Shown here: piece by piece, positions 1-64,000 of the stretch
How the letters are laid out: each line of letters opens with the position of its first letter
How positions within the stretch are numbered: the first letter of the stretch is position 1
Source: a virus
Lineage: Duplodnaviria > Caudoviricetes
Reading direction: 5' to 3' (one strand)
Virus record (IMG/VR): IMGVR_UViG_2595698952_000001
Location: 96,001-160,000 of that record
Length of the DNA: 64,000 nt
Notes under the pieces: model-generated
What the model was told of the DNA's origin: nothing
The model's input: only the letters and a program-made list of their open reading frames with translations
Databases searched by the model: none
Program-made: the position numbers and the translations under genes

Positions 1-2
1 AG

Positions 3-413
3 TTCCTGAATCATCAGCGCAACACTTTACATATCGACAAAGCCGTCGTTCCGGAATTGTCAATTGAAAAGCTGATGGCAGGTAACCGTGTAGCGGTGGC
101 AATGGAGTCAGGCAGCCCGGTGGGTTACTGTCTCTACCGTATCATCGGTGGGGTGTTAAAGATTCGTACGATGTTTGTCAGTGAAGCCTATCGTCGTCGT
201 GGCTTCATGACGCAAATCCTCGATGCCCTGGGCAGCAAAGAGACGTTCCACCGCATTCATGCGGGCGTGTTTGCCAAAGAAGAACCAGCGGTCACGTTCT
301 TCAAAGCACGCGACTTCAACTGCGTACCCAGTCGTGACGGGGATTGGTTAGAAGTAGATAAATTCATCATCTCTGATGAAATTAAAGCTGAAGGCACTTT
401 AGCCGTGGCTTGA
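3..413 (+). CDS. GNAT-family acetyltransferase (5'-truncated by window edge)
   Basis: Frame is open from position 3. PVGYCLY...IRTMFVSEAYRRRGF matches the acetyl-CoA binding motif A (R/QxxGxG-like); AVTFFKARDF resembles the terminal GNAT motif. Confidence 0.75.
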   Translation, partial: FLNHQRNTLHIDKAVVPELSIEKLMAGNRVAVAMESGSPVGYCLYRIIGGVLKIRTMFVSEAYRRRGFMTQILDALGSKETFHRIHAGVFAKEEPAVTFFKARDFNCVPSRDGDWLEVDKFIISDEIKAEGTLAVA

Positions 414-419
414 TAACAC

Positions 420-478
420 AGCTCTCCTTTCGTATAGATATCCCCCGATAATCGTGGGAATTTTACGTTAGGAGAGCT
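420..478 (+). promoter_or_regulatory. Long imperfect hairpin sequestering the RBS of the next ORF
   Basis: AGCTCTCCT (420-428) pairs with AGGAGAGCT (470-478), CGTA (431-434) with TACG (464-467), with further inner pairing. The AGGAG SD lies in the 3' arm. Confidence 0.6.
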
Positions 479-482
479 ATTT

Positions 483-812
483 ATGTTAAACCGTCCTCAT
501 GTACCTGGCATCGACTCTAACGTTTGTTGGTCGGAATATGCGCGGGTCGTTCCGTTCCTTCAAGAGGCTAAAATGAAAGAGCCTGTTCACGTTAACGTCG
601 GTACCATTGGTCACGTTGACCATTCCCGTTCTGCGGTCTCTGCTTGTGTCGGTGGGGCTTTGGGTACACTCCCAACGGCTAACCCGTTTGAGTTCCGCCC
701 ATTACACAGCCAACCGCTTGTGCTGATTCATGCCAGTGAAATGGATAACTTGCTCTCCATGCTGGAAAACGGAATGTCCCTGCACGTCGAGGTACATCAC
801 CCCGTAGAGTAA
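483..812 (+). CDS. Small protein with EF-Tu N-terminal motif (alternative start ATG 573)
   Basis: AGGAG before 483 and GAGG before 573; encodes [12 protein letters not shown] at 588-623. Confidence 0.7.
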   Translation: [109 protein letters not shown]

Positions 813-837
813 CAGAAATACCCTAAAGGATAATGTA

Positions 838-1356
838 ATGGATAAGTTAGTTATTAGTAACAAGTTGCGTACCACCGTGGGTGTAACTGGTGAGCGTCAT
901 TTGGAGGGGAACGAGTGTGGTGTCCGTTTCTCTTACAAGCGATTATGGGCAATGAAAGAGGCCGATATGTTACCCGATACACTGCCCGCCATTCAGACGG
1001 TGTATGATGAGGAAAGCGAAATCATGCGCAGCGTCGTGTGGTATCAACAACTGCTCAATCGTGACCGTGTAGGGGAAACCTGCATGAATATCGTGGGGCA
1101 CTTCTTAGACCTCACGCCATCGATTCAGATTGCCCTTATCAAGCCCCGCTACTGGCGGCCTGCGTTGATTCGTGAAGCGTATTTGTTAGAACGCTGCGGT
1201 GTTGACCCAGAGAAAGTGTGGCGCAAAATGGACGACCACACCTACCGCGAAGAAATTACACATTCACTCAATCTTTTGTTAGCCCTCCGTCGTCAAGGTA
1301 TCCATCACGAGGGTTTCGAATCCGCGTTGAATACCTGGCTGAGGAAACACAAATGA
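838..1356 (+). CDS. Hypothetical protein
   Basis: 172-aa ORF, AAGGA RBS, ATGA overlap with next gene. Confidence 0.75.
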   Translation: MDKLVISNKLRTTVGVTGERHLEGNECGVRFSYKRLWAMKEADMLPDTLPAIQTVYDEESEIMRSVVWYQQLLNRDRVGETCMNIVGHFLDLTPSIQIALIKPRYWRPALIREAYLLERCGVDPEKVWRKMDDHTYREEITHSLNLLLALRRQGIHHEGFESALNTWLRKHK

Positions 1357-1544
1357 GTGTTGAAAATGAAGTGGTTGAATTAATCGAAGACGGTCGTTTG
1401 GTGGGGTTTTACTTCCCACCGACCGAAGAAGAGAAGCGTGTCCATCAAGCGTGGCAGGTTCAGAACATGAAACCTAACCCGGCCATGGACTGCATTGGCG
1501 TGACACTGCCAGGGAACAGTCCCTGGGGTTGGGGGAAGTGGTAA
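1353..1544 (+). CDS. Small hypothetical protein (MSVENEVV...)
   Basis: GAGG RBS; coupled on both sides (ATGA and TAATG overlaps). Confidence 0.65.
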   Translation: MSVENEVVELIEDGRLVGFYFPPTEEEKRVHQAWQVQNMKPNPAMDCIGVTLPGNSPWGWGKW

Positions 1545-1984
1545 TGAGTGAGAAGCCTTATACGGGTACGGTCGTGCGTATCGGTGAAACGATTTCAGTT
1601 GTTGATGCCTATGGTAATCCTGTGGCGGAATTGGTTGTCCCTACGTTGGACGAATTCCGTAATTCGGAACCCATCGGGGGTCGGGTGGTCATCTTCTTTA
1701 AAGGATTAATCCGCAAAGCCGGTTTACGTCCAGATGGTGTGCCTGGTGAAGTGTTGGCCGAGTTTCGGCAGCGTTATAAGGAGTTGGGGTTGACGTTGGG
1801 TGAAGTTACCCAATACCGTCCTAATCCTCACGACTTGGCCATGATTGGCTGGAAAGTGGGCGAGTACCGTGCAACGTTGCCTCGCGTTGCCGATGGTCTT
1901 CGCCGTGACATCTATTTTGCGAAACCTACCGGTGCACCCTACACCACGCTGTTCACCCACCGTGATGTGGAGTACGAAAAATGA
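1544..1984 (+). CDS. Hypothetical protein
   Basis: TAATG coupling at 1542-1546; 146-aa ORF. Confidence 0.7.
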   Translation: MSEKPYTGTVVRIGETISVVDAYGNPVAELVVPTLDEFRNSEPIGGRVVIFFKGLIRKAGLRPDGVPGEVLAEFRQRYKELGLTLGEVTQYRPNPHDLAMIGWKVGEYRATLPRVADGLRRDIYFAKPTGAPYTTLFTHRDVEYEK

Positions 1985-2283
1985 CAGTGAGTTACCTGCG
2001 CTTAAAAGGCGGGTACGTTGAAGCACCACGTACCTGGAATCGACGGACCACGCTGTCGAATCTGGTCCACATGGCCTGCGGGTATCCTAAACGGACACCG
2101 ACTGAACCGGAGTTTATTCCGAATGTGCCGGAAGAGGTTTCAGCCTTACGTCAGGTCGTATTAGACCGTATCTGTGAAACGGTTGAGCACATCGCCCAAT
2201 CCGCATGGGCCCGCATCGCTCAGGAGAGCATTGATGTCACTCGAACTGATAGACGAGGCCGTTATCTCCGCAGACCTGTTTAA
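1981..2283 (+). CDS. Hypothetical protein
   Basis: ATGA coupling to the upstream gene; its 3' end overlaps the macrodomain gene by 50 nt. Confidence 0.55.
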   Translation: MTVSYLRLKGGYVEAPRTWNRRTTLSNLVHMACGYPKRTPTEPEFIPNVPEEVSALRQVVLDRICETVEHIAQSAWARIAQESIDVTRTDRRGRYLRRPV

Positions 2284-2734
2284 CGCGCCTGAGCGCTTCA
2301 AGGTCGTCACGGTAAACTGTGTGGGTGCAATGGGTGCGGGGATAGCGTTGGCCTGTAAGGAACGCTTCCCTGACCTTTACCAGCACTACCGTAAGCGGTG
2401 CTATGCAGGTGAAGTTGTGGTCGGTAAGGTGTACCTTTATTCCGATGAAGGAATCATACTCCTGCCGACCAAGACCCACTTTAAGTACAAATCCCAGGTT
2501 TCTTATGTTACTACCGGCGTTACGGCGTTGGCAGAACAAGGCGATGACTTAGAAGGTGGCATTGCAGTCCCTCCTTTGGGGATGGCGCACGGCTGGCTAA
2601 GCTTTAATGAACGGTGGGGTATTTACCAACACCTTCACAAAAGACTACACACAACGGAGCAACACTATCGATTATACCTACCAGCAAAACTATTAGCGGA
2701 AGCCGCAAGAGCTATCCCAAACGCTTTGAAATAG
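2234..2734 (+). CDS. Macrodomain ADP-ribosylglycohydrolase (DarG/TARG1-like)
   Basis: ADLF...VTVNCVGAMGAGIALACKERFP...LPTKTHF...IAVPPLGMAHG are diagnostic macrodomain motifs; AGGAG RBS before ATG 2234. Confidence 0.85.
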   Translation: MSLELIDEAVISADLFNAPERFKVVTVNCVGAMGAGIALACKERFPDLYQHYRKRCYAGEVVVGKVYLYSDEGIILLPTKTHFKYKSQVSYVTTGVTALAEQGDDLEGGIAVPPLGMAHGWLSFNERWGIYQHLHKRLHTTEQHYRLYLPAKLLAEAARAIPNALK

Positions 2735-2742
2735 ATATTATT
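2725..2742 (+). promoter_or_regulatory. Candidate early (virion RNAP) promoter motif
   Basis: TTTGAAATAGATATTATT, with near copies at 11605 and 20301; resembles the phiKZ early core TATATTAC. Confidence 0.55.
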
Positions 2743-2835
2743 AATTGGGCACTAAACAAAGGAGACTGAGCTGTCCGCGCCGTGATTCTAATTCGAGAAT
2801 ACGGAAAAGTAATATAATTCCAACGGAGAACCGTC

Positions 2836-3552
2836 ATGTTTCGTCTTATTCTAACTTTGCTGGTAGTAGCTGTGTCGTTCAACACCCACGCATCTTATCA
2901 GTCTTCGAGTACCAAGCAGCAAAAGGAATTCAAACTCATCGAGCAGCGCTTTGAGAAAGTCAGGCCGCTCATCGTTAAGGTAGCCAAAGAGCAGGGTGTC
3001 CACGCAGGCACACTGACCACGACCATCTACCGTGAATCCAAGTTCGACGTCAATGTCGGCAAAAACAAAAAGAGTAGCGCCCACAGCCTCGTGCAGATGA
3101 CCATGCCGACGAAGCGTTACGTGCTTAAACTTTACGGGAACCAACTGGGTATTCCGAAGAATGCGGATTTGAATAATCCGAAGTATGCGGTGATGTTAGC
3201 TGCTGCTTACTTTAACCACATCGAGGATCATCTGACCAAACAACTCAAACGCAAGCCGACTAATGCCGAAGTTGCCCTCGGCTATCGTTTCGGTGAAGGT
3301 GCCGCAGTCGCGATGATTAAAAAGAAATCATCTTCGGGTAAACGCTGGATGGCCAGCTTCCGTAAAGACGCCGCCTTCTATGGAGCCAAAGTGACTCCAC
3401 CGAAAGTTATCGAAACACATCAGCTTGCTTTTGCGGAGAAGAAACCTGCTGTCGATGTAACAGAGTTACAGAGTATCTGGAACAACTTATACAAACCCGC
3501 CGTTAACACACTCGTGGCGTTTAACGGCAACCTTAAAGGAGCATCGCTTTGA
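2836..3552 (+). CDS. SLT-family lytic transglycosylase with N-terminal signal peptide (endolysin candidate)
   Basis: MFRLILTLLVVAVSFNTHA signal peptide; IYRESKF catalytic ES motif, SLVQMT (GLMQ-like), LNNPKYAVMLAAAYF, GYRFGEG. Confidence 0.8.
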   Translation: MFRLILTLLVVAVSFNTHASYQSSSTKQQKEFKLIEQRFEKVRPLIVKVAKEQGVHAGTLTTTIYRESKFDVNVGKNKKSSAHSLVQMTMPTKRYVLKLYGNQLGIPKNADLNNPKYAVMLAAAYFNHIEDHLTKQLKRKPTNAEVALGYRFGEGAAVAMIKKKSSSGKRWMASFRKDAAFYGAKVTPPKVIETHQLAFAEKKPAVDVTELQSIWNNLYKPAVNTLVAFNGNLKGASL

Positions 3553-4127
3553 CAATTGTTACGCGCCCGTGGTACGACGGTTTCAAACGTGCTGCACAAC
3601 TTACCGCCGAAGACGCCTTCACGTTGCTGAAAGCCGGTGCGGAGAGCGTGCAGACCAATCCTGATTACGTTGAGCCGCCAGAAGGTGAAGAACCTGCGGT
3701 GCAGCCAACGTACGTGGATTACAATGAGTGGTTCGCGACCAACCATGAATTCTACGACGCCCTGAACTCGGCGTTCGGTGATGATGAAGACGAAGGTCTG
3801 GAGTTCGACTGGAACATCAACCTGGCGTTGCTGTGGATTCTGGGCTTACGTCCACACATCGACGACACCGAAGCGGGCCACGTACTGACCTGGCGTCCGG
3901 TAGCCGGTTACAACCGTGAGCAGACGTTTAAAGAAGCGTATATGGCTGTCACGGTTGAACTGCAAACGATGTGGTTCGGCGACAGCGAATACTGCCAACG
4001 CTCTTTCCTGACCATTCTGGAAAAGCTTGGTCGTTGTCACAAACTGTGGCGCTCGGAAACTGCACCGGAGCACCTGTTTGTTCTGGAATACGCCGTGATT
4101 CCAAACGAGCCGTTCTTCGATAAGTAA
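3549..4127 (+). CDS. Hypothetical acidic protein
   Basis: 192-aa ORF, TTG start overlapping the upstream stop, AAGGAG RBS. Confidence 0.75.
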   Translation: MTIVTRPWYDGFKRAAQLTAEDAFTLLKAGAESVQTNPDYVEPPEGEEPAVQPTYVDYNEWFATNHEFYDALNSAFGDDEDEGLEFDWNINLALLWILGLRPHIDDTEAGHVLTWRPVAGYNREQTFKEAYMAVTVELQTMWFGDSEYCQRSFLTILEKLGRCHKLWRSETAPEHLFVLEYAVIPNEPFFDK

Positions 4128-4133
4128 TACCCA

Positions 4134-4166
4134 CCCCTACCCATGTGGTAGGGGCTCTCTTATTTT
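4134..4166 (+). terminator. Rho-independent terminator
   Basis: CCCCTACC-catgt-GGTAGGGG followed by a T-rich tract. Confidence 0.6.
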
Positions 4167-4241
4167 AATCGCATCAACAGCTTAATATTTACAAACCAAC
4201 CACTTAATCTGAATAAACCAATCCCACTTAAGGATAATGTG

Positions 4242-5468
4242 ATGAAATTCCCAATTACCGTACTGAACGATTTAGCCAAGAAACTGCGTAGCCGTGAAGT
4301 GTCCGCACGCAACCCGGAACTGACTGCCTACACCAACGCACTGATTCATCAGAATCATGCAGGTGACAACCCGCTGGTATCCTCTGACTTCACCCAGGAG
4401 CAGTTCGCGTTACTGGCGGGCGAAGGTGATTTCGAATATTATTTCCCACTGCCGTATGCGCGTACGCATGTCTGCGAGCCTTCAAATTCACTCCAGTTCA
4501 ACGATCTGCCGCCGATTGTGTTGGGGTCGTTCGCCGATTTCTTCGGCCTGGGTGGTTATACCGGCCCACGCTGGTCTATCGTAGCGCAGGGCGACGACGG
4601 TAAATATTACCTGCTGGCGTCAGAAGACGAACACGCCTTTGAGCCAGGTGTACTGATCCGTGAAGCAGCAACACCTAACGCAGCTGTGCGTGTGGGACAT
4701 GCACACATTTACGGTGCCCACGTTGTTTACGAAGTGAAAAACTGGAACGCCGCGGCGCTCATCCTGGGTGACAACCAGAACCCTGGTGTGGAAATCACCC
4801 GCCATCGCGCGCCTTTGGCCATGATGGGGATGAATCTGTCTGATGCCGGTGGTGACGACACCGCCGATGCGGCGGGCACTGACGACACGCGTGAATACGC
4901 ACCGCGTGAAGAGTGTGAGCGTATCGCGAACATCGACTTCACTAAACTCTTCTCGGTGGGTCAGTCAGGTAACGCTAAACTGCTGCCGTTTACCATCAGT
5001 GGCGAAACCTCTTGGCAGGACTTTGTTCAGTATTGCGAACAGAACCTGCTGAACCACTGGGACTTCACGCTGAAACTTCCGTTCCCGGAAGACGACGGTG
5101 ATGCTCCCGATTTCGGTGTAAACGCTAACGGTAGTTTCACTAGCGCCGAGTCAAAACGTGACCAGCCACTGATTCTGGAAACGTTGCACGACATCGAACG
5201 CACCTTCGTGGCTGACGAAGTGTTCGAAGCACTGAACCTGAAAATCGATGCAGCAACCCCACCGATCTCTGTGGCGGGTATTATTGGTCGTCTGATGACT
5301 ATTGAAGACGAAACGGTCGAAGTTCACCTGAACGAAGACGAGATGCAGGCTCAGGCGAAGGTCATGAAAGTGCTGAACGTTGAAGCGATTGTGAAAGAAG
5401 TGCTCGCACTGCCGAAGTCTAAGCGTACGCCTAAGAACATCAAGGCCATCGCTGTAAACTACGCGTAA
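4242..5468 (+). CDS. Hypothetical protein
   Basis: 408-aa ORF with AAGGA RBS and phage-typical codon usage. Confidence 0.85.
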   Translation: MKFPITVLNDLAKKLRSREVSARNPELTAYTNALIHQNHAGDNPLVSSDFTQEQFALLAGEGDFEYYFPLPYARTHVCEPSNSLQFNDLPPIVLGSFADFFGLGGYTGPRWSIVAQGDDGKYYLLASEDEHAFEPGVLIREAATPNAAVRVGHAHIYGAHVVYEVKNWNAAALILGDNQNPGVEITRHRAPLAMMGMNLSDAGGDDTADAAGTDDTREYAPREECERIANIDFTKLFSVGQSGNAKLLPFTISGETSWQDFVQYCEQNLLNHWDFTLKLPFPEDDGDAPDFGVNANGSFTSAESKRDQPLILETLHDIERTFVADEVFEALNLKIDAATPPISVAGIIGRLMTIEDETVEVHLNEDEMQAQAKVMKVLNVEAIVKEVLALPKSKRTPKNIKAIAVNYA

Positions 5469-5484
5469 GCAAATAAAATAAAGG

Positions 5485-5523
5485 CTACCTACTCCTTCGG
5501 GAGTAGGTAGTTCTTTTTTTCTT
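5485..5523. terminator. Bidirectional terminator between convergent genes
   Basis: CTACCTACTCC-TTCG-GGAGTAGGTAG with an A-tract before and T-tract after. Confidence 0.85.
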
Positions 5524-6147
5524 TTAATTCGCTAACCCGTTGGCTTGCAGAATTTCCAACATCGCCGCATTGAGTGCTTTGAGTTTGGCGTTCTCCTGCT
5601 GTGCGGAAACCAACTGCTCAGAAACCGGTGTGGTATTACGAATCTTCGCTTTCCGCACCGCCTCCATTTGCAAGTGATTCTCCTCGGTCACTGTCCCTTC
5701 ATAATCCATTGACGTGATATCAATAATTGGGTCAATGCCTAAGCCTGCGGTGATGATGTTCTTCACATCTTCCGAGATGGTCGTTGGGTCGACATAACTC
5801 GGAATGAACGCCAGGTCAATCACCATGACATTACGCTTGTACTCTAAGCCATTAATCCCTGGATACGACTCGATATACGTATCCGGAATATAGACGACTT
5901 GACCGTCACGCGATTTCAGGGTAAGGATAGACCCGCCAACATTTGCATCCGCCAGGTATGCTTCACGTCCTAAACCAACAGGCAAGTAATACTTGTTGTA
6001 GACGTCTTCTTTCCGGTCAACCAGTTCAGGGAAGGTGCGCACCGCTTCGACAGTATAGATAACGTCTTCAGCAATCGCGAACGGTTCCTTAACTTTGAAC
6101 AGACCGGTAGTGTTAACGGTAACGACAACCGGTAATAACGTGGCCAT
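5524..6147 (-). CDS. Putative virion structural protein
   Basis: 207-aa ORF, AAGGAG RBS; paired with the upstream conserved structural gene as in phiKZ-like phages (synteny inference). Confidence 0.6.
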   Translation of the reverse strand: MATLLPVVVTVNTTGLFKVKEPFAIAEDVIYTVEAVRTFPELVDRKEDVYNKYYLPVGLGREAYLADANVGGSILTLKSRDGQVVYIPDTYIESYPGINGLEYKRNVMVIDLAFIPSYVDPTTISEDVKNIITAGLGIDPIIDITSMDYEGTVTEENHLQMEAVRKAKIRNTTPVSEQLVSAQQENAKLKALNAAMLEILQANGLAN

Positions 6148-6156
6148 TTAATCTCC

Positions 6157-7524
6157 TTACGGTGTTGTGTCTTCCCACACCGCTTTACGGGCAAGCACAC
6201 GGTACTCAACGTTGTCGTACTCGAACACGTAGAAGTAAATCTCCGGGTTCGCGTCATCGACCAGTTTCACGATGTCCAAATCCGTCTGATACGGATGGTA
6301 CTCTTCGGCCGCGATTAACGCTTTGAAGAACAACTCGTACCATTCGGTGGTTGCTTTTGACATCCGGGCAATGTCCGGGTTAGTCGTGGCAATCAACGCG
6401 TAGTCAGGAATGGTTTCGTGCAACGTGGCTTTGCGCGTGTCGTTTTCAGGGCCAGAAATAACCACACCATTTAACGACTTATAGATGCTCGGCAAGTCCG
6501 TCACGTCAGTGGTGGGCTTCGGAATCACACCACTATTTTTGTCGGAAACCGTCAGTGCCTCCCACTCCCCAAACTTGCTGATTGCTTTGACCCAGAAATC
6601 ATATGGGAGGATGGGGGAGTATTGCGCTGCGATATCTTCCTCGTTCGGGATACCGCGGATTTTCCAGCCCGGCACGATAGTGAATTTCGTGGTGGTGAAA
6701 ATCTCGGGAAACACTTTAACGCCGAGTGGCACTGTAAAACTGGAGTTCGCTAAAATGTAATCACGTAACGCTTGTTTAATGCGGCTAGGGTTCTTCCCAG
6801 CGCGACCATAGATGATGACCGACATCGGAATAATCAGTGTCGCTTCATAATCTTCCTGGTCATGCCACGTATAATAATTCGTCTGAATATTGGTATACGG
6901 GAAGCCGTCCATAAGCTCATTAATCTTCTTATGGTGATCGGAAAGGTTAAAACTTTCCATCGCTTTTTCGACTACTGACTTCACAGCTAAAAACGTATCG
7001 ACCGGTAAAATCGGCATTTGGACTTCAATCTCAAAGCCGGTATAGTTCTGATCGAAATCTTCATCAGCAAACCAAACAATGATTTGGTTACTAACGTCGG
7101 TTGGGTCTTGCAGTTTACCTGCCGTCGTTTCCAGTTTCCAACTGACCCAGCGTGGGAACCAGTTGCTATTCGTCTGGACCATCGCCCCAGACTGAACACC
7201 GCTGATGGTGTTTTGGAACTGTCCAACCAGCAGTCGCTGGAATTCGATTTCATCGTTCTTCAAATTACCCAGGATGGCTTGATTGTAAATCCACTGAGTA
7301 ACGGTAAGAATATGGTCGGAAAACTCGGACGGCACCACAACCGTCGCTTCATCTCGCTTAGATGTAAACGTGACCAACTCCACCTGCAAATTGGATTTCG
7401 CAAACGTTTGTTTACTCTTAGCGTAGGATTTTGTCAGTTCGGACAGCTCACCCACCGGAGCGGTGACGCCGTCCACGTTGTCAAACAGAGCCGGTATCTG
7501 AATAAAGCCTTGTAAATCTAACAT
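6157..7524 (-). CDS. Putative virion structural protein (phiKZ gp157-like position)
   Basis: 455-aa ORF from ATG 7524 with GGAG RBS; N-terminal GF..I..L.DN..GV.AP.GELS pattern recalled from phiKZ-like structural proteins; next to the RNase H locus. Confidence 0.6.
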   Translation of the reverse strand: MLDLQGFIQIPALFDNVDGVTAPVGELSELTKSYAKSKQTFAKSNLQVELVTFTSKRDEATVVVPSEFSDHILTVTQWIYNQAILGNLKNDEIEFQRLLVGQFQNTISGVQSGAMVQTNSNWFPRWVSWKLETTAGKLQDPTDVSNQIIVWFADEDFDQNYTGFEIEVQMPILPVDTFLAVKSVVEKAMESFNLSDHHKKINELMDGFPYTNIQTNYYTWHDQEDYEATLIIPMSVIIYGRAGKNPSRIKQALRDYILANSSFTVPLGVKVFPEIFTTTKFTIVPGWKIRGIPNEEDIAAQYSPILPYDFWVKAISKFGEWEALTVSDKNSGVIPKPTTDVTDLPSIYKSLNGVVISGPENDTRKATLHETIPDYALIATTNPDIARMSKATTEWYELFFKALIAAEEYHPYQTDLDIVKLVDDANPEIYFYVFEYDNVEYRVLARKAVWEDTTP

Positions 7525-7542
7525 AATTAAAAACACTCCGAG

Positions 7543-8046
7543 GTGAGCATGATAGCATCGTTTATCAAACTGCTTCCATTCTTGCAGATGCTATTGGAAG
7601 CTTTTAAACCGGGAGAAGGAGAGCAGGTCACCCGAGCTGGCAAAATTCTGACACTTGTTATCGTGGCACTTATTGCTTTTTCAGGCTTTGTCTCCTATGC
7701 CTATGTGGTTCAGTACCATGCACTAATCAGTGTGCAATCACATGATCAATACCTGGATTTGTCGTATAAAGAGTTAAAAGAGAAAGCGGACAAGCTCGGT
7801 GAGGAAAATGCCAAGCTGTACGACAGACTCTTTACCTGTCTTGGGCAAAGGCCGCCATATGAAGGCGACCATGCCAAGGATGAACCTGAGAAAAAACCAG
7901 AAGTGCCCGTAGCACCGACGGTTCCGGAAACGCCGGTCCACGCGGCTACACCTCCGGTTAAGAAGCAACAGGCGGCACAGCGTCCCGTGGGAGTACAAGA
8001 CGCGAACGAGTTCCGCCAAGAGATTCTTAGAACCCTCAATCAGTAG
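7543..8046 (+). CDS. Inner-membrane spanin candidate
   Basis: TM helix ILTLVIVALIAFSGFVSYAYVV followed by a coiled-coil (YKELKEKADKLGEENAKL) and Pro-rich linker; directly upstream of a lipoprotein. Confidence 0.55.
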   Translation: MSMIASFIKLLPFLQMLLEAFKPGEGEQVTRAGKILTLVIVALIAFSGFVSYAYVVQYHALISVQSHDQYLDLSYKELKEKADKLGEENAKLYDRLFTCLGQRPPYEGDHAKDEPEKKPEVPVAPTVPETPVHAATPPVKKQQAAQRPVGVQDANEFRQEILRTLNQ

Positions 8047-8055
8047 GAGTCAACG

Positions 8056-8526
8056 ATGAAAGTTTTGCTGTTGGTTGGTGTGATGTTGCTTGTTGGGTGT
8101 AACATCGCACAACGTAACAGCGCTACGGTGCAAACCTCAACCGGCTGGCCTTTCCGGCAGCTGGATGAGCCACCTAAAGCACCGACGAATGTGTCTGGGG
8201 CAGCGGGGGATTTGGCCAAGAAACTTTATGTGGCCGATGTAAACGCGTACGCTTATTACGTTTACTTATATGCTAAGTCCTTGAACAACTACGCGGAGAC
8301 TCAAGGATGGCATCCGCCGATGGTTGCGCCTTTGTGCGAAGAGTTTATTTATCCCGAGGTACACGATATTCCGATGTCCATTGTTTTGGACGAACGTGCA
8401 CGTACGCCTCAAGCCATCAGCCGTGATTTGTCACGTCAGCTGAAGGTGTTGCTGATTAATTACCGTAACGATCGTAAAGCGGTTAAAGAAGCAGCATTGG
8501 CCCATAAAGCCACCTGTCTGAACTGA
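8056..8526 (+). CDS. Lipoprotein, outer-membrane spanin candidate
   Basis: MKVLLLVGVMLLVGC signal II with LVGC lipobox; Pro-rich mature part; AGGAG RBS. Confidence 0.65.
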   Translation: MKVLLLVGVMLLVGCNIAQRNSATVQTSTGWPFRQLDEPPKAPTNVSGAAGDLAKKLYVADVNAYAYYVYLYAKSLNNYAETQGWHPPMVAPLCEEFIYPEVHDIPMSIVLDERARTPQAISRDLSRQLKVLLINYRNDRKAVKEAALAHKATCLN

Positions 8527-8530
8527 GTCA

Positions 8531-8570
8531 GTCCTCCTATGCCTTCGGGTGTAGGAGGACGCTCTTTTTT
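8531..8570 (+). terminator. Rho-independent terminator
   Basis: GTCCTCCTATGCC-TTCG-GGTGTAGGAGGAC followed by a T-run. Confidence 0.8.
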
Positions 8571-8609
8571 AACGTTTTTAGCCATCCTAATGTAACCCCT
8601 TATAAGGAA

Positions 8610-9356
8610 TTGAAAATCATGCTGCCAATCTATCCCAAGCCATATATGCCGACCATGCCCTCGATTGTTGTGGGGGCGGATGTTGAAACCCAATCCTTGC
8701 GTGACGATGCGTATATCATCGCCATGGGCCTTGTAGGCTTTGATATTCCGACCATGAAAATGGTAGGGTCGTTCTACAAGACGATTGACCCGAAAGATCC
8801 AAAGGCGATGGAAATCTTTCATATCGACCCATCAACGTTAGGTTGGTGGGAAGGTAAAGATAACCCGGATTACGCCCCGACTGAGCAGGCCCGTATTGAA
8901 GCCTTCTCAGGTACGGAAAAAATCGACCAGGTATTGTGGGAAGCGAAAAAGTGGCTGGACACCATTTCGGCCAACCACGAAATCGTCATTACCATGCGCG
9001 GGCCGGAATTCGACAGCCCGAAAATCATGAACGCGTTCCAGCAGTGCGATGTGCCTGCGGGCAAGTTCCGGAAGTTCTCTATTCTGGATTCTGACCGTAC
9101 CACTGAGCGACTGGCTCACGCGTTTGGCCTGGTGCCGAATCACACCGCAGAAGCCCATCACTGGACACGCGGTAAAGACGCCTACGAACACAATGCCGGT
9201 TTCGATGCAGCAAAAGAAGCGTACTGTACCGCTCGCATGTATCACCTCGCGCTCGTGGCGAAAACTTACGGCTTCGAAAGAATGCTGGAATGCCACAACG
9301 AGATGTGCAGCGGCGAATACGTTGCTCCGCAGTTGAGAAACCAGTTACAAGCTTAA
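8610..9356 (+). CDS. DEDDh 3'-5' exonuclease (RNase T/Rv2179c-like)
   Basis: ADVET (Exo I), RGPEFD (Exo II), HNAGFDA (Exo III). Confidence 0.8.
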   Translation: MKIMLPIYPKPYMPTMPSIVVGADVETQSLRDDAYIIAMGLVGFDIPTMKMVGSFYKTIDPKDPKAMEIFHIDPSTLGWWEGKDNPDYAPTEQARIEAFSGTEKIDQVLWEAKKWLDTISANHEIVITMRGPEFDSPKIMNAFQQCDVPAGKFRKFSILDSDRTTERLAHAFGLVPNHTAEAHHWTRGKDAYEHNAGFDAAKEAYCTARMYHLALVAKTYGFERMLECHNEMCSGEYVAPQLRNQLQA

Positions 9357-9366
9357 GAGAATAAGA

Positions 9367-10878
9367 ATGAGAGACGTCGATGTAGCTGTTATCTACACAG
9401 ACGGTAGCCACACATCTGCCCCGGTTGGTACCGGGGCAGGTATTCACGGTTACCTGTTTAACCACGGAGACTTGGAGCCGGATCACGGTTATCGTCACCC
9501 AAGTATCTCGGAAGCCATCACAACAGGAGGTTATAAGCAAGTTCCGAAAGACACCAAACTTCCGGACGTGCCTGAGTCTGTACAGTTCGTCGACGCTGTG
9601 GTACCGGTACCCAAAGAATTCTATTCTGACGTGGGTGAGTTAATTGCTTTCCTGACGTTGTTCGAGAGCGCACCGTTTCAGGCGCGCAATTACGTCATCT
9701 TCGTGGACGCCACGTATGTACTGAACACGTACAACGATTGGATTGACGGTTGGGCCAGGAACGGTTGGCGTCGTGCAGACGGCACCCCGATTGCTAACGT
9801 CGAGCTTATCAAACGTATCTGGGAAGTGAAGCAACGCCTTAAAAAGGAAGGTCGTGGTGTTAAGCTTCTTAAAATCAAAGGTCACTCTGGACGATACGGG
9901 AATGACCGTGCTGATGAAATGGCGCGTAAAGGCTCTGCAATCTCTGCAACCGGTGAAGGGGTCATGTACCAAGCCTATTGGTCACAAGACGAACTGCCGC
10001 AGTGTGCGGAACCGGAAGTCGTAGGCGCGGGTAACAACATGGCGGCGTATTCGCCGATTTGCACCATGAAGTATTGCTATCCGGTTGTTGAGGAAACACC
10101 ACCGACGGCCGAGGTCAAGGGTGAGACGTTCCACTATATGTTCGGGGGCAACCACGCAAAGAACAAAGACGACTTGGTGTTTATTGGGAAGATGATTCCC
10201 GAAGCCCACTTCGCGGTGCTCTTTACGAAAGAACCCTGGGACAACGTGTACACCATTGTGAACGCGCACAATCAGGAAGCCTGGGATAACGTACCGGTTC
10301 AACGACGTTATCAACCGGTCGCGGTACTGAACAACGAATTCGTCAAGCGTAAGAAGTTTGCCGAAGCGGCGAAAGACGGTATTCCGGTTTCGCAAATGCG
10401 GTTCAGTGAAGACAAGAACGTCTGGTTCTTTGATGACCTGGCCATTTCGCGAATGCTGCGTCCGCCGTTGTTGTCGTATCGGGCGTTGAAGATTCGTGAC
10501 GAGTTGGCGGGGTGGTTAAACGACTGTCTGACCGAACAGCCACGGGTGGTGATGAACGACATTACCGATATGCTGTATGACGAAAACGGCAAGCCACGCA
10601 AAGACTTCTACCGCTCGGTTGACCGTAGTTTCGACGTGCAGTTGAAAATCCCAGCGGGCAAAGTTGAGATTCCGATTATCCTCACGCGTTCAATCGACAT
10701 CCCTTCGCGTACGGAGCTGAACCGTATCAAAGAACCGGAAGGGCGTTTCTACGTGGCCGTAACGCGTCCACAGGAACGCTACATCGAGTATGCGATTGTG
10801 TATGTTGGGAAAGAGTATCATGGGTTGTGGTGTGCGTACTACGCCAACAAACGCATCCTGAACGACAAAGAGGTGTAA
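9367..10878 (+). CDS. rnhA: Ribonuclease HI with C-terminal extension
   Basis: IYTDGS, GELIA, VDATYV, WARNGW, KIKGHSG..GNDRADEMA RNase HI motifs. Confidence 0.9.
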   Translation: MRDVDVAVIYTDGSHTSAPVGTGAGIHGYLFNHGDLEPDHGYRHPSISEAITTGGYKQVPKDTKLPDVPESVQFVDAVVPVPKEFYSDVGELIAFLTLFESAPFQARNYVIFVDATYVLNTYNDWIDGWARNGWRRADGTPIANVELIKRIWEVKQRLKKEGRGVKLLKIKGHSGRYGNDRADEMARKGSAISATGEGVMYQAYWSQDELPQCAEPEVVGAGNNMAAYSPICTMKYCYPVVEETPPTAEVKGETFHYMFGGNHAKNKDDLVFIGKMIPEAHFAVLFTKEPWDNVYTIVNAHNQEAWDNVPVQRRYQPVAVLNNEFVKRKKFAEAAKDGIPVSQMRFSEDKNVWFFDDLAISRMLRPPLLSYRALKIRDELAGWLNDCLTEQPRVVMNDITDMLYDENGKPRKDFYRSVDRSFDVQLKIPAGKVEIPIILTRSIDIPSRTELNRIKEPEGRFYVAVTRPQERYIEYAIVYVGKEYHGLWCAYYANKRILNDKEV

Positions 10879-10879
10879 G

Positions 10880-11614
10880 ATGAAGCGAATCGTGAGTGAG
10901 TCACTCACGCTCCACGCACAGAGCCTGATTAAGTGTGTAGAGAAGTATGGGTGGGATTCATGGTTAAGCCATTTACGCCTGATGGACGATACCGTCGAGC
11001 GTGATTGGGACAAACTGGAAGCAGTGGGTGCTGAGGCTGCTCGCGACGTTGTGGCTGAACTGGTAACGGATACCATTGCTCGATACAACGCCCGTTGCGA
11101 TGAACCCATTCCCAAAACTGTACCGCCCCAGATTCCGGCATTGCCAACCATTGACCGGCAAGCGTGCCGTATCTGGACGATGGAGGAGTTGTACGACGAG
11201 CACATCCGGATGCTTAAGCCGGACGTGTTAATCACCGGAGCATTGAACTGGTACCTCACCCGTTTCTGGTCTGAACTGTGCAATATCGGCAACGACTGGG
11301 ACAACGACCCGCAGCTTATCTGGTACGATCGCCAGCATTTCCATGAATCACTGAAAAGCGGCACAATTTGCCCGCTGTACGTCATTACCAGCCCGCAACA
11401 GCTGCACTTCATTACCGAGGCGGATACCTACGGTGGGTTGGTTGAGGCGGTTGCTGAGAAACCGATGGGGTTCTTTAAGCAGGGTGAAGCGTGGGTGCTG
11501 ACGGATGACATGGCCGGGTATCTGATTGACCCGGATGATTTGCATTCTGATGACGATGACTTTATCGAATATTGGGTGTTAACACCGGAAGCCCTTCAAA
11601 AAACTTTCAAATAG
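10880..11614 (+). CDS. Hypothetical acidic, Trp-rich protein
   Basis: 244-aa ORF, GAGGT RBS. Confidence 0.75.
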   Translation: MKRIVSESLTLHAQSLIKCVEKYGWDSWLSHLRLMDDTVERDWDKLEAVGAEAARDVVAELVTDTIARYNARCDEPIPKTVPPQIPALPTIDRQACRIWTMEELYDEHIRMLKPDVLITGALNWYLTRFWSELCNIGNDWDNDPQLIWYDRQHFHESLKSGTICPLYVITSPQQLHFITEADTYGGLVEAVAEKPMGFFKQGEAWVLTDDMAGYLIDPDDLHSDDDDFIEYWVLTPEALQKTFK

Positions 11615-11622
11615 ATATTATC
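11605..11622 (+). promoter_or_regulatory. Candidate early promoter motif
   Basis: TTTCAAATAGATATTATC, 16/18 identical to the 2725 copy. Confidence 0.55.
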
Positions 11623-11654
11623 TGTACGACCAGCACCACCTTAAGGAGTATGTA

Positions 11655-12389
11655 ATGCTAAAGGTACAGGTGCCACAATTGCAGAAAATCAACCCCTCGT
11701 TATTCGAGGGGCTTTTCTTTAAATTTTGGCCTCACTATTTCCGTAATGAATTGCAGGGCAATCTGAACTGGGGACTGCTGCAAAGCGAGTTCTTTTATAC
11801 CGGTCAGAGTATTGCCATCGCGGTCTATTCCGGAATGCTGCGTGAGCTGTTCGACGCAGTTAATCTTGGACGGTCGCCTAACTTCCAGCGTCTGGATGTC
11901 GATTTAGCGATGCATTTCGACGCCTATGAAGCGGATGATGTCGGTACGCCATACGGGTTTGAAAACGATGTTGTAGAAAGTCAAATCTACGGGTGGTTAG
12001 ACAGCTATTCCACCTGGCTGATGTCAAATGAGATGTTAGTGAAAGTCACGCAGGTTTTCGAGGCAGTGTATAACGACTTGAAAATCATCAAAGAGCAACA
12101 CGGTCTCCTCGGCTACTGGTACGAGTTTTATACCACGGAATCTAAACTATGGGAATCCAACTCGTTTGCGATTGGGATTCAAGAAGGGGACTTTGAGGCT
12201 ATCTATTACGGTCCGTGGCAAGGTCACGCCGGTGATGAGTTTTATAACCGGATGGATGTCCATTCGTGGGAGTTCTTTTTATCCGACGGTAAGTTGTATT
12301 TGGAAGACGGGGCAACCCAGATTCCGGTCGGTCAGATGACGACAATGTGTCGACTGAATGACCTTGTAGGTAAGATGATAAACTTTTAA
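11655..12389 (+). CDS. Hypothetical protein
   Basis: 244-aa ORF, TAAGGAG RBS. Confidence 0.8.
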   Translation: MLKVQVPQLQKINPSLFEGLFFKFWPHYFRNELQGNLNWGLLQSEFFYTGQSIAIAVYSGMLRELFDAVNLGRSPNFQRLDVDLAMHFDAYEADDVGTPYGFENDVVESQIYGWLDSYSTWLMSNEMLVKVTQVFEAVYNDLKIIKEQHGLLGYWYEFYTTESKLWESNSFAIGIQEGDFEAIYYGPWQGHAGDEFYNRMDVHSWEFFLSDGKLYLEDGATQIPVGQMTTMCRLNDLVGKMINF

Positions 12390-12405
12390 CCCATTAGGAG
12401 CATGT

Positions 12406-12783
12406 ATGATTCACGCAGAAATGAAAGAACTGATTCAGAACAACCTGGACGCTGGCCTGGTACTCTACGTTGTTCATCCTGAACTGAAACAAGAATGGTT
12501 GCAGGGTCAAATGACTGACCTGCGTTGGGCCGTACTGGACACCGATGGTCGCACTTCCATTACCGACATGGGGCGGATGCTACGCCAAACCGCACTTGAA
12601 GCAAATAAGTTGGTACAAGTGCGCACCACACAAAACGAACCACATATCCGCTTTGCCAATGAAGCCGATGTAGTGGTTTTAGTTGGCTTCGCGGAAGAGA
12701 ACGTACCGTTCTTCGGTGAGAACGTCATTATCTCGAAGTTCCGTACTGTTCAAGAAATTCCCCGTAAAGTGTTCCCGATTTGA
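12406..12783 (+). CDS. Hypothetical protein
   Basis: 125-aa ORF, AGGAG RBS. Confidence 0.75.
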   Translation: MIHAEMKELIQNNLDAGLVLYVVHPELKQEWLQGQMTDLRWAVLDTDGRTSITDMGRMLRQTALEANKLVQVRTTQNEPHIRFANEADVVVLVGFAEENVPFFGENVIISKFRTVQEIPRKVFPI

Positions 12784-13601
12784 AACGGGTCAAGATGTAC
12801 GCGTTGTTGATGCTGGATGATTGGTTCCAGCACCAAACGACGAACAAGAAAGCGGCGAAAATCGCGTACTTCGTCATGGGCAAAGTTATTAGTGAACTGC
12901 GTTGGGATCACTCGTCTTTCTTCGAGCAGTTACTGCGGGGATTGTGCCACGATTTCGACAACTGGGACTACAGCATTAAACGTAGCCTGTTGTTTGATGC
13001 TTGGTGGGAGGTCTCCGAAGAAAACGAATCGTGGTTTAAGCGCGATACCGAAGAAGCGAGTCGCATTATCACCAAAATGTTGTTCGACCCGTCTGACCCT
13101 CGGCAGTTGCGGATTCATAACCGCATGTACCAGATGGGTGAGAACTGGTTGTGGGCCACGCAGGAAGTCGCTGCGGCTTTAGACAGTCCGGTTTCGCTTG
13201 CCTCCTACGAAGACCTACAAGCACACAACTTGTGGTTCGGAGGGGAGGAAGAAGAGTACGGCGATGCTGTTGTGGAGCTGTATCTCTATCCTGAGGATGA
13301 AGATTGGCCTGCACTCATTGCCAAGTACCCCACCGAAGACTACGTCTGGTTGGTACGGGGTGTATTCTGGGAACCGGTGCTCGATGTGGTGTGCCACAAA
13401 GGGGTGACGATTCTCGACCGGTCAGTGATAGTGCAGCAGATGATTAGGAATATCGGTTATGATGACGGTTTACAGTCAGTCTTTGCTCGAAGTTCAGAAA
13501 TGGTTCGAGACCTGCGAGACAACATCGAGACGGGGAACTCTCTATCTCCTGATAGCGGAACTGATGATCAACAGCACGCTGACGATAATCAGCAAAGTTG
13601 A
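12780..13601 (+). CDS. Hypothetical acidic, Trp-rich protein
   Basis: 273-aa ORF coupled to the upstream stop. Confidence 0.75.
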   Translation: MKRVKMYALLMLDDWFQHQTTNKKAAKIAYFVMGKVISELRWDHSSFFEQLLRGLCHDFDNWDYSIKRSLLFDAWWEVSEENESWFKRDTEEASRIITKMLFDPSDPRQLRIHNRMYQMGENWLWATQEVAAALDSPVSLASYEDLQAHNLWFGGEEEEYGDAVVELYLYPEDEDWPALIAKYPTEDYVWLVRGVFWEPVLDVVCHKGVTILDRSVIVQQMIRNIGYDDGLQSVFARSSEMVRDLRDNIETGNSLSPDSGTDDQQHADDNQQS

Positions 13602-13890
13602 TAAGCAGGTCGACTTCACGCCGGGCGAATACCGTGAGGTATTAGAGGCGTTGAAAGAGAAGTATCGGGGAATGGCAGACGCGGATATGTGGCGGGAGGC
13701 GGATAAGCATTTTACTAACCTGCTCTCCGCCCAGCCCCGTTTAATCGAGCAGTTTCTGAAAGAGCTGATTAGCACTAACCATCACGGTGTTGGCATGGTG
13801 TACAATGCTAAAGACCTGGTGAGTTGTTGTTATCGCCTGCGGCAACCGGCGGATGTTGTAATTGATAACTTGGCCTTAAGGAGTATGTAA
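13564..13890 (+). CDS. Hypothetical protein (start uncertain, frame open from 13459)
   Basis: Fills the gap; TAATG coupling to the next gene. Confidence 0.6.
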   Translation: MINSTLTIISKVDKQVDFTPGEYREVLEALKEKYRGMADADMWREADKHFTNLLSAQPRLIEQFLKELISTNHHGVGMVYNAKDLVSCCYRLRQPADVVIDNLALRSM

Positions 13891-14426
13891 TGCGCCTGAT
13901 AGTTGACTTTGCGTTAAGCGCCTCGCGGAATAATTTAAACATTGCTCTAACCGCTCTGCGTAAAGAAGTTCAATTTGAGCTGCATGATAAACTGGCGGAG
14001 TATGAAAATAAGTATTCCGAGGAACAGGGCGGTGAAGAGGTTGCTATTCTTGATGTGGACGCAATGGTTAACTCATTGATCGGACAGATGGAAGACGCAC
14101 TGATGTCGGTTGTCCACTATCCGCACATCCTTCGCGTCAACGACGCCCAGTCCGAAATCGAAACGGTAATGAACGAGGCTTTCCGTCGCGCCGTTGAAAC
14201 GATTACACGTATACGTAAAACCGACGTGAAAGAACTTTACGTTTCTATTATTCGTAAAGATGGAAACATGGTAATCAACGATACTGTAACGTGGCCAGAC
14301 GTATTAGATGATGAAGTGATTCTCCGTCTGAATAACATATTCAGGCAGGCACAGACGAAAGTTATCGATATTTGCCAAAGCGAACTACATTACTTAGCGG
14401 TTATGTACGATAAGGAGTTGGAATGA
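13890..14426 (+). CDS. Hypothetical helical protein (paralog cluster member 1)
   Basis: 178 aa, TAAGGAG RBS. Confidence 0.75.
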   Translation: MRLIVDFALSASRNNLNIALTALRKEVQFELHDKLAEYENKYSEEQGGEEVAILDVDAMVNSLIGQMEDALMSVVHYPHILRVNDAQSEIETVMNEAFRRAVETITRIRKTDVKELYVSIIRKDGNMVINDTVTWPDVLDDEVILRLNNIFRQAQTKVIDICQSELHYLAVMYDKELE

Positions 14427-14941
14427 AAATTTACTTTAACCTGACGGACGACAGTCTGAGAGAGCTGTGGCCTAAAGCCATGAATAACTTGCGTAATGTT
14501 GTTCATGACATGGTCAAAGCCCACATGGAGCCGGAGCTGGAATACTACAGCATGACGGTCACCAATACCGTGTTGGGTGAAGTCTACTGGCGGGCGGGTG
14601 AGCTGTCGCGTAACATCGGCATGTTCGAATACGACAGTTCCGATTTGGTTGACGGGAACATGGAGAAGCAGATCAGCCGATTTACCATGGAGCTGAAAGT
14701 CGATGAAGTAATCGATAACATCGGTAAACACTTCAATGACAAAGAGGCGCGGGAGAAGTGGCTCAATGAGCAGACTTCCGAAGACCGTTCTATCGAAGCG
14801 CTGCGTACCTTTAAGTGGGATGAATTCTACCCGCTGTATATCGGTGCGGTGTCCAGCGCGTTACGCAGTATCGAAGAGGAAATCTGGAAGAGTATCGTGG
14901 ATACGGTCAATCGCCTGGTTATCCAAATCGAGAAAAAGTAA
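14423..14941 (+). CDS. Hypothetical helical protein (paralog cluster member 2)
   Basis: 172 aa, TAAGGAG RBS, ATGA coupling. Confidence 0.75.
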   Translation: MKIYFNLTDDSLRELWPKAMNNLRNVVHDMVKAHMEPELEYYSMTVTNTVLGEVYWRAGELSRNIGMFEYDSSDLVDGNMEKQISRFTMELKVDEVIDNIGKHFNDKEAREKWLNEQTSEDRSIEALRTFKWDEFYPLYIGAVSSALRSIEEEIWKSIVDTVNRLVIQIEKK

Positions 14942-15435
14942 TGCGTATTTTCGTGGACATCAACACGACCAATGTTTACGATGCGTTCTCGCTGGGGTTC
15001 GAAGGTATATTAGAGCGAACCCTGGCACACCATCGTACATTAGTTGCTAACCACCACAACGAACGCGTGAGGGTAAATGCAGAGTATTACCGCTCGGTTG
15101 TGTACGAGAATCATCTGTCCTCGATTCTCTACAAAGCCTTTGGTAATTTTAATTCTCTCATCTCCTATCAACTACTCTGCATCAATACCGAACAACAGAT
15201 GGTGAAAGACGATGACATTGTTGAACGTTTAACAAACATGGCGCTGTCTGATACTGTCCGGGAACTGGTGAAGTTCGATGAGCAGGATAAGCTGGAGTAT
15301 CATCTGTTTGATGAGGACGTCATGGATTTACTTTACGGCGAACTCGACGAATTCCGTGATGAGTTAATTCGTGTTATTCGTGCAGAGGTCAATGACGCTC
15401 TGACCGCCGCGATTGTCTGGGTGAAAAATAAATAA
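14941..15435 (+). CDS. Hypothetical helical protein (paralog cluster member 3)
   Basis: 164 aa, TAATG coupling. Confidence 0.75.
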   Translation: MRIFVDINTTNVYDAFSLGFEGILERTLAHHRTLVANHHNERVRVNAEYYRSVVYENHLSSILYKAFGNFNSLISYQLLCINTEQQMVKDDDIVERLTNMALSDTVRELVKFDEQDKLEYHLFDEDVMDLLYGELDEFRDELIRVIRAEVNDALTAAIVWVKNK

Positions 15436-15438
15436 AGG

Positions 15439-15480
15439 CTACCCACTCCGCAGGGAGTGGGTAGTACCTTTCTTTTTTTG
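15439..15480. terminator. Bidirectional terminator
   Basis: CTACCCACTCC-GCAG-GGAGTGGGTAG flanked by A- and T-tracts between convergent genes. Confidence 0.85.
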
Positions 15481-15481
15481 T

Positions 15482-16237
15482 TTATTTTTTGTTTGATTTC
15501 AGCTCTTTCAAGCGCTCACCGGTGGTGTTCAAACATTCAATCATTTCGTTAACCTGTTTCATGAACAGGCCAAACAGTTCAACCCAGTCGCTACCACAGT
15601 CAACCATCAGCACCAACTCTTTCGCGACGTTCGGGTGCACCGTTGCATTTGCAATGATGTCCACAGAAGCGTGGATAGATTCGATGGTGTTATCGACGTT
15701 GGTGCGCAGCTTTTTAGTCAGTTCCAGGTTCAGGGCTTTCGCGCGGTTAAACGCAATGTCAATTTCGCCTGCACTGTGGAACGTCTTTTCAATCGCCCGT
15801 TGGTCGATGACGTTATTGGTATAGGACTTGGAAAGCTTTTCGACCAGGTCTTTGGGGTTGATGTTTTTCAGTGGGAACTTCACGTCTTTATAACGGAAAC
15901 CCACAGGTAAAGACAACATTCCCACTTCGTGTGTAAGGGCCGATAATTGTTTGTCGATAGGACGCAGAACGCCGTCATGGATTTTCTGCAATGTGTCCCA
16001 GACGGATTCCAGTCTTTCAATATGATCCATGGCGTACGTATTGAAGCCTGGTGGTACAGAGACCAACATGCCGGTGAAGTTCAGGAACTTCTCTTGCTGC
16101 ATCCACTTGGAGACATCAGACATGTCGTCATACGTGGTCAGTGCCAGTTCCTGTTGCGGGCCGGTAAAGCCTTTCGGCAGAATCGCTGCGGCTTTGGAGA
16201 CAAAGCCTGACAACGCCTCAAGTGGATTAACATTCAT
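15482..16237 (-). CDS. Putative virion protein (divergent from the UvsX locus)
   Basis: 251-aa helical ORF; position matches the phiKZ gp153-like gene (synteny inference). Confidence 0.6.
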   Translation of the reverse strand: MNVNPLEALSGFVSKAAAILPKGFTGPQQELALTTYDDMSDVSKWMQQEKFLNFTGMLVSVPPGFNTYAMDHIERLESVWDTLQKIHDGVLRPIDKQLSALTHEVGMLSLPVGFRYKDVKFPLKNINPKDLVEKLSKSYTNNVIDQRAIEKTFHSAGEIDIAFNRAKALNLELTKKLRTNVDNTIESIHASVDIIANATVHPNVAKELVLMVDCGSDWVELFGLFMKQVNEMIECLNTTGERLKELKSNKK

Positions 16238-16337
16238 ACTCTTAACCTCGGAAATAGGGGATTGGGCTACATACTAAAGTCTTTTTACGTATTACCCAAA
16301 CCTTATGAACGAGCCTAACCTATAAGGTAACAACTCG

Positions 16338-16637
16338 ATGAAAATCAAATTACTGACTCGTGAACTCGGCACCAAAGTTGATCTGGAAATCTATTTGACT
16401 CCGGCCAAGCTGGACGAGAACAAGAAACCGACCACGGTAGGTAAAATCCTCAGCATCACGTCGTTGCCGTCAGGTAAGCGCGTTGTTGAGATTGAAATCG
16501 ATGACCGGAACAAAAACCGTTTCAAAGATGTCAAGAACCCGAATCCTAAAGATTTGGACGAGGTTACCGACTGGGTAGAAACTTACTTTGAAGTCTGGCA
16601 CAAACGTCGTCTGCTTCTTTCGACTAAAAAACGCTAA
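16338..16637 (+). CDS. Hypothetical protein
   Basis: 99-aa ORF with AAGGT RBS upstream of the recombinase. Confidence 0.7.
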   Translation: MKIKLLTRELGTKVDLEIYLTPAKLDENKKPTTVGKILSITSLPSGKRVVEIEIDDRNKNRFKDVKNPNPKDLDEVTDWVETYFEVWHKRRLLLSTKKR

Positions 16638-16652
16638 TTGACGGAGCGCTAA

Positions 16653-18137
16653 ATGGCAGGTCCAGCTAAACAAGTCATGGGTGAAGTGATTCGCCCTCGT
16701 TTTAACGTCTATACCATCATGGACCACGCTCTCGGTAACTACGAGAAGGGGGAAGATGGTTTATACTACCTCAACGGTGGTTTTGCCCACATCATGGGTT
16801 TCGCAGGTCGTGGTAATACCTTTAAGTCCACACTGATGGACTTTTGTATCTTCATGATTCTGCAACGTTACGCGGCTGCCTGGGGGTCGAAGTATGACAC
16901 CGAAGTTACAGCTGCTTTGAACCGACTCGAAACTGGATTTATCTCTGCCGCGAAAGCGAACGGGATTGAAGGTGGCAGTGTGTTGGATATGATCCATGAA
17001 GGCAAGTACAATATGGTCGGCTCTGACATCATGCCGGGTGAAGAATATTACTCTTCTTACATTCGTGACGAAATTGAAAACCGTTTCAAAGAGTACATGA
17101 AAGGTAAGACGCGTGAGACGCCGTTCCTCGATCCTGTTCGTCGCGCTGCCAAGCGTCTCCTCGATCCGTGGTTGTACTCGATTGACTCCCTGTCTGAGTG
17201 GCACTCGTCGAAGATTGAAGACAAGCACGCTGAAACCAACGTCGGTGACTCCGAGCAGAACGCCTTAAACATGCGTGACTCGCTGGAGAAATCCAACATG
17301 ATGAGTCGTTGGCCGTCTGCCTTTGCTCGTGGTGGTTTCTACATGGGCTTCGTGGCACAGCTGGCGGACGATTCTGGTAAAGCAATGTCGAGCGGTGGGC
17401 GTGGTGCTAAACCTGCTAACGCCAAACTGCTGGATGATGCAGGCGACGATCTGAAGTTTGCGGGTATCCCTCGTCGTCAGCTGTCGTTCCTGACCAACTC
17501 CCTGCTGGTTGCGACCAAGTCCGGTGAGCTGAAACACGACGGCAGCTACAACGCCAAGACCGGTGTGAACGAAGAGAAATACCCAACTGCACGTTCGAAG
17601 GCAATGAATGCTTCCGTGAACGATTTGAAAGAAATCGTCTTCACGCAGTACCGTGCAAAGGGTGGTCACACTGGCGTTAAATTCCGTATGGTGTTCTCGC
17701 AAGAGATGGGTCTGCTGTATCACCTCTCTCTGTGGCATTACCTGGCGGAAGTGTTGAAAGACGAATGGGGTTATACCCGCAGCGGTGCAAACTATGAACT
17801 GCACCTCCTGCCGGGGACAAAGTTCATGCGTACCACCGTGCGTGATATGTGTGACGACGATCAACGTCTGCGCCGTGCACTGGAAATCACCGCAGCACTG
17901 GCGTACATGCAGAACAACTACCACCGTCTGGAAATGAAGTACCACATCACACCGGAACAGCTGTGGAAGCTTATCGATGAGAAGTGGGACTGGAACGAGA
18001 TTCTGGACAACACGGTTGAATACTGGATGTTCAAAGACCAGGAAGTCAAAGGGGGCAAACGTTGCTTGACCGCAATGTCGCTGCTGGCGATGGCAGTTGA
18101 TGGTCTGGAACCGAAGTTCTTAACCAAAAAGAAATAA
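16653..18137 (+). CDS. uvsX: RecA/UvsX-like recombinase ATPase
   Basis: Walker A GRGNTFKS, YDTE, Walker B YSIDSLSE; size and context match the phiKZ-like UvsX. Confidence 0.8.
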   Translation: MAGPAKQVMGEVIRPRFNVYTIMDHALGNYEKGEDGLYYLNGGFAHIMGFAGRGNTFKSTLMDFCIFMILQRYAAAWGSKYDTEVTAALNRLETGFISAAKANGIEGGSVLDMIHEGKYNMVGSDIMPGEEYYSSYIRDEIENRFKEYMKGKTRETPFLDPVRRAAKRLLDPWLYSIDSLSEWHSSKIEDKHAETNVGDSEQNALNMRDSLEKSNMMSRWPSAFARGGFYMGFVAQLADDSGKAMSSGGRGAKPANAKLLDDAGDDLKFAGIPRRQLSFLTNSLLVATKSGELKHDGSYNAKTGVNEEKYPTARSKAMNASVNDLKEIVFTQYRAKGGHTGVKFRMVFSQEMGLLYHLSLWHYLAEVLKDEWGYTRSGANYELHLLPGTKFMRTTVRDMCDDDQRLRRALEITAALAYMQNNYHRLEMKYHITPEQLWKLIDEKWDWNEILDNTVEYWMFKDQEVKGGKRCLTAMSLLAMAVDGLEPKFLTKKK

Positions 18138-18143
18138 TGGCCT

Positions 18144-18169
18144 GGGCGGGGAAACCCGCCCTTTTTATT
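18144..18169 (+). terminator. Rho-independent terminator
   Basis: GGGCGGG-GAAA-CCCGCCC followed by TTTTT. Confidence 0.8.
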
Positions 18170-18180
18170 GTTGAGGAACG

Positions 18181-18468
18181 ATGATGCGTTATCAGAAAGA
18201 TATTATCGAGCGTCTTTCTCAGGGGCTGGCCGGTGTCGACCAGAACCTTAGCGCTCAATTCAGTAATGCGTTCTCGGCAAGTCGTCCTGATTTGAAAACC
18301 TTCTGCAACGAGGTTAATGAGCATTATGCAAATTTGCTCTCACCTGCCAGTAGCAGTAAAGTGATTCAAATCGGCGTACCCGAACGAGAGAGCGCGATAC
18401 CATTCTGGATTGACGACCTGGAAGCCGCGGCACTACCCACGCTCCGCAAAGCGAGGACGGTACAATGA
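18181..18468 (+). CDS. Hypothetical protein
   Basis: 95 aa, GAGGA RBS, coupled to the RNAP subunit gene. Confidence 0.7.
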   Translation: MMRYQKDIIERLSQGLAGVDQNLSAQFSNAFSASRPDLKTFCNEVNEHYANLLSPASSSKVIQIGVPERESAIPFWIDDLEAAALPTLRKARTVQ

Positions 18469-19133
18469 GACTAGACCCAGCACGACGTAAGAAGGCAGAA
18501 GCTTACGCACTTCAAGTCCTCCAGTTGGTCGACCCAACGGGGATTAACGCAGAGGCCGCTAAACGCGCTTTTGCACGCATGAACGATGACGAGTTCAATC
18601 GTTTGCGCGACGGATTACCTATCTACAATCCGACTGCTGGGAAAGTACGCATTGACCACCTTCGTAACATCAAAATCTGTTCTGCAATGGGCGTCAGCCT
18701 GGAGCAGCGACTATGGTTAACTGAATCGAAGACCGGTATCCTTCAACGCACCCGCTATCCACACCTTGTCCTACGCCTCCCTGCTCGCCGTCAAACGCAG
18801 ATGCAGGAAAAGAAAATGGCCGTAGCGAAGAACGACCGTGTCCGTGACAAACTCTCCGGGCAAGTCGTTGGGCCATCGAAAGCCTCAGGGGTATCCTTCC
18901 CAGAAGGGTATATCATGTACTCTGACGGTCACGACTGGTCCCTTAAAGAATTCCTGTGGGCGCGTGGTGGTAATGATGTCCTCCAACGCGCGTTCTATCA
19001 GTCGATCCGTAATACGGGTCAGGGGCGTATTGATTTAGAAGGGGCTGAGCGTACGAGTTCGAAAGCAACCCGTACCTGGTCATCGTATTTCAAAGCCATG
19101 CACATTGGCAACAACATAGGTCGACCGGAATGA
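18465..19133 (+). CDS. Virion RNA polymerase beta subunit, C-terminal fragment (phiKZ gp149-like)
   Basis: RLPARRQTQ...DKLSGQVVGPSKASGVSFPE...KEFLWARGGN aligns with the RpoB C-terminal QQP-GG-RFGEME...QE-LT-KSDD region. Confidence 0.75.
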   Translation: MRLDPARRKKAEAYALQVLQLVDPTGINAEAAKRAFARMNDDEFNRLRDGLPIYNPTAGKVRIDHLRNIKICSAMGVSLEQRLWLTESKTGILQRTRYPHLVLRLPARRQTQMQEKKMAVAKNDRVRDKLSGQVVGPSKASGVSFPEGYIMYSDGHDWSLKEFLWARGGNDVLQRAFYQSIRNTGQGRIDLEGAERTSSKATRTWSSYFKAMHIGNNIGRPE

Positions 19134-19861
19134 GATTATCCCGACGCTTCTTAGTGGATATTGATGCTTTGTTCGATACGCGTATCGGCTGGCTCAGAAC
19201 CATTAAGCCCGAGGCCATGGAAAAGCTCGACTTGGAGGTTTATCGCCGTCGAATCACTGACACTTGGGCAGATGTCGTCGGGATAAACAACTGGGCAGAG
19301 ACTTACGCACAGCGAGATAAAAGGGCGCTGATGAACTCCGAACCAACGGAGTTACTGATGACGCTTAAAAATGAGTTTCAGGCAATGCTGATGGAAATTG
19401 AGATGCATTCGCCAATTGAACGTCCGTCGGTTACGATCAATCTTTGGCCGTATACGGATTTGACGAGTAGTGAAGTGCAGGACTTTTTGAATATGTTCCG
19501 CTATCACTTTAGTGAAGTGAGGGCTGAGGTGGTGCATTGGTCTCACAAAGACCTGACACCAGGGAGGTTGGCTGCGGCGTGGGATGGGTGGATAATGTAC
19601 GACTGGTATCCGTGGATTAAGCTACAGGCCACGAAACTGGCAAAACGGATTCCTGAGTTTACGATTACCCGTCCTAGTCTGCTGACGCCGGAGTTGACGT
19701 CAGAGACTATTGAGTACATGCAACGCGATGGGGTGAACCCGTTCAAGGAACACACCCGTTTCATGGCAGAGTACGTGACGGTCGACTGCAAAGATGCCGG
19801 ACTGTTTAGTCTTCGGCGTCCTCCGAAGTCTGCTTCGCCCGAGAATACGCCGAAGCCATGA
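19130..19861 (+). CDS. Conserved jumbo-phage protein with N-terminal DxD (HAD-like) motif
   Basis: FLVDIDALFDTR; 243 aa; ATGA coupling. Confidence 0.6.
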   Translation: MRLSRRFLVDIDALFDTRIGWLRTIKPEAMEKLDLEVYRRRITDTWADVVGINNWAETYAQRDKRALMNSEPTELLMTLKNEFQAMLMEIEMHSPIERPSVTINLWPYTDLTSSEVQDFLNMFRYHFSEVRAEVVHWSHKDLTPGRLAAAWDGWIMYDWYPWIKLQATKLAKRIPEFTITRPSLLTPELTSETIEYMQRDGVNPFKEHTRFMAEYVTVDCKDAGLFSLRRPPKSASPENTPKP

Positions 19862-20276
19862 TGTTACCCACATCAATGGCGTCGCCAACAGGAGCCAACT
19901 GTCCCGGATTCATCTCGACGTCGTCGATTTGAGGAAGGGGTGGTTGGTACCCTGTATTTTCACTCGGTGGGGCGTCGTGACGTTTGATACCGACACCGGC
20001 ACGTTGCATCAGGAAGCCATTAAGGGCGTTGGCCACATCTTGTGTTGCCTCTGCACCTTTCTCAGCTGCCTTAATCTTACGCTTCGACATAATCTGTTTG
20101 TCGACGCTGTTAAGGAGACGATCGATACGGTCAACGGCCTTGAGGTCAGTATGGACTTTGGGTTCAGCAGCCATATCGTTGGCGAGACGAATACGGAGTT
20201 GTTGCGTCTCGCGGAGAAGTAAATCTTCGTCATCCACATTCCCGTCGAAGGCTTGGTATTTCACTTCTTCGCTCAT
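19806..20276 (-). CDS. Hypothetical protein
   Basis: 156 aa, GAGG RBS; 56-nt convergent overlap with the previous gene. Confidence 0.7.
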   Translation of the reverse strand: MSEEVKYQAFDGNVDDEDLLLRETQQLRIRLANDMAAEPKVHTDLKAVDRIDRLLNSVDKQIMSKRKIKAAEKGAEATQDVANALNGFLMQRAGVGIKRHDAPPSENTGYQPPLPQIDDVEMNPGQLAPVGDAIDVGNIMASAYSRAKQTSEDAED

Positions 20277-20300
20277 GTTAAAACCTCTTCTTAAAAAGAA

Positions 20301-20317
20301 CTCAGACAGATATTATC
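20301..20317 (+). promoter_or_regulatory. Candidate early promoter motif
   Basis: CTCAGACAGATATTATC in a divergent intergenic gap. Confidence 0.5.
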
Positions 20318-20352
20318 TAACTGAGACAATCTCTCACTTTAGGATTAAGCTT

Positions 20353-20877
20353 ATGTTTAATTGGCTCAACACACGTTTAAAGCGATACGCCGTAAAGCAG
20401 CGTAGAAGCTTTCTGGAGGCGGAGTTCCATAAGAATACCCGTAACCCTTTTCATCGGGTTATCGTAGGCTTAGAACTGCTTACAGAGCCTCTGGAATATA
20501 ATGGTGAGCAGTACAAGTCATTATCCGTTCGTGGGAAGTTGGAGCTGCGGGTAGCGAACTTTGATATTCTCTACGAACGACTGGAGTTTTACATCCGTGA
20601 GTACACCCGAGTAGCCAACGGGAGTTCTCAGACGTGGTTAGCGTTACCGGATGAGTTGGACAAGAAAAAGGACGAACCTACGCTCCGTTGGATTGACCAA
20701 TACTTCTCTACCACTAACCCGGAAGTAGTACGTGACAAACTGCGTAAAGCGTTTGCCTTGATTGATGTTTATCGTCCGGCTTTCACTGAACGCGATACGG
20801 CTGAACAAGATGCGCTGGCAAACATGACAGCTCACATCTTTCGCGAGTTAGAAACCGTAGTGGAACACTACCTCTAA
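20353..20877 (+). CDS. Hypothetical protein (MFNWLNTR...)
   Basis: AGGA RBS before ATG 20353; the longer 19984 start overlaps a minus-strand gene. Confidence 0.7.
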   Translation: MFNWLNTRLKRYAVKQRRSFLEAEFHKNTRNPFHRVIVGLELLTEPLEYNGEQYKSLSVRGKLELRVANFDILYERLEFYIREYTRVANGSSQTWLALPDELDKKKDEPTLRWIDQYFSTTNPEVVRDKLRKAFALIDVYRPAFTERDTAEQDALANMTAHIFRELETVVEHYL

Positions 20878-20907
20878 CTTTATCCGCTCCTTGTAACAAG
20901 GTGGTTT

Positions 20908-21732
20908 ATGGATAACAAAAACGATATCATTAAGGATCAGATCCATCACGGATCTCCCCAAGATGATCCCGCGGGTAAACCGCTACAGGATGCCTACTGG
21001 AGACTGTGGAAACAGCAAAAGTATACCCGTGAGCAATGGACAACCTTGCTTGGCGAGTATGTCAGGAATCCTAATTACGCGACCAAATCCAAAGCAACTG
21101 ACAAAGACCGTGTCCAACGGTTAACGACAGCGCTGACGGGTGGGAACAGTCGCAACATCAAAGTCGACCTTACCTGGCGACGGTTCATTGAAGGTTTGGT
21201 GGTCATGAAAGTCGATGTGCTCACTGTCACTGTGCAAGCAGTGAAAGGGAACTACGGCGACACGAAAGAGGTGAAGACCTCGACACGACCCAAAGAAGAC
21301 CTTCTGAAAACGTTAAACGGGGAAGACCGGGAGAAGCCACGATTGAGTGCAACAGAGGAATTGAATATCCTCTTTACCAATCAGCGTGGCACTGCTGGTC
21401 AGATGGAACACATCCTGGGCAGGTTACTCTGGCTGTTATTTGCCGAGTATCGGATTGACTCTGACTTTTGGGGACGTTTGTCTACCAACTATGTCAACAA
21501 CCCGAACAACTGTCCCGCGATTGCTTCGCGACGTAATGACATGCGGCACAACATGCAGCAGAACATGCGGATGCGCAAGAAGCTTTCGTGGAAGCGTTTC
21601 TTGATGGTGCTCAAAGCCGTCGACATTCGCCAGCTGGAATGTAGTTTCACCATTACGAAGGAGAACTCCAACTTCGTTTATGAGTCGACGATTGTCATCG
21701 ACCTCACGAAACTGAACTTCTGGAGACCGTGA
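20908..21732 (+). CDS. Hypothetical protein with internal tandem duplication
   Basis: 274 aa; two similar halves (W..L...YV.NP ... L(T/S)W(R/K)RF). Confidence 0.75.
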   Translation: MDNKNDIIKDQIHHGSPQDDPAGKPLQDAYWRLWKQQKYTREQWTTLLGEYVRNPNYATKSKATDKDRVQRLTTALTGGNSRNIKVDLTWRRFIEGLVVMKVDVLTVTVQAVKGNYGDTKEVKTSTRPKEDLLKTLNGEDREKPRLSATEELNILFTNQRGTAGQMEHILGRLLWLLFAEYRIDSDFWGRLSTNYVNNPNNCPAIASRRNDMRHNMQQNMRMRKKLSWKRFLMVLKAVDIRQLECSFTITKENSNFVYESTIVIDLTKLNFWRP

Positions 21733-23045
21733 TGAAACTGAATAACATTGACGGCATCACTAGCCAAATCGGTAACAAGGTGAACGGTGTCCAGTCAGCG
21801 GTTGGCAATACGGTGCAACGCGGTACGGATGCAGTAAACCGCGTACAGTCTACGGTGGACAATGTCGGGAAGGGTATCGAGTCAGCTCAAAACCTGTACC
21901 AGAACACGTTCGATAAGGCGGGGGAAACCTACGATAAGGTCGTGAACGGTGCAGGGTCGCTGAAAGAAAAACTCGGTAACCTCTTTGGCGGCAGTGACAC
22001 TTCTTCGGTAGGTGGAACCAAAGCAGCCGGGTCTGCGCCCTCAGGGGCCTCACCCGGTCAGAAGATGCCCACGTTTGCCACGGATACGAAAGCTGCGCTG
22101 CCGGTACTCGATCCGCAAAAGCGTGATGTGTCAGAACCGTTTAAGCCGGTCAACAAAGCGGGCCTGTCGGCACTCAGCTACCTCAGTCCCGGTGGGGCAG
22201 GGAGTCTGTTGTCTAAAGGTTGGTCTACCTTAACGAACCTGCGCGACCAAGCGCTGAGTGCGGTAGGGACTGATTACGCTTCGGTGAAGAATCGTCTGGA
22301 ACAAACCATGAACATTGCCGGGCAACTGGCAAAGCTTCCGGGTGAGGTTCAGCGAGAAATCAGTGGCTACGTCAACGAGTTTAACTCGGCGAAATACCAA
22401 GTCACCGCCATGGTGGACGATGTAACCCACACCTTTGATTCGTTCAAAGACCTGGGGGACTACCTGGCGATTGATAACGTGTTGCAAAGTTTTGGGGTAG
22501 GGAGCAGCAGCAATGGTTACAGCAACTCTTTCTCAAACCTGGACATCAATACGTCGTCGGCACTGATTTACGGTATCTCGACCAAGCTCAACACTTACGG
22601 CTTACCTGCGAAGATTGACCCAATGGTACAGGCCATCACTGACCCGGTTGCGCAAGAAGCGTTGTACGGTGAATTGATGGTGCAAGCCTCCGCCACGGGG
22701 AACTTGGATTCGGTAGAGTATTACCTGCCGAAACTGAAACCGGGCCAGGGGCAGCAGTTGGCAGAGGATGTCATTAAGAACCTCATGGCCAATCTGCGGG
22801 TTGAACCGGGTATTGGGTTCCGCAGTTACGGTGTGCGTTTGTTGGCGTTGTTCGAAGCGTTAGACCCGAATTGGGACAAGTCCAAGATCAATCCGGGAAT
22901 GACCGAACTGCGTCTGTACACTTACGCAGGCTCTAATGCGATTCAGGCATTGCTGACCACTGACCGCCGCATCTATGTGATTGCCGGGGGTAGCGTGCAG
23001 TATCAAACTGCTGACTCTCTGGTGAATGCGTATTTCGCCGTCTAA
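21729..23045 (+). CDS. Putative virion structural protein
   Basis: 438 aa, Gly/Ser/Asn-rich amphipathic N-terminus; GGAG RBS. Confidence 0.65.
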   Translation: MMKLNNIDGITSQIGNKVNGVQSAVGNTVQRGTDAVNRVQSTVDNVGKGIESAQNLYQNTFDKAGETYDKVVNGAGSLKEKLGNLFGGSDTSSVGGTKAAGSAPSGASPGQKMPTFATDTKAALPVLDPQKRDVSEPFKPVNKAGLSALSYLSPGGAGSLLSKGWSTLTNLRDQALSAVGTDYASVKNRLEQTMNIAGQLAKLPGEVQREISGYVNEFNSAKYQVTAMVDDVTHTFDSFKDLGDYLAIDNVLQSFGVGSSSNGYSNSFSNLDINTSSALIYGISTKLNTYGLPAKIDPMVQAITDPVAQEALYGELMVQASATGNLDSVEYYLPKLKPGQGQQLAEDVIKNLMANLRVEPGIGFRSYGVRLLALFEALDPNWDKSKINPGMTELRLYTYAGSNAIQALLTTDRRIYVIAGGSVQYQTADSLVNAYFAV

Positions 23046-23057
23046 CAGGTACCGTTT

Positions 23058-23936
23058 ATGACCAATGATGATAATCCTATTTTGCGTGCCACGCTTGAAA
23101 CTGTACGCAAAGCAGATGTGGGTGTTAACAATGTAGCGGCAATGTTCGGCTTCTCCTTAGACGGGGTAGTGTCGAAGATTGCGCCAGTGAACCACATCGC
23201 GCTCTCGCCGGATGAGAAGGATGTGTTTATTCGCTACCTTCGCAGTCTCGGCTATCGTTGTCACCTGAAAGACTTTATCCCGTCTACGGATGGGTTGAAC
23301 CACTATAACATCTATTCCCAGGCCAGAACGCAGCTGGGTAAGATGGCGAGTAACTTTTACTCGCAACCGGAAGGGAAATACTTCGATACCACCGATGGCC
23401 GGTTTTTGACGTTAGAAGGGTACTATCATTACCTGCGCATCCTGGACTACGCGCTTCACACTTATTGCCGTGACGTTGAACCCACGAAGTTGTTGGATCG
23501 CAACGACATGGCACGGGTAGCGATGCAGGAAATGCTCAGGAAGTACCCGGACATCCGCAAACTGGCGAAGTACGAGGGTGCCGATTGTATCCGTATCGGT
23601 CGTAACCTGAAAGCAGCCATCTATGGTGGGACAGATTACCGTCCTGGCGCATTCAGTCCCCTGTCAGCTTACCGTTTTATGACAGCAATGGTATTTAAGT
23701 TGCACACTTTAACTATTGATGGCGTGAGTATCGGTAATATCCTGTCTGCGCAGGTTACACATGGCATTCCACTTCTTCACTATTACGTGATGAATGGTCG
23801 CCAGATAACCCCGCCGCATTCGGATTGGTTGCCAGGTGTGGTCGAACAAATTGTGCAGTGCATTGATCCGTACGGCACAACGTTCAACCCCTACGCCGTT
23901 ATCAGCCAGATAGGGAACGACGATGGGTCTCTTTGA
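23058..23936 (+). CDS. NADAR-like (T4 gp30.3/YbiA fold) protein
   Basis: NIYSQ...MASNF...FDTTDGRFLTLEGYYHYL...LAKYEG...IGR resembles the NADAR SNF / F-x-x-E-G pattern. Confidence 0.55.
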   Translation: MTNDDNPILRATLETVRKADVGVNNVAAMFGFSLDGVVSKIAPVNHIALSPDEKDVFIRYLRSLGYRCHLKDFIPSTDGLNHYNIYSQARTQLGKMASNFYSQPEGKYFDTTDGRFLTLEGYYHYLRILDYALHTYCRDVEPTKLLDRNDMARVAMQEMLRKYPDIRKLAKYEGADCIRIGRNLKAAIYGGTDYRPGAFSPLSAYRFMTAMVFKLHTLTIDGVSIGNILSAQVTHGIPLLHYYVMNGRQITPPHSDWLPGVVEQIVQCIDPYGTTFNPYAVISQIGNDDGSL

Positions 23937-24582
23937 CACCTTAGCGAAACTCGATCAGCAGCAAGAAGCCGACGTCTTAAAAGTCGCCGGTGAATCGGTG
24001 CGGGTCGAGACCGAAAAAGAATACGTGATGTGGGTGAAGCCAACCGAAGAAGGCTGGGCGTGGTTATTCGAGCAGCAAGCACAGGTCTACATGGATGTGC
24101 TGATGCCGATTGCTCGTGGGCGGCGACGGGTACGTTTGCATAGTGGCGGTAAAGCCGAACTCACTGTGAAACGTATGGCGGGTGAAGGCAAGATTGAGGA
24201 GAACTCAGACATTGGGTTCGGTGCAGGCTTGTCATTCTACGAAGACGGTCACTTAGCGCACTTGGTTCGCCGTATCCACATGGATGCCGGGGAGCTGAAA
24301 GCGCAAGGGGCTAAGCACTGGGACATCGACCTGTTCTACACCGTCACGGGTCACCCGGTGCTGGAAACCCAGGAAGACTTTGACGCACTGGTCGCTGACT
24401 TGCAAACCGCAACGTCATTCGGTCGCTGGGTGAAGGTGGAACTGGAAGTCGAACGTTTTGAAATCAACACGATTAAAGACGTTATCCCGTTCGGTGTGGC
24501 AGAAGCGATTCCTGGTGGGCCGAAAGACCCCGAGACACAGGAAATGCTTCGTCACTACTGGGACAATGAAACCCGTATCTAA
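23923..24582 (+). CDS. CYTH-like triphosphate tunnel metalloenzyme
   Basis: ETEKEY (ExExK-like), RVRL, LTVK, EEN, WDIDLF, VELEVE. Confidence 0.7.
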   Translation: MGLFDTLAKLDQQQEADVLKVAGESVRVETEKEYVMWVKPTEEGWAWLFEQQAQVYMDVLMPIARGRRRVRLHSGGKAELTVKRMAGEGKIEENSDIGFGAGLSFYEDGHLAHLVRRIHMDAGELKAQGAKHWDIDLFYTVTGHPVLETQEDFDALVADLQTATSFGRWVKVELEVERFEINTIKDVIPFGVAEAIPGGPKDPETQEMLRHYWDNETRI

Positions 24583-24588
24583 GTGGTT

Positions 24589-24621
24589 CCCTCTCCTTCG
24601 GGGGAGGGCTACTTTATTTTT
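24589..24621 (+). terminator. Rho-independent terminator
   Basis: CCCTCTCC-TTCG-GGGGAGGG followed by TTTATTTTT. Confidence 0.75.
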
Positions 24622-24639
24622 ATCCTAAAGGAGTACAAG

Positions 24640-25017
24640 ATGGTTGTCGGACACTTTTTTAATCGCCACGGTTTAGTGTTTGTATCGGGTATCGCTGTAG
24701 AAGGTCGTCGTGTTCACACCATGAACCTGACGGACGAAGAGAAAGCGCATTGGGTAGAGGTGTTAGCGCCGTTCAAAGACAAGAAGCTGGCGCTGGGTCA
24801 ACGCATCACCTACGGTTCCAGTCCACGGGTGGCATTCCACGGCCACAATGACGAAGGAGGTCAGGATGACTTAGCCATTATGGCCGGGGAAGAGGGTCGA
24901 CGGTTGTCAGAGGTGCTGCTACAGTTTAAACCACCGATGTGCAACGGGCCATACATTAACCTCGAAGGACATCCAGACGCTGCCAGCATCGCTCACCAGG
25001 TGATGGTACTTCTATAA
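24640..25017 (+). CDS. Hypothetical protein
   Basis: AAGGAG RBS before ATG 24640. Confidence 0.75.
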   Translation: MVVGHFFNRHGLVFVSGIAVEGRRVHTMNLTDEEKAHWVEVLAPFKDKKLALGQRITYGSSPRVAFHGHNDEGGQDDLAIMAGEEGRRLSEVLLQFKPPMCNGPYINLEGHPDAASIAHQVMVLL

Positions 25018-25064
25018 TTTACAAAAGCGGGTGTAGTTATGTAAACACCCGCAAGGATACCCGA

Positions 25065-25493
25065 ATGATGAATAAGATTGCTTTTGAGAAAGGCACTGGC
25101 CTGATTGTTAATGAAGTCATTATCCCGAATACGGACAACGCTGCCTGGGAACACCTGGCGCTGCGTTTAAACGGTAAGAAGGTCTCTGTTACCTTAACCA
25201 ACGAACTCGCACTCAACGGCAATCTGGCTAACGCTGGGCCGGAGTTTGCGGCGTTCAACGTACCCCATTCGACCGGCGTTTGTTTTTTGAAGAACGCGTA
25301 CTTCGCAAGTCGCGTTTACAGCTGGAAGCTTCTGGCTGAACTGAACAAATCCGTTGGCCTGAACGCGAAGCAGGGTGTGCCGAACGACCACATTGCTAAC
25401 CACGGTATCGTTATCGTGGTCTCTCGCGTTGCCGGTGAAGAACTGGCCTTCTCTTTCTGTTACGCGTACGGAGCACAGGATGCAGCTGCCTAA
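25065..25493 (+). CDS. Hypothetical protein
   Basis: 142 aa, AAGGA RBS. Confidence 0.75.
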   Translation: MMNKIAFEKGTGLIVNEVIIPNTDNAAWEHLALRLNGKKVSVTLTNELALNGNLANAGPEFAAFNVPHSTGVCFLKNAYFASRVYSWKLLAELNKSVGLNAKQGVPNDHIANHGIVIVVSRVAGEELAFSFCYAYGAQDAAA

Positions 25494-26391
25494 TGCCGAG
25501 ATTCAAATCCACGCCGTAGACAGCTGGTATACCGACACAAAGGTGTACCAGTTCGGCAGCTACGAACAACAGCGTAGCAAACTGTATCGTTGCCTCGGTG
25601 AAATTGCCGAGGGGGTACAGAAAGACGATACCTTAAAAGTGGCAGCCGGTATCGGTCGGGTGCTGTGGACGTTCATCGGCCTTGTGCATTTCTCCAAGCA
25701 AGCTCACGATGTTCCCCTGCACAGCCAACTCGACCACTATATTCAGTTGAAGCTGAAAGCCACCAACAAACACGCCCAGCTTCATGCGCTGATGCACAAC
25801 ACCCTGGATCTGGTCTGGCAGACACCCGAAGACGGTGACTTCTGTTTGCACAGTTTCCTGAAAGCGTTTGGTGATTTCATGATGGGACTGAATACGTTGT
25901 GTAAAGCCACAGGGCTAGAGTTTGACCGGGTGGTGTACAACGGCCATTACGCACTCATTCGCACTCAGGGTGAGATGAACGAGCTGGGGATGTTTATTCC
26001 TGCGCCAGGCGATCTGGATGGTGATGTAATGGGCCAACCTCTGGTTAATGAGAAACTTCCTTCTGGTCAGCTCACCCACTTTTATATCGAAAGTGGGCTG
26101 AACGCCGCGGCTGCTAAAGCGTTCGTGCCGTACGTTCACACCCCGTTTGCTTCTCACAAGGTCGATGAGGTCAGTGATAAACTGGCGGAGGCATTGGAAG
26201 AACTGTTGGAGCGGCACATCTACAGTGATGATAAATGGCGACATCTGACTTTCGAGCGGACGCCAAAGATTAACATCATGTACGAAAACGGCACCGTGAC
26301 AGCCACGTACAACGATGACCTCAAGTTTATCATGAATACCCTAAAACAGGATAATTTGCACCATGAAACAATATCTGGACTTACTGCGTGA
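25480..26391 (+). CDS. Degenerate MazG-like protein
   Basis: GGAG RBS; [18 protein letters not shown]...AGIGRVL aligns with the MazG at 28909 but lacks most acidic ligands. Confidence 0.65.
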
Positions 26392-27391
26392 CGTTCGTGA
26401 CAACGGGCACGAAAAAGCAGACCGTACGGGCACGGGCACCCTGTCGTTATTCGGCGCACAAATGCGCTTTGACCTGCAAAAAGGTTTCCCGCTGGTCACG
26501 ACCAAAAAGGTTCACCTCCGCTCCATCATCCATGAGCTTCTGTGGTTCCTCATGGGCGATACCAACATCCAGTATCTGAAAGACAACAACGTCAGTATCT
26601 GGGATGAATGGGCAGATGAAGATGGTAATCTCGGCCCGGTGTACGGTAAGCAATGGCGTGAGTGGCCAGATATTCGTGCGGTACCTTACGAAGAATTTAA
26701 TCGTCTGACCGCTGCAGGTTACGAAGATCTCGATGCCGGTACTTGGAGCATGGATGAAAACTGCTCCATTTATTTCGTTCGGAAGAACATCGACCAAATC
26801 AGCAAGGTCATGGAACAACTGAAAAACGACCCGGACAACCGCCGTATCATCGTCAGTGCCTGGAACGTGGCTGACCTGGATGAAATGGCGTTAGCACCAT
26901 GCCATGCCTTCTTCCAGTTCTACACGCGTAAAATGACCCCAGCGGAACGTATGTCCTGGTTGAGTGAGAACAAGCCCAAAGACCGTGCAATGATTAACCG
27001 TGTCGCGTATGCTTCGCAAGACGATCGTGAAGAAGCATTGACTGAATGTTTCGGTGTACCGACGCGGGTATTGTCCTGTCAGCTGTATCAGCGCAGTGCT
27101 GACATGTTCCTAGGCGTACCGTTTAACATTGCCTCTTACGCGCTCCTGATACACATGTTTGCCCAGCAGGCCAATATGGCAGTAGGTGACTTCGTGTGGA
27201 CGGGTGGGGATGTGCATCTGTACTCCAACCACCTGGAGCAGGCAGATTTGCAGTTAACTCGCGAACCTCATCCGTTACCACAACTGCGGATTAAACGTCG
27301 TCCGGATTCTATCTTCGACTATAAGTTTGAAGATTTCGAAGTGGTCGGATACGAATCGCATGACGCTATTAAGGCACCGGTGGCGATATGA
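26363..27391 (+). CDS. thyA: Thymidylate synthase
   Basis: [63 protein letters not shown]. Confidence 0.98.
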
Positions 27392-28185
27392 AGAACAAGC
27401 TCTTTGTTTTCTCGGACGCATTCTACACCACCAACTACGATCAGTACAACCACGGCGTAGTTGCTGCGATTGATGAAGAAGATGCCCAGCGCTTAGTGCC
27501 GACTGGTATCGATTTGATCGAAGTTGGTGAGACCGATGCGTATGACGTGTTGTTGTTTGCGGAAGGTGTGCGTAACTGGCCTGAGCGCCACCGTTACACC
27601 AACCACACCATCAACTGTCCTGGCTGGAAAGTCATTGAAGGGGCAGATATCTCGGACTACGAGAAGAAGCTTGTGGAGTTAATGCAACTCCCACCGGACA
27701 TGGACATCGTGTTCAGTAACTGGGGGAAAGTGCCAGAAGACAGTGAGCACGGTAAACCGCCTGCGGCTGGGCAATGGACAATAACCGCAACCTCTGGTGA
27801 ACTCGGGGGCTCTGCACAAGTTCACTTTAACGGCTTGCCTTCTCTGGACGCTCTGCTTGAGCCTGCGGAACACACGGTCAGTTATACCTGGCAGGATACC
27901 GAAACCTTGCCGGTGACGATTGAGCATGTTCTGGCAGACGTGTTGAAGGTGGTGGGGCGAGAGTCTGAGTACCACGACTGGGCAGGAATGGCACGACAGC
28001 ACTTCTATTCAGAAACGGCAGTGCTCGGTTGGGAAGAACTGACTGAGGAAATCGGTCAGTACAAGAAAACATGGTACCGTCACCCGGACTGGCAAACGCT
28101 GGTTCCAGAGATGGTGCGTAAAGAAGCCTCCAAACTCACCGTTATCACTGATGAAAACGGCAGAATGCGGATGGCGCAATACTAA
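27388..28185 (+). CDS. Hypothetical protein
   Basis: 265 aa, ATGA coupling to thyA. Confidence 0.75.
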
Positions 28186-28207
28186 CGAAGAGGTAATCAA
28201 AGTGTCT

Positions 28208-28681
28208 ATGACTCCAATTAACTATAACTTGGTAGTGAAAGAACTTTCGAACGGTCTGGTTGCATTGGACAGTGACGAAGCCCTGAGCTTGGCAATGCTC
28301 CCGCATGTGGAGCTGAGCGAATTCCGTACCATCCGCTACGGCGCTGGCCGTCAGAAAGGGGTGACCGAACACGCCATCAACATGGCGGCGCACCACAGAG
28401 GGTCGGTGCTTATCCTTGTCCATCATGAAGCGTTACGCAATGAAGCGATGCGTAAGTTCCATGCGAAGGCATCGGGAGATGGGTGGTTAACTGTGCATTG
28501 CAGTTACCTGCCTGAGAACTGGAAACAGGCTACCGGCTCTGGACTCTCTGGTTATGAGAAGTTCAGTCTGGTCATTGTCGATGAGGCCGGGTTCTTCTTC
28601 AACAAATTTAGCTTTGACAAAATCTACCGCAGTCTGGTCGATGTTGTGACGCCGGACGTGGTTATCCATCTCATCAATTAA
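28208..28681 (+). CDS. Small P-loop/RecA-like domain protein with variant Walker A
   Basis: AGRQKGVT (RQxGKT-like), LILVH, LVIVDEA (Walker B). Confidence 0.6.
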   Translation: MTPINYNLVVKELSNGLVALDSDEALSLAMLPHVELSEFRTIRYGAGRQKGVTEHAINMAAHHRGSVLILVHHEALRNEAMRKFHAKASGDGWLTVHCSYLPENWKQATGSGLSGYEKFSLVIVDEAGFFFNKFSFDKIYRSLVDVVTPDVVIHLIN

Positions 28682-28692
28682 GAGAACACGCA

Positions 28693-28848
28693 ATGAGCAA
28701 TAAAGAGCAGGTACAGGAATCACAGCTGGCAGCTGACCCAATGGACTTTGGTGACATCCCAGGTCTTGACCCGGATGCCGGTGTTGTCGGTGGTGTTGAT
28801 GCAGCTATCGAAGACGATGGTTGTGCTGGCGGTGCCTGCAAAATTTAA
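28693..28848 (+). CDS. 51-aa acidic peptide ending in an NrdA-like redox tail
   Basis: MSNKEQVQESQLAADPMDFGDIPGLDPDAGVVGGVDAAIEDDGCAGGACKI*; fills the gap between a gene and a terminator; below the ORF-track length cutoff. Confidence 0.8.
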   Translation: MSNKEQVQESQLAADPMDFGDIPGLDPDAGVVGGVDAAIEDDGCAGGACKI

Positions 28849-28854
28849 CAAATA

Positions 28855-28889
28855 GGTGTGTCCATATGGACACACCACTTTATTTTTTT
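28855..28889 (+). terminator. Rho-independent terminator
   Basis: GGTGTGTCC-ATAT-GGACACACC followed by TTTATTTTTTT. Confidence 0.8.
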
Positions 28890-28908
28890 ACCCAAAAGGA
28901 AAATTATC

Positions 28909-29814
28909 ATGGGCGATCGTTTTGTTATTCAGATTCCGTACAACGTTATTGTAAACCCGAATGCGTATTTAGAGCAGATTAACACCCTGCTGGCAGGCTT
29001 CTGTCATCGCCAGCACGCGACCCCGTGGTCGTTTGAAGCGCTGTACTCACTGAGCGTTAACAGTGAGACCGGCAGTACCCGCGTTGAAGGGAAGGTGAAA
29101 ACCGAAGACGGTCGTCTGGAAATCAACGATTTCGAAATGCCGTGGCAACTGAAAGATGTTGAGTTCAACGGCAAAGTTAACCATCCGCGTTATATCCCAC
29201 TCTTCTCTGTTGGCCAGTGTATTGACAATGTACTGGGCTGGTCTGCTGCGCGTGGTATTCTGGAAAACGGCAAATGGGACACCCAGGTGACCAAGCTGTA
29301 TGAAGAAGACGGTGAAGCGGCGACCGGTATCAGCAAATCGAAAGAGCGCCTTATCATGGACGGTCTGGGTGATGCTCTGGTGGTGCTGGTTAACGTGATG
29401 GAACTGTCGGGTATCGGTGCAGGTAAATTACGCGAGTGTTTTGTTGACGCCACGCTGGCACGCAACAACAGCAACAACAAAGTCAATAGCTACGGCCCAC
29501 ACCGCCTGTTCCACTGGATGCGTATGTGTCTGACTATCGGTAATCAGGTGCTGTACACTGCGTACGATACCTACCTCGAGAACGACGAGAACCGTGGTAA
29601 GAAGTTCTCTATTGAGCTGGGTGAAACCAACGCTTCCCGTCACGCCGAATCATTCATTGGTCACGCCACCCATGCGGTGCACGCGATGTTGCTGCTCGCC
29701 GATCACTACAACATGCCTATCGAACATTGCTTCTCCCTGGCGTGGGATGAAATCAAAGACCGTAAAGGGTTCTTGAACGCCGACGGCATCTTCATTAAAG
29801 AAGCTGACGCCTAA
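28909..29814 (+). CDS. MazG-like nucleotide pyrophosphohydrolase with extra N-terminal domain
   Basis: QVTKLYEEDGEAA...DGLGDALVVL...CFSLAWDEIKDRKG...GIFIKE; AAGGA RBS. Confidence 0.85.
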   Translation: MGDRFVIQIPYNVIVNPNAYLEQINTLLAGFCHRQHATPWSFEALYSLSVNSETGSTRVEGKVKTEDGRLEINDFEMPWQLKDVEFNGKVNHPRYIPLFSVGQCIDNVLGWSAARGILENGKWDTQVTKLYEEDGEAATGISKSKERLIMDGLGDALVVLVNVMELSGIGAGKLRECFVDATLARNNSNNKVNSYGPHRLFHWMRMCLTIGNQVLYTAYDTYLENDENRGKKFSIELGETNASRHAESFIGHATHAVHAMLLLADHYNMPIEHCFSLAWDEIKDRKGFLNADGIFIKEADA

Positions 29815-29841
29815 TATAAAAAAGACAGAGGTACTATTCGC

Positions 29842-30669
29842 ATGAAAATCTTCTTAGTCACTGATGAGTTCATTGCAGGAACGGTTAATCCGTCGTTTCG
29901 CGCGGTCGTTATTGCGGCGGATGAATCCGGTGCCCGTTGGGTGGTAGCCCGGCAGAAGGCGGGGCCGGGGATGGAAAATGTCCGGCAAGCCTGCGCCATC
30001 TCGTTAGGTGAAACCGAAGTCGGGGAAGAAACCGTTCTGTCCTACACCACCGGTATCGGGACTGGGAGCATGGTGAAAACCCATCCCCCGATTCCACTGG
30101 AGGCAGACGAGTTTTACCGGGTGAGTGTAGAAACTGTACGTGACCCCTTAGCGCCACTCCCTCAACACCCCGACCGTTTAGGCGATAACCAGGTCTCGTA
30201 CTGGTTCTCTCAGCACACCGGAATTATGATGCGTTTAACCGAACGGGAAACTGTTCTGCCAAACCTGACCGGTGAAAAAGGCGTGTACTCTGAGAAAGAA
30301 AGTTACGCGCAATACTGGCGGCTGTCGCACAACGCAAAACGTCCCGAATTCTCACCAACTGAATCGTTGAACGTTGAGCATTATTTGGCCCGCCCGGAAT
30401 CCGCCAATATCTATACCTTGGCTGAAACACACAGCATCATCTCCCGGCTTTCTCAGGCACCGTATCATGCCGAAGCGCCAAGAGAGTTGTTGTCCTACCT
30501 GTGGGATAACTTTGTTTCCTACAAAGAGGTGGGGTCGGACACGCTGGTAAAAGACCTGCTGTTGTTCAATGGGCAGCAACTGTGGTTCCAGGCAGAGAAA
30601 GCGCGTGACTGGTTTATAACAGTACCGCAATGTATCACGCTGGTACGCAACCTTAACACGGATGCTTAA
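29842..30669 (+). CDS. Hypothetical protein
   Basis: 275 aa, GAGGT RBS. Confidence 0.75.
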   Translation: MKIFLVTDEFIAGTVNPSFRAVVIAADESGARWVVARQKAGPGMENVRQACAISLGETEVGEETVLSYTTGIGTGSMVKTHPPIPLEADEFYRVSVETVRDPLAPLPQHPDRLGDNQVSYWFSQHTGIMMRLTERETVLPNLTGEKGVYSEKESYAQYWRLSHNAKRPEFSPTESLNVEHYLARPESANIYTLAETHSIISRLSQAPYHAEAPRELLSYLWDNFVSYKEVGSDTLVKDLLLFNGQQLWFQAEKARDWFITVPQCITLVRNLNTDA

Positions 30670-30671
30670 CC

Positions 30672-31109
30672 ATGGAAAAACGACTGCACACTTTCGATTA
30701 CAACGGACGTGAGCAGTTGTTTGTAGACGGTGAGCTGTGGGAAGACCACGGTCTCACCCTGCAACAACTGTGGAAGTTAAAGTTACTGTCAAGTCGACAC
30801 GGCGGGTTAGAGTTCGTCTTTACCGACCAACCTATTCCTGAGCAAGTGTGGACTGACCAACGTGACTTGCTGTTCTGGGAGGTTCGTGAGTCGTTCCTGA
30901 AGAAGGTGTTGTACACGCATAGTTGGCGTGGAGGATGCCATAGTCCAGCGAATGTATTGAAACTCTCTGAACGGTACGGCACCGAGATGGCGTACATCCA
31001 GACATGGCCGAAGGAACTGGATGAAAACAGTTTGGTGGTCTGGTGGTCAGCCCCGCAAGGTAGCGATCGGGCTACCGTCCGAATCGTGTTCGAACACGAC
31101 TACAAATAA
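30672..31109 (+). CDS. Hypothetical protein
   Basis: 145 aa, closely spaced in the operon. Confidence 0.7.
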   Translation: MEKRLHTFDYNGREQLFVDGELWEDHGLTLQQLWKLKLLSSRHGGLEFVFTDQPIPEQVWTDQRDLLFWEVRESFLKKVLYTHSWRGGCHSPANVLKLSERYGTEMAYIQTWPKELDENSLVVWWSAPQGSDRATVRIVFEHDYK

Positions 31110-31118
31110 AATAAAAGT

Positions 31119-31154
31119 CGAGTAGCCCAATGGGCTACTCGCTTTCTTTTTTTG
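31119..31154. terminator. Bidirectional terminator
   Basis: CGAGTAGCCC-AAT-GGGCTACTCG flanked by A/T tracts. Confidence 0.85.
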
Positions 31155-31156
31155 TC

Positions 31157-31699
31157 TTAAGATGCAGACGTGTCGTAAACCAGGCCATCTAACTGGGTGT
31201 CAGTGACCAGTTTACTGATGTCCGAACCGTCGGCCGGTACTTCCATGAGGTACACTTCAAGCCTACCGATCCAGGCAAAGGATTTGCCGTTGAACCGTAA
31301 GCTGTGTTTGTCACCGGACACTGCTTCCGTGGGATAGATTTCATCCTCGGTGATGATAAGGTTATACTTATCCCGAATCAACGGCAACAGTCCAGCAGCG
31401 GTAGTCACCCCCGTTCCGTCCACGGAGATAACAATACCGTCAAACAAGTGATCCATAAACAAACGACGATAAGTTACCGTGAACTTGCCGAACGTCCCTT
31501 TATCCAGGATACCATTCACGTCCATCGTGGTGTTTAACCGCGTGTAGTACGTGGGGTCATCCTCACCGGGCCCAGCGAGATTAGAAGGGGTACCGAATGC
31601 CAGCATATCCGACGTAATCCCTTTTGTCGTAAAGCCGGGGTTCTTGGCCACGATTAATTCGTAGACCAACTCTTTTGCGCTTTTACCAAACAGACTCAT
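31157..31699 (-). CDS. Putative virion (tail/baseplate) protein
   Basis: ELI..KNP...FGTP...NT...G.F.V.YRRL pattern typical of jumbo-phage virion domains; last gene of the tail operon. Confidence 0.6.
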   Translation of the reverse strand: MSLFGKSAKELVYELIVAKNPGFTTKGITSDMLAFGTPSNLAGPGEDDPTYYTRLNTTMDVNGILDKGTFGKFTVTYRRLFMDHLFDGIVISVDGTGVTTAAGLLPLIRDKYNLIITEDEIYPTEAVSGDKHSLRFNGKSFAWIGRLEVYLMEVPADGSDISKLVTDTQLDGLVYDTSAS

Positions 31700-31730
31700 T
31701 CTGTTTTCCTCTCTGCGATGTAAATTACCC

Positions 31731-33941
31731 TTAACGGGCCTGCGTCAGGAATATGTTCGCAATTTGTCGGGCAGGTACAAGGTCAAATGCAGCGTTCATG
31801 ATGTTACCTTGCGACCAAGCAGAGGCGGCGTTCTGTGCCCAGATGGACGCATTGATTTTCGCCCGCTCAATCCCAACCACACGTTCGCGCAGGGTAGCAG
31901 CACCCAACACGGCCATGAACTCACTGAATTTATTATCGTCGTCCCACACGCCGGTATCCGTAACGATAGGCATGTACATGACGCGCGACAAGTCGCGGAT
32001 AGTCACCTGAATATCACACGACAACGGCACCCCATCACCACGCCACCCAAGACCCCCAGCACCGAACTGCAACGACAGGTTCGTTACCATGGCATTACGC
32101 ATGGAGTAACGACCGCGTGAGTAGCACTCGAGATAGAACGGGTGTGTAAACGATTGTTTACCGGTAGCAATAGGACAAACGGCCGCTAACCAAAACGACA
32201 TCGGTACGAGCAAATCCTGGAACACGTCCAAATCATTACCTGACCAACAACGGAGTGGGATACTCATGGTGATATCGTCGCCTGACGTATCTGAGGAATC
32301 CCACACCTCGGGGAAGTCAATCACTGACGAGTTGTACAGTGACATAATCCCGGACAGGTGTAACAAGTCCAGTGCGCCGGTGAATGCGGACTTCAAGCCA
32401 GTGACCAGACCGTCGATGGCATCAAAGCCGGTCTTGCCCCCTGACAGGTTTACTTCCAACGAACGGGCTTTCTGGGTGACGGAGTTCACGGTGCCGGAAA
32501 TCTCCGGTTCTTTAGTGGTGTTCGAGAAGTTACGGGAGACGGTATCCCGCCCGTCAATCTTCCAGGTTACCCACTGCGAGCCGTTACGGATTTCGGAAGC
32601 CGCCTGTTCAGACACATTGTCCCAGGTACGCTCCATCATCCCGACCATGTCTTTAAAGAATGAACCCACGTTTTCTTTTTGCCCTTCTGCCATCCAGTTT
32701 TCAATCTTGCCGATGTCCAGGTTGTTCTCGTCCATCGCGGTGGCGGAGTTCTGCGCATTCGCGGCGTTTTCCTGGTTCTTTTTCATCTCGTCAAGTTGTG
32801 ATTGGAGTTTCTGCTCTTTGGCCTTCGCCGAGTTCTCAAAGTCCTGGGCAGTGCCGCCGGACTGCTGGGCGTCAGTAATCCCGCCTTGCATTCCGTTGAC
32901 CAACTCGTTTTCTTGCTGGGTGGCATCATTGAACCCGGCCGAATAGGCAGGGTCTTTGCGGGCTACCGTTTCCAACATCCCCAGCGTCACTTCAAACTGT
33001 GCCGCATCGGTTTGCACTTTGGTGGAATATGTAGCTTCGTTGTAGAACGCTCTCAAACGTTCCGCGAAATCCTCTTCGTTATCCCCGGCCTTCTTGCGAA
33101 TCTCTTCGATGGTCTTCGCCTGGTAGTTCGCCAGGGTCTGATAACGGTTGATCATGCGGTAGATATCGAACTCACCGTTGTCCTTCCAGATAGCCGGGAG
33201 CATCGAGTACCAGTCTTCACGTTCTGCGTTGTACTTGTTTTCCTTGTCGTTAACATCGTAACCTAAGGCAAACGTACCGAGTACCCCGGTTGGGACTAAA
33301 CGACGGTAGACCAACTGTGTGTTGACCATGTTCTGCACCGCGCGCAGATACAGGTGCATCGTTGGCATCACGTAGTAGTAACGTGAGGTTTCTTTGTTCA
33401 GTACCACTTTCAGGATACGGGGAGTAATCAGGATGATGGCAAAGGCCACTGTCCCAACGGTCGCCCACAACGCAGCGGCGGCCACGTAGGTTCCGATAGA
33501 ACGCAACATCCCCGGATAGTTACCAGTACGCGCCAGGTACGCCAGGTTGGAGTCGTACATGTTCGCAAAGAATGCGGCTACCCCAAGGTAACGCGGTTTA
33601 CCAAAACGACAATGAAGATAGTACGCGTTCTGGTTAATCGATTCCCAGTAGAAGGTACCGAGCTTATAAGACCCGCGCGCATCCTGGCCAGAGATTTGGC
33701 CTTGTGCCGCGGAACTTGTGGAAGTTGGTTGTGCGAACGCTCCGGTGGAGGGAGGGTCTGCAAACAACGTGAACTGTGGGGGTGCATTGATAGCGCGAGA
33801 ACCACCCATCGTGGTATCTTCAAACGACATCATCGCATTTGAGAAACGACGAAGACCCATGAATCGTTCGTCGCGACGCTCCCCTGTCCCACCGAATAGC
33901 GTCTGAACCCAACTTGTGTCTTCTAACTTGCGTGCATCCAC
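31731..33941 (-). CDS. Tail/baseplate structural protein (phiKZ gp182-like)
   Basis: 736 aa; FEDTTMGGSRAINAPPQFT, FPEVW..S, PFYLECYSRGR; directly downstream of the tape measure gene. Confidence 0.7.
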   Translation of the reverse strand: MDARKLEDTSWVQTLFGGTGERRDERFMGLRRFSNAMMSFEDTTMGGSRAINAPPQFTLFADPPSTGAFAQPTSTSSAAQGQISGQDARGSYKLGTFYWESINQNAYYLHCRFGKPRYLGVAAFFANMYDSNLAYLARTGNYPGMLRSIGTYVAAAALWATVGTVAFAIILITPRILKVVLNKETSRYYYVMPTMHLYLRAVQNMVNTQLVYRRLVPTGVLGTFALGYDVNDKENKYNAEREDWYSMLPAIWKDNGEFDIYRMINRYQTLANYQAKTIEEIRKKAGDNEEDFAERLRAFYNEATYSTKVQTDAAQFEVTLGMLETVARKDPAYSAGFNDATQQENELVNGMQGGITDAQQSGGTAQDFENSAKAKEQKLQSQLDEMKKNQENAANAQNSATAMDENNLDIGKIENWMAEGQKENVGSFFKDMVGMMERTWDNVSEQAASEIRNGSQWVTWKIDGRDTVSRNFSNTTKEPEISGTVNSVTQKARSLEVNLSGGKTGFDAIDGLVTGLKSAFTGALDLLHLSGIMSLYNSSVIDFPEVWDSSDTSGDDITMSIPLRCWSGNDLDVFQDLLVPMSFWLAAVCPIATGKQSFTHPFYLECYSRGRYSMRNAMVTNLSLQFGAGGLGWRGDGVPLSCDIQVTIRDLSRVMYMPIVTDTGVWDDDNKFSEFMAVLGAATLRERVVGIERAKINASIWAQNAASAWSQGNIMNAAFDLVPARQIANIFLTQAR

Positions 33942-33953
33942 GTTTCACCTCTT

Positions 33954-33979
33954 AAAGAAAAGGGGGCATTGCTGCCCCC
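33954..33979 (-). terminator. Terminator-like hairpin between the tape measure and next tail gene
   Basis: GGGGGCA-ttgc-TGCCCCC with an A-tract on the + strand 5' side (U-tract on minus). Confidence 0.55.
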
Positions 33980-33983
33980 GTAT

Positions 33984-36900
33984 TTAGCCGACCTTGCGTT
34001 GGACGTTCAGCGAAGGTGCGGGTTGAGTGATGGGTTGTTGGCGAGAGGCTGAGCCCGCGGGTGCTTGCCCTTGTGCTTGTGCCTGGTTCCCACCTGTCGA
34101 TAAACCACGACCGGGGTTCGCCTTCATGTAGTCGCGGATTTCTTTCAGATACCCGGCTGACTCTTTCAGGACATTCAGCTGTTGCACATCGACCGGCACG
34201 GTGTTCAGTGTCGGTGTTGATGCTGTAGCGTCTGAACTGTTGGCCGCAGGTTGCTGCGCGGCTTTTTGCAGTTGCTTCTCAGCCCCTGCTTTGACCTTCG
34301 CAACATCCGTTGGTGACAGCCCGTCTGCTGCTGCGGCAGCTGCTACCCCATCCGCAGTGGTCGACGCATCACCTCCGCTGGTACCTGCCCCTGGAGACGG
34401 TACCGCAGGCCCTGCATTCCCTGACGCCGTGGCTTGTGCATCCGCGGCCGCTTGTGCCCCTTTTGCATCCAGTGCGTCATCACGACGAGCTGCGTTATCG
34501 GCAGGCAAGTCGTCTGCCGCCCCGGCAATCGACGGGTCATTAGCCGCACCGGCTGCCACCGCTGGGTTAGCCGGAGACAGGTTCTTCGTCAAATCAGCCG
34601 TCATTCCTGGCGCTGCACTCATCACGTTGGCCGAGACAGCACCCATGCGACGGTTCAACTCCTGAATCACTTCACCGATTGTCCGGTTGCGACCTTGTCC
34701 ATCGTAGAACACCCCTTTGTTCCCTGAGAGAATCGCCGCGGTAATCCCTGGCGCACGCGCCGATGGAGCCGTTGGGTTCTTCTGCCAGGCTTTGAGGAAC
34801 AGTTTACCGCCACCGGCACCGAGGAAGTGGTACAGGTACGCCACCGCTGGCGGTGGTGCTGCGCCACCCAAGTCACGCTGCGCGGAAGCGATGTTGTCAC
34901 GGATAAACTGCATCCCCAGCAGGGTGTTCGCCCACGGGTCAAGTTGCCCGCCGTTACGGTTCAGTTTGTTCGGAATACCAAACTTATTCCCGTGCCCTTT
35001 CATCATGTCGCCCCAGGTTCCGTTAATGAACTGGAACAACCCACCGGCTGACCCGGCACTGTTGGTCACGGTATAGTCGTAGCTTGATTCCGCTTTCGCC
35101 ATTGCCAAGGCAACGGCTGGCGGAACCCCGAACATCTTCGCCGCATCCACAATCATCGACTGGATGGCTTGGACATTCAATGCCCCACGACGACCCAATT
35201 TCTCTATCGGGTACTTCTCCGCTAGAGATTTGTAATCCCCGGCCTGGACTTCCCCGAGACTAATCCCGGACTGACCAGTGGTCATCTTCGCGTAGTTCTC
35301 AATCCCCCCGACCGCATCGACCGATTGTGATAGGTCGTTCGGTGTCCCGTTAAAGCCCGGCGCTGCCGCATAGCCGTTTGCACGGTTTGCCGCATCCGAC
35401 CCTTTCCCGTAGGTTTCAAAGAACTTGCTTTGTGGGTCATCTCCAGAGGTCTGGAAGAAGTTGGTGTTCTTATCACGACGCTGCCATTGGGCACGTTTCC
35501 CAGCAGATTGCGTTTCCTTCAACAGGTTACGCACTGCCAGGTCAGCTTCCTTCGACAACACACGCAAGGTTTCCAACTCTTTGTCGACAGTACGTGGGTC
35601 TGTGTTGGCTTCACCGCCCAATGGGTTGAACGGGATTTCCCACACCGACTGACGTACGCCCCCTTTCAGGTTGTACGCACCACGTACCAGCAAGGCGATT
35701 TCGTACAGATAACCACCCGTCATTTTCAGGTTCAATGGATCACCGGCAGGCAGGTAGCGCTTCACCCCAACGAGGAACGTCATGAAGGCTGGTAAGAAGC
35801 GGCTAAAGAACCACAACTTGTACCTGTCTTCTTTCGGTCCCCCAATGGCGTCAGGTGCCAGCACTGCCACCGCTTTCTTCCAATCCCCTTTGTAACTGGC
35901 AGACTTCGTATCGACGTCTTTGATGACTTCCTTCTCGAAGAGGTTCAACTGCGTACGGGCCGCAGAATCAATCGTCACCAACCCGTACGTTTTCCAACGC
36001 AGGGATTCGAGGGCATCCAAATCTTTCTTGTCTGCCACCGCATTCCAGTCGACCTGAATCTGTACCTGTTCGGTACCGTCTTCCCAGCCTTGGGTTTTGA
36101 TGGTGTTGTCGTTACGCGCCTTATCCAGCGCGGCCAGTTTCTGGGTTGATTCCGCAACCGACGCTGACTTGACCCCATCCACCGCCTCACGCATCCCTTT
36201 CTTCTCAGCGATTTTATCATCAACCAGCCAATCAATCTCTTTCCCTACCCGGTCTTGCACCTTCATCACTTCATCCGCATCCAGCAAGTCCGGTGAGGTG
36301 AAGGTGATGGCATCCCAGGCTTTCGAGAAGAAGCCCTGATTCACTTTACGTGGGTCAGTTAGGGCATGGAAAGCGTTGGCGTCTTTCGACATCTTCACTT
36401 TCGCCCAGAGGCGCTTCTGATCCGCTTTCGAGGTTTTCGATTGGTCAGCCACATCGGCTAACTGGATATCATTGTCCATCGACTTCAAGGCGGTTACCCA
36501 ACGCAGGTAGACCGGCACGAAACGTTGCAGCATGAACGCCTGGAAGGCCAGCATTTCGCCTTTCTCTTCCAGATTCACCCCGTACCCTTCGGCGAGTTTC
36601 TCTACGTCTTTGGCAGCCATACCACGCAAGGTGGCTTGTCCTTTGTCATCGTAGCTGATGTATTGTTTGATGTTGTCTTCGAGGAAGCGGGCTTTTGCAC
36701 CGTCATCGGATGACCAGGCATCGTTGTTGCGATAACCGTACTGGGCCAAACGCATTTTGTCTAAACGCAATGCGGCTTTGTACGTGGCGATATGGTAAGC
36801 CAGCCAGGATGCGCCGACGACAGCAGCCCCGATAGCAATGGCAGGCCAACCGACCGCAGCAACCACCGCAGAGGCGGCTGTGTACAGTCCGGTTGCCACC

Positions 36901-39900
36901 GCCGGGATAGCACGCGTTACTGCGAACTTCCCAACCTGCCAGGCAGCTTTCCCTACCAACGCAGCGGGTTTAAAGATACCCCACTTCGCCACGGTGCCGA
37001 GGATAGACCCGACGGTACCAAGGATACTGACAATCGGACCGATTAAAGGCAGACCCTTAAGCATGTCCATAATGCCACCCTTCTTCCCACCACGTTTCGG
37101 TGGTGCAGCGGCTTCCTCTTCTTCCTTGGTACGGCGACGGCGACGGAAGAACGAGAAGTAATCACGTTTCTCATCGGACTCTTTCGGCTTGTTACGACGA
37201 CCAAACTTCGAGAACATGGTGCGCAGTAACCCGTCTGACCCACCGGCTTTCTCTACCGAGTCGCGCATGGTGTTGAACCATGACATCTCTTGCAGATCAA
37301 CCATCCGGGACATACGGTCTAACAACCGACTGCCGAGCGAACGGGATTTGTCCGCAGCAGACCCAATCACATCAGCTGCTGCCCCCTTCACTTTATCCAC
37401 ATCGTCTTTGATGGCCGACTTGACTTTCTTGCCCGAGATACCGCCGCGCGCATTCAGGTGGTCACGGTAGAAGTCTGCCACATCATCATCACGTCCGGCT
37501 AAACGGCGCGCGACTTCGTAACGGGTAGCGATGTCGTGACGTGATCCGCGGAACGAATCCACGATGTTGTTGCCACGTTCTACCACATTCCCGAATTCGT
37601 CACGCACAGTATCCATCCCGTCACCGACACGACCACGGAACCGACCCCAACGTTTACCGAACCGACGACGAGCCATCACTTTGGCCCGACGGAGCGCCTG
37701 AGCGGCTTGACCGCGTAAGCCTCTGCCACCCCCGACGTTCTTCTCCATCTGCTCAGTCCAACCTTCATCCTCCGCCTCACCGGCTAAGCGCTTGTTCAGC
37801 AACTTATAGATGCGGATTAAGATGTGGTTAGTCTTACGGGCATTGGACATCGAAAACAGCGAGATACCACCGCCCCCACCACCTTCACGGTTTTGCCACC
37901 ACCGGGTCAGTGGGTTGTTCTGGGCCATGTCCTTGAACTTGTCCCAGCCGTTCTTGGCAACGTCCCACACTTTCTTCGGTAAACTGGTTACACGGGAGAA
38001 AGCAGCCTGGATGCGTGACTTCTCTTCGCCCTCGGGGATTTCATTCAGCCAGTCTTTGACCTTGGTCATGAATGACCCGGCTTTCGGGGAGATAAAGTCC
38101 AGCAAGCGTTTTGGCAGCTTCACAATCTTGTTCACCCCGGTACCGGCCTTTTGAGCCAGTATCTGGAACAGGGCTTGTGCTTTACCGCCTTTGTAGTAAC
38201 GCAGCTTTCCGGCTTTGGCTAAATCGGCCGCAGCAAGAATCAGGTTCCCGGCCTCATCAACAATGTCACGACCGAGACGAATATCATCCAGCGTCTTCAG
38301 CTGTTTCATTTTCGCACCCGACCCACTGGAGACCTGGTAATATTCCCCGGCTTCCAGTTTCGCGCCTTGCAGCACGACATTGCCCTTCTCATCAAAGATG
38401 TCACGGATACCCAGGGTACCTTTTACAAAGCCAGAGGCTGAGTTCCACGCCCCTTCAAACCCCCCTGTGACTAAGCCCCGAATCTTCGACAGAATCCCTG
38501 GCCCTTCACCGCCCCCAAACTTACCACGGGCCCAAGAACCGAATTTACCCAGACGGTCTTTTGCCCCTTTACCCAAACGACCGGCAAAGCGACCCATCCC
38601 GGCAGCGGAGTCAAACAACACTCCACCCCAACGACGCAGTAACCCATCTTCCCCGATGATGATACGACGACGGCGACCGCCGCCACCCGGACCACCCCGC
38701 GGCGGACGCGGTGGGCCTTGAATATCATCCGACCCGTCACCCCCTGGACCGCCACCGCCTGCCAATGACGCTAACAGCACACCCTCTTCATCCATGCTTT
38801 TCACATGCTCGAGGATTTTCTGTACCACGGACAAGTTGCTGGATTCACGGATAGCCGCGACCACCCGGTCGGTTTGACCAGACTGGTCTTGTGCCTGGTT
38901 ACGCTGGCTTAACAGTTCCACAAAGTTCGTGGAGGTTTCCCCGTAAAGCACTGCGGCTAACTGGCGTGGGTTCAGTCCTTTTCCGCCCTTGCCTTTTCCT
39001 TTCCCGCCTAATCCTGGCGGTAAGGAGGTATCGTCGTCTGCCGGGCCGCCGCTCCCCGCCCCCATACGGCGCAGGTAGTCCCCGAGCGCCGAACCGTTCT
39101 GCAACTTCTTGGCAATTTCCTGGTCACGCGTTAATGCACGACCAGTACGGGTTTTACCCATAGCCAGGTTATTGAAGAGGGTATAGGGATCGGACAGGTC
39201 TTTGTCTACGGCGAACACATCACTTTTCGCATCGTAGTTAAAGATACCCGCATCGCGCAGAGCACGTTCCCCGTAAATGTTCGCAGCTTCATCAATCATG
39301 CTCTGACGGGCAGTAATTGACGACTGGATGGTAGCGATACGGGACGCCAGTTCGTTACTCAGTTCCGCATGACCACCGGTAAGACCCTCTGAGCGTCTCT
39401 GTAAGATGCCCTGGAGCTTCTCAGAGCCGTTGCCACCCATGTGTCGCATTAAGTGGCTAGAGTCTTTCAGGATGGCTCCTACGTCGAATGCGCGGCCTTG
39501 TGAGGCACGGGACTCAACATAGTCAGCCAGGTGCTGACGTTCTTTGGCGGAAAGTTCCCCTTTGTCGTCAATGAAGTCAACGGTTTTGTTGATTGACCCT
39601 TGCAGACGCAGACGCTGTTCATCGTTGGCTACCGCTTTACGGACACGGTTACCAATCACCTTACGGTCAACGAATCCCCGGCTGGTGATGTCGTATTCCA
39701 TGTCTGCATGTTCACCGTAGCCACGCCGAATCGATTTGTTGATTTCGGATAACCAGGCCGGGATAATCTCGGTCAAGGTTAAGTGAGCTTTACGGTCAAA
39801 CTTGGCCGAGCGTTGCATCGCTGCACCGTCACGTTCATCCAGGAACGCTTTCTCACGGTTCAGCGGTTGTACAATCCCCATCTCGTTGAGGAAACGGAAG

Positions 39901-41132
39901 ATGTCGGCCAACGGGCCTTCGGATTCACCGGCGATGGCCGAGTTGGAAATCGATGACAGGTTCTGGAAATTGAATTTCCCCGCCTGCAACCGTTTCATCA
40001 CCTCGGGGTTCTTTTCCAGTTCCTCGCGTGACCACTTCTGCAATTTCTCGATTTGTGGGCCGAGCAGTTTCTTCGCTAACCACCCGGAACCCCAGCCCAC
40101 GGTTTTATCGCGGGCATTGGTTTTCCGTTTCTCGGCGGTCAGGGACGAGCTGTCATCCATCCCAAAATCGTCTTCCACACCCATACCGAGCAATTGCTCG
40201 AGCATCCCGCGGCCTTCACCGAAGGCATTGCTGATTTTCTTTTTGGCATTCTCACGGATTTGGTCAATAAACCCATCAGCGTGTTTCAGGGGGTTTATCC
40301 ACTCCGCGGCTTTACGTTTTACGTTTGCCCAGTGAACTTCCGAGAACTCCTCTTTCGCGTAGTCCGGTAACGCGGTGTTCTTCTGGATAGCTTCGAGTGC
40401 TGGGGTGTTACGGTCAAACTCATCCTGTTTCAGTTTGGCCAAATCCTGCAAGGCGAACAGTGTCCGGTATTGCAGTTCCAGTTGTTTACGCTGGACGTTT
40501 AAGAACACCCCACGGTGCAAACTGGTGGTGAGACTGATGTCCTTGGCGATGCCGATAACTGTCTGGAACATCGCATCGGACTTCATCTGTTGGACGGAGT
40601 CACGGATACGGTCTTCGGTGGCGACTTCACGCATATCGCGTTGCTGTTCTTCGGTTGGGCCACCGCCCCCGAATACTTCGCCCAGCTCCCTGTCCATCAT
40701 CGCCTGTTTCGGATCGTAGTTGTTGTATTCAACTTGATCCGATTTTGCCCACTTATCAATTTTGCGGGTCATGGCATCTGGCAGATACCGTTTGAGGGTT
40801 GGGCCTAACTGTCGCGCTTGCTGCTTAATCATGCGCTCAGTCTTGACAAGCTCATCCTTCGTATGGGCAACTATATCCTTCCCCGCAGCTGCCACGTTCT
40901 GGTAGCCGTCGTAGGCATCTGCCGCAGGCTTTGGTAATCCTTTCAGGATGACCTGATCACGTTTCCCTTTTGGCCAGATAGTTGAGAGGGCGGACTTACG
41001 CGCAACGCGCAAGGTGTCCATAATCGGGTTACGACTCTTGTCTGTATTTCGTGGTGGCTCGCCGAAGTCATCCCAGTCGTCCATCCTGTCGAGATCAAGA
41101 TCGTCGAAGTCGTCTCTGCCTTTTTTAGCCAT
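33984..41132 (-). CDS. Tape measure protein with C-terminal lytic transglycosylase (phiKZ gp181-like)
   Basis: 2382 aa; helical, hydrophobic TM-like stretch, SLT motifs AKAESS, AGGLFQF, LDPWAN; divergent from the RNAP genes. Confidence 0.85.
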   Translation of the reverse strand: MAKKGRDDFDDLDLDRMDDWDDFGEPPRNTDKSRNPIMDTLRVARKSALSTIWPKGKRDQVILKGLPKPAADAYDGYQNVAAAGKDIVAHTKDELVKTERMIKQQARQLGPTLKRYLPDAMTRKIDKWAKSDQVEYNNYDPKQAMMDRELGEVFGGGGPTEEQQRDMREVATEDRIRDSVQQMKSDAMFQTVIGIAKDISLTTSLHRGVFLNVQRKQLELQYRTLFALQDLAKLKQDEFDRNTPALEAIQKNTALPDYAKEEFSEVHWANVKRKAAEWINPLKHADGFIDQIRENAKKKISNAFGEGRGMLEQLLGMGVEDDFGMDDSSSLTAEKRKTNARDKTVGWGSGWLAKKLLGPQIEKLQKWSREELEKNPEVMKRLQAGKFNFQNLSSISNSAIAGESEGPLADIFRFLNEMGIVQPLNREKAFLDERDGAAMQRSAKFDRKAHLTLTEIIPAWLSEINKSIRRGYGEHADMEYDITSRGFVDRKVIGNRVRKAVANDEQRLRLQGSINKTVDFIDDKGELSAKERQHLADYVESRASQGRAFDVGAILKDSSHLMRHMGGNGSEKLQGILQRRSEGLTGGHAELSNELASRIATIQSSITARQSMIDEAANIYGERALRDAGIFNYDAKSDVFAVDKDLSDPYTLFNNLAMGKTRTGRALTRDQEIAKKLQNGSALGDYLRRMGAGSGGPADDDTSLPPGLGGKGKGKGGKGLNPRQLAAVLYGETSTNFVELLSQRNQAQDQSGQTDRVVAAIRESSNLSVVQKILEHVKSMDEEGVLLASLAGGGGPGGDGSDDIQGPPRPPRGGPGGGGRRRRIIIGEDGLLRRWGGVLFDSAAGMGRFAGRLGKGAKDRLGKFGSWARGKFGGGEGPGILSKIRGLVTGGFEGAWNSASGFVKGTLGIRDIFDEKGNVVLQGAKLEAGEYYQVSSGSGAKMKQLKTLDDIRLGRDIVDEAGNLILAAADLAKAGKLRYYKGGKAQALFQILAQKAGTGVNKIVKLPKRLLDFISPKAGSFMTKVKDWLNEIPEGEEKSRIQAAFSRVTSLPKKVWDVAKNGWDKFKDMAQNNPLTRWWQNREGGGGGGISLFSMSNARKTNHILIRIYKLLNKRLAGEAEDEGWTEQMEKNVGGGRGLRGQAAQALRRAKVMARRRFGKRWGRFRGRVGDGMDTVRDEFGNVVERGNNIVDSFRGSRHDIATRYEVARRLAGRDDDVADFYRDHLNARGGISGKKVKSAIKDDVDKVKGAAADVIGSAADKSRSLGSRLLDRMSRMVDLQEMSWFNTMRDSVEKAGGSDGLLRTMFSKFGRRNKPKESDEKRDYFSFFRRRRRTKEEEEAAAPPKRGGKKGGIMDMLKGLPLIGPIVSILGTVGSILGTVAKWGIFKPAALVGKAAWQVGKFAVTRAIPAVATGLYTAASAVVAAVGWPAIAIGAAVVGASWLAYHIATYKAALRLDKMRLAQYGYRNNDAWSSDDGAKARFLEDNIKQYISYDDKGQATLRGMAAKDVEKLAEGYGVNLEEKGEMLAFQAFMLQRFVPVYLRWVTALKSMDNDIQLADVADQSKTSKADQKRLWAKVKMSKDANAFHALTDPRKVNQGFFSKAWDAITFTSPDLLDADEVMKVQDRVGKEIDWLVDDKIAEKKGMREAVDGVKSASVAESTQKLAALDKARNDNTIKTQGWEDGTEQVQIQVDWNAVADKKDLDALESLRWKTYGLVTIDSAARTQLNLFEKEVIKDVDTKSASYKGDWKKAVAVLAPDAIGGPKEDRYKLWFFSRFLPAFMTFLVGVKRYLPAGDPLNLKMTGGYLYEIALLVRGAYNLKGGVRQSVWEIPFNPLGGEANTDPRTVDKELETLRVLSKEADLAVRNLLKETQSAGKRAQWQRRDKNTNFFQTSGDDPQSKFFETYGKGSDAANRANGYAAAPGFNGTPNDLSQSVDAVGGIENYAKMTTGQSGISLGEVQAGDYKSLAEKYPIEKLGRRGALNVQAIQSMIVDAAKMFGVPPAVALAMAKAESSYDYTVTNSAGSAGGLFQFINGTWGDMMKGHGNKFGIPNKLNRNGGQLDPWANTLLGMQFIRDNIASAQRDLGGAAPPPAVAYLYHFLGAGGGKLFLKAWQKNPTAPSARAPGITAAILSGNKGVFYDGQGRNRTIGEVIQELNRRMGAVSANVMSAAPGMTADLTKNLSPANPAVAAGAANDPSIAGAADDLPADNAARRDDALDAKGAQAAADAQATASGNAGPAVPSPGAGTSGGDASTTADGVAAAAAADGLSPTDVAKVKAGAEKQLQKAAQQPAANSSDATASTPTLNTVPVDVQQLNVLKESAGYLKEIRDYMKANPGRGLSTGGNQAQAQGQAPAGSASRQQPITQPAPSLNVQRKVG

Positions 41133-41161
41133 GTTGATAATTCCAATTCAGGAGCTTAAAA

Positions 41162-42775
41162 GTGAAAAAGCTAAACTGGGTTGACTTTTATTTATTAAAC
41201 GTCAACAAGTCCCTGGTGTCGCAACTCAAACCCGTAACATCGACAGACACCTTTCAGGGGTTGACGAAAAACTTTCACCCTGAGGGACTGTACTCAACCG
41301 ACATCTTCGGTCTGACGGGAAGTGAAGCGCGCGACAGTACATTCTCGTACATCGATATCAAACTGGATATCATTTCGCCCACCGTGTGTTTGGCCATGTT
41401 TCAGCTGAAACAGCTGTACGAAGAAATCTGTTCCGGGAAACGCTTTGCGACCTGGAACGAGAAAGAAAAAGACTTTGAGCCAGCGCTGCCCAGTGAAAAA
41501 GGTGCAGACACCGGCTTTAACTTCTTCTTAAGTCATTACACCGAACTTGACCCGAGCCGGAACGATTCCCTGCGTCGTGATGAGTCCGTTGACTTCTTCA
41601 ATAAATTCCGACCCGTCAGTTTGAGTCGTTACGTGTTAGTCCTGCCAGCCGGTCTGCGTGACCTGGTGGTACGCCCTGACGGTCGTGACCAGGAAGATGA
41701 CATTGGTGGTTTGTACCGCCGTCTGGTCTCCTTGTCCCGTGCGATTCCTGACCGCAATGCGCGTACCGAATTGACTGACCCCGTCCGCTGGAAACTCCAG
41801 CAAACCTTTAACGAAATTTGGATGTACTTCTTTAACATCCAGGACGGCAAGGGTGGTTTTGCTCGGCGTAAGGTAACGTCCCGTAAACTCCTGAACGGTA
41901 CCCGTAACGTACTGTCTTCGTTCTCAACCGGTTCTAAGGTGATGGGGCGTGAGGATGCGGTACGTCCAACCGATACGCGTATCGGTCTGTACCAAACCTT
42001 GAAGGCGCTCCTCCCGGTTGCCCAGTACAACATCCGCGAACGTTACCTCAGTAACATCCGTGCGGGTGACGGGAACCTTTACGGGGTGAACACCAAAACC
42101 CTCAAGCGGGAATTCTTAGAAGTGCCGGGGCGGGTCTATGACCTCTACGCCACCGACGATGGTATTGAGTTACTCATCAACCGCATGGAAGCTCGCGAGC
42201 TTCGCCATCAGCCGATGATGATTGACAAAGACCATTACGTTGCTCTGATTTATCAGGACAAGAAGCACTTCAAAGTCTTCTACGACATTGAAGAACTCCC
42301 TGAAGGATTCTCGCGCAAACTGGTACGCGGAATTTCATTAGCCGAACTGCTCTACCTTTCCGGATACGATCTCTGGAATGACTACTTCTCATTCATTACT
42401 CGTTACCCTGTAACGGGTCGTGGATCGACTTACTCCTCGACCATAAGATTGGAGACCACGACGTCATCGCTCTATTTAAAAGAGCTGGAAGACGACTGGG
42501 TGACCGTAAAAGCCAAGGGTGCCACGAGCTTCCCTGACCGTAACGTGCCGACCTTTGTGGAATCTATGGCCCCCCATCCTTCCCGATTGGGCGGGCTGGG
42601 TGGTGACTACGACGGCGATACTGGCTCAGCCAACAGCCCGATGTCACAAGAAGCCCTCGAGGAGAATAGAAAGTGGGTCAATTCAAAGAACTACTGGTTT
42701 GCGACTGACGGCAGTTTCAAAGTCCAACCTGTCAACAATGTGATTAAGCGTGCGACGCAAGCTCTGTTGAAATGA
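41162..42775 (+). CDS. Virion RNA polymerase beta' subunit (catalytic N-terminal part, phiKZ gp180-like)
   Basis: GLYSTDIFG, VLPAGLRD, GKGG..R, RYP and the catalytic GGDYDGD (DxDGD). Confidence 0.92.
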   Translation: MKKLNWVDFYLLNVNKSLVSQLKPVTSTDTFQGLTKNFHPEGLYSTDIFGLTGSEARDSTFSYIDIKLDIISPTVCLAMFQLKQLYEEICSGKRFATWNEKEKDFEPALPSEKGADTGFNFFLSHYTELDPSRNDSLRRDESVDFFNKFRPVSLSRYVLVLPAGLRDLVVRPDGRDQEDDIGGLYRRLVSLSRAIPDRNARTELTDPVRWKLQQTFNEIWMYFFNIQDGKGGFARRKVTSRKLLNGTRNVLSSFSTGSKVMGREDAVRPTDTRIGLYQTLKALLPVAQYNIRERYLSNIRAGDGNLYGVNTKTLKREFLEVPGRVYDLYATDDGIELLINRMEARELRHQPMMIDKDHYVALIYQDKKHFKVFYDIEELPEGFSRKLVRGISLAELLYLSGYDLWNDYFSFITRYPVTGRGSTYSSTIRLETTTSSLYLKELEDDWVTVKAKGATSFPDRNVPTFVESMAPHPSRLGGLGGDYDGDTGSANSPMSQEALEENRKWVNSKNYWFATDGSFKVQPVNNVIKRATQALLK

Positions 42776-42790
42776 CCATAAGGCTCGACT

Positions 42791-45700
42791 ATGCTTCTCA
42801 TTAAGCAGTTTAACCAACGCTTCTCTGTGCGTAAAACGGATGAGTTCGGGAAACCGCGTATCATCCCGCTGGAGAAGTTGCAGATTCCGCGCGGGGCCGT
42901 TTTCCATACCATCGACCTTGACCAGGTCGTTCTGGCTCCGCCGGTCAGCACCCCGATTCTCCAGGACTTAGAAAAGCCTGCGCAGATTCGTCACCACTTC
43001 AAACTGCCTGAAGAAGGTATCTCTGGCCACCCACGCAATAAACCAGTGCAGGGGCAAGAGAAAGCGATTTTCCAGTACCACCGTGTGAACCGTAGTTTCC
43101 GTCGCCTGTCGTCTGACGCCCTGGTGCGTAAAGACCTGAAAACCCTGCTGATTGAAAACTACACCCCGATGCTGTCGCACTACATCTACCCGGACACGCA
43201 GCTGGCCTGGTATGACCGTCTGCGCAACATCATGGTCACCATGACCAACCAGTTCAAATACGATACCGCAGAGTACCTGCGTCAGAACTACTTCGTCATT
43301 GAGCTGGGTTCGACCCTGCCCTCCTTCAACAAATTCCAGACCACGTTTAACGACCGTGTGAAAACCAAACTGGAAAAGTTCCACGACTTCAACCTGTTGT
43401 GGCTGTTGGAAATCTTTGCCTGGGCGTACGGACATCAGAAAGACTCGCTGTTTGACGGTATGGACATTACCCAGCTGTCACGCATGAACTTCATCTTTAC
43501 CCACAACAGCGGCTTTACGTCGATGAACATGGGTCTGGTTGAGAAAATGCGTAAATCCTCTGGCGGGCGTCTGAGTGATGATCAGATGGGGCGTAACTTC
43601 TACAAGTCACTGGTACAGGTGATGACCCAGGCTCCGTCTGACGAGTACGAAGCCGAGTTCCTGACCCCGGAAGGTGAAGAACGTATCGTGACCCGTGACG
43701 AAGTCGAAGAAGACAACGTTGACCTGGTTGACGATAACGATGACGTGGATAATGAAGCGGACGTGCAGGACGATAACAGCTTCGATGAAAAAGAAGACCT
43801 GGTTATCGAAGCACCGAAAGAAGACATCAAAGCCACCACTATCGTTGTTGAGAAACACATTGCTCACGACGAAGTGATTAAGCAGGAAGTGAAGCGTCTG
43901 GCTGAGGCTGGACGCGTGACGTCGAAAGCGTACCAGTTCCTGTCTGATTCTTCGCAACGTTTCGTCAATCTGCCGAACCCGTACAACCCGAAAGAAACCT
44001 ACGGCCAGGCTTTGACCATCGACGTGAAAGACATCGAAGTCAAAGCCAAACCGAAAAAGATTGAGCGTCTGGTCACAGACGAGGCCTGGTTTGAAAACAC
44101 CAACGACCAGGTTATCTCCCAGTATAACAAGACCATGCTGCCGAAAGACGTCTTGTCCGCCGTAGCATCAACCCAGCGCCTGGGCTTGGCGATTCACAAC
44201 CACACGGTAGAGAAAGAAAACACCGTGACCGGTAAAGTGGAACACCACACCCTGCGCATTCAACCTATCGGTGGCGAACCGACCACTATCCGTTTCTCTA
44301 TCCCGTCGTTAACTGAAGACGGTACCTGGGTGGCGAACGGTGTGGAATACACCATGCGTAAGCAGCGTGTTGATTTGCCAATCCGTAAGGTTGCCCCGGA
44401 TACGGTTGCCCTGACCACTGCGTACGGCAAGAACTTTGTACGCCGCAGTGATAAAGTGGTAAACGATTACGGGCGTTGGTTGACGAATGCGATTATCACG
44501 CGTGCCGTTGACCCGAAAAACACCGAAGTGACTGATGCCAAACTGGCAAACGTGTTCGACCCTCTTCTGACGCTGCCACGTCAATACACCGAAGTGGCAC
44601 GGCGTGTAGCAACCTTCAATGCGATGGGCTACATGTGGAGTTTCGATTACAAAATGCGTGACACCTTCTTTGACAGTGATCAAATCGCCGACGCGGACCG
44701 CGCCAAACTGATCCCTGTTGCGAAGAAAGCGCGTAGCGAAATCATTCTCTGCATGGACGACAAGTCGCAGATGTACAAGGTCAAAGAAGACCAAGTCGAA
44801 CCGCTTGGCACCTTAGCTGAAATGCTGGGTGTTGATGAATCCAAAGCACCGCGTGAAATGACCGAACTGTCGCTGATGGGCAAGTCTGTTTCGCTCGGCT
44901 TCATCTTCTCCTTCTACCTTGGGTTGCAGGGGGCGTTGAAACACTTTGGTATCCAGTACGAACTCGTCCCGGCGGGTCAGCGTGTGGGCAAGTCGCAGTA
45001 CGACAGTATCATCCGTCTTCAAGATGCGAAGATTCTGGTGAATTGCGATAACGACCAGCAACGCATGATTCTCAACGGTCTTGACCGTTATTTGAAACAC
45101 CTGACTGCCTACACCGAGTCAGAAGTCGAACGTGAAGACATTTACCTGAACCTGTTACGTGATGCAGATGGCCTGACACCTCGGTACATCAAAGAGCTGA
45201 AACAAATGCGGACCGCCTTTGTTGACGACATGCACGCCCGTATCCTCAGGAAGATGGGTGAGCCGGAAACCTTTATCGGCTTGCTGGAACGTTCCAACGA
45301 AATGCTTCAGACCGACCAGACCTTGCCGGAAATCAACGGTGAGGAAATGATGTTCATCGGGAACCAGCGTATTGCGTACCACATCTATACCGCAATGGTG
45401 CGGGCGATGCGTAACTACAATAACGCACCGGGTGCGAACCGTAAGTTCGAACTGACGCAGGACATGATTTGGGGGGCTATTAACTCCGATCCGTCTGTGC
45501 TGTTGGCACCAGGGGCTAACCCGATTCAGAGCATCAAAGAGAAGGACGTGGTGACGATGGGCGGTACCGGTGGTCGTAACCGTAAGACCATGGTGTACCA
45601 CACCCGTGAGTTCCAGCCGTCTGACCTCGGTATCGTGTCGGGTAACACGGTCGATAACGGGGACGTAGGTATCACCGCGTTCTTAACCAACAACCCGGCT

Positions 45701-46957
45701 TTCGACACCATCGATGGTACCACGTACAAACGTAAAGACGAGTTAAAACCCGGAGAGGCGCTGTCGTTTATCGACGGGCTGGTACCGGACACCCTGATGG
45801 ATGACGCCAAGCGTCAGAACTTCGTCGGAATTCAGATGGGGTCAGCGACATCGTGCATCGGTGCTACGACGACCCCGTACCGTACTGAACAGGAGAAAGC
45901 AGTCGCACACCGTACGTCTGTGAAACACGCACGCGTGATTGACAAAGCAGGCAAAATCACGGGCATCTCTGATGACCACATTGAAATCACTTATGAAGAC
46001 GGTGAGAAAGAGGCATTCCCACTGGGTCGCTGGTTCGGCGCTCACGAAGGTACCTATTATCCTCACACCCTGGTGACTCGCTGGAAAGCCGGAGACAAAC
46101 TCCCGGCCGGTACAGTCATCACTTACAACGACCAACATTTCGAAGTCGATATTTACGATCCGACGCAGGTATCCTGGAAGAACGGGATTCTGGCTACGGT
46201 AGCGTTACCCGAAGGGGAAGAAGTAATTGAAGACTCCAATGCGATTAGTGAGCGGTTCGCCTCGAAAGCACAGTCTGACGTTACCAAACTCAAAGAGGTG
46301 ACGATTACCTTTACCCAGAACTTGCTCGAGATTGGTAAAGAAGGCGACCACGTCGACGTGGACTCAATTCTATGCACCTTTACCGACAACCTAACAGGCG
46401 ATATGTCGGGGTTCAGTAAAGAAGCTGCGGCAACCTTGCAAGACTTGAGTTCGTTCGCCCCACGCGCTGGGGTACGTGGCCACATCGATAAGATTGAGGT
46501 GGTGTATCACGGCGAAACCGAAGACATGACACCGTCACTGGCTGAACTGGTGCGCAAATACGACCGTATCCGTCGTAAGGCTGCACTGGCTGTCAACCGC
46601 GACGACCCTACTGATGGGCGTGTTACCGGGGACTACCGTGTTGAAGGGGTGCCGCTGGCGTATAACTCACTGTGTGTTCGATTCTATATCACGCACCGTG
46701 TAGATATGGCAGCTGCGGATAAAATGGTTATCGCGAACCAGCTGAAAACCACTGTGCAGGAAGTGATGCGTGGCGTGAACCGGACAGAGTCTGGTGATGA
46801 CATCGACATCCTCTTTGGTCGTGACTCAGTTGACGCCCGTATCGTTGGTTCGATTCAACGTATCGGAACAGCGAATGCGGTTGGCGAACGTGCAGGTATT
46901 CTCATCGGGGATATTCTCGATGGTAAAGACGTACCGGTACTGCCGACGAAACTTTAG
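42791..46957 (+). CDS. Virion RNA polymerase beta subunit (phiKZ gp178-like)
   Basis: 1388 aa; NGVEY, GTGGR, DDAKR.NF..IQ, EDSNAIS, ADKMVIANQLKTT, IDILF RpoB-like motifs. Confidence 0.9.
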   Translation: MLLIKQFNQRFSVRKTDEFGKPRIIPLEKLQIPRGAVFHTIDLDQVVLAPPVSTPILQDLEKPAQIRHHFKLPEEGISGHPRNKPVQGQEKAIFQYHRVNRSFRRLSSDALVRKDLKTLLIENYTPMLSHYIYPDTQLAWYDRLRNIMVTMTNQFKYDTAEYLRQNYFVIELGSTLPSFNKFQTTFNDRVKTKLEKFHDFNLLWLLEIFAWAYGHQKDSLFDGMDITQLSRMNFIFTHNSGFTSMNMGLVEKMRKSSGGRLSDDQMGRNFYKSLVQVMTQAPSDEYEAEFLTPEGEERIVTRDEVEEDNVDLVDDNDDVDNEADVQDDNSFDEKEDLVIEAPKEDIKATTIVVEKHIAHDEVIKQEVKRLAEAGRVTSKAYQFLSDSSQRFVNLPNPYNPKETYGQALTIDVKDIEVKAKPKKIERLVTDEAWFENTNDQVISQYNKTMLPKDVLSAVASTQRLGLAIHNHTVEKENTVTGKVEHHTLRIQPIGGEPTTIRFSIPSLTEDGTWVANGVEYTMRKQRVDLPIRKVAPDTVALTTAYGKNFVRRSDKVVNDYGRWLTNAIITRAVDPKNTEVTDAKLANVFDPLLTLPRQYTEVARRVATFNAMGYMWSFDYKMRDTFFDSDQIADADRAKLIPVAKKARSEIILCMDDKSQMYKVKEDQVEPLGTLAEMLGVDESKAPREMTELSLMGKSVSLGFIFSFYLGLQGALKHFGIQYELVPAGQRVGKSQYDSIIRLQDAKILVNCDNDQQRMILNGLDRYLKHLTAYTESEVEREDIYLNLLRDADGLTPRYIKELKQMRTAFVDDMHARILRKMGEPETFIGLLERSNEMLQTDQTLPEINGEEMMFIGNQRIAYHIYTAMVRAMRNYNNAPGANRKFELTQDMIWGAINSDPSVLLAPGANPIQSIKEKDVVTMGGTGGRNRKTMVYHTREFQPSDLGIVSGNTVDNGDVGITAFLTNNPAFDTIDGTTYKRKDELKPGEALSFIDGLVPDTLMDDAKRQNFVGIQMGSATSCIGATTTPYRTEQEKAVAHRTSVKHARVIDKAGKITGISDDHIEITYEDGEKEAFPLGRWFGAHEGTYYPHTLVTRWKAGDKLPAGTVITYNDQHFEVDIYDPTQVSWKNGILATVALPEGEEVIEDSNAISERFASKAQSDVTKLKEVTITFTQNLLEIGKEGDHVDVDSILCTFTDNLTGDMSGFSKEAAATLQDLSSFAPRAGVRGHIDKIEVVYHGETEDMTPSLAELVRKYDRIRRKAALAVNRDDPTDGRVTGDYRVEGVPLAYNSLCVRFYITHRVDMAAADKMVIANQLKTTVQEVMRGVNRTESGDDIDILFGRDSVDARIVGSIQRIGTANAVGERAGILIGDILDGKDVPVLPTKL

Positions 46958-47006
46958 TCCTAAGGGTGGGTCGCTCCCACCCTCGTAAACAACTCCGGAG
47001 TTGAGA

Positions 47007-47300
47007 ATGAGTATTTTAGATTCTATCAAAATGCGTAACGGGATTCCGACTGGGAAAAATATCACCCAGCAAGAGACCGAAGGTTATTCCCCGCAACAGC
47101 GTTTGAATTTCGTCACGCTGGGCAATGCCGTTGAACTGACCACGGAAATCCTCCACGGTCTGATGAAAGGCAACAGCGGTCTGACTGACCGTCAGGGCGA
47201 TCAGCGTATGTTGAAACGCGACATCGCGGATTTAGTCGGTGCACGCATTACTGCGCGTATCCAGGAAGCAGTTAGCACCGAGAACGGGGGTCAGGCATGA
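47007..47300 (+). CDS. Small putative virion protein
   Basis: GGAG RBS; ATGA coupling to the next gene. Confidence 0.7.
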   Translation: MSILDSIKMRNGIPTGKNITQQETEGYSPQQRLNFVTLGNAVELTTEILHGLMKGNSGLTDRQGDQRMLKRDIADLVGARITARIQEAVSTENGGQA

Positions 47301-48772
47301 TCAGCTTATACTCACTTAACGCCGTCACCAACGCCATGAAGCTGTGTAAGCAGCACAACGTGCGTTTGGATGCGGAAGAAGAAAGCCCGATTGGTCTGCT
47401 GAATAAAGCAACCGACCAGGCACCCATCTTCAACACCGCAATCACTGACGAGCAGTTCTTCCAGCAGCTGCCCGACATCACCAAAATCAAAACGCCTGCA
47501 CACGGCACCGGTGAAGCGTCTGTGGTGGCTGATACAGCTGCCGGAGCAGAAATGCTGAACGTGGAAGACCACGAACCGACGCTGTTCGAACTGAAGAACA
47601 TGGCTATCCTGCGTTGTAACGGGATGCTGGACTTTGCCCGTAACGTGATTCAGCCGTTCGTGCAAACTGTTATTCAGAACAACCAACCGGTTGACCAGCA
47701 GGAACTGTCGGAAGAGTGGAACCTGGTACCGGTCGGGATGGATGCTGCACTGGAAAGTCCGGTAGTGCAGGCGCTGATTGACGAAATCGAAAACCCGCTG
47801 GGCAACGGCACTACGCACGAAGCGGTCAATGCCAACGTACCGACTAACCTCGAAGTGCCGGAAACCGGTAACAAGATGTTTGACAGTCTGGTGGCCACCC
47901 TGTTGAACGAAACGGGCATGTCCATCGTTGAAGCAGTTCAGGGGATGCTCGAAGGGAACATGCTGTCGCCGGTTTCTGACCAGGCTCCGCACAACCTGAA
48001 AAAGAACATCCTGTTCATGCTGCTGGCGTCGTACTACGTTGAACGTCCGTGGGAAAACTCTAACCTGGGCAGTGGTGAGTGGCGTGCGAAGATGCTGCCG
48101 TTGTACTACTCCAACATTGGTTGGGTGTATGCTTACGCACAGGGTATCGTTGATCGCGTGACCACCGGTAACGTGGTTTACTCCTACGACGGTGCAGACA
48201 AGAAAGTCTACATCTGTCAGGAAGCGTTCAAAGACTACCTGGAAAAAGGTGGGGATGTGGAAGCGCTGTTGGGTGCTATCTACATGCTCGATGACGGCGA
48301 CTCTTCTGTGTCAACCCGTGTACCGGGCCTGCTGGAAAAACAAAACGATTACCGTGCCGCATACGGTCGTCGTAGCGCTATCCAACGTGCGAAGAACGAT
48401 ACCGATTGGTTGACCCGTAACCGTGCATCGCTGAAAACGGCGTTTGCAGTGGCTATCGATACCCTCGACCCGGAAATGCTGTCGCGTGACCATCAGGGTA
48501 ACCTGTGCACGCCAGAGCAGTCGAAAACTGCGGTGTTCTCTGCTATCGACCATCTGTTCGGTAACAGCACCAAGGACATTACCGAGTTCGTGATTCGCAC
48601 AGCATCGGCCGAAGTCTTCGGTGAGTACGACCTATGCAATCTGCTGCTGGATATTCACCGCGGCATGATTGAAAACCGTCAGCCTGACGAAGTGGCTACC
48701 GACTGGATGATTAACTACGTCATCAACTGGGTTGGTGGTGCCATCTGTGTTGACATCCTGAAACGCGCTTAA
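47297..48772 (+). CDS. Putative head/virion protein (phiKZ gp177-like position)
   Basis: 491-aa ORF between the RNAP beta and protease genes (synteny). Confidence 0.65.
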   Translation: MISLYSLNAVTNAMKLCKQHNVRLDAEEESPIGLLNKATDQAPIFNTAITDEQFFQQLPDITKIKTPAHGTGEASVVADTAAGAEMLNVEDHEPTLFELKNMAILRCNGMLDFARNVIQPFVQTVIQNNQPVDQQELSEEWNLVPVGMDAALESPVVQALIDEIENPLGNGTTHEAVNANVPTNLEVPETGNKMFDSLVATLLNETGMSIVEAVQGMLEGNMLSPVSDQAPHNLKKNILFMLLASYYVERPWENSNLGSGEWRAKMLPLYYSNIGWVYAYAQGIVDRVTTGNVVYSYDGADKKVYICQEAFKDYLEKGGDVEALLGAIYMLDDGDSSVSTRVPGLLEKQNDYRAAYGRRSAIQRAKNDTDWLTRNRASLKTAFAVAIDTLDPEMLSRDHQGNLCTPEQSKTAVFSAIDHLFGNSTKDITEFVIRTASAEVFGEYDLCNLLLDIHRGMIENRQPDEVATDWMINYVINWVGGAICVDILKRA

Positions 48773-48783
48773 CCCTGTAGGAG

Positions 48784-49518
48784 GTGATCGTGAGTGCAAT
48801 TGAAACAGCCCGTCGTGACCCAACGAAAATCCATGCGGACTTGGTCAACAACGGCACGGTCACCACTACCAAAGGGGGATGTTACATTTACATCCCTGTT
48901 GGGTTTGTGGCGAAAGAGTTGGCGGTGGTGTCTTCGACGGTAACGATTATCGGCTTGTTTGCGATTTCGACCGACCGGAGAACCTACGGGGTATCGAGCG
49001 TTACGACGTTCATCGAGATTACCCCGTCGGCGTTTGAAGAAATCGATGTCCACGGTGTTCCGTATTACGAATTCCGTTTTGACCCTGGTACGGTTGTTTT
49101 CCCCAACCGCATGTTGCAGGTGCTGCCAAGCCCTGTGTATAACATCGCGTCGTACGAGTACGACTTTGGTAACCGTCCCTTCTGGACGACGTCTGATGAC
49201 GATGCTGAGTTACTGGCACCGGATAAGACTAAGAAGTGGAACGGTTTTACCGTGTTCGCTGACCAAATCACAGCGGACTGTTATGCTGCGCACACACAGC
49301 GCAAAGTTGGCGACCCACGAACGTATTTCCGGGACACATTGAAAAAGGACAGCGATTTGAGTAACACGGTGCAGTTCATTCCATTGCGCAGTGGCTCACT
49401 CAACAAAACGTCGCGCTTGGCGAAACTGGCTGACGTGGAACTGAAACAAGGTATCCGTTCTGCGTTGCAAGTTGACCCGGTACGTGCCGAACCGCTCGAG
49501 GATTTGTTTATGCGTTAA
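48784..49518 (+). CDS. Putative fifth virion RNAP subunit (beta' C-terminal, phiKZ gp176-like)
   Basis: 244 aa, AGGAGG RBS; immediately upstream of the protease; C-terminal LRSGSLNKTSRLAKL...QGIRSAL...EPLE resembles the RpoC terminal region. Confidence 0.55.
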   Translation: MIVSAIETARRDPTKIHADLVNNGTVTTTKGGCYIYIPVGFVAKELAVVSSTVTIIGLFAISTDRRTYGVSSVTTFIEITPSAFEEIDVHGVPYYEFRFDPGTVVFPNRMLQVLPSPVYNIASYEYDFGNRPFWTTSDDDAELLAPDKTKKWNGFTVFADQITADCYAAHTQRKVGDPRTYFRDTLKKDSDLSNTVQFIPLRSGSLNKTSRLAKLADVELKQGIRSALQVDPVRAEPLEDLFMR

Positions 49519-49573
49519 CTGGTGCTGCGCCTTCGGGCGCAGACTGGTCTGAAAAAAGAAACTGGGGAAAACA

Positions 49574-50377
49574 ATGGAAAACATGTCACTACGCTATAAC
49601 TGCGTGGCGCTGGCTGGGGTCAATAAAGGGGCAACGCTCAAAAAAGATGCTGACGGGTATTACTACGTCCTTTTAGGCGCACTGAATATTTTCAACTCTG
49701 AGAATATCTATTACGCTTACAACGAATCGAAGCATGTCTTCGAACGTTCTAACATCTTCATGCGCAAAGTGCAGGCGGGGAATCTCTTCGGTGAAGAAGA
49801 CCACCCTCCGTACGAGCAGGGTATGTCCGAAGCCCAGTGGATTGAGCGCAACGAATGGATTGAGACGAAAAACGTCTGTATGCACATTCGTGAAGTCGAA
49901 GTGAAACCAACAGACCAGGTATGTAACGGTCTGCCGGTAATGGAAATCTGGGGCTGGGTCAAGCCGAACCGTGAACGCGGTCCGCTGTTGGCAGAAGCGC
50001 TGGAGAATCCACATCAGAACGTGTGCTTCTCGCTGCGTGCTATCGTGCGTGAAGGCCGCATTGGTGGGCAAGTGGTACGCCGTATCGATAAGATGGTCAC
50101 CTTTGACTGGGTTATCGAAGACGGTTTGCAGATCTGCAACAAATACTCCGCGATTCAGCGTGGCAGTAAAGTCGCGCAAGAATCTACCCGTACGTACGTT
50201 GACCGTCCGATCAGCATGGAAGTGCTGGAAGACATCATCTACAACCCGCAAGCGTCTTCTACGGTTGCTACGGAGTCTCGTCGTGGAGCACTGCGTGGTA
50301 TTGCCCAGGAATATTTAGCGCTTAATCCTCGCCGGTCTAACCTGCGTGTGATGGGTATGGGTAAAGGAAGCTGGTAA
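49574..50377 (+). CDS. Prohead protease (phiKZ gp175-like)
   Basis: LFGEEDHP (His), FSLRA (Ser), TFDWV (Asp); C-terminal AQE/ATE candidate self-cleavage sites. Confidence 0.85.
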   Translation: MENMSLRYNCVALAGVNKGATLKKDADGYYYVLLGALNIFNSENIYYAYNESKHVFERSNIFMRKVQAGNLFGEEDHPPYEQGMSEAQWIERNEWIETKNVCMHIREVEVKPTDQVCNGLPVMEIWGWVKPNRERGPLLAEALENPHQNVCFSLRAIVREGRIGGQVVRRIDKMVTFDWVIEDGLQICNKYSAIQRGSKVAQESTRTYVDRPISMEVLEDIIYNPQASSTVATESRRGALRGIAQEYLALNPRRSNLRVMGMGKGSW

Positions 50378-50378
50378 A

Positions 50379-51008
50379 ATGAGCGAAGCCATCGACCCCT
50401 CTTTAGAACGTTGGCGGGAACAACAAATGCCGAGCGTGGCCAAAAAGCTGACGCTTCGACAATTGTCAAATCCGCCGTTACATCTAAGCAAGTGTAAGAT
50501 TCCGGTGTTCTCACCGCGTATCCCACTTTCCGTTGCGCGTGATGAAGACATGACTGTGCCGCGTATTTGCTGCTCAGTTGATCTCAGTCGCTGTATTCAC
50601 GGTGTGCGTCACATCTATTCCACAATAGAGATACCCACCCGTTTGTACTTGTACGGCTTCGAAGAACGCGCGGTCGCACAACCGTCCGTGGATTTGACTT
50701 GCGAACCCAACCGGGCAGGCGAAGTGTGGATTGTTCCGCACCGCATGTCTAACTGGGACATCAAACCGACTCTGCTCGGGGAGCTGCGCCTGTCAAGCCT
50801 CGGTGCCGGTGGGCATCAGTTCACGTACCAGATGTGTTTCGGACAGGATGTTCGTTTGTCGTCCGACCAACTCTTAAAGGCGGATACCTTCTATGAAGTC
50901 AAAGTAACCGTTAACTGGGAGAAGGAAACGATTAAGGTTAGTGACGCCAAACAAGTCGATCGCAGTAAATTCGACATCGCCATCAACGAGTATTCTGTCA
51001 CCCCGTGA
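50379..51008 (+). CDS. Conserved hypothetical protein
   Basis: 209 aa; FSPRIP...EDMTVPRICCS...GEVWIV motif recurrent in phage proteins. Confidence 0.7.
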   Translation: MSEAIDPSLERWREQQMPSVAKKLTLRQLSNPPLHLSKCKIPVFSPRIPLSVARDEDMTVPRICCSVDLSRCIHGVRHIYSTIEIPTRLYLYGFEERAVAQPSVDLTCEPNRAGEVWIVPHRMSNWDIKPTLLGELRLSSLGAGGHQFTYQMCFGQDVRLSSDQLLKADTFYEVKVTVNWEKETIKVSDAKQVDRSKFDIAINEYSVTP

Positions 51009-51060
51009 TCCGGCAAGTTCGTGGTCTGCAACTACCACTTACCGTACCCAGGGGGAACGC

Positions 51061-51360
51061 ATGAAAGTCGTTAACATCGCAATACCCTCGACGCTGCAAA
51101 CGTTGACACCTGATGAGCTGAAGGCTCTGGCCATTTACGCTATTCAGGAACGCTGTGGTCGAGAAGTGTTAGCTGAGATTCTCAGTTCGCGCTTTGACAC
51201 CAAACGTAAAATCAATAACATTGTCGCGGGCATTGCCCAACAAGACATCGCACAATTTTATTGCGATATTCGAGATGCAGGGGTGGCTATCGATTTTACC
51301 CGCACTTACTTTTTGCTCGCTGAACCTTACCGCACCAACGTGTCAATTAAGCAGTTGTAG
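51061..51360 (+). CDS. Hypothetical protein
   Basis: GGGGGA RBS before ATG 51061. Confidence 0.6.
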   Translation: MKVVNIAIPSTLQTLTPDELKALAIYAIQERCGREVLAEILSSRFDTKRKINNIVAGIAQQDIAQFYCDIRDAGVAIDFTRTYFLLAEPYRTNVSIKQL

Positions 51361-51418
51361 TTTTTTTACGGATGCGGTAGTTCATGTGTTGGGGATACAC
51401 TTTTAAAGGAAGAGAGCA

Positions 51419-51967
51419 ATGTTTTATTTGGATAGCGATGGGTTATTTGCGCGTTGGCGTACCTACGTATTATCCACACATTTTCCGGGAATGACGATTA
51501 AGGAGTTCAATGCTTTACCCGAACTGCGTCGTCGGAGTCTGACACGCGAGATGTATCAGCGTGACCCAGATTTGTTTTACAAGCTACCGCCGATTCCCGA
51601 AGCGGCAGGCATTCTTGAAACGCTGGAAAAGTTGTGTGATTCGTGGGCAATACTGACGTCTGGTTCGGAAGATCACTTTGATCACCGACTGGTTATTGAA
51701 TCAAAACAGAGGTGGTTCTTAAAACACTTCGGGATTCCGTCAGATAAAGTCATCGTCACTGAAAACTCTGGGCAGAAAGCAGCTTACGCCTCACGGGGGA
51801 ATTTGCTTGTCGACGATTATGGTCGGAACTGTCGTGAATGGGTGTTGCAGGGTGGGGGCGCGATTTGGGTACGTACAGAACAGCCTAACATCAAGGGCAT
51901 CTGTAATCAGTGCGAAGCGTTCTACGAAGACCCGGTTAATTTGTCGGGGACTCTGTTACAAGTTTAA
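51419..51967 (+). CDS. HAD-family 5'(3')-deoxyribonucleotidase-like
   Basis: YLDSDG (DxD), FYKLPP, ILTS, K..W, LLVDD..N..EW...GG. Confidence 0.8.
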   Translation: MFYLDSDGLFARWRTYVLSTHFPGMTIKEFNALPELRRRSLTREMYQRDPDLFYKLPPIPEAAGILETLEKLCDSWAILTSGSEDHFDHRLVIESKQRWFLKHFGIPSDKVIVTENSGQKAAYASRGNLLVDDYGRNCREWVLQGGGAIWVRTEQPNIKGICNQCEAFYEDPVNLSGTLLQV

Positions 51968-51972
51968 TACTT

Positions 51973-52012
51973 AGGTAGTCCTTTCACCCGAGAGGACTAC
52001 CTGTTTTATTTT
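51973..52012 (+). terminator. Rho-independent terminator
   Basis: AGGTAGTCCTTTC-accc-GAGAGGACTACCT followed by GTTTTATTTT. Confidence 0.8.
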
Positions 52013-52101
52013 AAGTGCATTCGAAAAACTTATAGATATATTTTACTTAGGTGAGATTACATTCCTAATCTTTTCGACCATTAACCTCAAGGAGCTTTAT
52101 C

Positions 52102-52497
52102 ATGCAAGTCCACCCTAACATTGTTAAGCAGTGCGAAGACCCGTTTACCATGATGCTGGTTGCCAGCAAATGTCAGGATAAAAACTTCGAGGAGTTTATG
52201 AATAATCCTGCCGCCGTGCAAGCATCGGTACTGCACCATCTCGAGCGTATCGAAACCGGGAAGATGGTAAAAGACGTCGGTGAAGAACCGTTCGTCGTCA
52301 AAATGATTAACCACATCGCGTCGCCGGAGTTTCGGGCGATTCGATTAGAACGTGACGGTATGCCAAATAAGATTCGTGACCTGTTCACACGTATTCTTAA
52401 CGACCGCCAGTTCAAACACGTTATGGACCGCGAGCCTGACGTTTACGAAGACATCAAACGCCACATGGAAGAAACCATGTACGTCTTCACTCACTAA
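52102..52497 (+). CDS. Hypothetical protein
   Basis: 131 aa, AAGGAG RBS; an early-promoter-like AT-rich motif lies at about 52030-52047. Confidence 0.75.
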   Translation: MQVHPNIVKQCEDPFTMMLVASKCQDKNFEEFMNNPAAVQASVLHHLERIETGKMVKDVGEEPFVVKMINHIASPEFRAIRLERDGMPNKIRDLFTRILNDRQFKHVMDREPDVYEDIKRHMEETMYVFTH

Positions 52498-52536
52498 GCC
52501 ATTCAATCCGACCATTACCTTTAGGAAATAGAAACT

Positions 52537-53208
52537 ATGCAAGGCGCAGAACTGAACACCATGTGGGAAAAACTGTTACGTCAATTCCGTGACTTCTATC
52601 TGTACACTGATAACGCTCACCGTATCGACCACATCCAGGCAGTGAAATCCAATGCTGTTCGTATCGCACACCTGTTAGGTGAAACTGAACATTTGAAGTT
52701 GGCGTTTATTGCGATTGCTGCACACGACATCTTCTCCACCAAAGATGACCGGGCTGCGCACCACATCAAAGGCTACAATTGGATACTGGACAACAAACCG
52801 GTACTCAAGCGCAAGTACAAGCTGAGCGATGACGATTGTCTGGTTATCGCCCACGCCGTGTTAGAACACCGTAGCTCCCACAAAGGGAACTACAACGGTA
52901 TCGTTTCCGAGATTGTGGCCGCAGCTGACCGCGGCATTCCGTCGGTTGACGATGTCACCAATTACGCTTACCGTTCTTACTTGTATGCACGCGACCACGG
53001 CAAAAGCGTCACGGATGCGAAGTTCCATGCGGTACGCCACATCAAAGAGAAGTTTGGTAAGGATGGCACATCTAAAGTGCCGGAGTGGTACGGTACTCTG
53101 TTTGCAGAGAAACTGTTAATCCGGTTAGACTACGTAGAGCAACTCGACATCGATTGCTTTACACCTGAAATCACCGATGAGCTTGAAGCTCGTTTACAAC
53201 CCAAGTAA
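52537..53208 (+). CDS. HD-domain phosphohydrolase
   Basis: AHRIDH, AAHDI, HH, LEHR, AAADR. Confidence 0.85.
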   Translation: MQGAELNTMWEKLLRQFRDFYLYTDNAHRIDHIQAVKSNAVRIAHLLGETEHLKLAFIAIAAHDIFSTKDDRAAHHIKGYNWILDNKPVLKRKYKLSDDDCLVIAHAVLEHRSSHKGNYNGIVSEIVAAADRGIPSVDDVTNYAYRSYLYARDHGKSVTDAKFHAVRHIKEKFGKDGTSKVPEWYGTLFAEKLLIRLDYVEQLDIDCFTPEITDELEARLQPK

Positions 53209-53224
53209 CCTGAAGGATAATGCA

Positions 53225-53710
53225 ATGACTGTTAAAGTAACCTCAATCAAAGAACTGAACTCCATCATCGAAAGCATCGACGGCCCAACCGTGGTACTGA
53301 ACGAAGACCTGTCGCTCAAAGCTGAGCCGCTCATGGACATCTACGTCGATACCCTCCCGGTGGTGAAGGTCGGTGAGACTGATTATCGCTTTACGCTGGA
53401 CGACGCCAATGCGCTGCGTCAGCATGACGCAAACTTCCTCGAAGCGTTCGGCGGTATCGCCAGCGGTGTGATCGTTGACCGTGCGAAAGCCGACAGCGAC
53501 ATCGGCGCACTCGACCTGAAACTGGACATCGGTAACGCGTCCTTCTCAACCGTGTTCGCTCGCCCAACCGGTGATGAGCCAACCAAGAAAGAGTGGGAAG
53601 CCTCCATCGGCTTCGGCTATGGTGTGCCGAAGTCTAAAGCGCTGGAAGGCAAACTGCGTAAAGGCTTCGCGGCCGCCATGATGGCAAGCGATGAGGAAGA
53701 CGAAGAGTAA
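53225..53710 (+). CDS. Hypothetical protein with acidic C-terminal tail
   Basis: AAGGA RBS; ends SDEEDEE. Confidence 0.75.
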   Translation: MTVKVTSIKELNSIIESIDGPTVVLNEDLSLKAEPLMDIYVDTLPVVKVGETDYRFTLDDANALRQHDANFLEAFGGIASGVIVDRAKADSDIGALDLKLDIGNASFSTVFARPTGDEPTKKEWEASIGFGYGVPKSKALEGKLRKGFAAAMMASDEEDEE

Positions 53711-53731
53711 TCTTCGTTTCCTTAACAAATT

Positions 53732-53761
53732 GAGATGGTCTTATGACCATCTCTTTTTTTT
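53732..53761 (+). terminator. Rho-independent terminator
   Basis: GAGATGGTC-TTAT-GACCATCTC followed by T8. Confidence 0.85.
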
Positions 53762-53777
53762 GATCCTGGAGTAAAGA

Positions 53778-54365
53778 ATGCCTAGAGAAGAACTCTTTAG
53801 CGGCGGAGCACTCAGTGCACGGGAAGCCCCCGAGCGCACCACCATGCGCAGTGCCATGAACCGCGATGAGGTTATCCAGCGTCTGAACCAAATCGGTGAC
53901 GTGTTTACCCTCTCCCTGCGTACCGTAACCGATGACACGGCGTTTGAGAATACCGCAGGGTTTGCTGCGGAGATGATTCCCCACACCGTCAACGGCTACC
54001 AACGTTTCTTAGACGACATCACTAAGTCTGCGGCAGGACGTGTGATTGCCGGTTTCGTGATTCGCTTTAAGCAGCTGTTGTTGATTGAGTTCGGCGAGTA
54101 TGTGATTGCTTCGCTGGAAAATGAACTGGTGACGCTGTCGCCTAACGACATCATTGCTGCTGAGAAAGGCGAAGGCCACAACGAAACCACGCTGTGGAAA
54201 ATCGCGCACCCAGACAATCCCGATCTCGCACCCCCGTCTGAATACGACCTGCTGACCTCTTTCCTGCTCCTGATGCAGATGAAGAACCTCATCATCCGGG
54301 CCGGTGCCCAACAGCAGATGCAGCAAGATGAAAAAGACGCTGCGCACCAAGGGCGAAAAAAATAA
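53778..54365 (+). CDS. Hypothetical protein (conserved next to the tail tube gene)
   Basis: 195 aa, GGAG RBS. Confidence 0.7.
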   Translation: MPREELFSGGALSAREAPERTTMRSAMNRDEVIQRLNQIGDVFTLSLRTVTDDTAFENTAGFAAEMIPHTVNGYQRFLDDITKSAAGRVIAGFVIRFKQLLLIEFGEYVIASLENELVTLSPNDIIAAEKGEGHNETTLWKIAHPDNPDLAPPSEYDLLTSFLLLMQMKNLIIRAGAQQQMQQDEKDAAHQGRKK

Positions 54366-54371
54366 AACGTA

Positions 54372-54411
54372 CCTCACTCCCGCAAAGGAGTGAGGCGCGC
54401 TTCTTTTTTTT
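54372..54411. terminator. Bidirectional terminator
   Basis: CCTCACTCC-cgcaaa-GGAGTGAGG with flanking A/T tracts between convergent genes. Confidence 0.75.
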
Positions 54412-54413
54412 GC

Positions 54414-55292
54414 TTAGCCGCGGAGCTGCTGAGCCATCTGCTCGTCAGAGACAGAACGGTAACCGCCCGCCGTCGCATCGACGTCAGGGTTGATACCATC
54501 AGTCTGCTGAGACGGAGTCAGCCACAGTTTACGCTCGTATGGACGCAGACCGTACAGCTTCATGCGTTCCAGTTCCTTCTGAGCTGCCTGCATCGGGCCC
54601 CAACCTGTCCATTGCTGGGAGGTAAAGGTGATGGACAGTTCGTTGGTCTGAGGACCGGTGTTCGGATCACGTTCACCGATGTCCTGACCAGAAGTTTCTG
54701 GAGACATATTGGTCAGCCACCAGGCGTTCTGTGCTTTACGCTGATACGCATCTGGTTCGAAGTACAGCACAGTCATGCTGTACATGTCCGGCAGGTGGTC
54801 TGGCACGTTCGGGTTGATTGCCGCAAGACCTGGGTGACCAGTTTGCGGGTCACAGACCCCGTACACGAGCCACGCCCAAAGCATGTTCTGATACACCTTG
54901 CCGAGTTTATCCGGCGTAGTGTGCGTTACGGAAGACAGTGCTTCGGTAACCAGACCAGCTTCATACTGCACGCGGTTGTTACGACCCTGTTGGGTCTGCA
55001 CGTACTCTGCGCTCAGGGTTTTATCCAAACCAGTAATCGTGGAGTGAACCTCGATGAAAGATTTGATAGCCTGACGCCACAGCTGCGGGTTCGGCATGTA
55101 ATCCACCCAACGAGGGAATTCCATGACACGCGCAATGACGTTACGACGCAGACGACTGGCGTTCGTAACGAATTTACCAACCTGTCCAACCGGGCCTTGT
55201 TGGCCCGAGGAGAACGGATTGACCATGTCGTACGAACCACCGTCGACGTGCAGGCCCTGATCAGGCAGAATCAAACGTTCTTTGATAGCCAT
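54414..55292 (-). CDS. Tail tube protein (phiKZ gp30-like)
   Basis: 292 aa directly downstream of the sheath gene; GQQG, ITGLDKTL, YFEPD..RKA..AWWLTNM.P motifs. Confidence 0.8.
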   Translation of the reverse strand: MAIKERLILPDQGLHVDGGSYDMVNPFSSGQQGPVGQVGKFVTNASRLRRNVIARVMEFPRWVDYMPNPQLWRQAIKSFIEVHSTITGLDKTLSAEYVQTQQGRNNRVQYEAGLVTEALSSVTHTTPDKLGKVYQNMLWAWLVYGVCDPQTGHPGLAAINPNVPDHLPDMYSMTVLYFEPDAYQRKAQNAWWLTNMSPETSGQDIGERDPNTGPQTNELSITFTSQQWTGWGPMQAAQKELERMKLYGLRPYERKLWLTPSQQTDGINPDVDATAGGYRSVSDEQMAQQLRG

Positions 55293-55295
55293 CTA

Positions 55296-57338
55296 TTAGC
55301 TCTCCCGACGGTAAACTTTGATAGTGGTGTTGAACTGAGTCAGCAACACACCGCCGTAAGCATTCAGATCCAGCGTCACGGAATAACCGTTAGCTTTATC
55401 GTCCGCAGTGAAGTAGGCGCTCGGAGTCACGTCTGCAATATTATCCAGACGACCTTCCAGTCGTTCGGTAATTTTGTTTTCGATCATCTTCGCACGCTCG
55501 TTGTCGGTCATGCGGTTTTCACCAGACATGTCCGCCCACACCCCATCAGACACACGGTATACGTAGGTCATGATGAAGTTGAACAGTGCGTTGTTCAGCA
55601 CCGAACGGTCTTCGCTGTAGATGGACTGAATCGCCGGAATGAACAGACGATAGTAGTCGCGGCTACGGGCAGTGATGAGCGACACATCCCAGTCGGACGC
55701 ATACACTTCATTGCCTTTCCACGGCATACTCAGATCGTACAGATCCTCGATGATCGTTTCTTCACCGCGGCTAAAGCGGGCTGAAGGTTTCGCACGACCC
55801 TCGCCAGCACCGAGATACTTCGAGAAGAAGCTCGCGATACTGTAGTTCATCGGAACCGGCTTCTTGTAGGAAGAGTTACGGATGAACGCGGTCTGACCGG
55901 TCACCATCCCACGCGCCGCAGGCGTACCGTAGTACGAGCTTTCTGGCACAGAGGTGATGAGTTCAATCAGAGCAACTTTGGCACCCTCTTCGGTTTGCAG
56001 GTCATTACGACCCTGGTCGAAGACGTGGGTACACAGAGTCAAGAAGGTGTTACGCGACTTGCCGATGAAGTTCACGCAAGCTTCTTTGGTATCGAACGAG
56101 AAGCCCGAGTCCCAGAAGCAGCCGAGTGAATATTTCAGTTCGTTGTCGTAACGGACTTTCCCGTCTTCTGGGAACAGCAGCATTTCACGACGAACGAGTT
56201 CATCGTACGTGCTGTCGCCCATGGTACCATCGCTACCACCTTGCAGGTAGTGGATGTTAGACGCGGAGAAGACCATTTTGCCGGTTTCGGTCGCAGGGTT
56301 GACCTGCACACCGTCGTACGGCTGACCAATGAGGTCGAGACCGCCAAAGATGTCGACCATGTACGGATCGGCAATATTGACGTTTTGCACAGCAGCCTGT
56401 GCCAGGCCCAGTACGGTTTCGAGGTTGTCACGGTAGATGTGGAACTCTTCGAAAGGACCGTAGTCTGGCAGCCCGCCGACATCCGGCATCGTCTTACGGT
56501 AGCCATCAGGAATGATGACATCGAAGTCGAGCTGGGTGCGCATCGGCAGATAGTATGCATCAGGCTTAAAGCTGAAGTTCATGCTGCTCAGACCGGTGAG
56601 GGTTTTCCACACCACTGGTGAAGTCACACCTTCCAGGGTTTCGAACCACTGGAGTTGGTACATACGGCCACCGACGCTGTTCTGATAAGCAGACGCCATC
56701 GTTGGGCTGGACTTCTCATTGAGCGGAACCATCTTAAACCCAAAGCCATTGACATCTGCACCCGCGTACGGGCCCTGGATGTCGAACAGTGGGTAAAGCT
56801 TGGATTTGGTACCGCCGTCGCCGGTCATGGTACCATCGGTCACTACACCCGCTTTGAAAGCAGGGGTCGTGCTATCGATGATAACAGAACGGAACACAAC
56901 GACGATACCGTCAACCTGCTCTTTGACCTTGGGCTTGCCAGTCGCATCATACTGGACAATCCCGTTAATGCGTTCGTACGCCGGAACTTTCGTTTCGAGT
57001 ACATCTGCAAACACACGGATCGCTGCGGTTTTCGCATCGTCCGGTACCAGACGCTGATACATACACTCGTTGCCGTTGGCGTTAAACATTGCCTGATAAG
57101 GCGTGTTGAACGTCGCATACGGGCCACGCAGGTCAAAGATACTACGACCAAGCAGAGACAGTGCATTATCCCCGGTTAACGGGAACGCCTCGTTGTCTAC
57201 CCCGCGCGCGGCAAAGGTGAAGATCAGCGGCTTATGAATCGGATCGCCGGTGGCGGTCCGTACAAGCGGAAGAACAGAATTATCCTGCCAACCTTGCTTG
57301 TTATTCAACGGCGCGCCGTTTCGTGGAATAAAAGTCAT
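55296..57338 (-). CDS. Tail sheath protein (phiKZ gp29-like)
   Basis: 680 aa; NGAP...G.QD.S, QRLVP.DA, GGSDG, WDSGF, PESSYYGTPAARG. Confidence 0.88.
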   Translation of the reverse strand: MTFIPRNGAPLNNKQGWQDNSVLPLVRTATGDPIHKPLIFTFAARGVDNEAFPLTGDNALSLLGRSIFDLRGPYATFNTPYQAMFNANGNECMYQRLVPDDAKTAAIRVFADVLETKVPAYERINGIVQYDATGKPKVKEQVDGIVVVFRSVIIDSTTPAFKAGVVTDGTMTGDGGTKSKLYPLFDIQGPYAGADVNGFGFKMVPLNEKSSPTMASAYQNSVGGRMYQLQWFETLEGVTSPVVWKTLTGLSSMNFSFKPDAYYLPMRTQLDFDVIIPDGYRKTMPDVGGLPDYGPFEEFHIYRDNLETVLGLAQAAVQNVNIADPYMVDIFGGLDLIGQPYDGVQVNPATETGKMVFSASNIHYLQGGSDGTMGDSTYDELVRREMLLFPEDGKVRYDNELKYSLGCFWDSGFSFDTKEACVNFIGKSRNTFLTLCTHVFDQGRNDLQTEEGAKVALIELITSVPESSYYGTPAARGMVTGQTAFIRNSSYKKPVPMNYSIASFFSKYLGAGEGRAKPSARFSRGEETIIEDLYDLSMPWKGNEVYASDWDVSLITARSRDYYRLFIPAIQSIYSEDRSVLNNALFNFIMTYVYRVSDGVWADMSGENRMTDNERAKMIENKITERLEGRLDNIADVTPSAYFTADDKANGYSVTLDLNAYGGVLLTQFNTTIKVYRRES

Positions 57339-57396
57339 GGAACGTCTCCATAATTCGTCTTAAAAGACCTGTGGGTCATACTAAGGTATCAATCTC

Positions 57397-58305
57397 ATGG
57401 CACTCGAAAACGCTTACAGCGGCAATCCCTTTAGCAGCCTTGACCTGACACGCATCAAAGCTGACCTGGAACTGGCCCGTTCACTCAATCAAACCAGACC
57501 GCAGTCTGACGAAGTTCACTACGTTATTGAAACTGCCGATGTAAAACCGTTTCCTCTGCCGATTGTGATCGGCGACGACGTGTATGTTGACGCACGCACG
57601 TTTACCACGCTGGACAAATCCAACGAGCTAAAAATTCGTAACCTGACTGAGCACGCACTGCGACTCGACCAGGCACGTTGGGAATTAGTGTGGAAACGGA
57701 ATGGCGGAAAGCTGGGTGCACTGATGTCCCAGATGTATTATCACCATGAGATTTTCAGTAAATGGGTGACCGATGCCATCGACCACGCAAATACACTCGC
57801 TCCATATCAAAGCGCACAAGTCAAAGCACTGGCCGCGCTTTTCTCTGTGGGGCAGTTCTACAACAACTTCGAAGACGAAGTAAAAGCACTGCGGATGCAG
57901 CAAATGTTGGAGAACGAACTGGGTATTGCGAGTGAAGTGTTTGAATCGGTAACGGGACATACTGATTACTTATTCCCCCGCAACATCAGCGAATTCGTTG
58001 AGATGGTGAAACAGGCTGACATCAGTTCCCGCCTGAAAGACCTGAGTGTGGTCAGCCTGCAAGCCATGCTCTCGGCAAGCTTTGGCCCGTTCGTCAGCTA
58101 CGACCGCCAGTTGGCGACCAGCGCGATCGAATACCCGCCAACGCTGTTCTGCATGACCAAAGCGTGTCTGGACAACAACATGTTTAACCGTTTCCGTTTC
58201 GGTGGCATGGTGAAGAAAACCGACGCAGCGAAAAAGAAAGACAAGTTCGAAGGTACTTTCAACACGCTGATGAACCAGTACACTAAACCCCTGAACACAA
58301 AGTAA
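57397..58305 (+). CDS. Virion structural protein (phiKZ gp28-like position)
   Basis: 302 aa divergent from the sheath gene; AIEYPPT motif. Confidence 0.65.
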   Translation: MALENAYSGNPFSSLDLTRIKADLELARSLNQTRPQSDEVHYVIETADVKPFPLPIVIGDDVYVDARTFTTLDKSNELKIRNLTEHALRLDQARWELVWKRNGGKLGALMSQMYYHHEIFSKWVTDAIDHANTLAPYQSAQVKALAALFSVGQFYNNFEDEVKALRMQQMLENELGIASEVFESVTGHTDYLFPRNISEFVEMVKQADISSRLKDLSVVSLQAMLSASFGPFVSYDRQLATSAIEYPPTLFCMTKACLDNNMFNRFRFGGMVKKTDAAKKKDKFEGTFNTLMNQYTKPLNTK

Positions 58306-58315
58306 GAGGCCCACT

Positions 58316-60835
58316 ATGGAGAACTGGCTGGTCGCCCACGCCGTTAAGAATGCGTGGCAGCGTCCGTACCTCGACGGGGAGTTGAACATCGCTCCCTTCC
58401 GACTCTCTCCGCAAACCGGGGCGATCGGCTTTTTCAAACACGGTCGGCTTCCTGTCCCCCTCCCAAAAGAGGGGAGTTGGTGGCACGCGTATGTGATTGA
58501 CAAACTGCACCTGAATTGGGGCAACCTGGCGATTCCGGTAAACCGCTGGAAGAAACTGTCGACCTGTGTAAACGGGTTCAGTACCTGGATGCAAGTATAC
58601 AACGAAGACGGTACGATTATTCCAGCCGACTCGGTATACTTCTGGCGTACCATCGCCGGACAGATTTACATGGCGATTCCCCAGACCGATCGCTATAAGT
58701 GGTTGGATACGGAACCGTGTTATCTGCGCATCTATGCTGGTTACAATGGTGGCAACAATGCCCCGGTGATTAAACCCACTTTCACGGAGTATTACGCCCC
58801 GCCGAATCCGCAACAGATTCAGGTGGTGCTCGATCGCTACAACTTACTGAAAACCCAAAACGTGGGCTACGTTGACATGTGGGTTAACGGTAAGATGGTT
58901 CTGAACCCAACCACCTCGAGCATGAAGTCGTGGGACGATGTGGATGTGCGAGTTGATGGGCGCGCGCGCCGAGTGATTGATTACCGCTGTGGGGATTTGC
59001 CAACGTTTTATTCCGATTTGGATAAGACCCGTAAATACCTGCTGCACATCCCGAAGAAAGACGGTCAATGGATTTTCAACGATGACGTTGAGATTCAGTT
59101 GCTGTGGAAAGGGGAAGGGCGGTATTACCACCTGCACCGCCAGCAGGCAGTACGTCAGTTAACCTGGAACGATTTGGCGATTCCTACGGAGCGCATTTCG
59201 AAATACCGCAACACGTTCAGTAACCCGTTAAACGACATCGACGAATTAACCATTCGCTTGATTATCCGTGACGACTACCTGGACTTGGCCCCGCTGTATA
59301 ACTCTTCCCACACGCATGACCTGTACCGTCTGACCGATGAGTTAATCATCGATGCGATGGTCGGGGCCAATGCGAACGTGGCCGAATGGCAAGCCGCCAA
59401 TTTGGAGAAGTCTGCGGCCAACCGTTTAGCGGCAGCGAAGTTACGGAACATTACCCGTGACCTGGCGACGGATGCGTACGGGTATAATGCGGTGTCGTTG
59501 TATGCCGCGGATACGCCGCAGCGGTTAGTGGCGCAACCCGGTGGGTCATTACAGGGTGTTCTGCCCGACCACCTTGCAGCACTCTCAACCGTGTACGAGT
59601 ATGACGCGGACGGTGTTCTGCTCGAGAAGCACGCGAACAAAGGGTACGACATTTACATTGCTCGTAACCCGCAAGCCCGTATCATCGAAGCCATTGCCTC
59701 GGATGCCTCGGATGCGGTACACATCGTTGACAATGCCCCAGACTTCGAAATCGAAGAGGGTATGAATGTGAATCTGTGGATTCGTATTCTGAAAAACGAA
59801 GTACCGACCGATGACTATTACCAGGCCGTGGAAGACGAAGATTACCAACGCAAAGACAACCAGATTACCTGGACAGTCGATCGCACACGTCGTCATCCGA
59901 CGGTGATTTACGATGACAAGCATCTCTTCTTTGAAGTTGATGTGAATGTCAGCGAAGGGCAGATTCGTGTGCCGATTGTGGCGCGTAACCAATCCGGGCA
60001 ACAGCGTACTTTGTGGATTCCGATGGAATCGATTGAAGTGTGGCTGAACGGTCACCCGCTGGTGCACTCCATTGACTTTGTGGCTATTTGGCCTGAGGTC
60101 GTGGTGACGTGTAAAGCCTGGATGAGTGACACCGACACTAACCGCGTGGCAGTACGCTGTCGCGGTGTGACGGGATTAATGCGGGTGCCGAAGTGTGGGT
60201 TTGTCTCCAGTGGGTTACTGTCCAACAACAGCCAATACGACTGCCGTGATGACAAAGTGATTCGCGTAATTGGGGGCGGGTCGCTGTTACTGCGGGACGA
60301 GGTTATCTTCCGCGAAGACAATGCCATTGGTACCGACATCGTGGCTGACGGGTTCCCGTACTCTGTCGCTGACCCAACGATTCCCCTGCGCACGTTAATC
60401 AGCGGGGACTTGTACGCCCTGCGTGATGCTGCCCGTGACCTGGATGACCGTGTTGAAGCGTACCTGACCAACTGGTTCCCAACACCACCGCCGGTAAACC
60501 CGGTGCCGTTGCCTGGCCGGTATCATTTGTACTCGCCGACACTGAACAAAATCCTCTGGGATTACCTCAATGGGATTTTGATTCTGAAAGAGGACGACCC
60601 GGAATACCGTATCTCCACAACCCAACTTGACGACATCATGGAGCGTTACAAAGACCTCCTGAATTTCGACCCGGCGTATATCGGGTACGACAAAGCGTTT
60701 GTGAAACTGCATCCGCACGTTAAGTACGAAGTGGTGGAAGTGAACGAGTTAGGCTTTGCCTTCTTGGATCGCGTGAACCAACGCTATCTGAATGGCGAGG
60801 TGCAGCTTAACCAGTATCTGAAAATCAAGGGTTAA
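58316..60835 (+). CDS. Virion baseplate-region protein (phiKZ gp27-like position)
   Basis: 839 aa, conserved order sheath <- gp28, gp27, gp26, terminase. Confidence 0.65.
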   Translation: MENWLVAHAVKNAWQRPYLDGELNIAPFRLSPQTGAIGFFKHGRLPVPLPKEGSWWHAYVIDKLHLNWGNLAIPVNRWKKLSTCVNGFSTWMQVYNEDGTIIPADSVYFWRTIAGQIYMAIPQTDRYKWLDTEPCYLRIYAGYNGGNNAPVIKPTFTEYYAPPNPQQIQVVLDRYNLLKTQNVGYVDMWVNGKMVLNPTTSSMKSWDDVDVRVDGRARRVIDYRCGDLPTFYSDLDKTRKYLLHIPKKDGQWIFNDDVEIQLLWKGEGRYYHLHRQQAVRQLTWNDLAIPTERISKYRNTFSNPLNDIDELTIRLIIRDDYLDLAPLYNSSHTHDLYRLTDELIIDAMVGANANVAEWQAANLEKSAANRLAAAKLRNITRDLATDAYGYNAVSLYAADTPQRLVAQPGGSLQGVLPDHLAALSTVYEYDADGVLLEKHANKGYDIYIARNPQARIIEAIASDASDAVHIVDNAPDFEIEEGMNVNLWIRILKNEVPTDDYYQAVEDEDYQRKDNQITWTVDRTRRHPTVIYDDKHLFFEVDVNVSEGQIRVPIVARNQSGQQRTLWIPMESIEVWLNGHPLVHSIDFVAIWPEVVVTCKAWMSDTDTNRVAVRCRGVTGLMRVPKCGFVSSGLLSNNSQYDCRDDKVIRVIGGGSLLLRDEVIFREDNAIGTDIVADGFPYSVADPTIPLRTLISGDLYALRDAARDLDDRVEAYLTNWFPTPPPVNPVPLPGRYHLYSPTLNKILWDYLNGILILKEDDPEYRISTTQLDDIMERYKDLLNFDPAYIGYDKAFVKLHPHVKYEVVEVNELGFAFLDRVNQRYLNGEVQLNQYLKIKG

Positions 60836-60837
60836 TC

Positions 60838-62481
60838 ATGGCCAAGATTGCTACCAAATTAATCGACAAGGATCGCGGGTTCGAAGTGTGGGACCCGAGT
60901 GAATTGTATCAAACGGGGAAACCCACGGGGTATGTGCCAAACCCGAAAGACCTTATCATCAACGAAATCACCAGTGGTTTCGATCGGGTGGTCAGCACCA
61001 ACTATGCCGTACCCAGTTGGGAAGTTGAACCGTTCGGGGGTGTGGGTGTGGCAAACCAGGATGGCCGGTTAAACGGCCACTATGCGCTGCGTTCTGACAA
61101 ATACCGTGTGTACGTTGACAGCTCTAAGTTGCCTGCGACCATGGTAATTGACGATGCGGTGTCCTGGGATGGCCCAGACATCGATGGGGTACGTATCTTG
61201 CGTGGCTCCAGCGTGTCGGATGCCGCAGAGATTCTCTCGGGCTTCTACAAAGACGGTAAACTGAAATACACCTACCTGCCAACCCAAACCATTTCGGTGG
61301 AAGGGGCGGACACGGTGGTGAAGAAAGCTTTACCGGGCAGTTGTCTGGCAGAAGTCAGCAACGGTGAAGAGTGCATGTTCATCGTGTATTCCGATGTCGG
61401 AAACGTGGTGCAGATTGCCCACGGTCATATCGTCAAAACCAATTTGGTGATGGCGCAGGAAACCCCGACACGTACCGTCCTCGGTATCAAGTTGATTTCT
61501 CCGTTCCTGGTCGATGACGACGGTACCACCCTGACCCTGCCGATTAACATGCCACTGGATTCGATTCCGCTGTGGTGTGATATTCAGTACAGTGACGGCA
61601 CCAAACGTCTGCCGATTGACCAGGCGCGTGTGAAGTTTAACGGTCTGCGTAACTCCGGTTCGCAAGACACGTTCTACATCTCCTCGAATGCCGGGAACAA
61701 ACTGCCGTGCGTGTTAAGTTACCAACTGGCCAAAGGGGAAACCTACGGCGGAACGGATGTGGTCGGTGACACCATTGTCAAGGACTACACCGCGGTAACT
61801 GAGCAAGTGGACGGGGCGTACTCCATGAAACTGTTCGTGATTCCGCGCTGGCTTGATGCTAACCGTGGCTACCGACTGGACTTCATGTTGTATAACCTGA
61901 CGCGTGGGAAAGTGTACGATGCGACCGCCGCCATCCAATACACCAGTGGGACAACCTTTGACCCGCTGCTGATGGGTGTGAAGCAACGTCTGAATGTGCA
62001 GGTCGATATCTCGAAAGTCGATGCGCAGTTCCGTGCGTTTATTCAGGCACAATCGTTCGCGATTACACTGGTGAACCCAGGTAACGAACTCAACACCAAC
62101 TTCCTGCTGGAATACTTGCCAGATGGCTTGAAATACGGTCAGGAGATTTGGGCTGAGTTTAAATACTCCAACGTCAACTACTCTGAACTCGACGTCAGTG
62201 TGAAAGCTGCATCGAAAGCCGAATGGTTGAAAACGCTGTATGACCCGGTCTACCCGCTGTACGATCGTCGTAACGAATCAGGGCCACTGGAGCCGACCCA
62301 CTTTGAAATCCACGTTGGCGGCAAGGTTTACACCTACACCGTTGATGAATGGATGACGAAGAAGGTTATCGACTACCGTGTGGCACTGGATGCTCCGCTG
62401 GTTATCCGTTGGATTCGTCGCACACCAACCGATACGTTAAACCTTGCGGCCACGCCAATGTTGGCGCACCACATCGAGTAA
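60838..62481 (+). CDS. Virion structural protein (phiKZ gp26-like position)
   Basis: 547 aa beta-rich ORF upstream of the terminase. Confidence 0.65.
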   Translation: MAKIATKLIDKDRGFEVWDPSELYQTGKPTGYVPNPKDLIINEITSGFDRVVSTNYAVPSWEVEPFGGVGVANQDGRLNGHYALRSDKYRVYVDSSKLPATMVIDDAVSWDGPDIDGVRILRGSSVSDAAEILSGFYKDGKLKYTYLPTQTISVEGADTVVKKALPGSCLAEVSNGEECMFIVYSDVGNVVQIAHGHIVKTNLVMAQETPTRTVLGIKLISPFLVDDDGTTLTLPINMPLDSIPLWCDIQYSDGTKRLPIDQARVKFNGLRNSGSQDTFYISSNAGNKLPCVLSYQLAKGETYGGTDVVGDTIVKDYTAVTEQVDGAYSMKLFVIPRWLDANRGYRLDFMLYNLTRGKVYDATAAIQYTSGTTFDPLLMGVKQRLNVQVDISKVDAQFRAFIQAQSFAITLVNPGNELNTNFLLEYLPDGLKYGQEIWAEFKYSNVNYSELDVSVKAASKAEWLKTLYDPVYPLYDRRNESGPLEPTHFEIHVGGKVYTYTVDEWMTKKVIDYRVALDAPLVIRWIRRTPTDTLNLAATPMLAHHIE

Positions 62482-62524
62482 AACCACTCCTCCTCTCCTT
62501 CGGGAGAGGAGGTGAGGAGATTGT

Positions 62525-64000
62525 ATGATACTGCGTGAATCTGATTGGGGATACTATCCGGGTTCGTTACCGGATGACACCACACCCAATAAGAGCTTTA
62601 AGAAATTTGCGAGTCTGCTTAACCAGTTAGGCGTGAAACATTACTACGTTCACCTCGCGCTGCACAACCGTGACCTGCTGGGTGTCGACCCGTTCTCACC
62701 AGACTTAACGCTGGAACAGAAAGCGGCAATCATTACCGAGTGTGCTGAGAACCCGTGGTACTTCTTCCGCGAATGTGTGCGGGTACCTGCGGATGGTATG
62801 AAAAACGGTTTACCCTTTCGTATCGACCGCGGTAACTTTTCGATGTACTGGATTTTCTTCAACAACATCGATGCGGCAGTAGAGTTCCTCCGTCAGCACG
62901 GTAAGACAGTCGGGATGTCCGCGCTGCTGTTGTGGCTGATGCGCTTCCTGGAGAACTCCCGTACCATTCTCGTGACCAAAGGCCCGGCCCTGCGTGAAGA
63001 AACCATCAACAAGATGAAACAGCTTCGCAACGGATTACCGGATTACCTGTGGCCACACCATCCGGATGACCCGGATAACCGTGAGACCTTTGCATGTCTC
63101 GCGCAGGGCAACAAACTGATTACCGGTATCGGTCAGAACGATGCAGAATCAGCAAACGGTGTGGGGCGTGGATTAACCGCCGGTCGTCTGTTCGGCGATG
63201 AAGGCCCCTTCACCAAAAACATCCACCACATCTTACCTGCGGCACTGGCATCGGGTACGGCTGCGCGTCGTATCAACGAAGCCGAAGGCGTCCCTTATGG
63301 AAACGTCTTCGCCACTACGCCAGGTGACCTCGCCACGGAAGAAGGCGCGTACATGTACGAGCTAATGACTTCCGGGATTATGTGGGATGAGCGTTACATT
63401 GACATTCCTTCGCGTACCCAGCTGATTGACATTATCCGCAAAGGGTCAACCGCGAAGATTCCACGTATCATGTTCTACGTGAAGTACAACCACCGACAAC
63501 TGGGCACCACCGATGAGGAGCTGGCAGACATGATCGCCAACGCCCCAGGTACCCCTGACCAGATCCGCCGTGACTTCGGTGGGGAATGGACTACCGGTGG
63601 CTTTAACAAACCGTTCTCGGGTGATGACGCGCGTCGCATGAACGCCTCGAGAATGCGTGCCGTGTACAAGGACATTTCTCCGTCCAACTACGTGACCGAC
63701 TGGTATTACACCGAAGAAGAGATGATCACCAAGTTACACGATCGCCACATCATCGGTCTGGATACCTCGGAAGCCGTAGGGCGAGATGCTATCGCAATGT
63801 CGATTGTCAACTCTATGAACGGGGAATACGCTGGGAAGCTCACAGTGAACGAAACCAACGTCATCGGGTTTGCTATTCACCTGGCAGACTTCATGGTGCG
63901 GTATCCGAACACTGTCCTGATTCTGGAACGACGGTCAACGGGTTCTTCGGTCGCGGATGCTATCATCCTGCAATTGCAGTCGAAGGTACCTGACCTCCAC
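62525..64000 (+). CDS. terL: Terminase large subunit (3'-truncated, absent from the ORF track)
   Basis: MILRESDW...ENPWYFFRE; Walker A LRQHGKT, GRGLT, Walker B FGDEG, nuclease IGLDTSEA; open to the window end. Confidence 0.93.
   Translation, partial: MILRESDWGYYPGSLPDDTTPNKSFKKFASLLNQLGVKHYYVHLALHNRDLLGVDPFSPDLTLEQKAAIITECAENPWYFFRECVRVPADGMKNGLPFRIDRGNFSMYWIFFNNIDAAVEFLRQHGKTVGMSALLLWLMRFLENSRTILVTKGPALREETINKMKQLRNGLPDYLWPHHPDDPDNRETFACLAQGNKLITGIGQNDAESANGVGRGLTAGRLFGDEGPFTKNIHHILPAALASGTAARRINEAEGVPYGNVFATTPGDLATEEGAYMYELMTSGIMWDERYIDIPSRTQLIDIIRKGSTAKIPRIMFYVKYNHRQLGTTDEELADMIANAPGTPDQIRRDFGGEWTTGGFNKPFSGDDARRMNASRMRAVYKDISPSNYVTDWYYTEEEMITKLHDRHIIGLDTSEAVGRDAIAMSIVNSMNGEYAGKLTVNETNVIGFAIHLADFMVRYPNTVLILERRSTGSSVADAIILQLQSKVPDLH

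Follow-up and report, generated by a model that had tools for sequence, protein, structure and literature searches.

Viruses are known to mimic short linear motifs (SLiMs), whereby a short host sequence is shown on viral scaffolds and occupies the host protein that binds it (PMC10132805). Elongation factor Tu (EF-Tu) is contacted at several described sites: the type IV Thoeris caspase is reported to cut it after R45 and R59, and to be promiscuous (10.1101/2024.10.24.620036), while Avs7 is reported to bind domains II and III (PMC13581612). Methylation of EF-Tu is described at K5 and K56 (PMC13288928). Acetylation of Ser1 is described for RimI, which reads the first residues of its substrates (EF-Tu and S18), and these start with a small residue followed by a basic one (PMC9079301). 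In eukaryotes, Chp1/Ypl225w is described as a ribosome-associated chaperone of nascent eEF1A (PMC11790920, PMC10869706), and the main text of PMC11790920 names no bacterial counterpart. In the literature searched, which covered few subscription papers, no description was found of the motif considered here or of phage EF-Tu mimics, nor of a bacterial factor that reads a buried EF-Tu strand.

The window analysed here is a stretch of 64,000 nucleotides from an Asesino/SPN3US-like jumbo phage, with 81% DNA identity to Asesino across its first 8 kb. The ORF at 483-812 on the plus strand is a genuine gene, which in its long form (from ATG 483) encodes a mini-protein of 109 aa belonging to phrog_12626. 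Searches with tblastn find it in 75 phage records, 45 of them at E 4e-9 or better, and no paralog was found in the 243-kb phage genome. The gene comes after a GNAT acetyltransferase gene in all four relatives' records examined first, and it lies in a series of small accessory genes that includes a DarG-like macro domain. This stand-alone domain (window 2234-2734) is similar to the N-terminal portion of the antitoxin DarG (110.6 bits, below the cut-off of 250), lies 1.4 kb downstream of the mini-protein gene and occurs nearby in the examined relatives too. It is a possible anti-DarTG gene. The parts of the mini-protein gene and its upstream region are listed in Table 1.

Table 1. Coordinates of features in and around the mini-protein gene (positions in the window).
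Feature	Position	Strand	Details
GNAT acetyltransferase gene, 3' part	1..413	+	163 aa; start upstream of the window at genome position 95922; phrog_3810
Conserved RNA hairpin	420..478	+	3' arm 470-478 holds the Shine-Dalgarno of ATG 483; 5' arm 420-428
109-aa mini-protein, phrog_12626	483..812	+	dN 0.113 / dS 0.98 vs Asesino gp213
Clade-specific N-terminal leader module	522..560	+	predicted helix; invariant C15, E18, Y19, R21, L26
Internal Shine-Dalgarno 564-567 and ATG 573	564..575	+	second start, giving a 79-aa form
EF-Tu residues 11-22, exact copy	588..623	+	strand beta-1 and first half of P-loop; invariant core NVGTIG 594-611
Decayed EF-Tu GKT motif and helix A	624..665	+	P-loop Lys and Thr lost
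Variable C-terminal part	666..809	+	mostly missing from SPN3US-type orthologs

Within ORF 483-812, positions 588-623 encode twelve residues that are identical to residues 11-22 of enterobacterial EF-Tu (tuf loci L027 and L030), as the first-pass annotation of this DNA had recognised. The number of copies of this 12-mer expected by chance is 9e-11 for six frames of the 243-kb genome, or 4e-8 if any EF-Tu window is allowed, and a degenerate version of the motif was matched by none of 100 shuffles of the window. The same annotation had held that nothing else of a GTPase follows the SRS that stands in place of the P-loop GKT. The GKT and the later G motifs are indeed missing, but the homology runs past the 12-mer. 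Residues 33-73 align to positions 9-49 of TIGR00485 (E 8.9e-6), and an HHalign comparison of the family profile with the EF-Tu profile extends over residues 28-78 (98.3%); a decayed helix A is thus present after the motif. A profile of the mini-protein also matches EF-Tu chains in the PDB (E 1.5e-8). Judged by these alignments, the segment is a descendant of the EF-Tu N-terminus, comprising strand beta-1, the P-loop and a decayed helix A. A C-terminal likeness to EF-Tu residues 55-70 was rejected, as it is not conserved in the family.

Comparison with bacterial EF-Tu (TIGR00485, PF00009) over residues about 9-38 shows what is shared, namely the 12 identical residues and a recognisable helix A. 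Bacterial EF-Tu has the P-loop Lys and Thr, motifs G2-G5 and domains II and III, whereas the mini-protein (109 aa, against 394 aa) has none of these and is therefore not a GTPase, in agreement with the earlier view of the motif as non-catalytic. It scores below the cut-offs of the GTPase families (24.7 bits against 522.4 for TIGR00485; 11.7 against 26.5 for PF00009), and the SRS itself is variable among orthologs (pN/pS 0.75). The label ‘putative elongation factor Tu’ that two relatives, ChrisDB gp215 and Huxley gp203, carry in GenBank is an over-annotation in both cases. Genuine full-length EF-Tu genes do occur on phages, and the same DNA patterns detect both kinds on large viral contigs. However, phage-borne EF-Tu keeps its G motifs and has about 390 aa, while the mini-protein carries a fragment on an unrelated scaffold. 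Many large viral contigs (L008, L009, L039-L041 and others) hold full-length but divergent EF-Tu genes in which the N-terminus is shortened and the switch I region altered. Three PHROG families are relevant here, all of ‘unknown function’: phrog_12626 is the mini-protein family, phrog_28329 is its short SPN3US-type form, and phrog_27465, a lambdoid nin-region family, has only the motif in common with the mini-protein. None of these families treats the motif they share as a unit of its own.

Purifying selection at the protein level holds the core of the captured segment, and the sequence on either side of it diverges. This can be seen in a codon alignment of 14 syntenic orthologs (the window and 13 picked for diversity from the 45 strong records, whose pairs are non-independent), where the eight residues His36-Gly43 have pS 0.69 and pN 0.017, that is, pN/pS 0.025, against 0.34-0.75 in seven other regions of the protein (0.34 for HVDH and 0.75 for the former GKT). 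The sole invariant run among the 14 aligned proteins is N38-G43 (NVGTIG), and H36 and C55 are nearly invariant in the family. The match of twelve residues noted earlier is therefore exact in this phage, but the selected core is shorter, as HVDH, the second half of the 12-mer, differs between orthologs. The same core emerges without use of the motif. A profile of residues 1-34 only, run against 1.84 billion representatives, gave nine matches, comprising six family members, two unrelated repeat proteins and one scrambled read. NVGTIG is kept in five of the six family members, the sixth being a Wellington-type leader-only ORF.

The motif recurs on unrelated phage proteins. A degenerate pattern for NVGTIGH(V/I)DH gave at least 101 matches in IMG/VR. 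Among the 101 matches listed, 51 are GTPases with G3 in frame, 11 are cut by a contig end, one is frameshifted and 38 lie in other ORFs, including one broken tuf. Control patterns of similar length from other EF-Tu segments behave differently: for G3, none of 66 matches falls in other ORFs, all 66 being in intact, truncated or frameshifted EF-Tu; for helix A, the count is 4 of 64, and all four keep the beta-1 motif as well; and for switch I it is 3 of 52. The copied switch I segment occurs alone in the unrelated phage ORFs of L447, L468 and L460, and together with the beta-1 motif in L006, L166 and L219. Since it spans the caspase site and the Lit site, copied switch I is a better candidate decoy for those proteases.

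For clustering, hand-picked GenBank carriers were added to the IMG/VR set, and four pattern matches without a usable ORF were left out, along with broken tuf copies. The resulting 54 motif contexts (matches listed and hand-picked carriers) fall into 33 clusters after motif masking. As a few of these clusters are probably kin, about 30 unrelated phage proteins carry the motif. Carriers are found in lambdoid, T4-like, nucleus-forming and Vibrio/Pseudomonas phages, and include lambdoid nin-region genes, T4-like Muldoon, PaBG, Dolphis, and Vibrio and Shewanella phages; a match in PspYZU05 was dropped, as the motif is absent there. The position of the motif is free: it can be N-terminal, internal, or no more than 13 residues from the stop (L151, L180), and these last cases indicate that helix A is dispensable. 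The first ten motif columns of this cross-scaffold set were fixed by the search pattern. Beyond the searched columns, the P-loop Lys is kept in 16 and the Thr in 11 of 33 scaffolds, against 100% and 98% of 53 EF-Tu sequences, and a proline stands directly before the core in 4 of 33 scaffolds and in two family members. The motif outlives its flanks in separate lineages, and the retained portion differs by lineage: HVDH drifts in this clade and is kept in many others, which is partly an effect of ascertainment. Some carriers have extra domains, namely SEC-C in L166 and L196, YbcO in one case, and one weak Gp23 match (L005, E 0.007). In the latter, Serratia phage Muldoon gp23 (L005:1698-2123), the weak match to the Gp23 major capsid protein is joined to the EF-Tu motif. 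A SecA-type SEC-C motif is added in L166:718-1656 and L196:1348-1593, and L166 has a peptide deformylase domain too.

Outside phages, a search for the motif without the P-loop Lys in 185,579 prokaryotic genomes gave 29 matches, nearly all of them error-bearing or broken tuf. The Arg variant had four matches in metagenomes, two SPN3US-like and two in faulty tuf. A small ORF in an Afifellaceae genome (L505) joins a signal-peptide-like leader to EF-Tu residues about 1-23, and the motif also lies outside tuf in L501 (an Rhs-like protein) and L508; each of these bacterial cases could be an assembly error. Taken together, the motif is real, selected and widespread, and apparently undescribed.

The expression of the mini-protein gene may be tied to its setting. 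Directly upstream is a hairpin (-34.8 kcal/mol, z -5.6) that starts 6-13 nt past the GNAT stop in 16 of 16 loci, and 7 nt past it in the window. Its 9-bp outer stem is 98.3% paired across 13 distinct sequences, against 44-57% in slid controls, and three pairs show two-sided changes, which are confined to two lineages. The Shine-Dalgarno of ATG 483 has a pairing probability of 0.75-1.0 in all 16 loci, and this start is the sixth most stable among the 208 gene starts of the genome. Other starts in the genome with a fully paired Shine-Dalgarno are at 45127, 186655, 200192 and 3760, several of them in terminator-like hairpins. From the presence of a hairpin that hides the Shine-Dalgarno within the ribosome footprint of the GNAT stop, we infer translational coupling with the GNAT gene. 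A promoter inside the hairpin loop is a weaker alternative. The late-promoter TATG considered in that reading is taken from PMC4666361; this 4-mer occurs in 12 of 16 hairpin loops and is absent from the loop in this window. On removal of the 5' arm of the hairpin, the Shine-Dalgarno is still 0.27-0.91 paired.

A second start within the gene had also been proposed. As reported, a GAGG (564-567) stands five bases upstream of ATG 573, and this internal Shine-Dalgarno and ATG are found in 13 of 16 loci, the exceptions being three SPN3US-type loci that have the fused form only. In Wellington and SNUABM_11, the internal start is in a different frame from the leader and begins a motif ORF of its own, whose upstream part has diverged. 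Leader and motif thus occupy separate ORFs in these phages, which indicates that in the mini-protein gene a leader module has been fused to a motif ORF. It is plausible, going by these start signals, that both the 109-aa and the 79-aa products are made. In Wellington (L511:1-818), two neighbouring acetyltransferase-like genes, not one, lie 5' of the hairpin. In the SPN3US literature, gp191/gp192 are absent from the supplement of PMC7411985, and no description of gp192 was found in a search that covered few subscription papers.

The upstream neighbour is a GNAT, as first annotated (PF00583, E 1.3e-8), and its 50 near-full-length orthologs are all in SPN3US/Asesino/Machina/Wellington-type phages. 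Within this clade, its linkage to the mini-protein gene holds in the loci examined, as GNAT, hairpin and leader module occur together in 16 of 16. Elsewhere it does not hold: the 106 ORFs that neighbour other carriers, at 32 loci, include no match to a GNAT family, so carriage of the motif does not require one. The link is clade-specific, and in this clade it looks like expression coupling. The earlier proposal that the GNAT might acetylate the mini-protein, by analogy with RimI, fares poorly. The enzyme scores 16.6 bits against the RimI model TIGR01575 (cut-off 86.4), and the protein starts with MLNR in its long form and MKEP in its short form, neither of which fits a RimI-substrate N-terminus.

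We propose that the mini-protein serves as a linear mimic, by which a host factor that recognises EF-Tu in an exposed state, whether nascent, unfolded or clipped, is kept occupied, and we give this proposal an even chance of being right. A 5' piece of tuf would have been captured and grafted behind the clade-specific leader module, and would then have decayed save for the EF-Tu beta-1 sequence, which may now be displayed as a short linear motif. Once EF-Tu has folded, strand beta-1 lies buried in the middle of the G-domain sheet; its reader must therefore meet EF-Tu when it is nascent, unfolded or clipped. The long form would be made when ribosomes ending the GNAT gene open the hairpin, and the short form could begin at ATG 573. 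This host reader would belong to an immune or protein quality-control pathway; as its competitor or decoy, the mini-protein would keep it engaged and so protect the infection. Selection for exact side chains, including polar ones, on scaffolds with or without the helix, fits a partner that reads sequence. In an AlphaFold2 model, residues 33-52 have pLDDT <50 and no secondary structure, which hints at exposure of the motif, and does so weakly because the model was built on 10 sequences and has a mean pLDDT of 52. A role as a plant elicitor (elf18/elf26), which the first-pass annotation had evoked, is unlikely, since some of the carriers are phages of Vibrio and Shewanella that come from sea water and sea ice.

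A further possibility, which we consider distinctly improbable, is that an undescribed bacterial sensor reads the first strand of nascent EF-Tu as an abundant, short-lived sign of ongoing host translation. Phage shut-off would remove this signal and trigger defence (‘missing self’), and many phages, each on its own, would have captured the strand to quiet the sensor. If this were true, the peptide would serve to fish out either a new class of immunity that monitors translation or a bacterial equivalent of the eEF1A co-translational chaperone.

In two other readings, no such reader is involved. The module might dock into EF-Tu itself, or another translational GTPase, by replacing the native beta-1 strand in nascent or protease-clipped EF-Tu, and so tune or poison host translation. 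A slot in the G domain would demand exact EF-Tu side chains, across 33 scaffolds the hydrophobic positions of helix A are at least roughly as conserved as the polar ones (Leu in 17 of 32, plus four Ile), and defence proteases clip EF-Tu just past the copied segment. Yet several carriers stop right after the motif or have no helix, the loss of the GTP-binding Lys and Thr would put a clipped factor beyond repair, and a strand supplied in trans would be expected to compete poorly with a covalently linked one; we regard docking as unlikely. Much the same doubt attaches to a purely structural role, in which the captured strand-loop-helix is a building block (a self-pairing strand, an oligomer interface, or a phosphate or metal site) with no mimicry. 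Such a role gains from the invariant leader residues (C15, E18, Y19, R21 and L26) and from H36 and C55, which hardly vary; between them, these residues might build a small fold or a metal site. A building block should nevertheless tolerate conservative swaps, and the polar residues are fixed, N in 32 and T in 33 of 33 scaffolds (counts that are biased by the search pattern) and both in all family members found without the motif. Furthermore, leader and motif are separate ORFs in Wellington-type phages, and the predicted structures, which are poor models, contain no confident fold. If the role were only structural, the motif would be a case of protein-fragment recycling.

Other readings draw on the neighbourhood and on known biology. 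That the mini-protein is a substrate, adaptor or inhibitor of the adjacent GNAT is very unlikely: the constant company of GNAT, hairpin and leader is of a kind that often marks partners, but this clade shows broad conservation of gene order in any case, the other carriers have no GNAT nearby, the enzyme is not RimI, neither start yields a suitable N-terminus, and any partnership would more likely run through the leader module. We give very little credence to a decoy for a described EF-Tu-directed system (Lit, Doc, the Thoeris caspase or Avs7). The first-pass annotation had already remarked that Lit and Doc act at other sites; the Lit cut site, in switch I, and the site of Doc both lie outside residues 11-22, as do the published contact sites of the other systems. 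Switch I, the rarer copied segment, is the cut region of the caspase and of Lit, stands alone in 3 of 52 control matches and accompanies the motif in three carriers, and a DarG-like macro domain lies close by; however, the mini-protein has no recognisable copy of switch I. A neutral relic of tuf capture, or chance, is extremely improbable. Several prophage-like contigs have the 5' end of tuf at their very edge (a contig end cuts 11 of the 101 matches listed), which offers an easy route for capture. Against this stand core synonymous sites near saturation with the amino acids fixed, which largely refutes such a reading, and a motif that outlasts its flanks in separate lineages.

The linear-mimic reading gives the locus its wider interest. 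Repeated capture of the same six to ten EF-Tu residues points to a host factor that reads a hidden part of EF-Tu, for which the motif would be a ready-made bait, and the clade offers both a genetic model (SPN3US gp192) and natural variants in which NVGTIG, the core, can be told apart from the other residues. New here are a core defined without use of the motif, the controls with other EF-Tu segments, the evidence from split genes for a second start, the Shine-Dalgarno-hiding hairpin and the clade-specific GNAT link, along with a correction of ‘elongation factor Tu’ annotations in phage genomes. With respect to known systems, described SLiM mimics copy disordered, exposed motifs of eukaryotes, whereas the segment copied here comes from a bacterial enzyme, in whose folded form it is a buried strand, and its binder is a putative one. 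The closest precedent for a dedicated reader of the unfolded G domain of an EF-Tu homolog is Chp1/Ypl225w, which is, however, eukaryotic, and whose contact is modelled at the switch region (PMC11790920).
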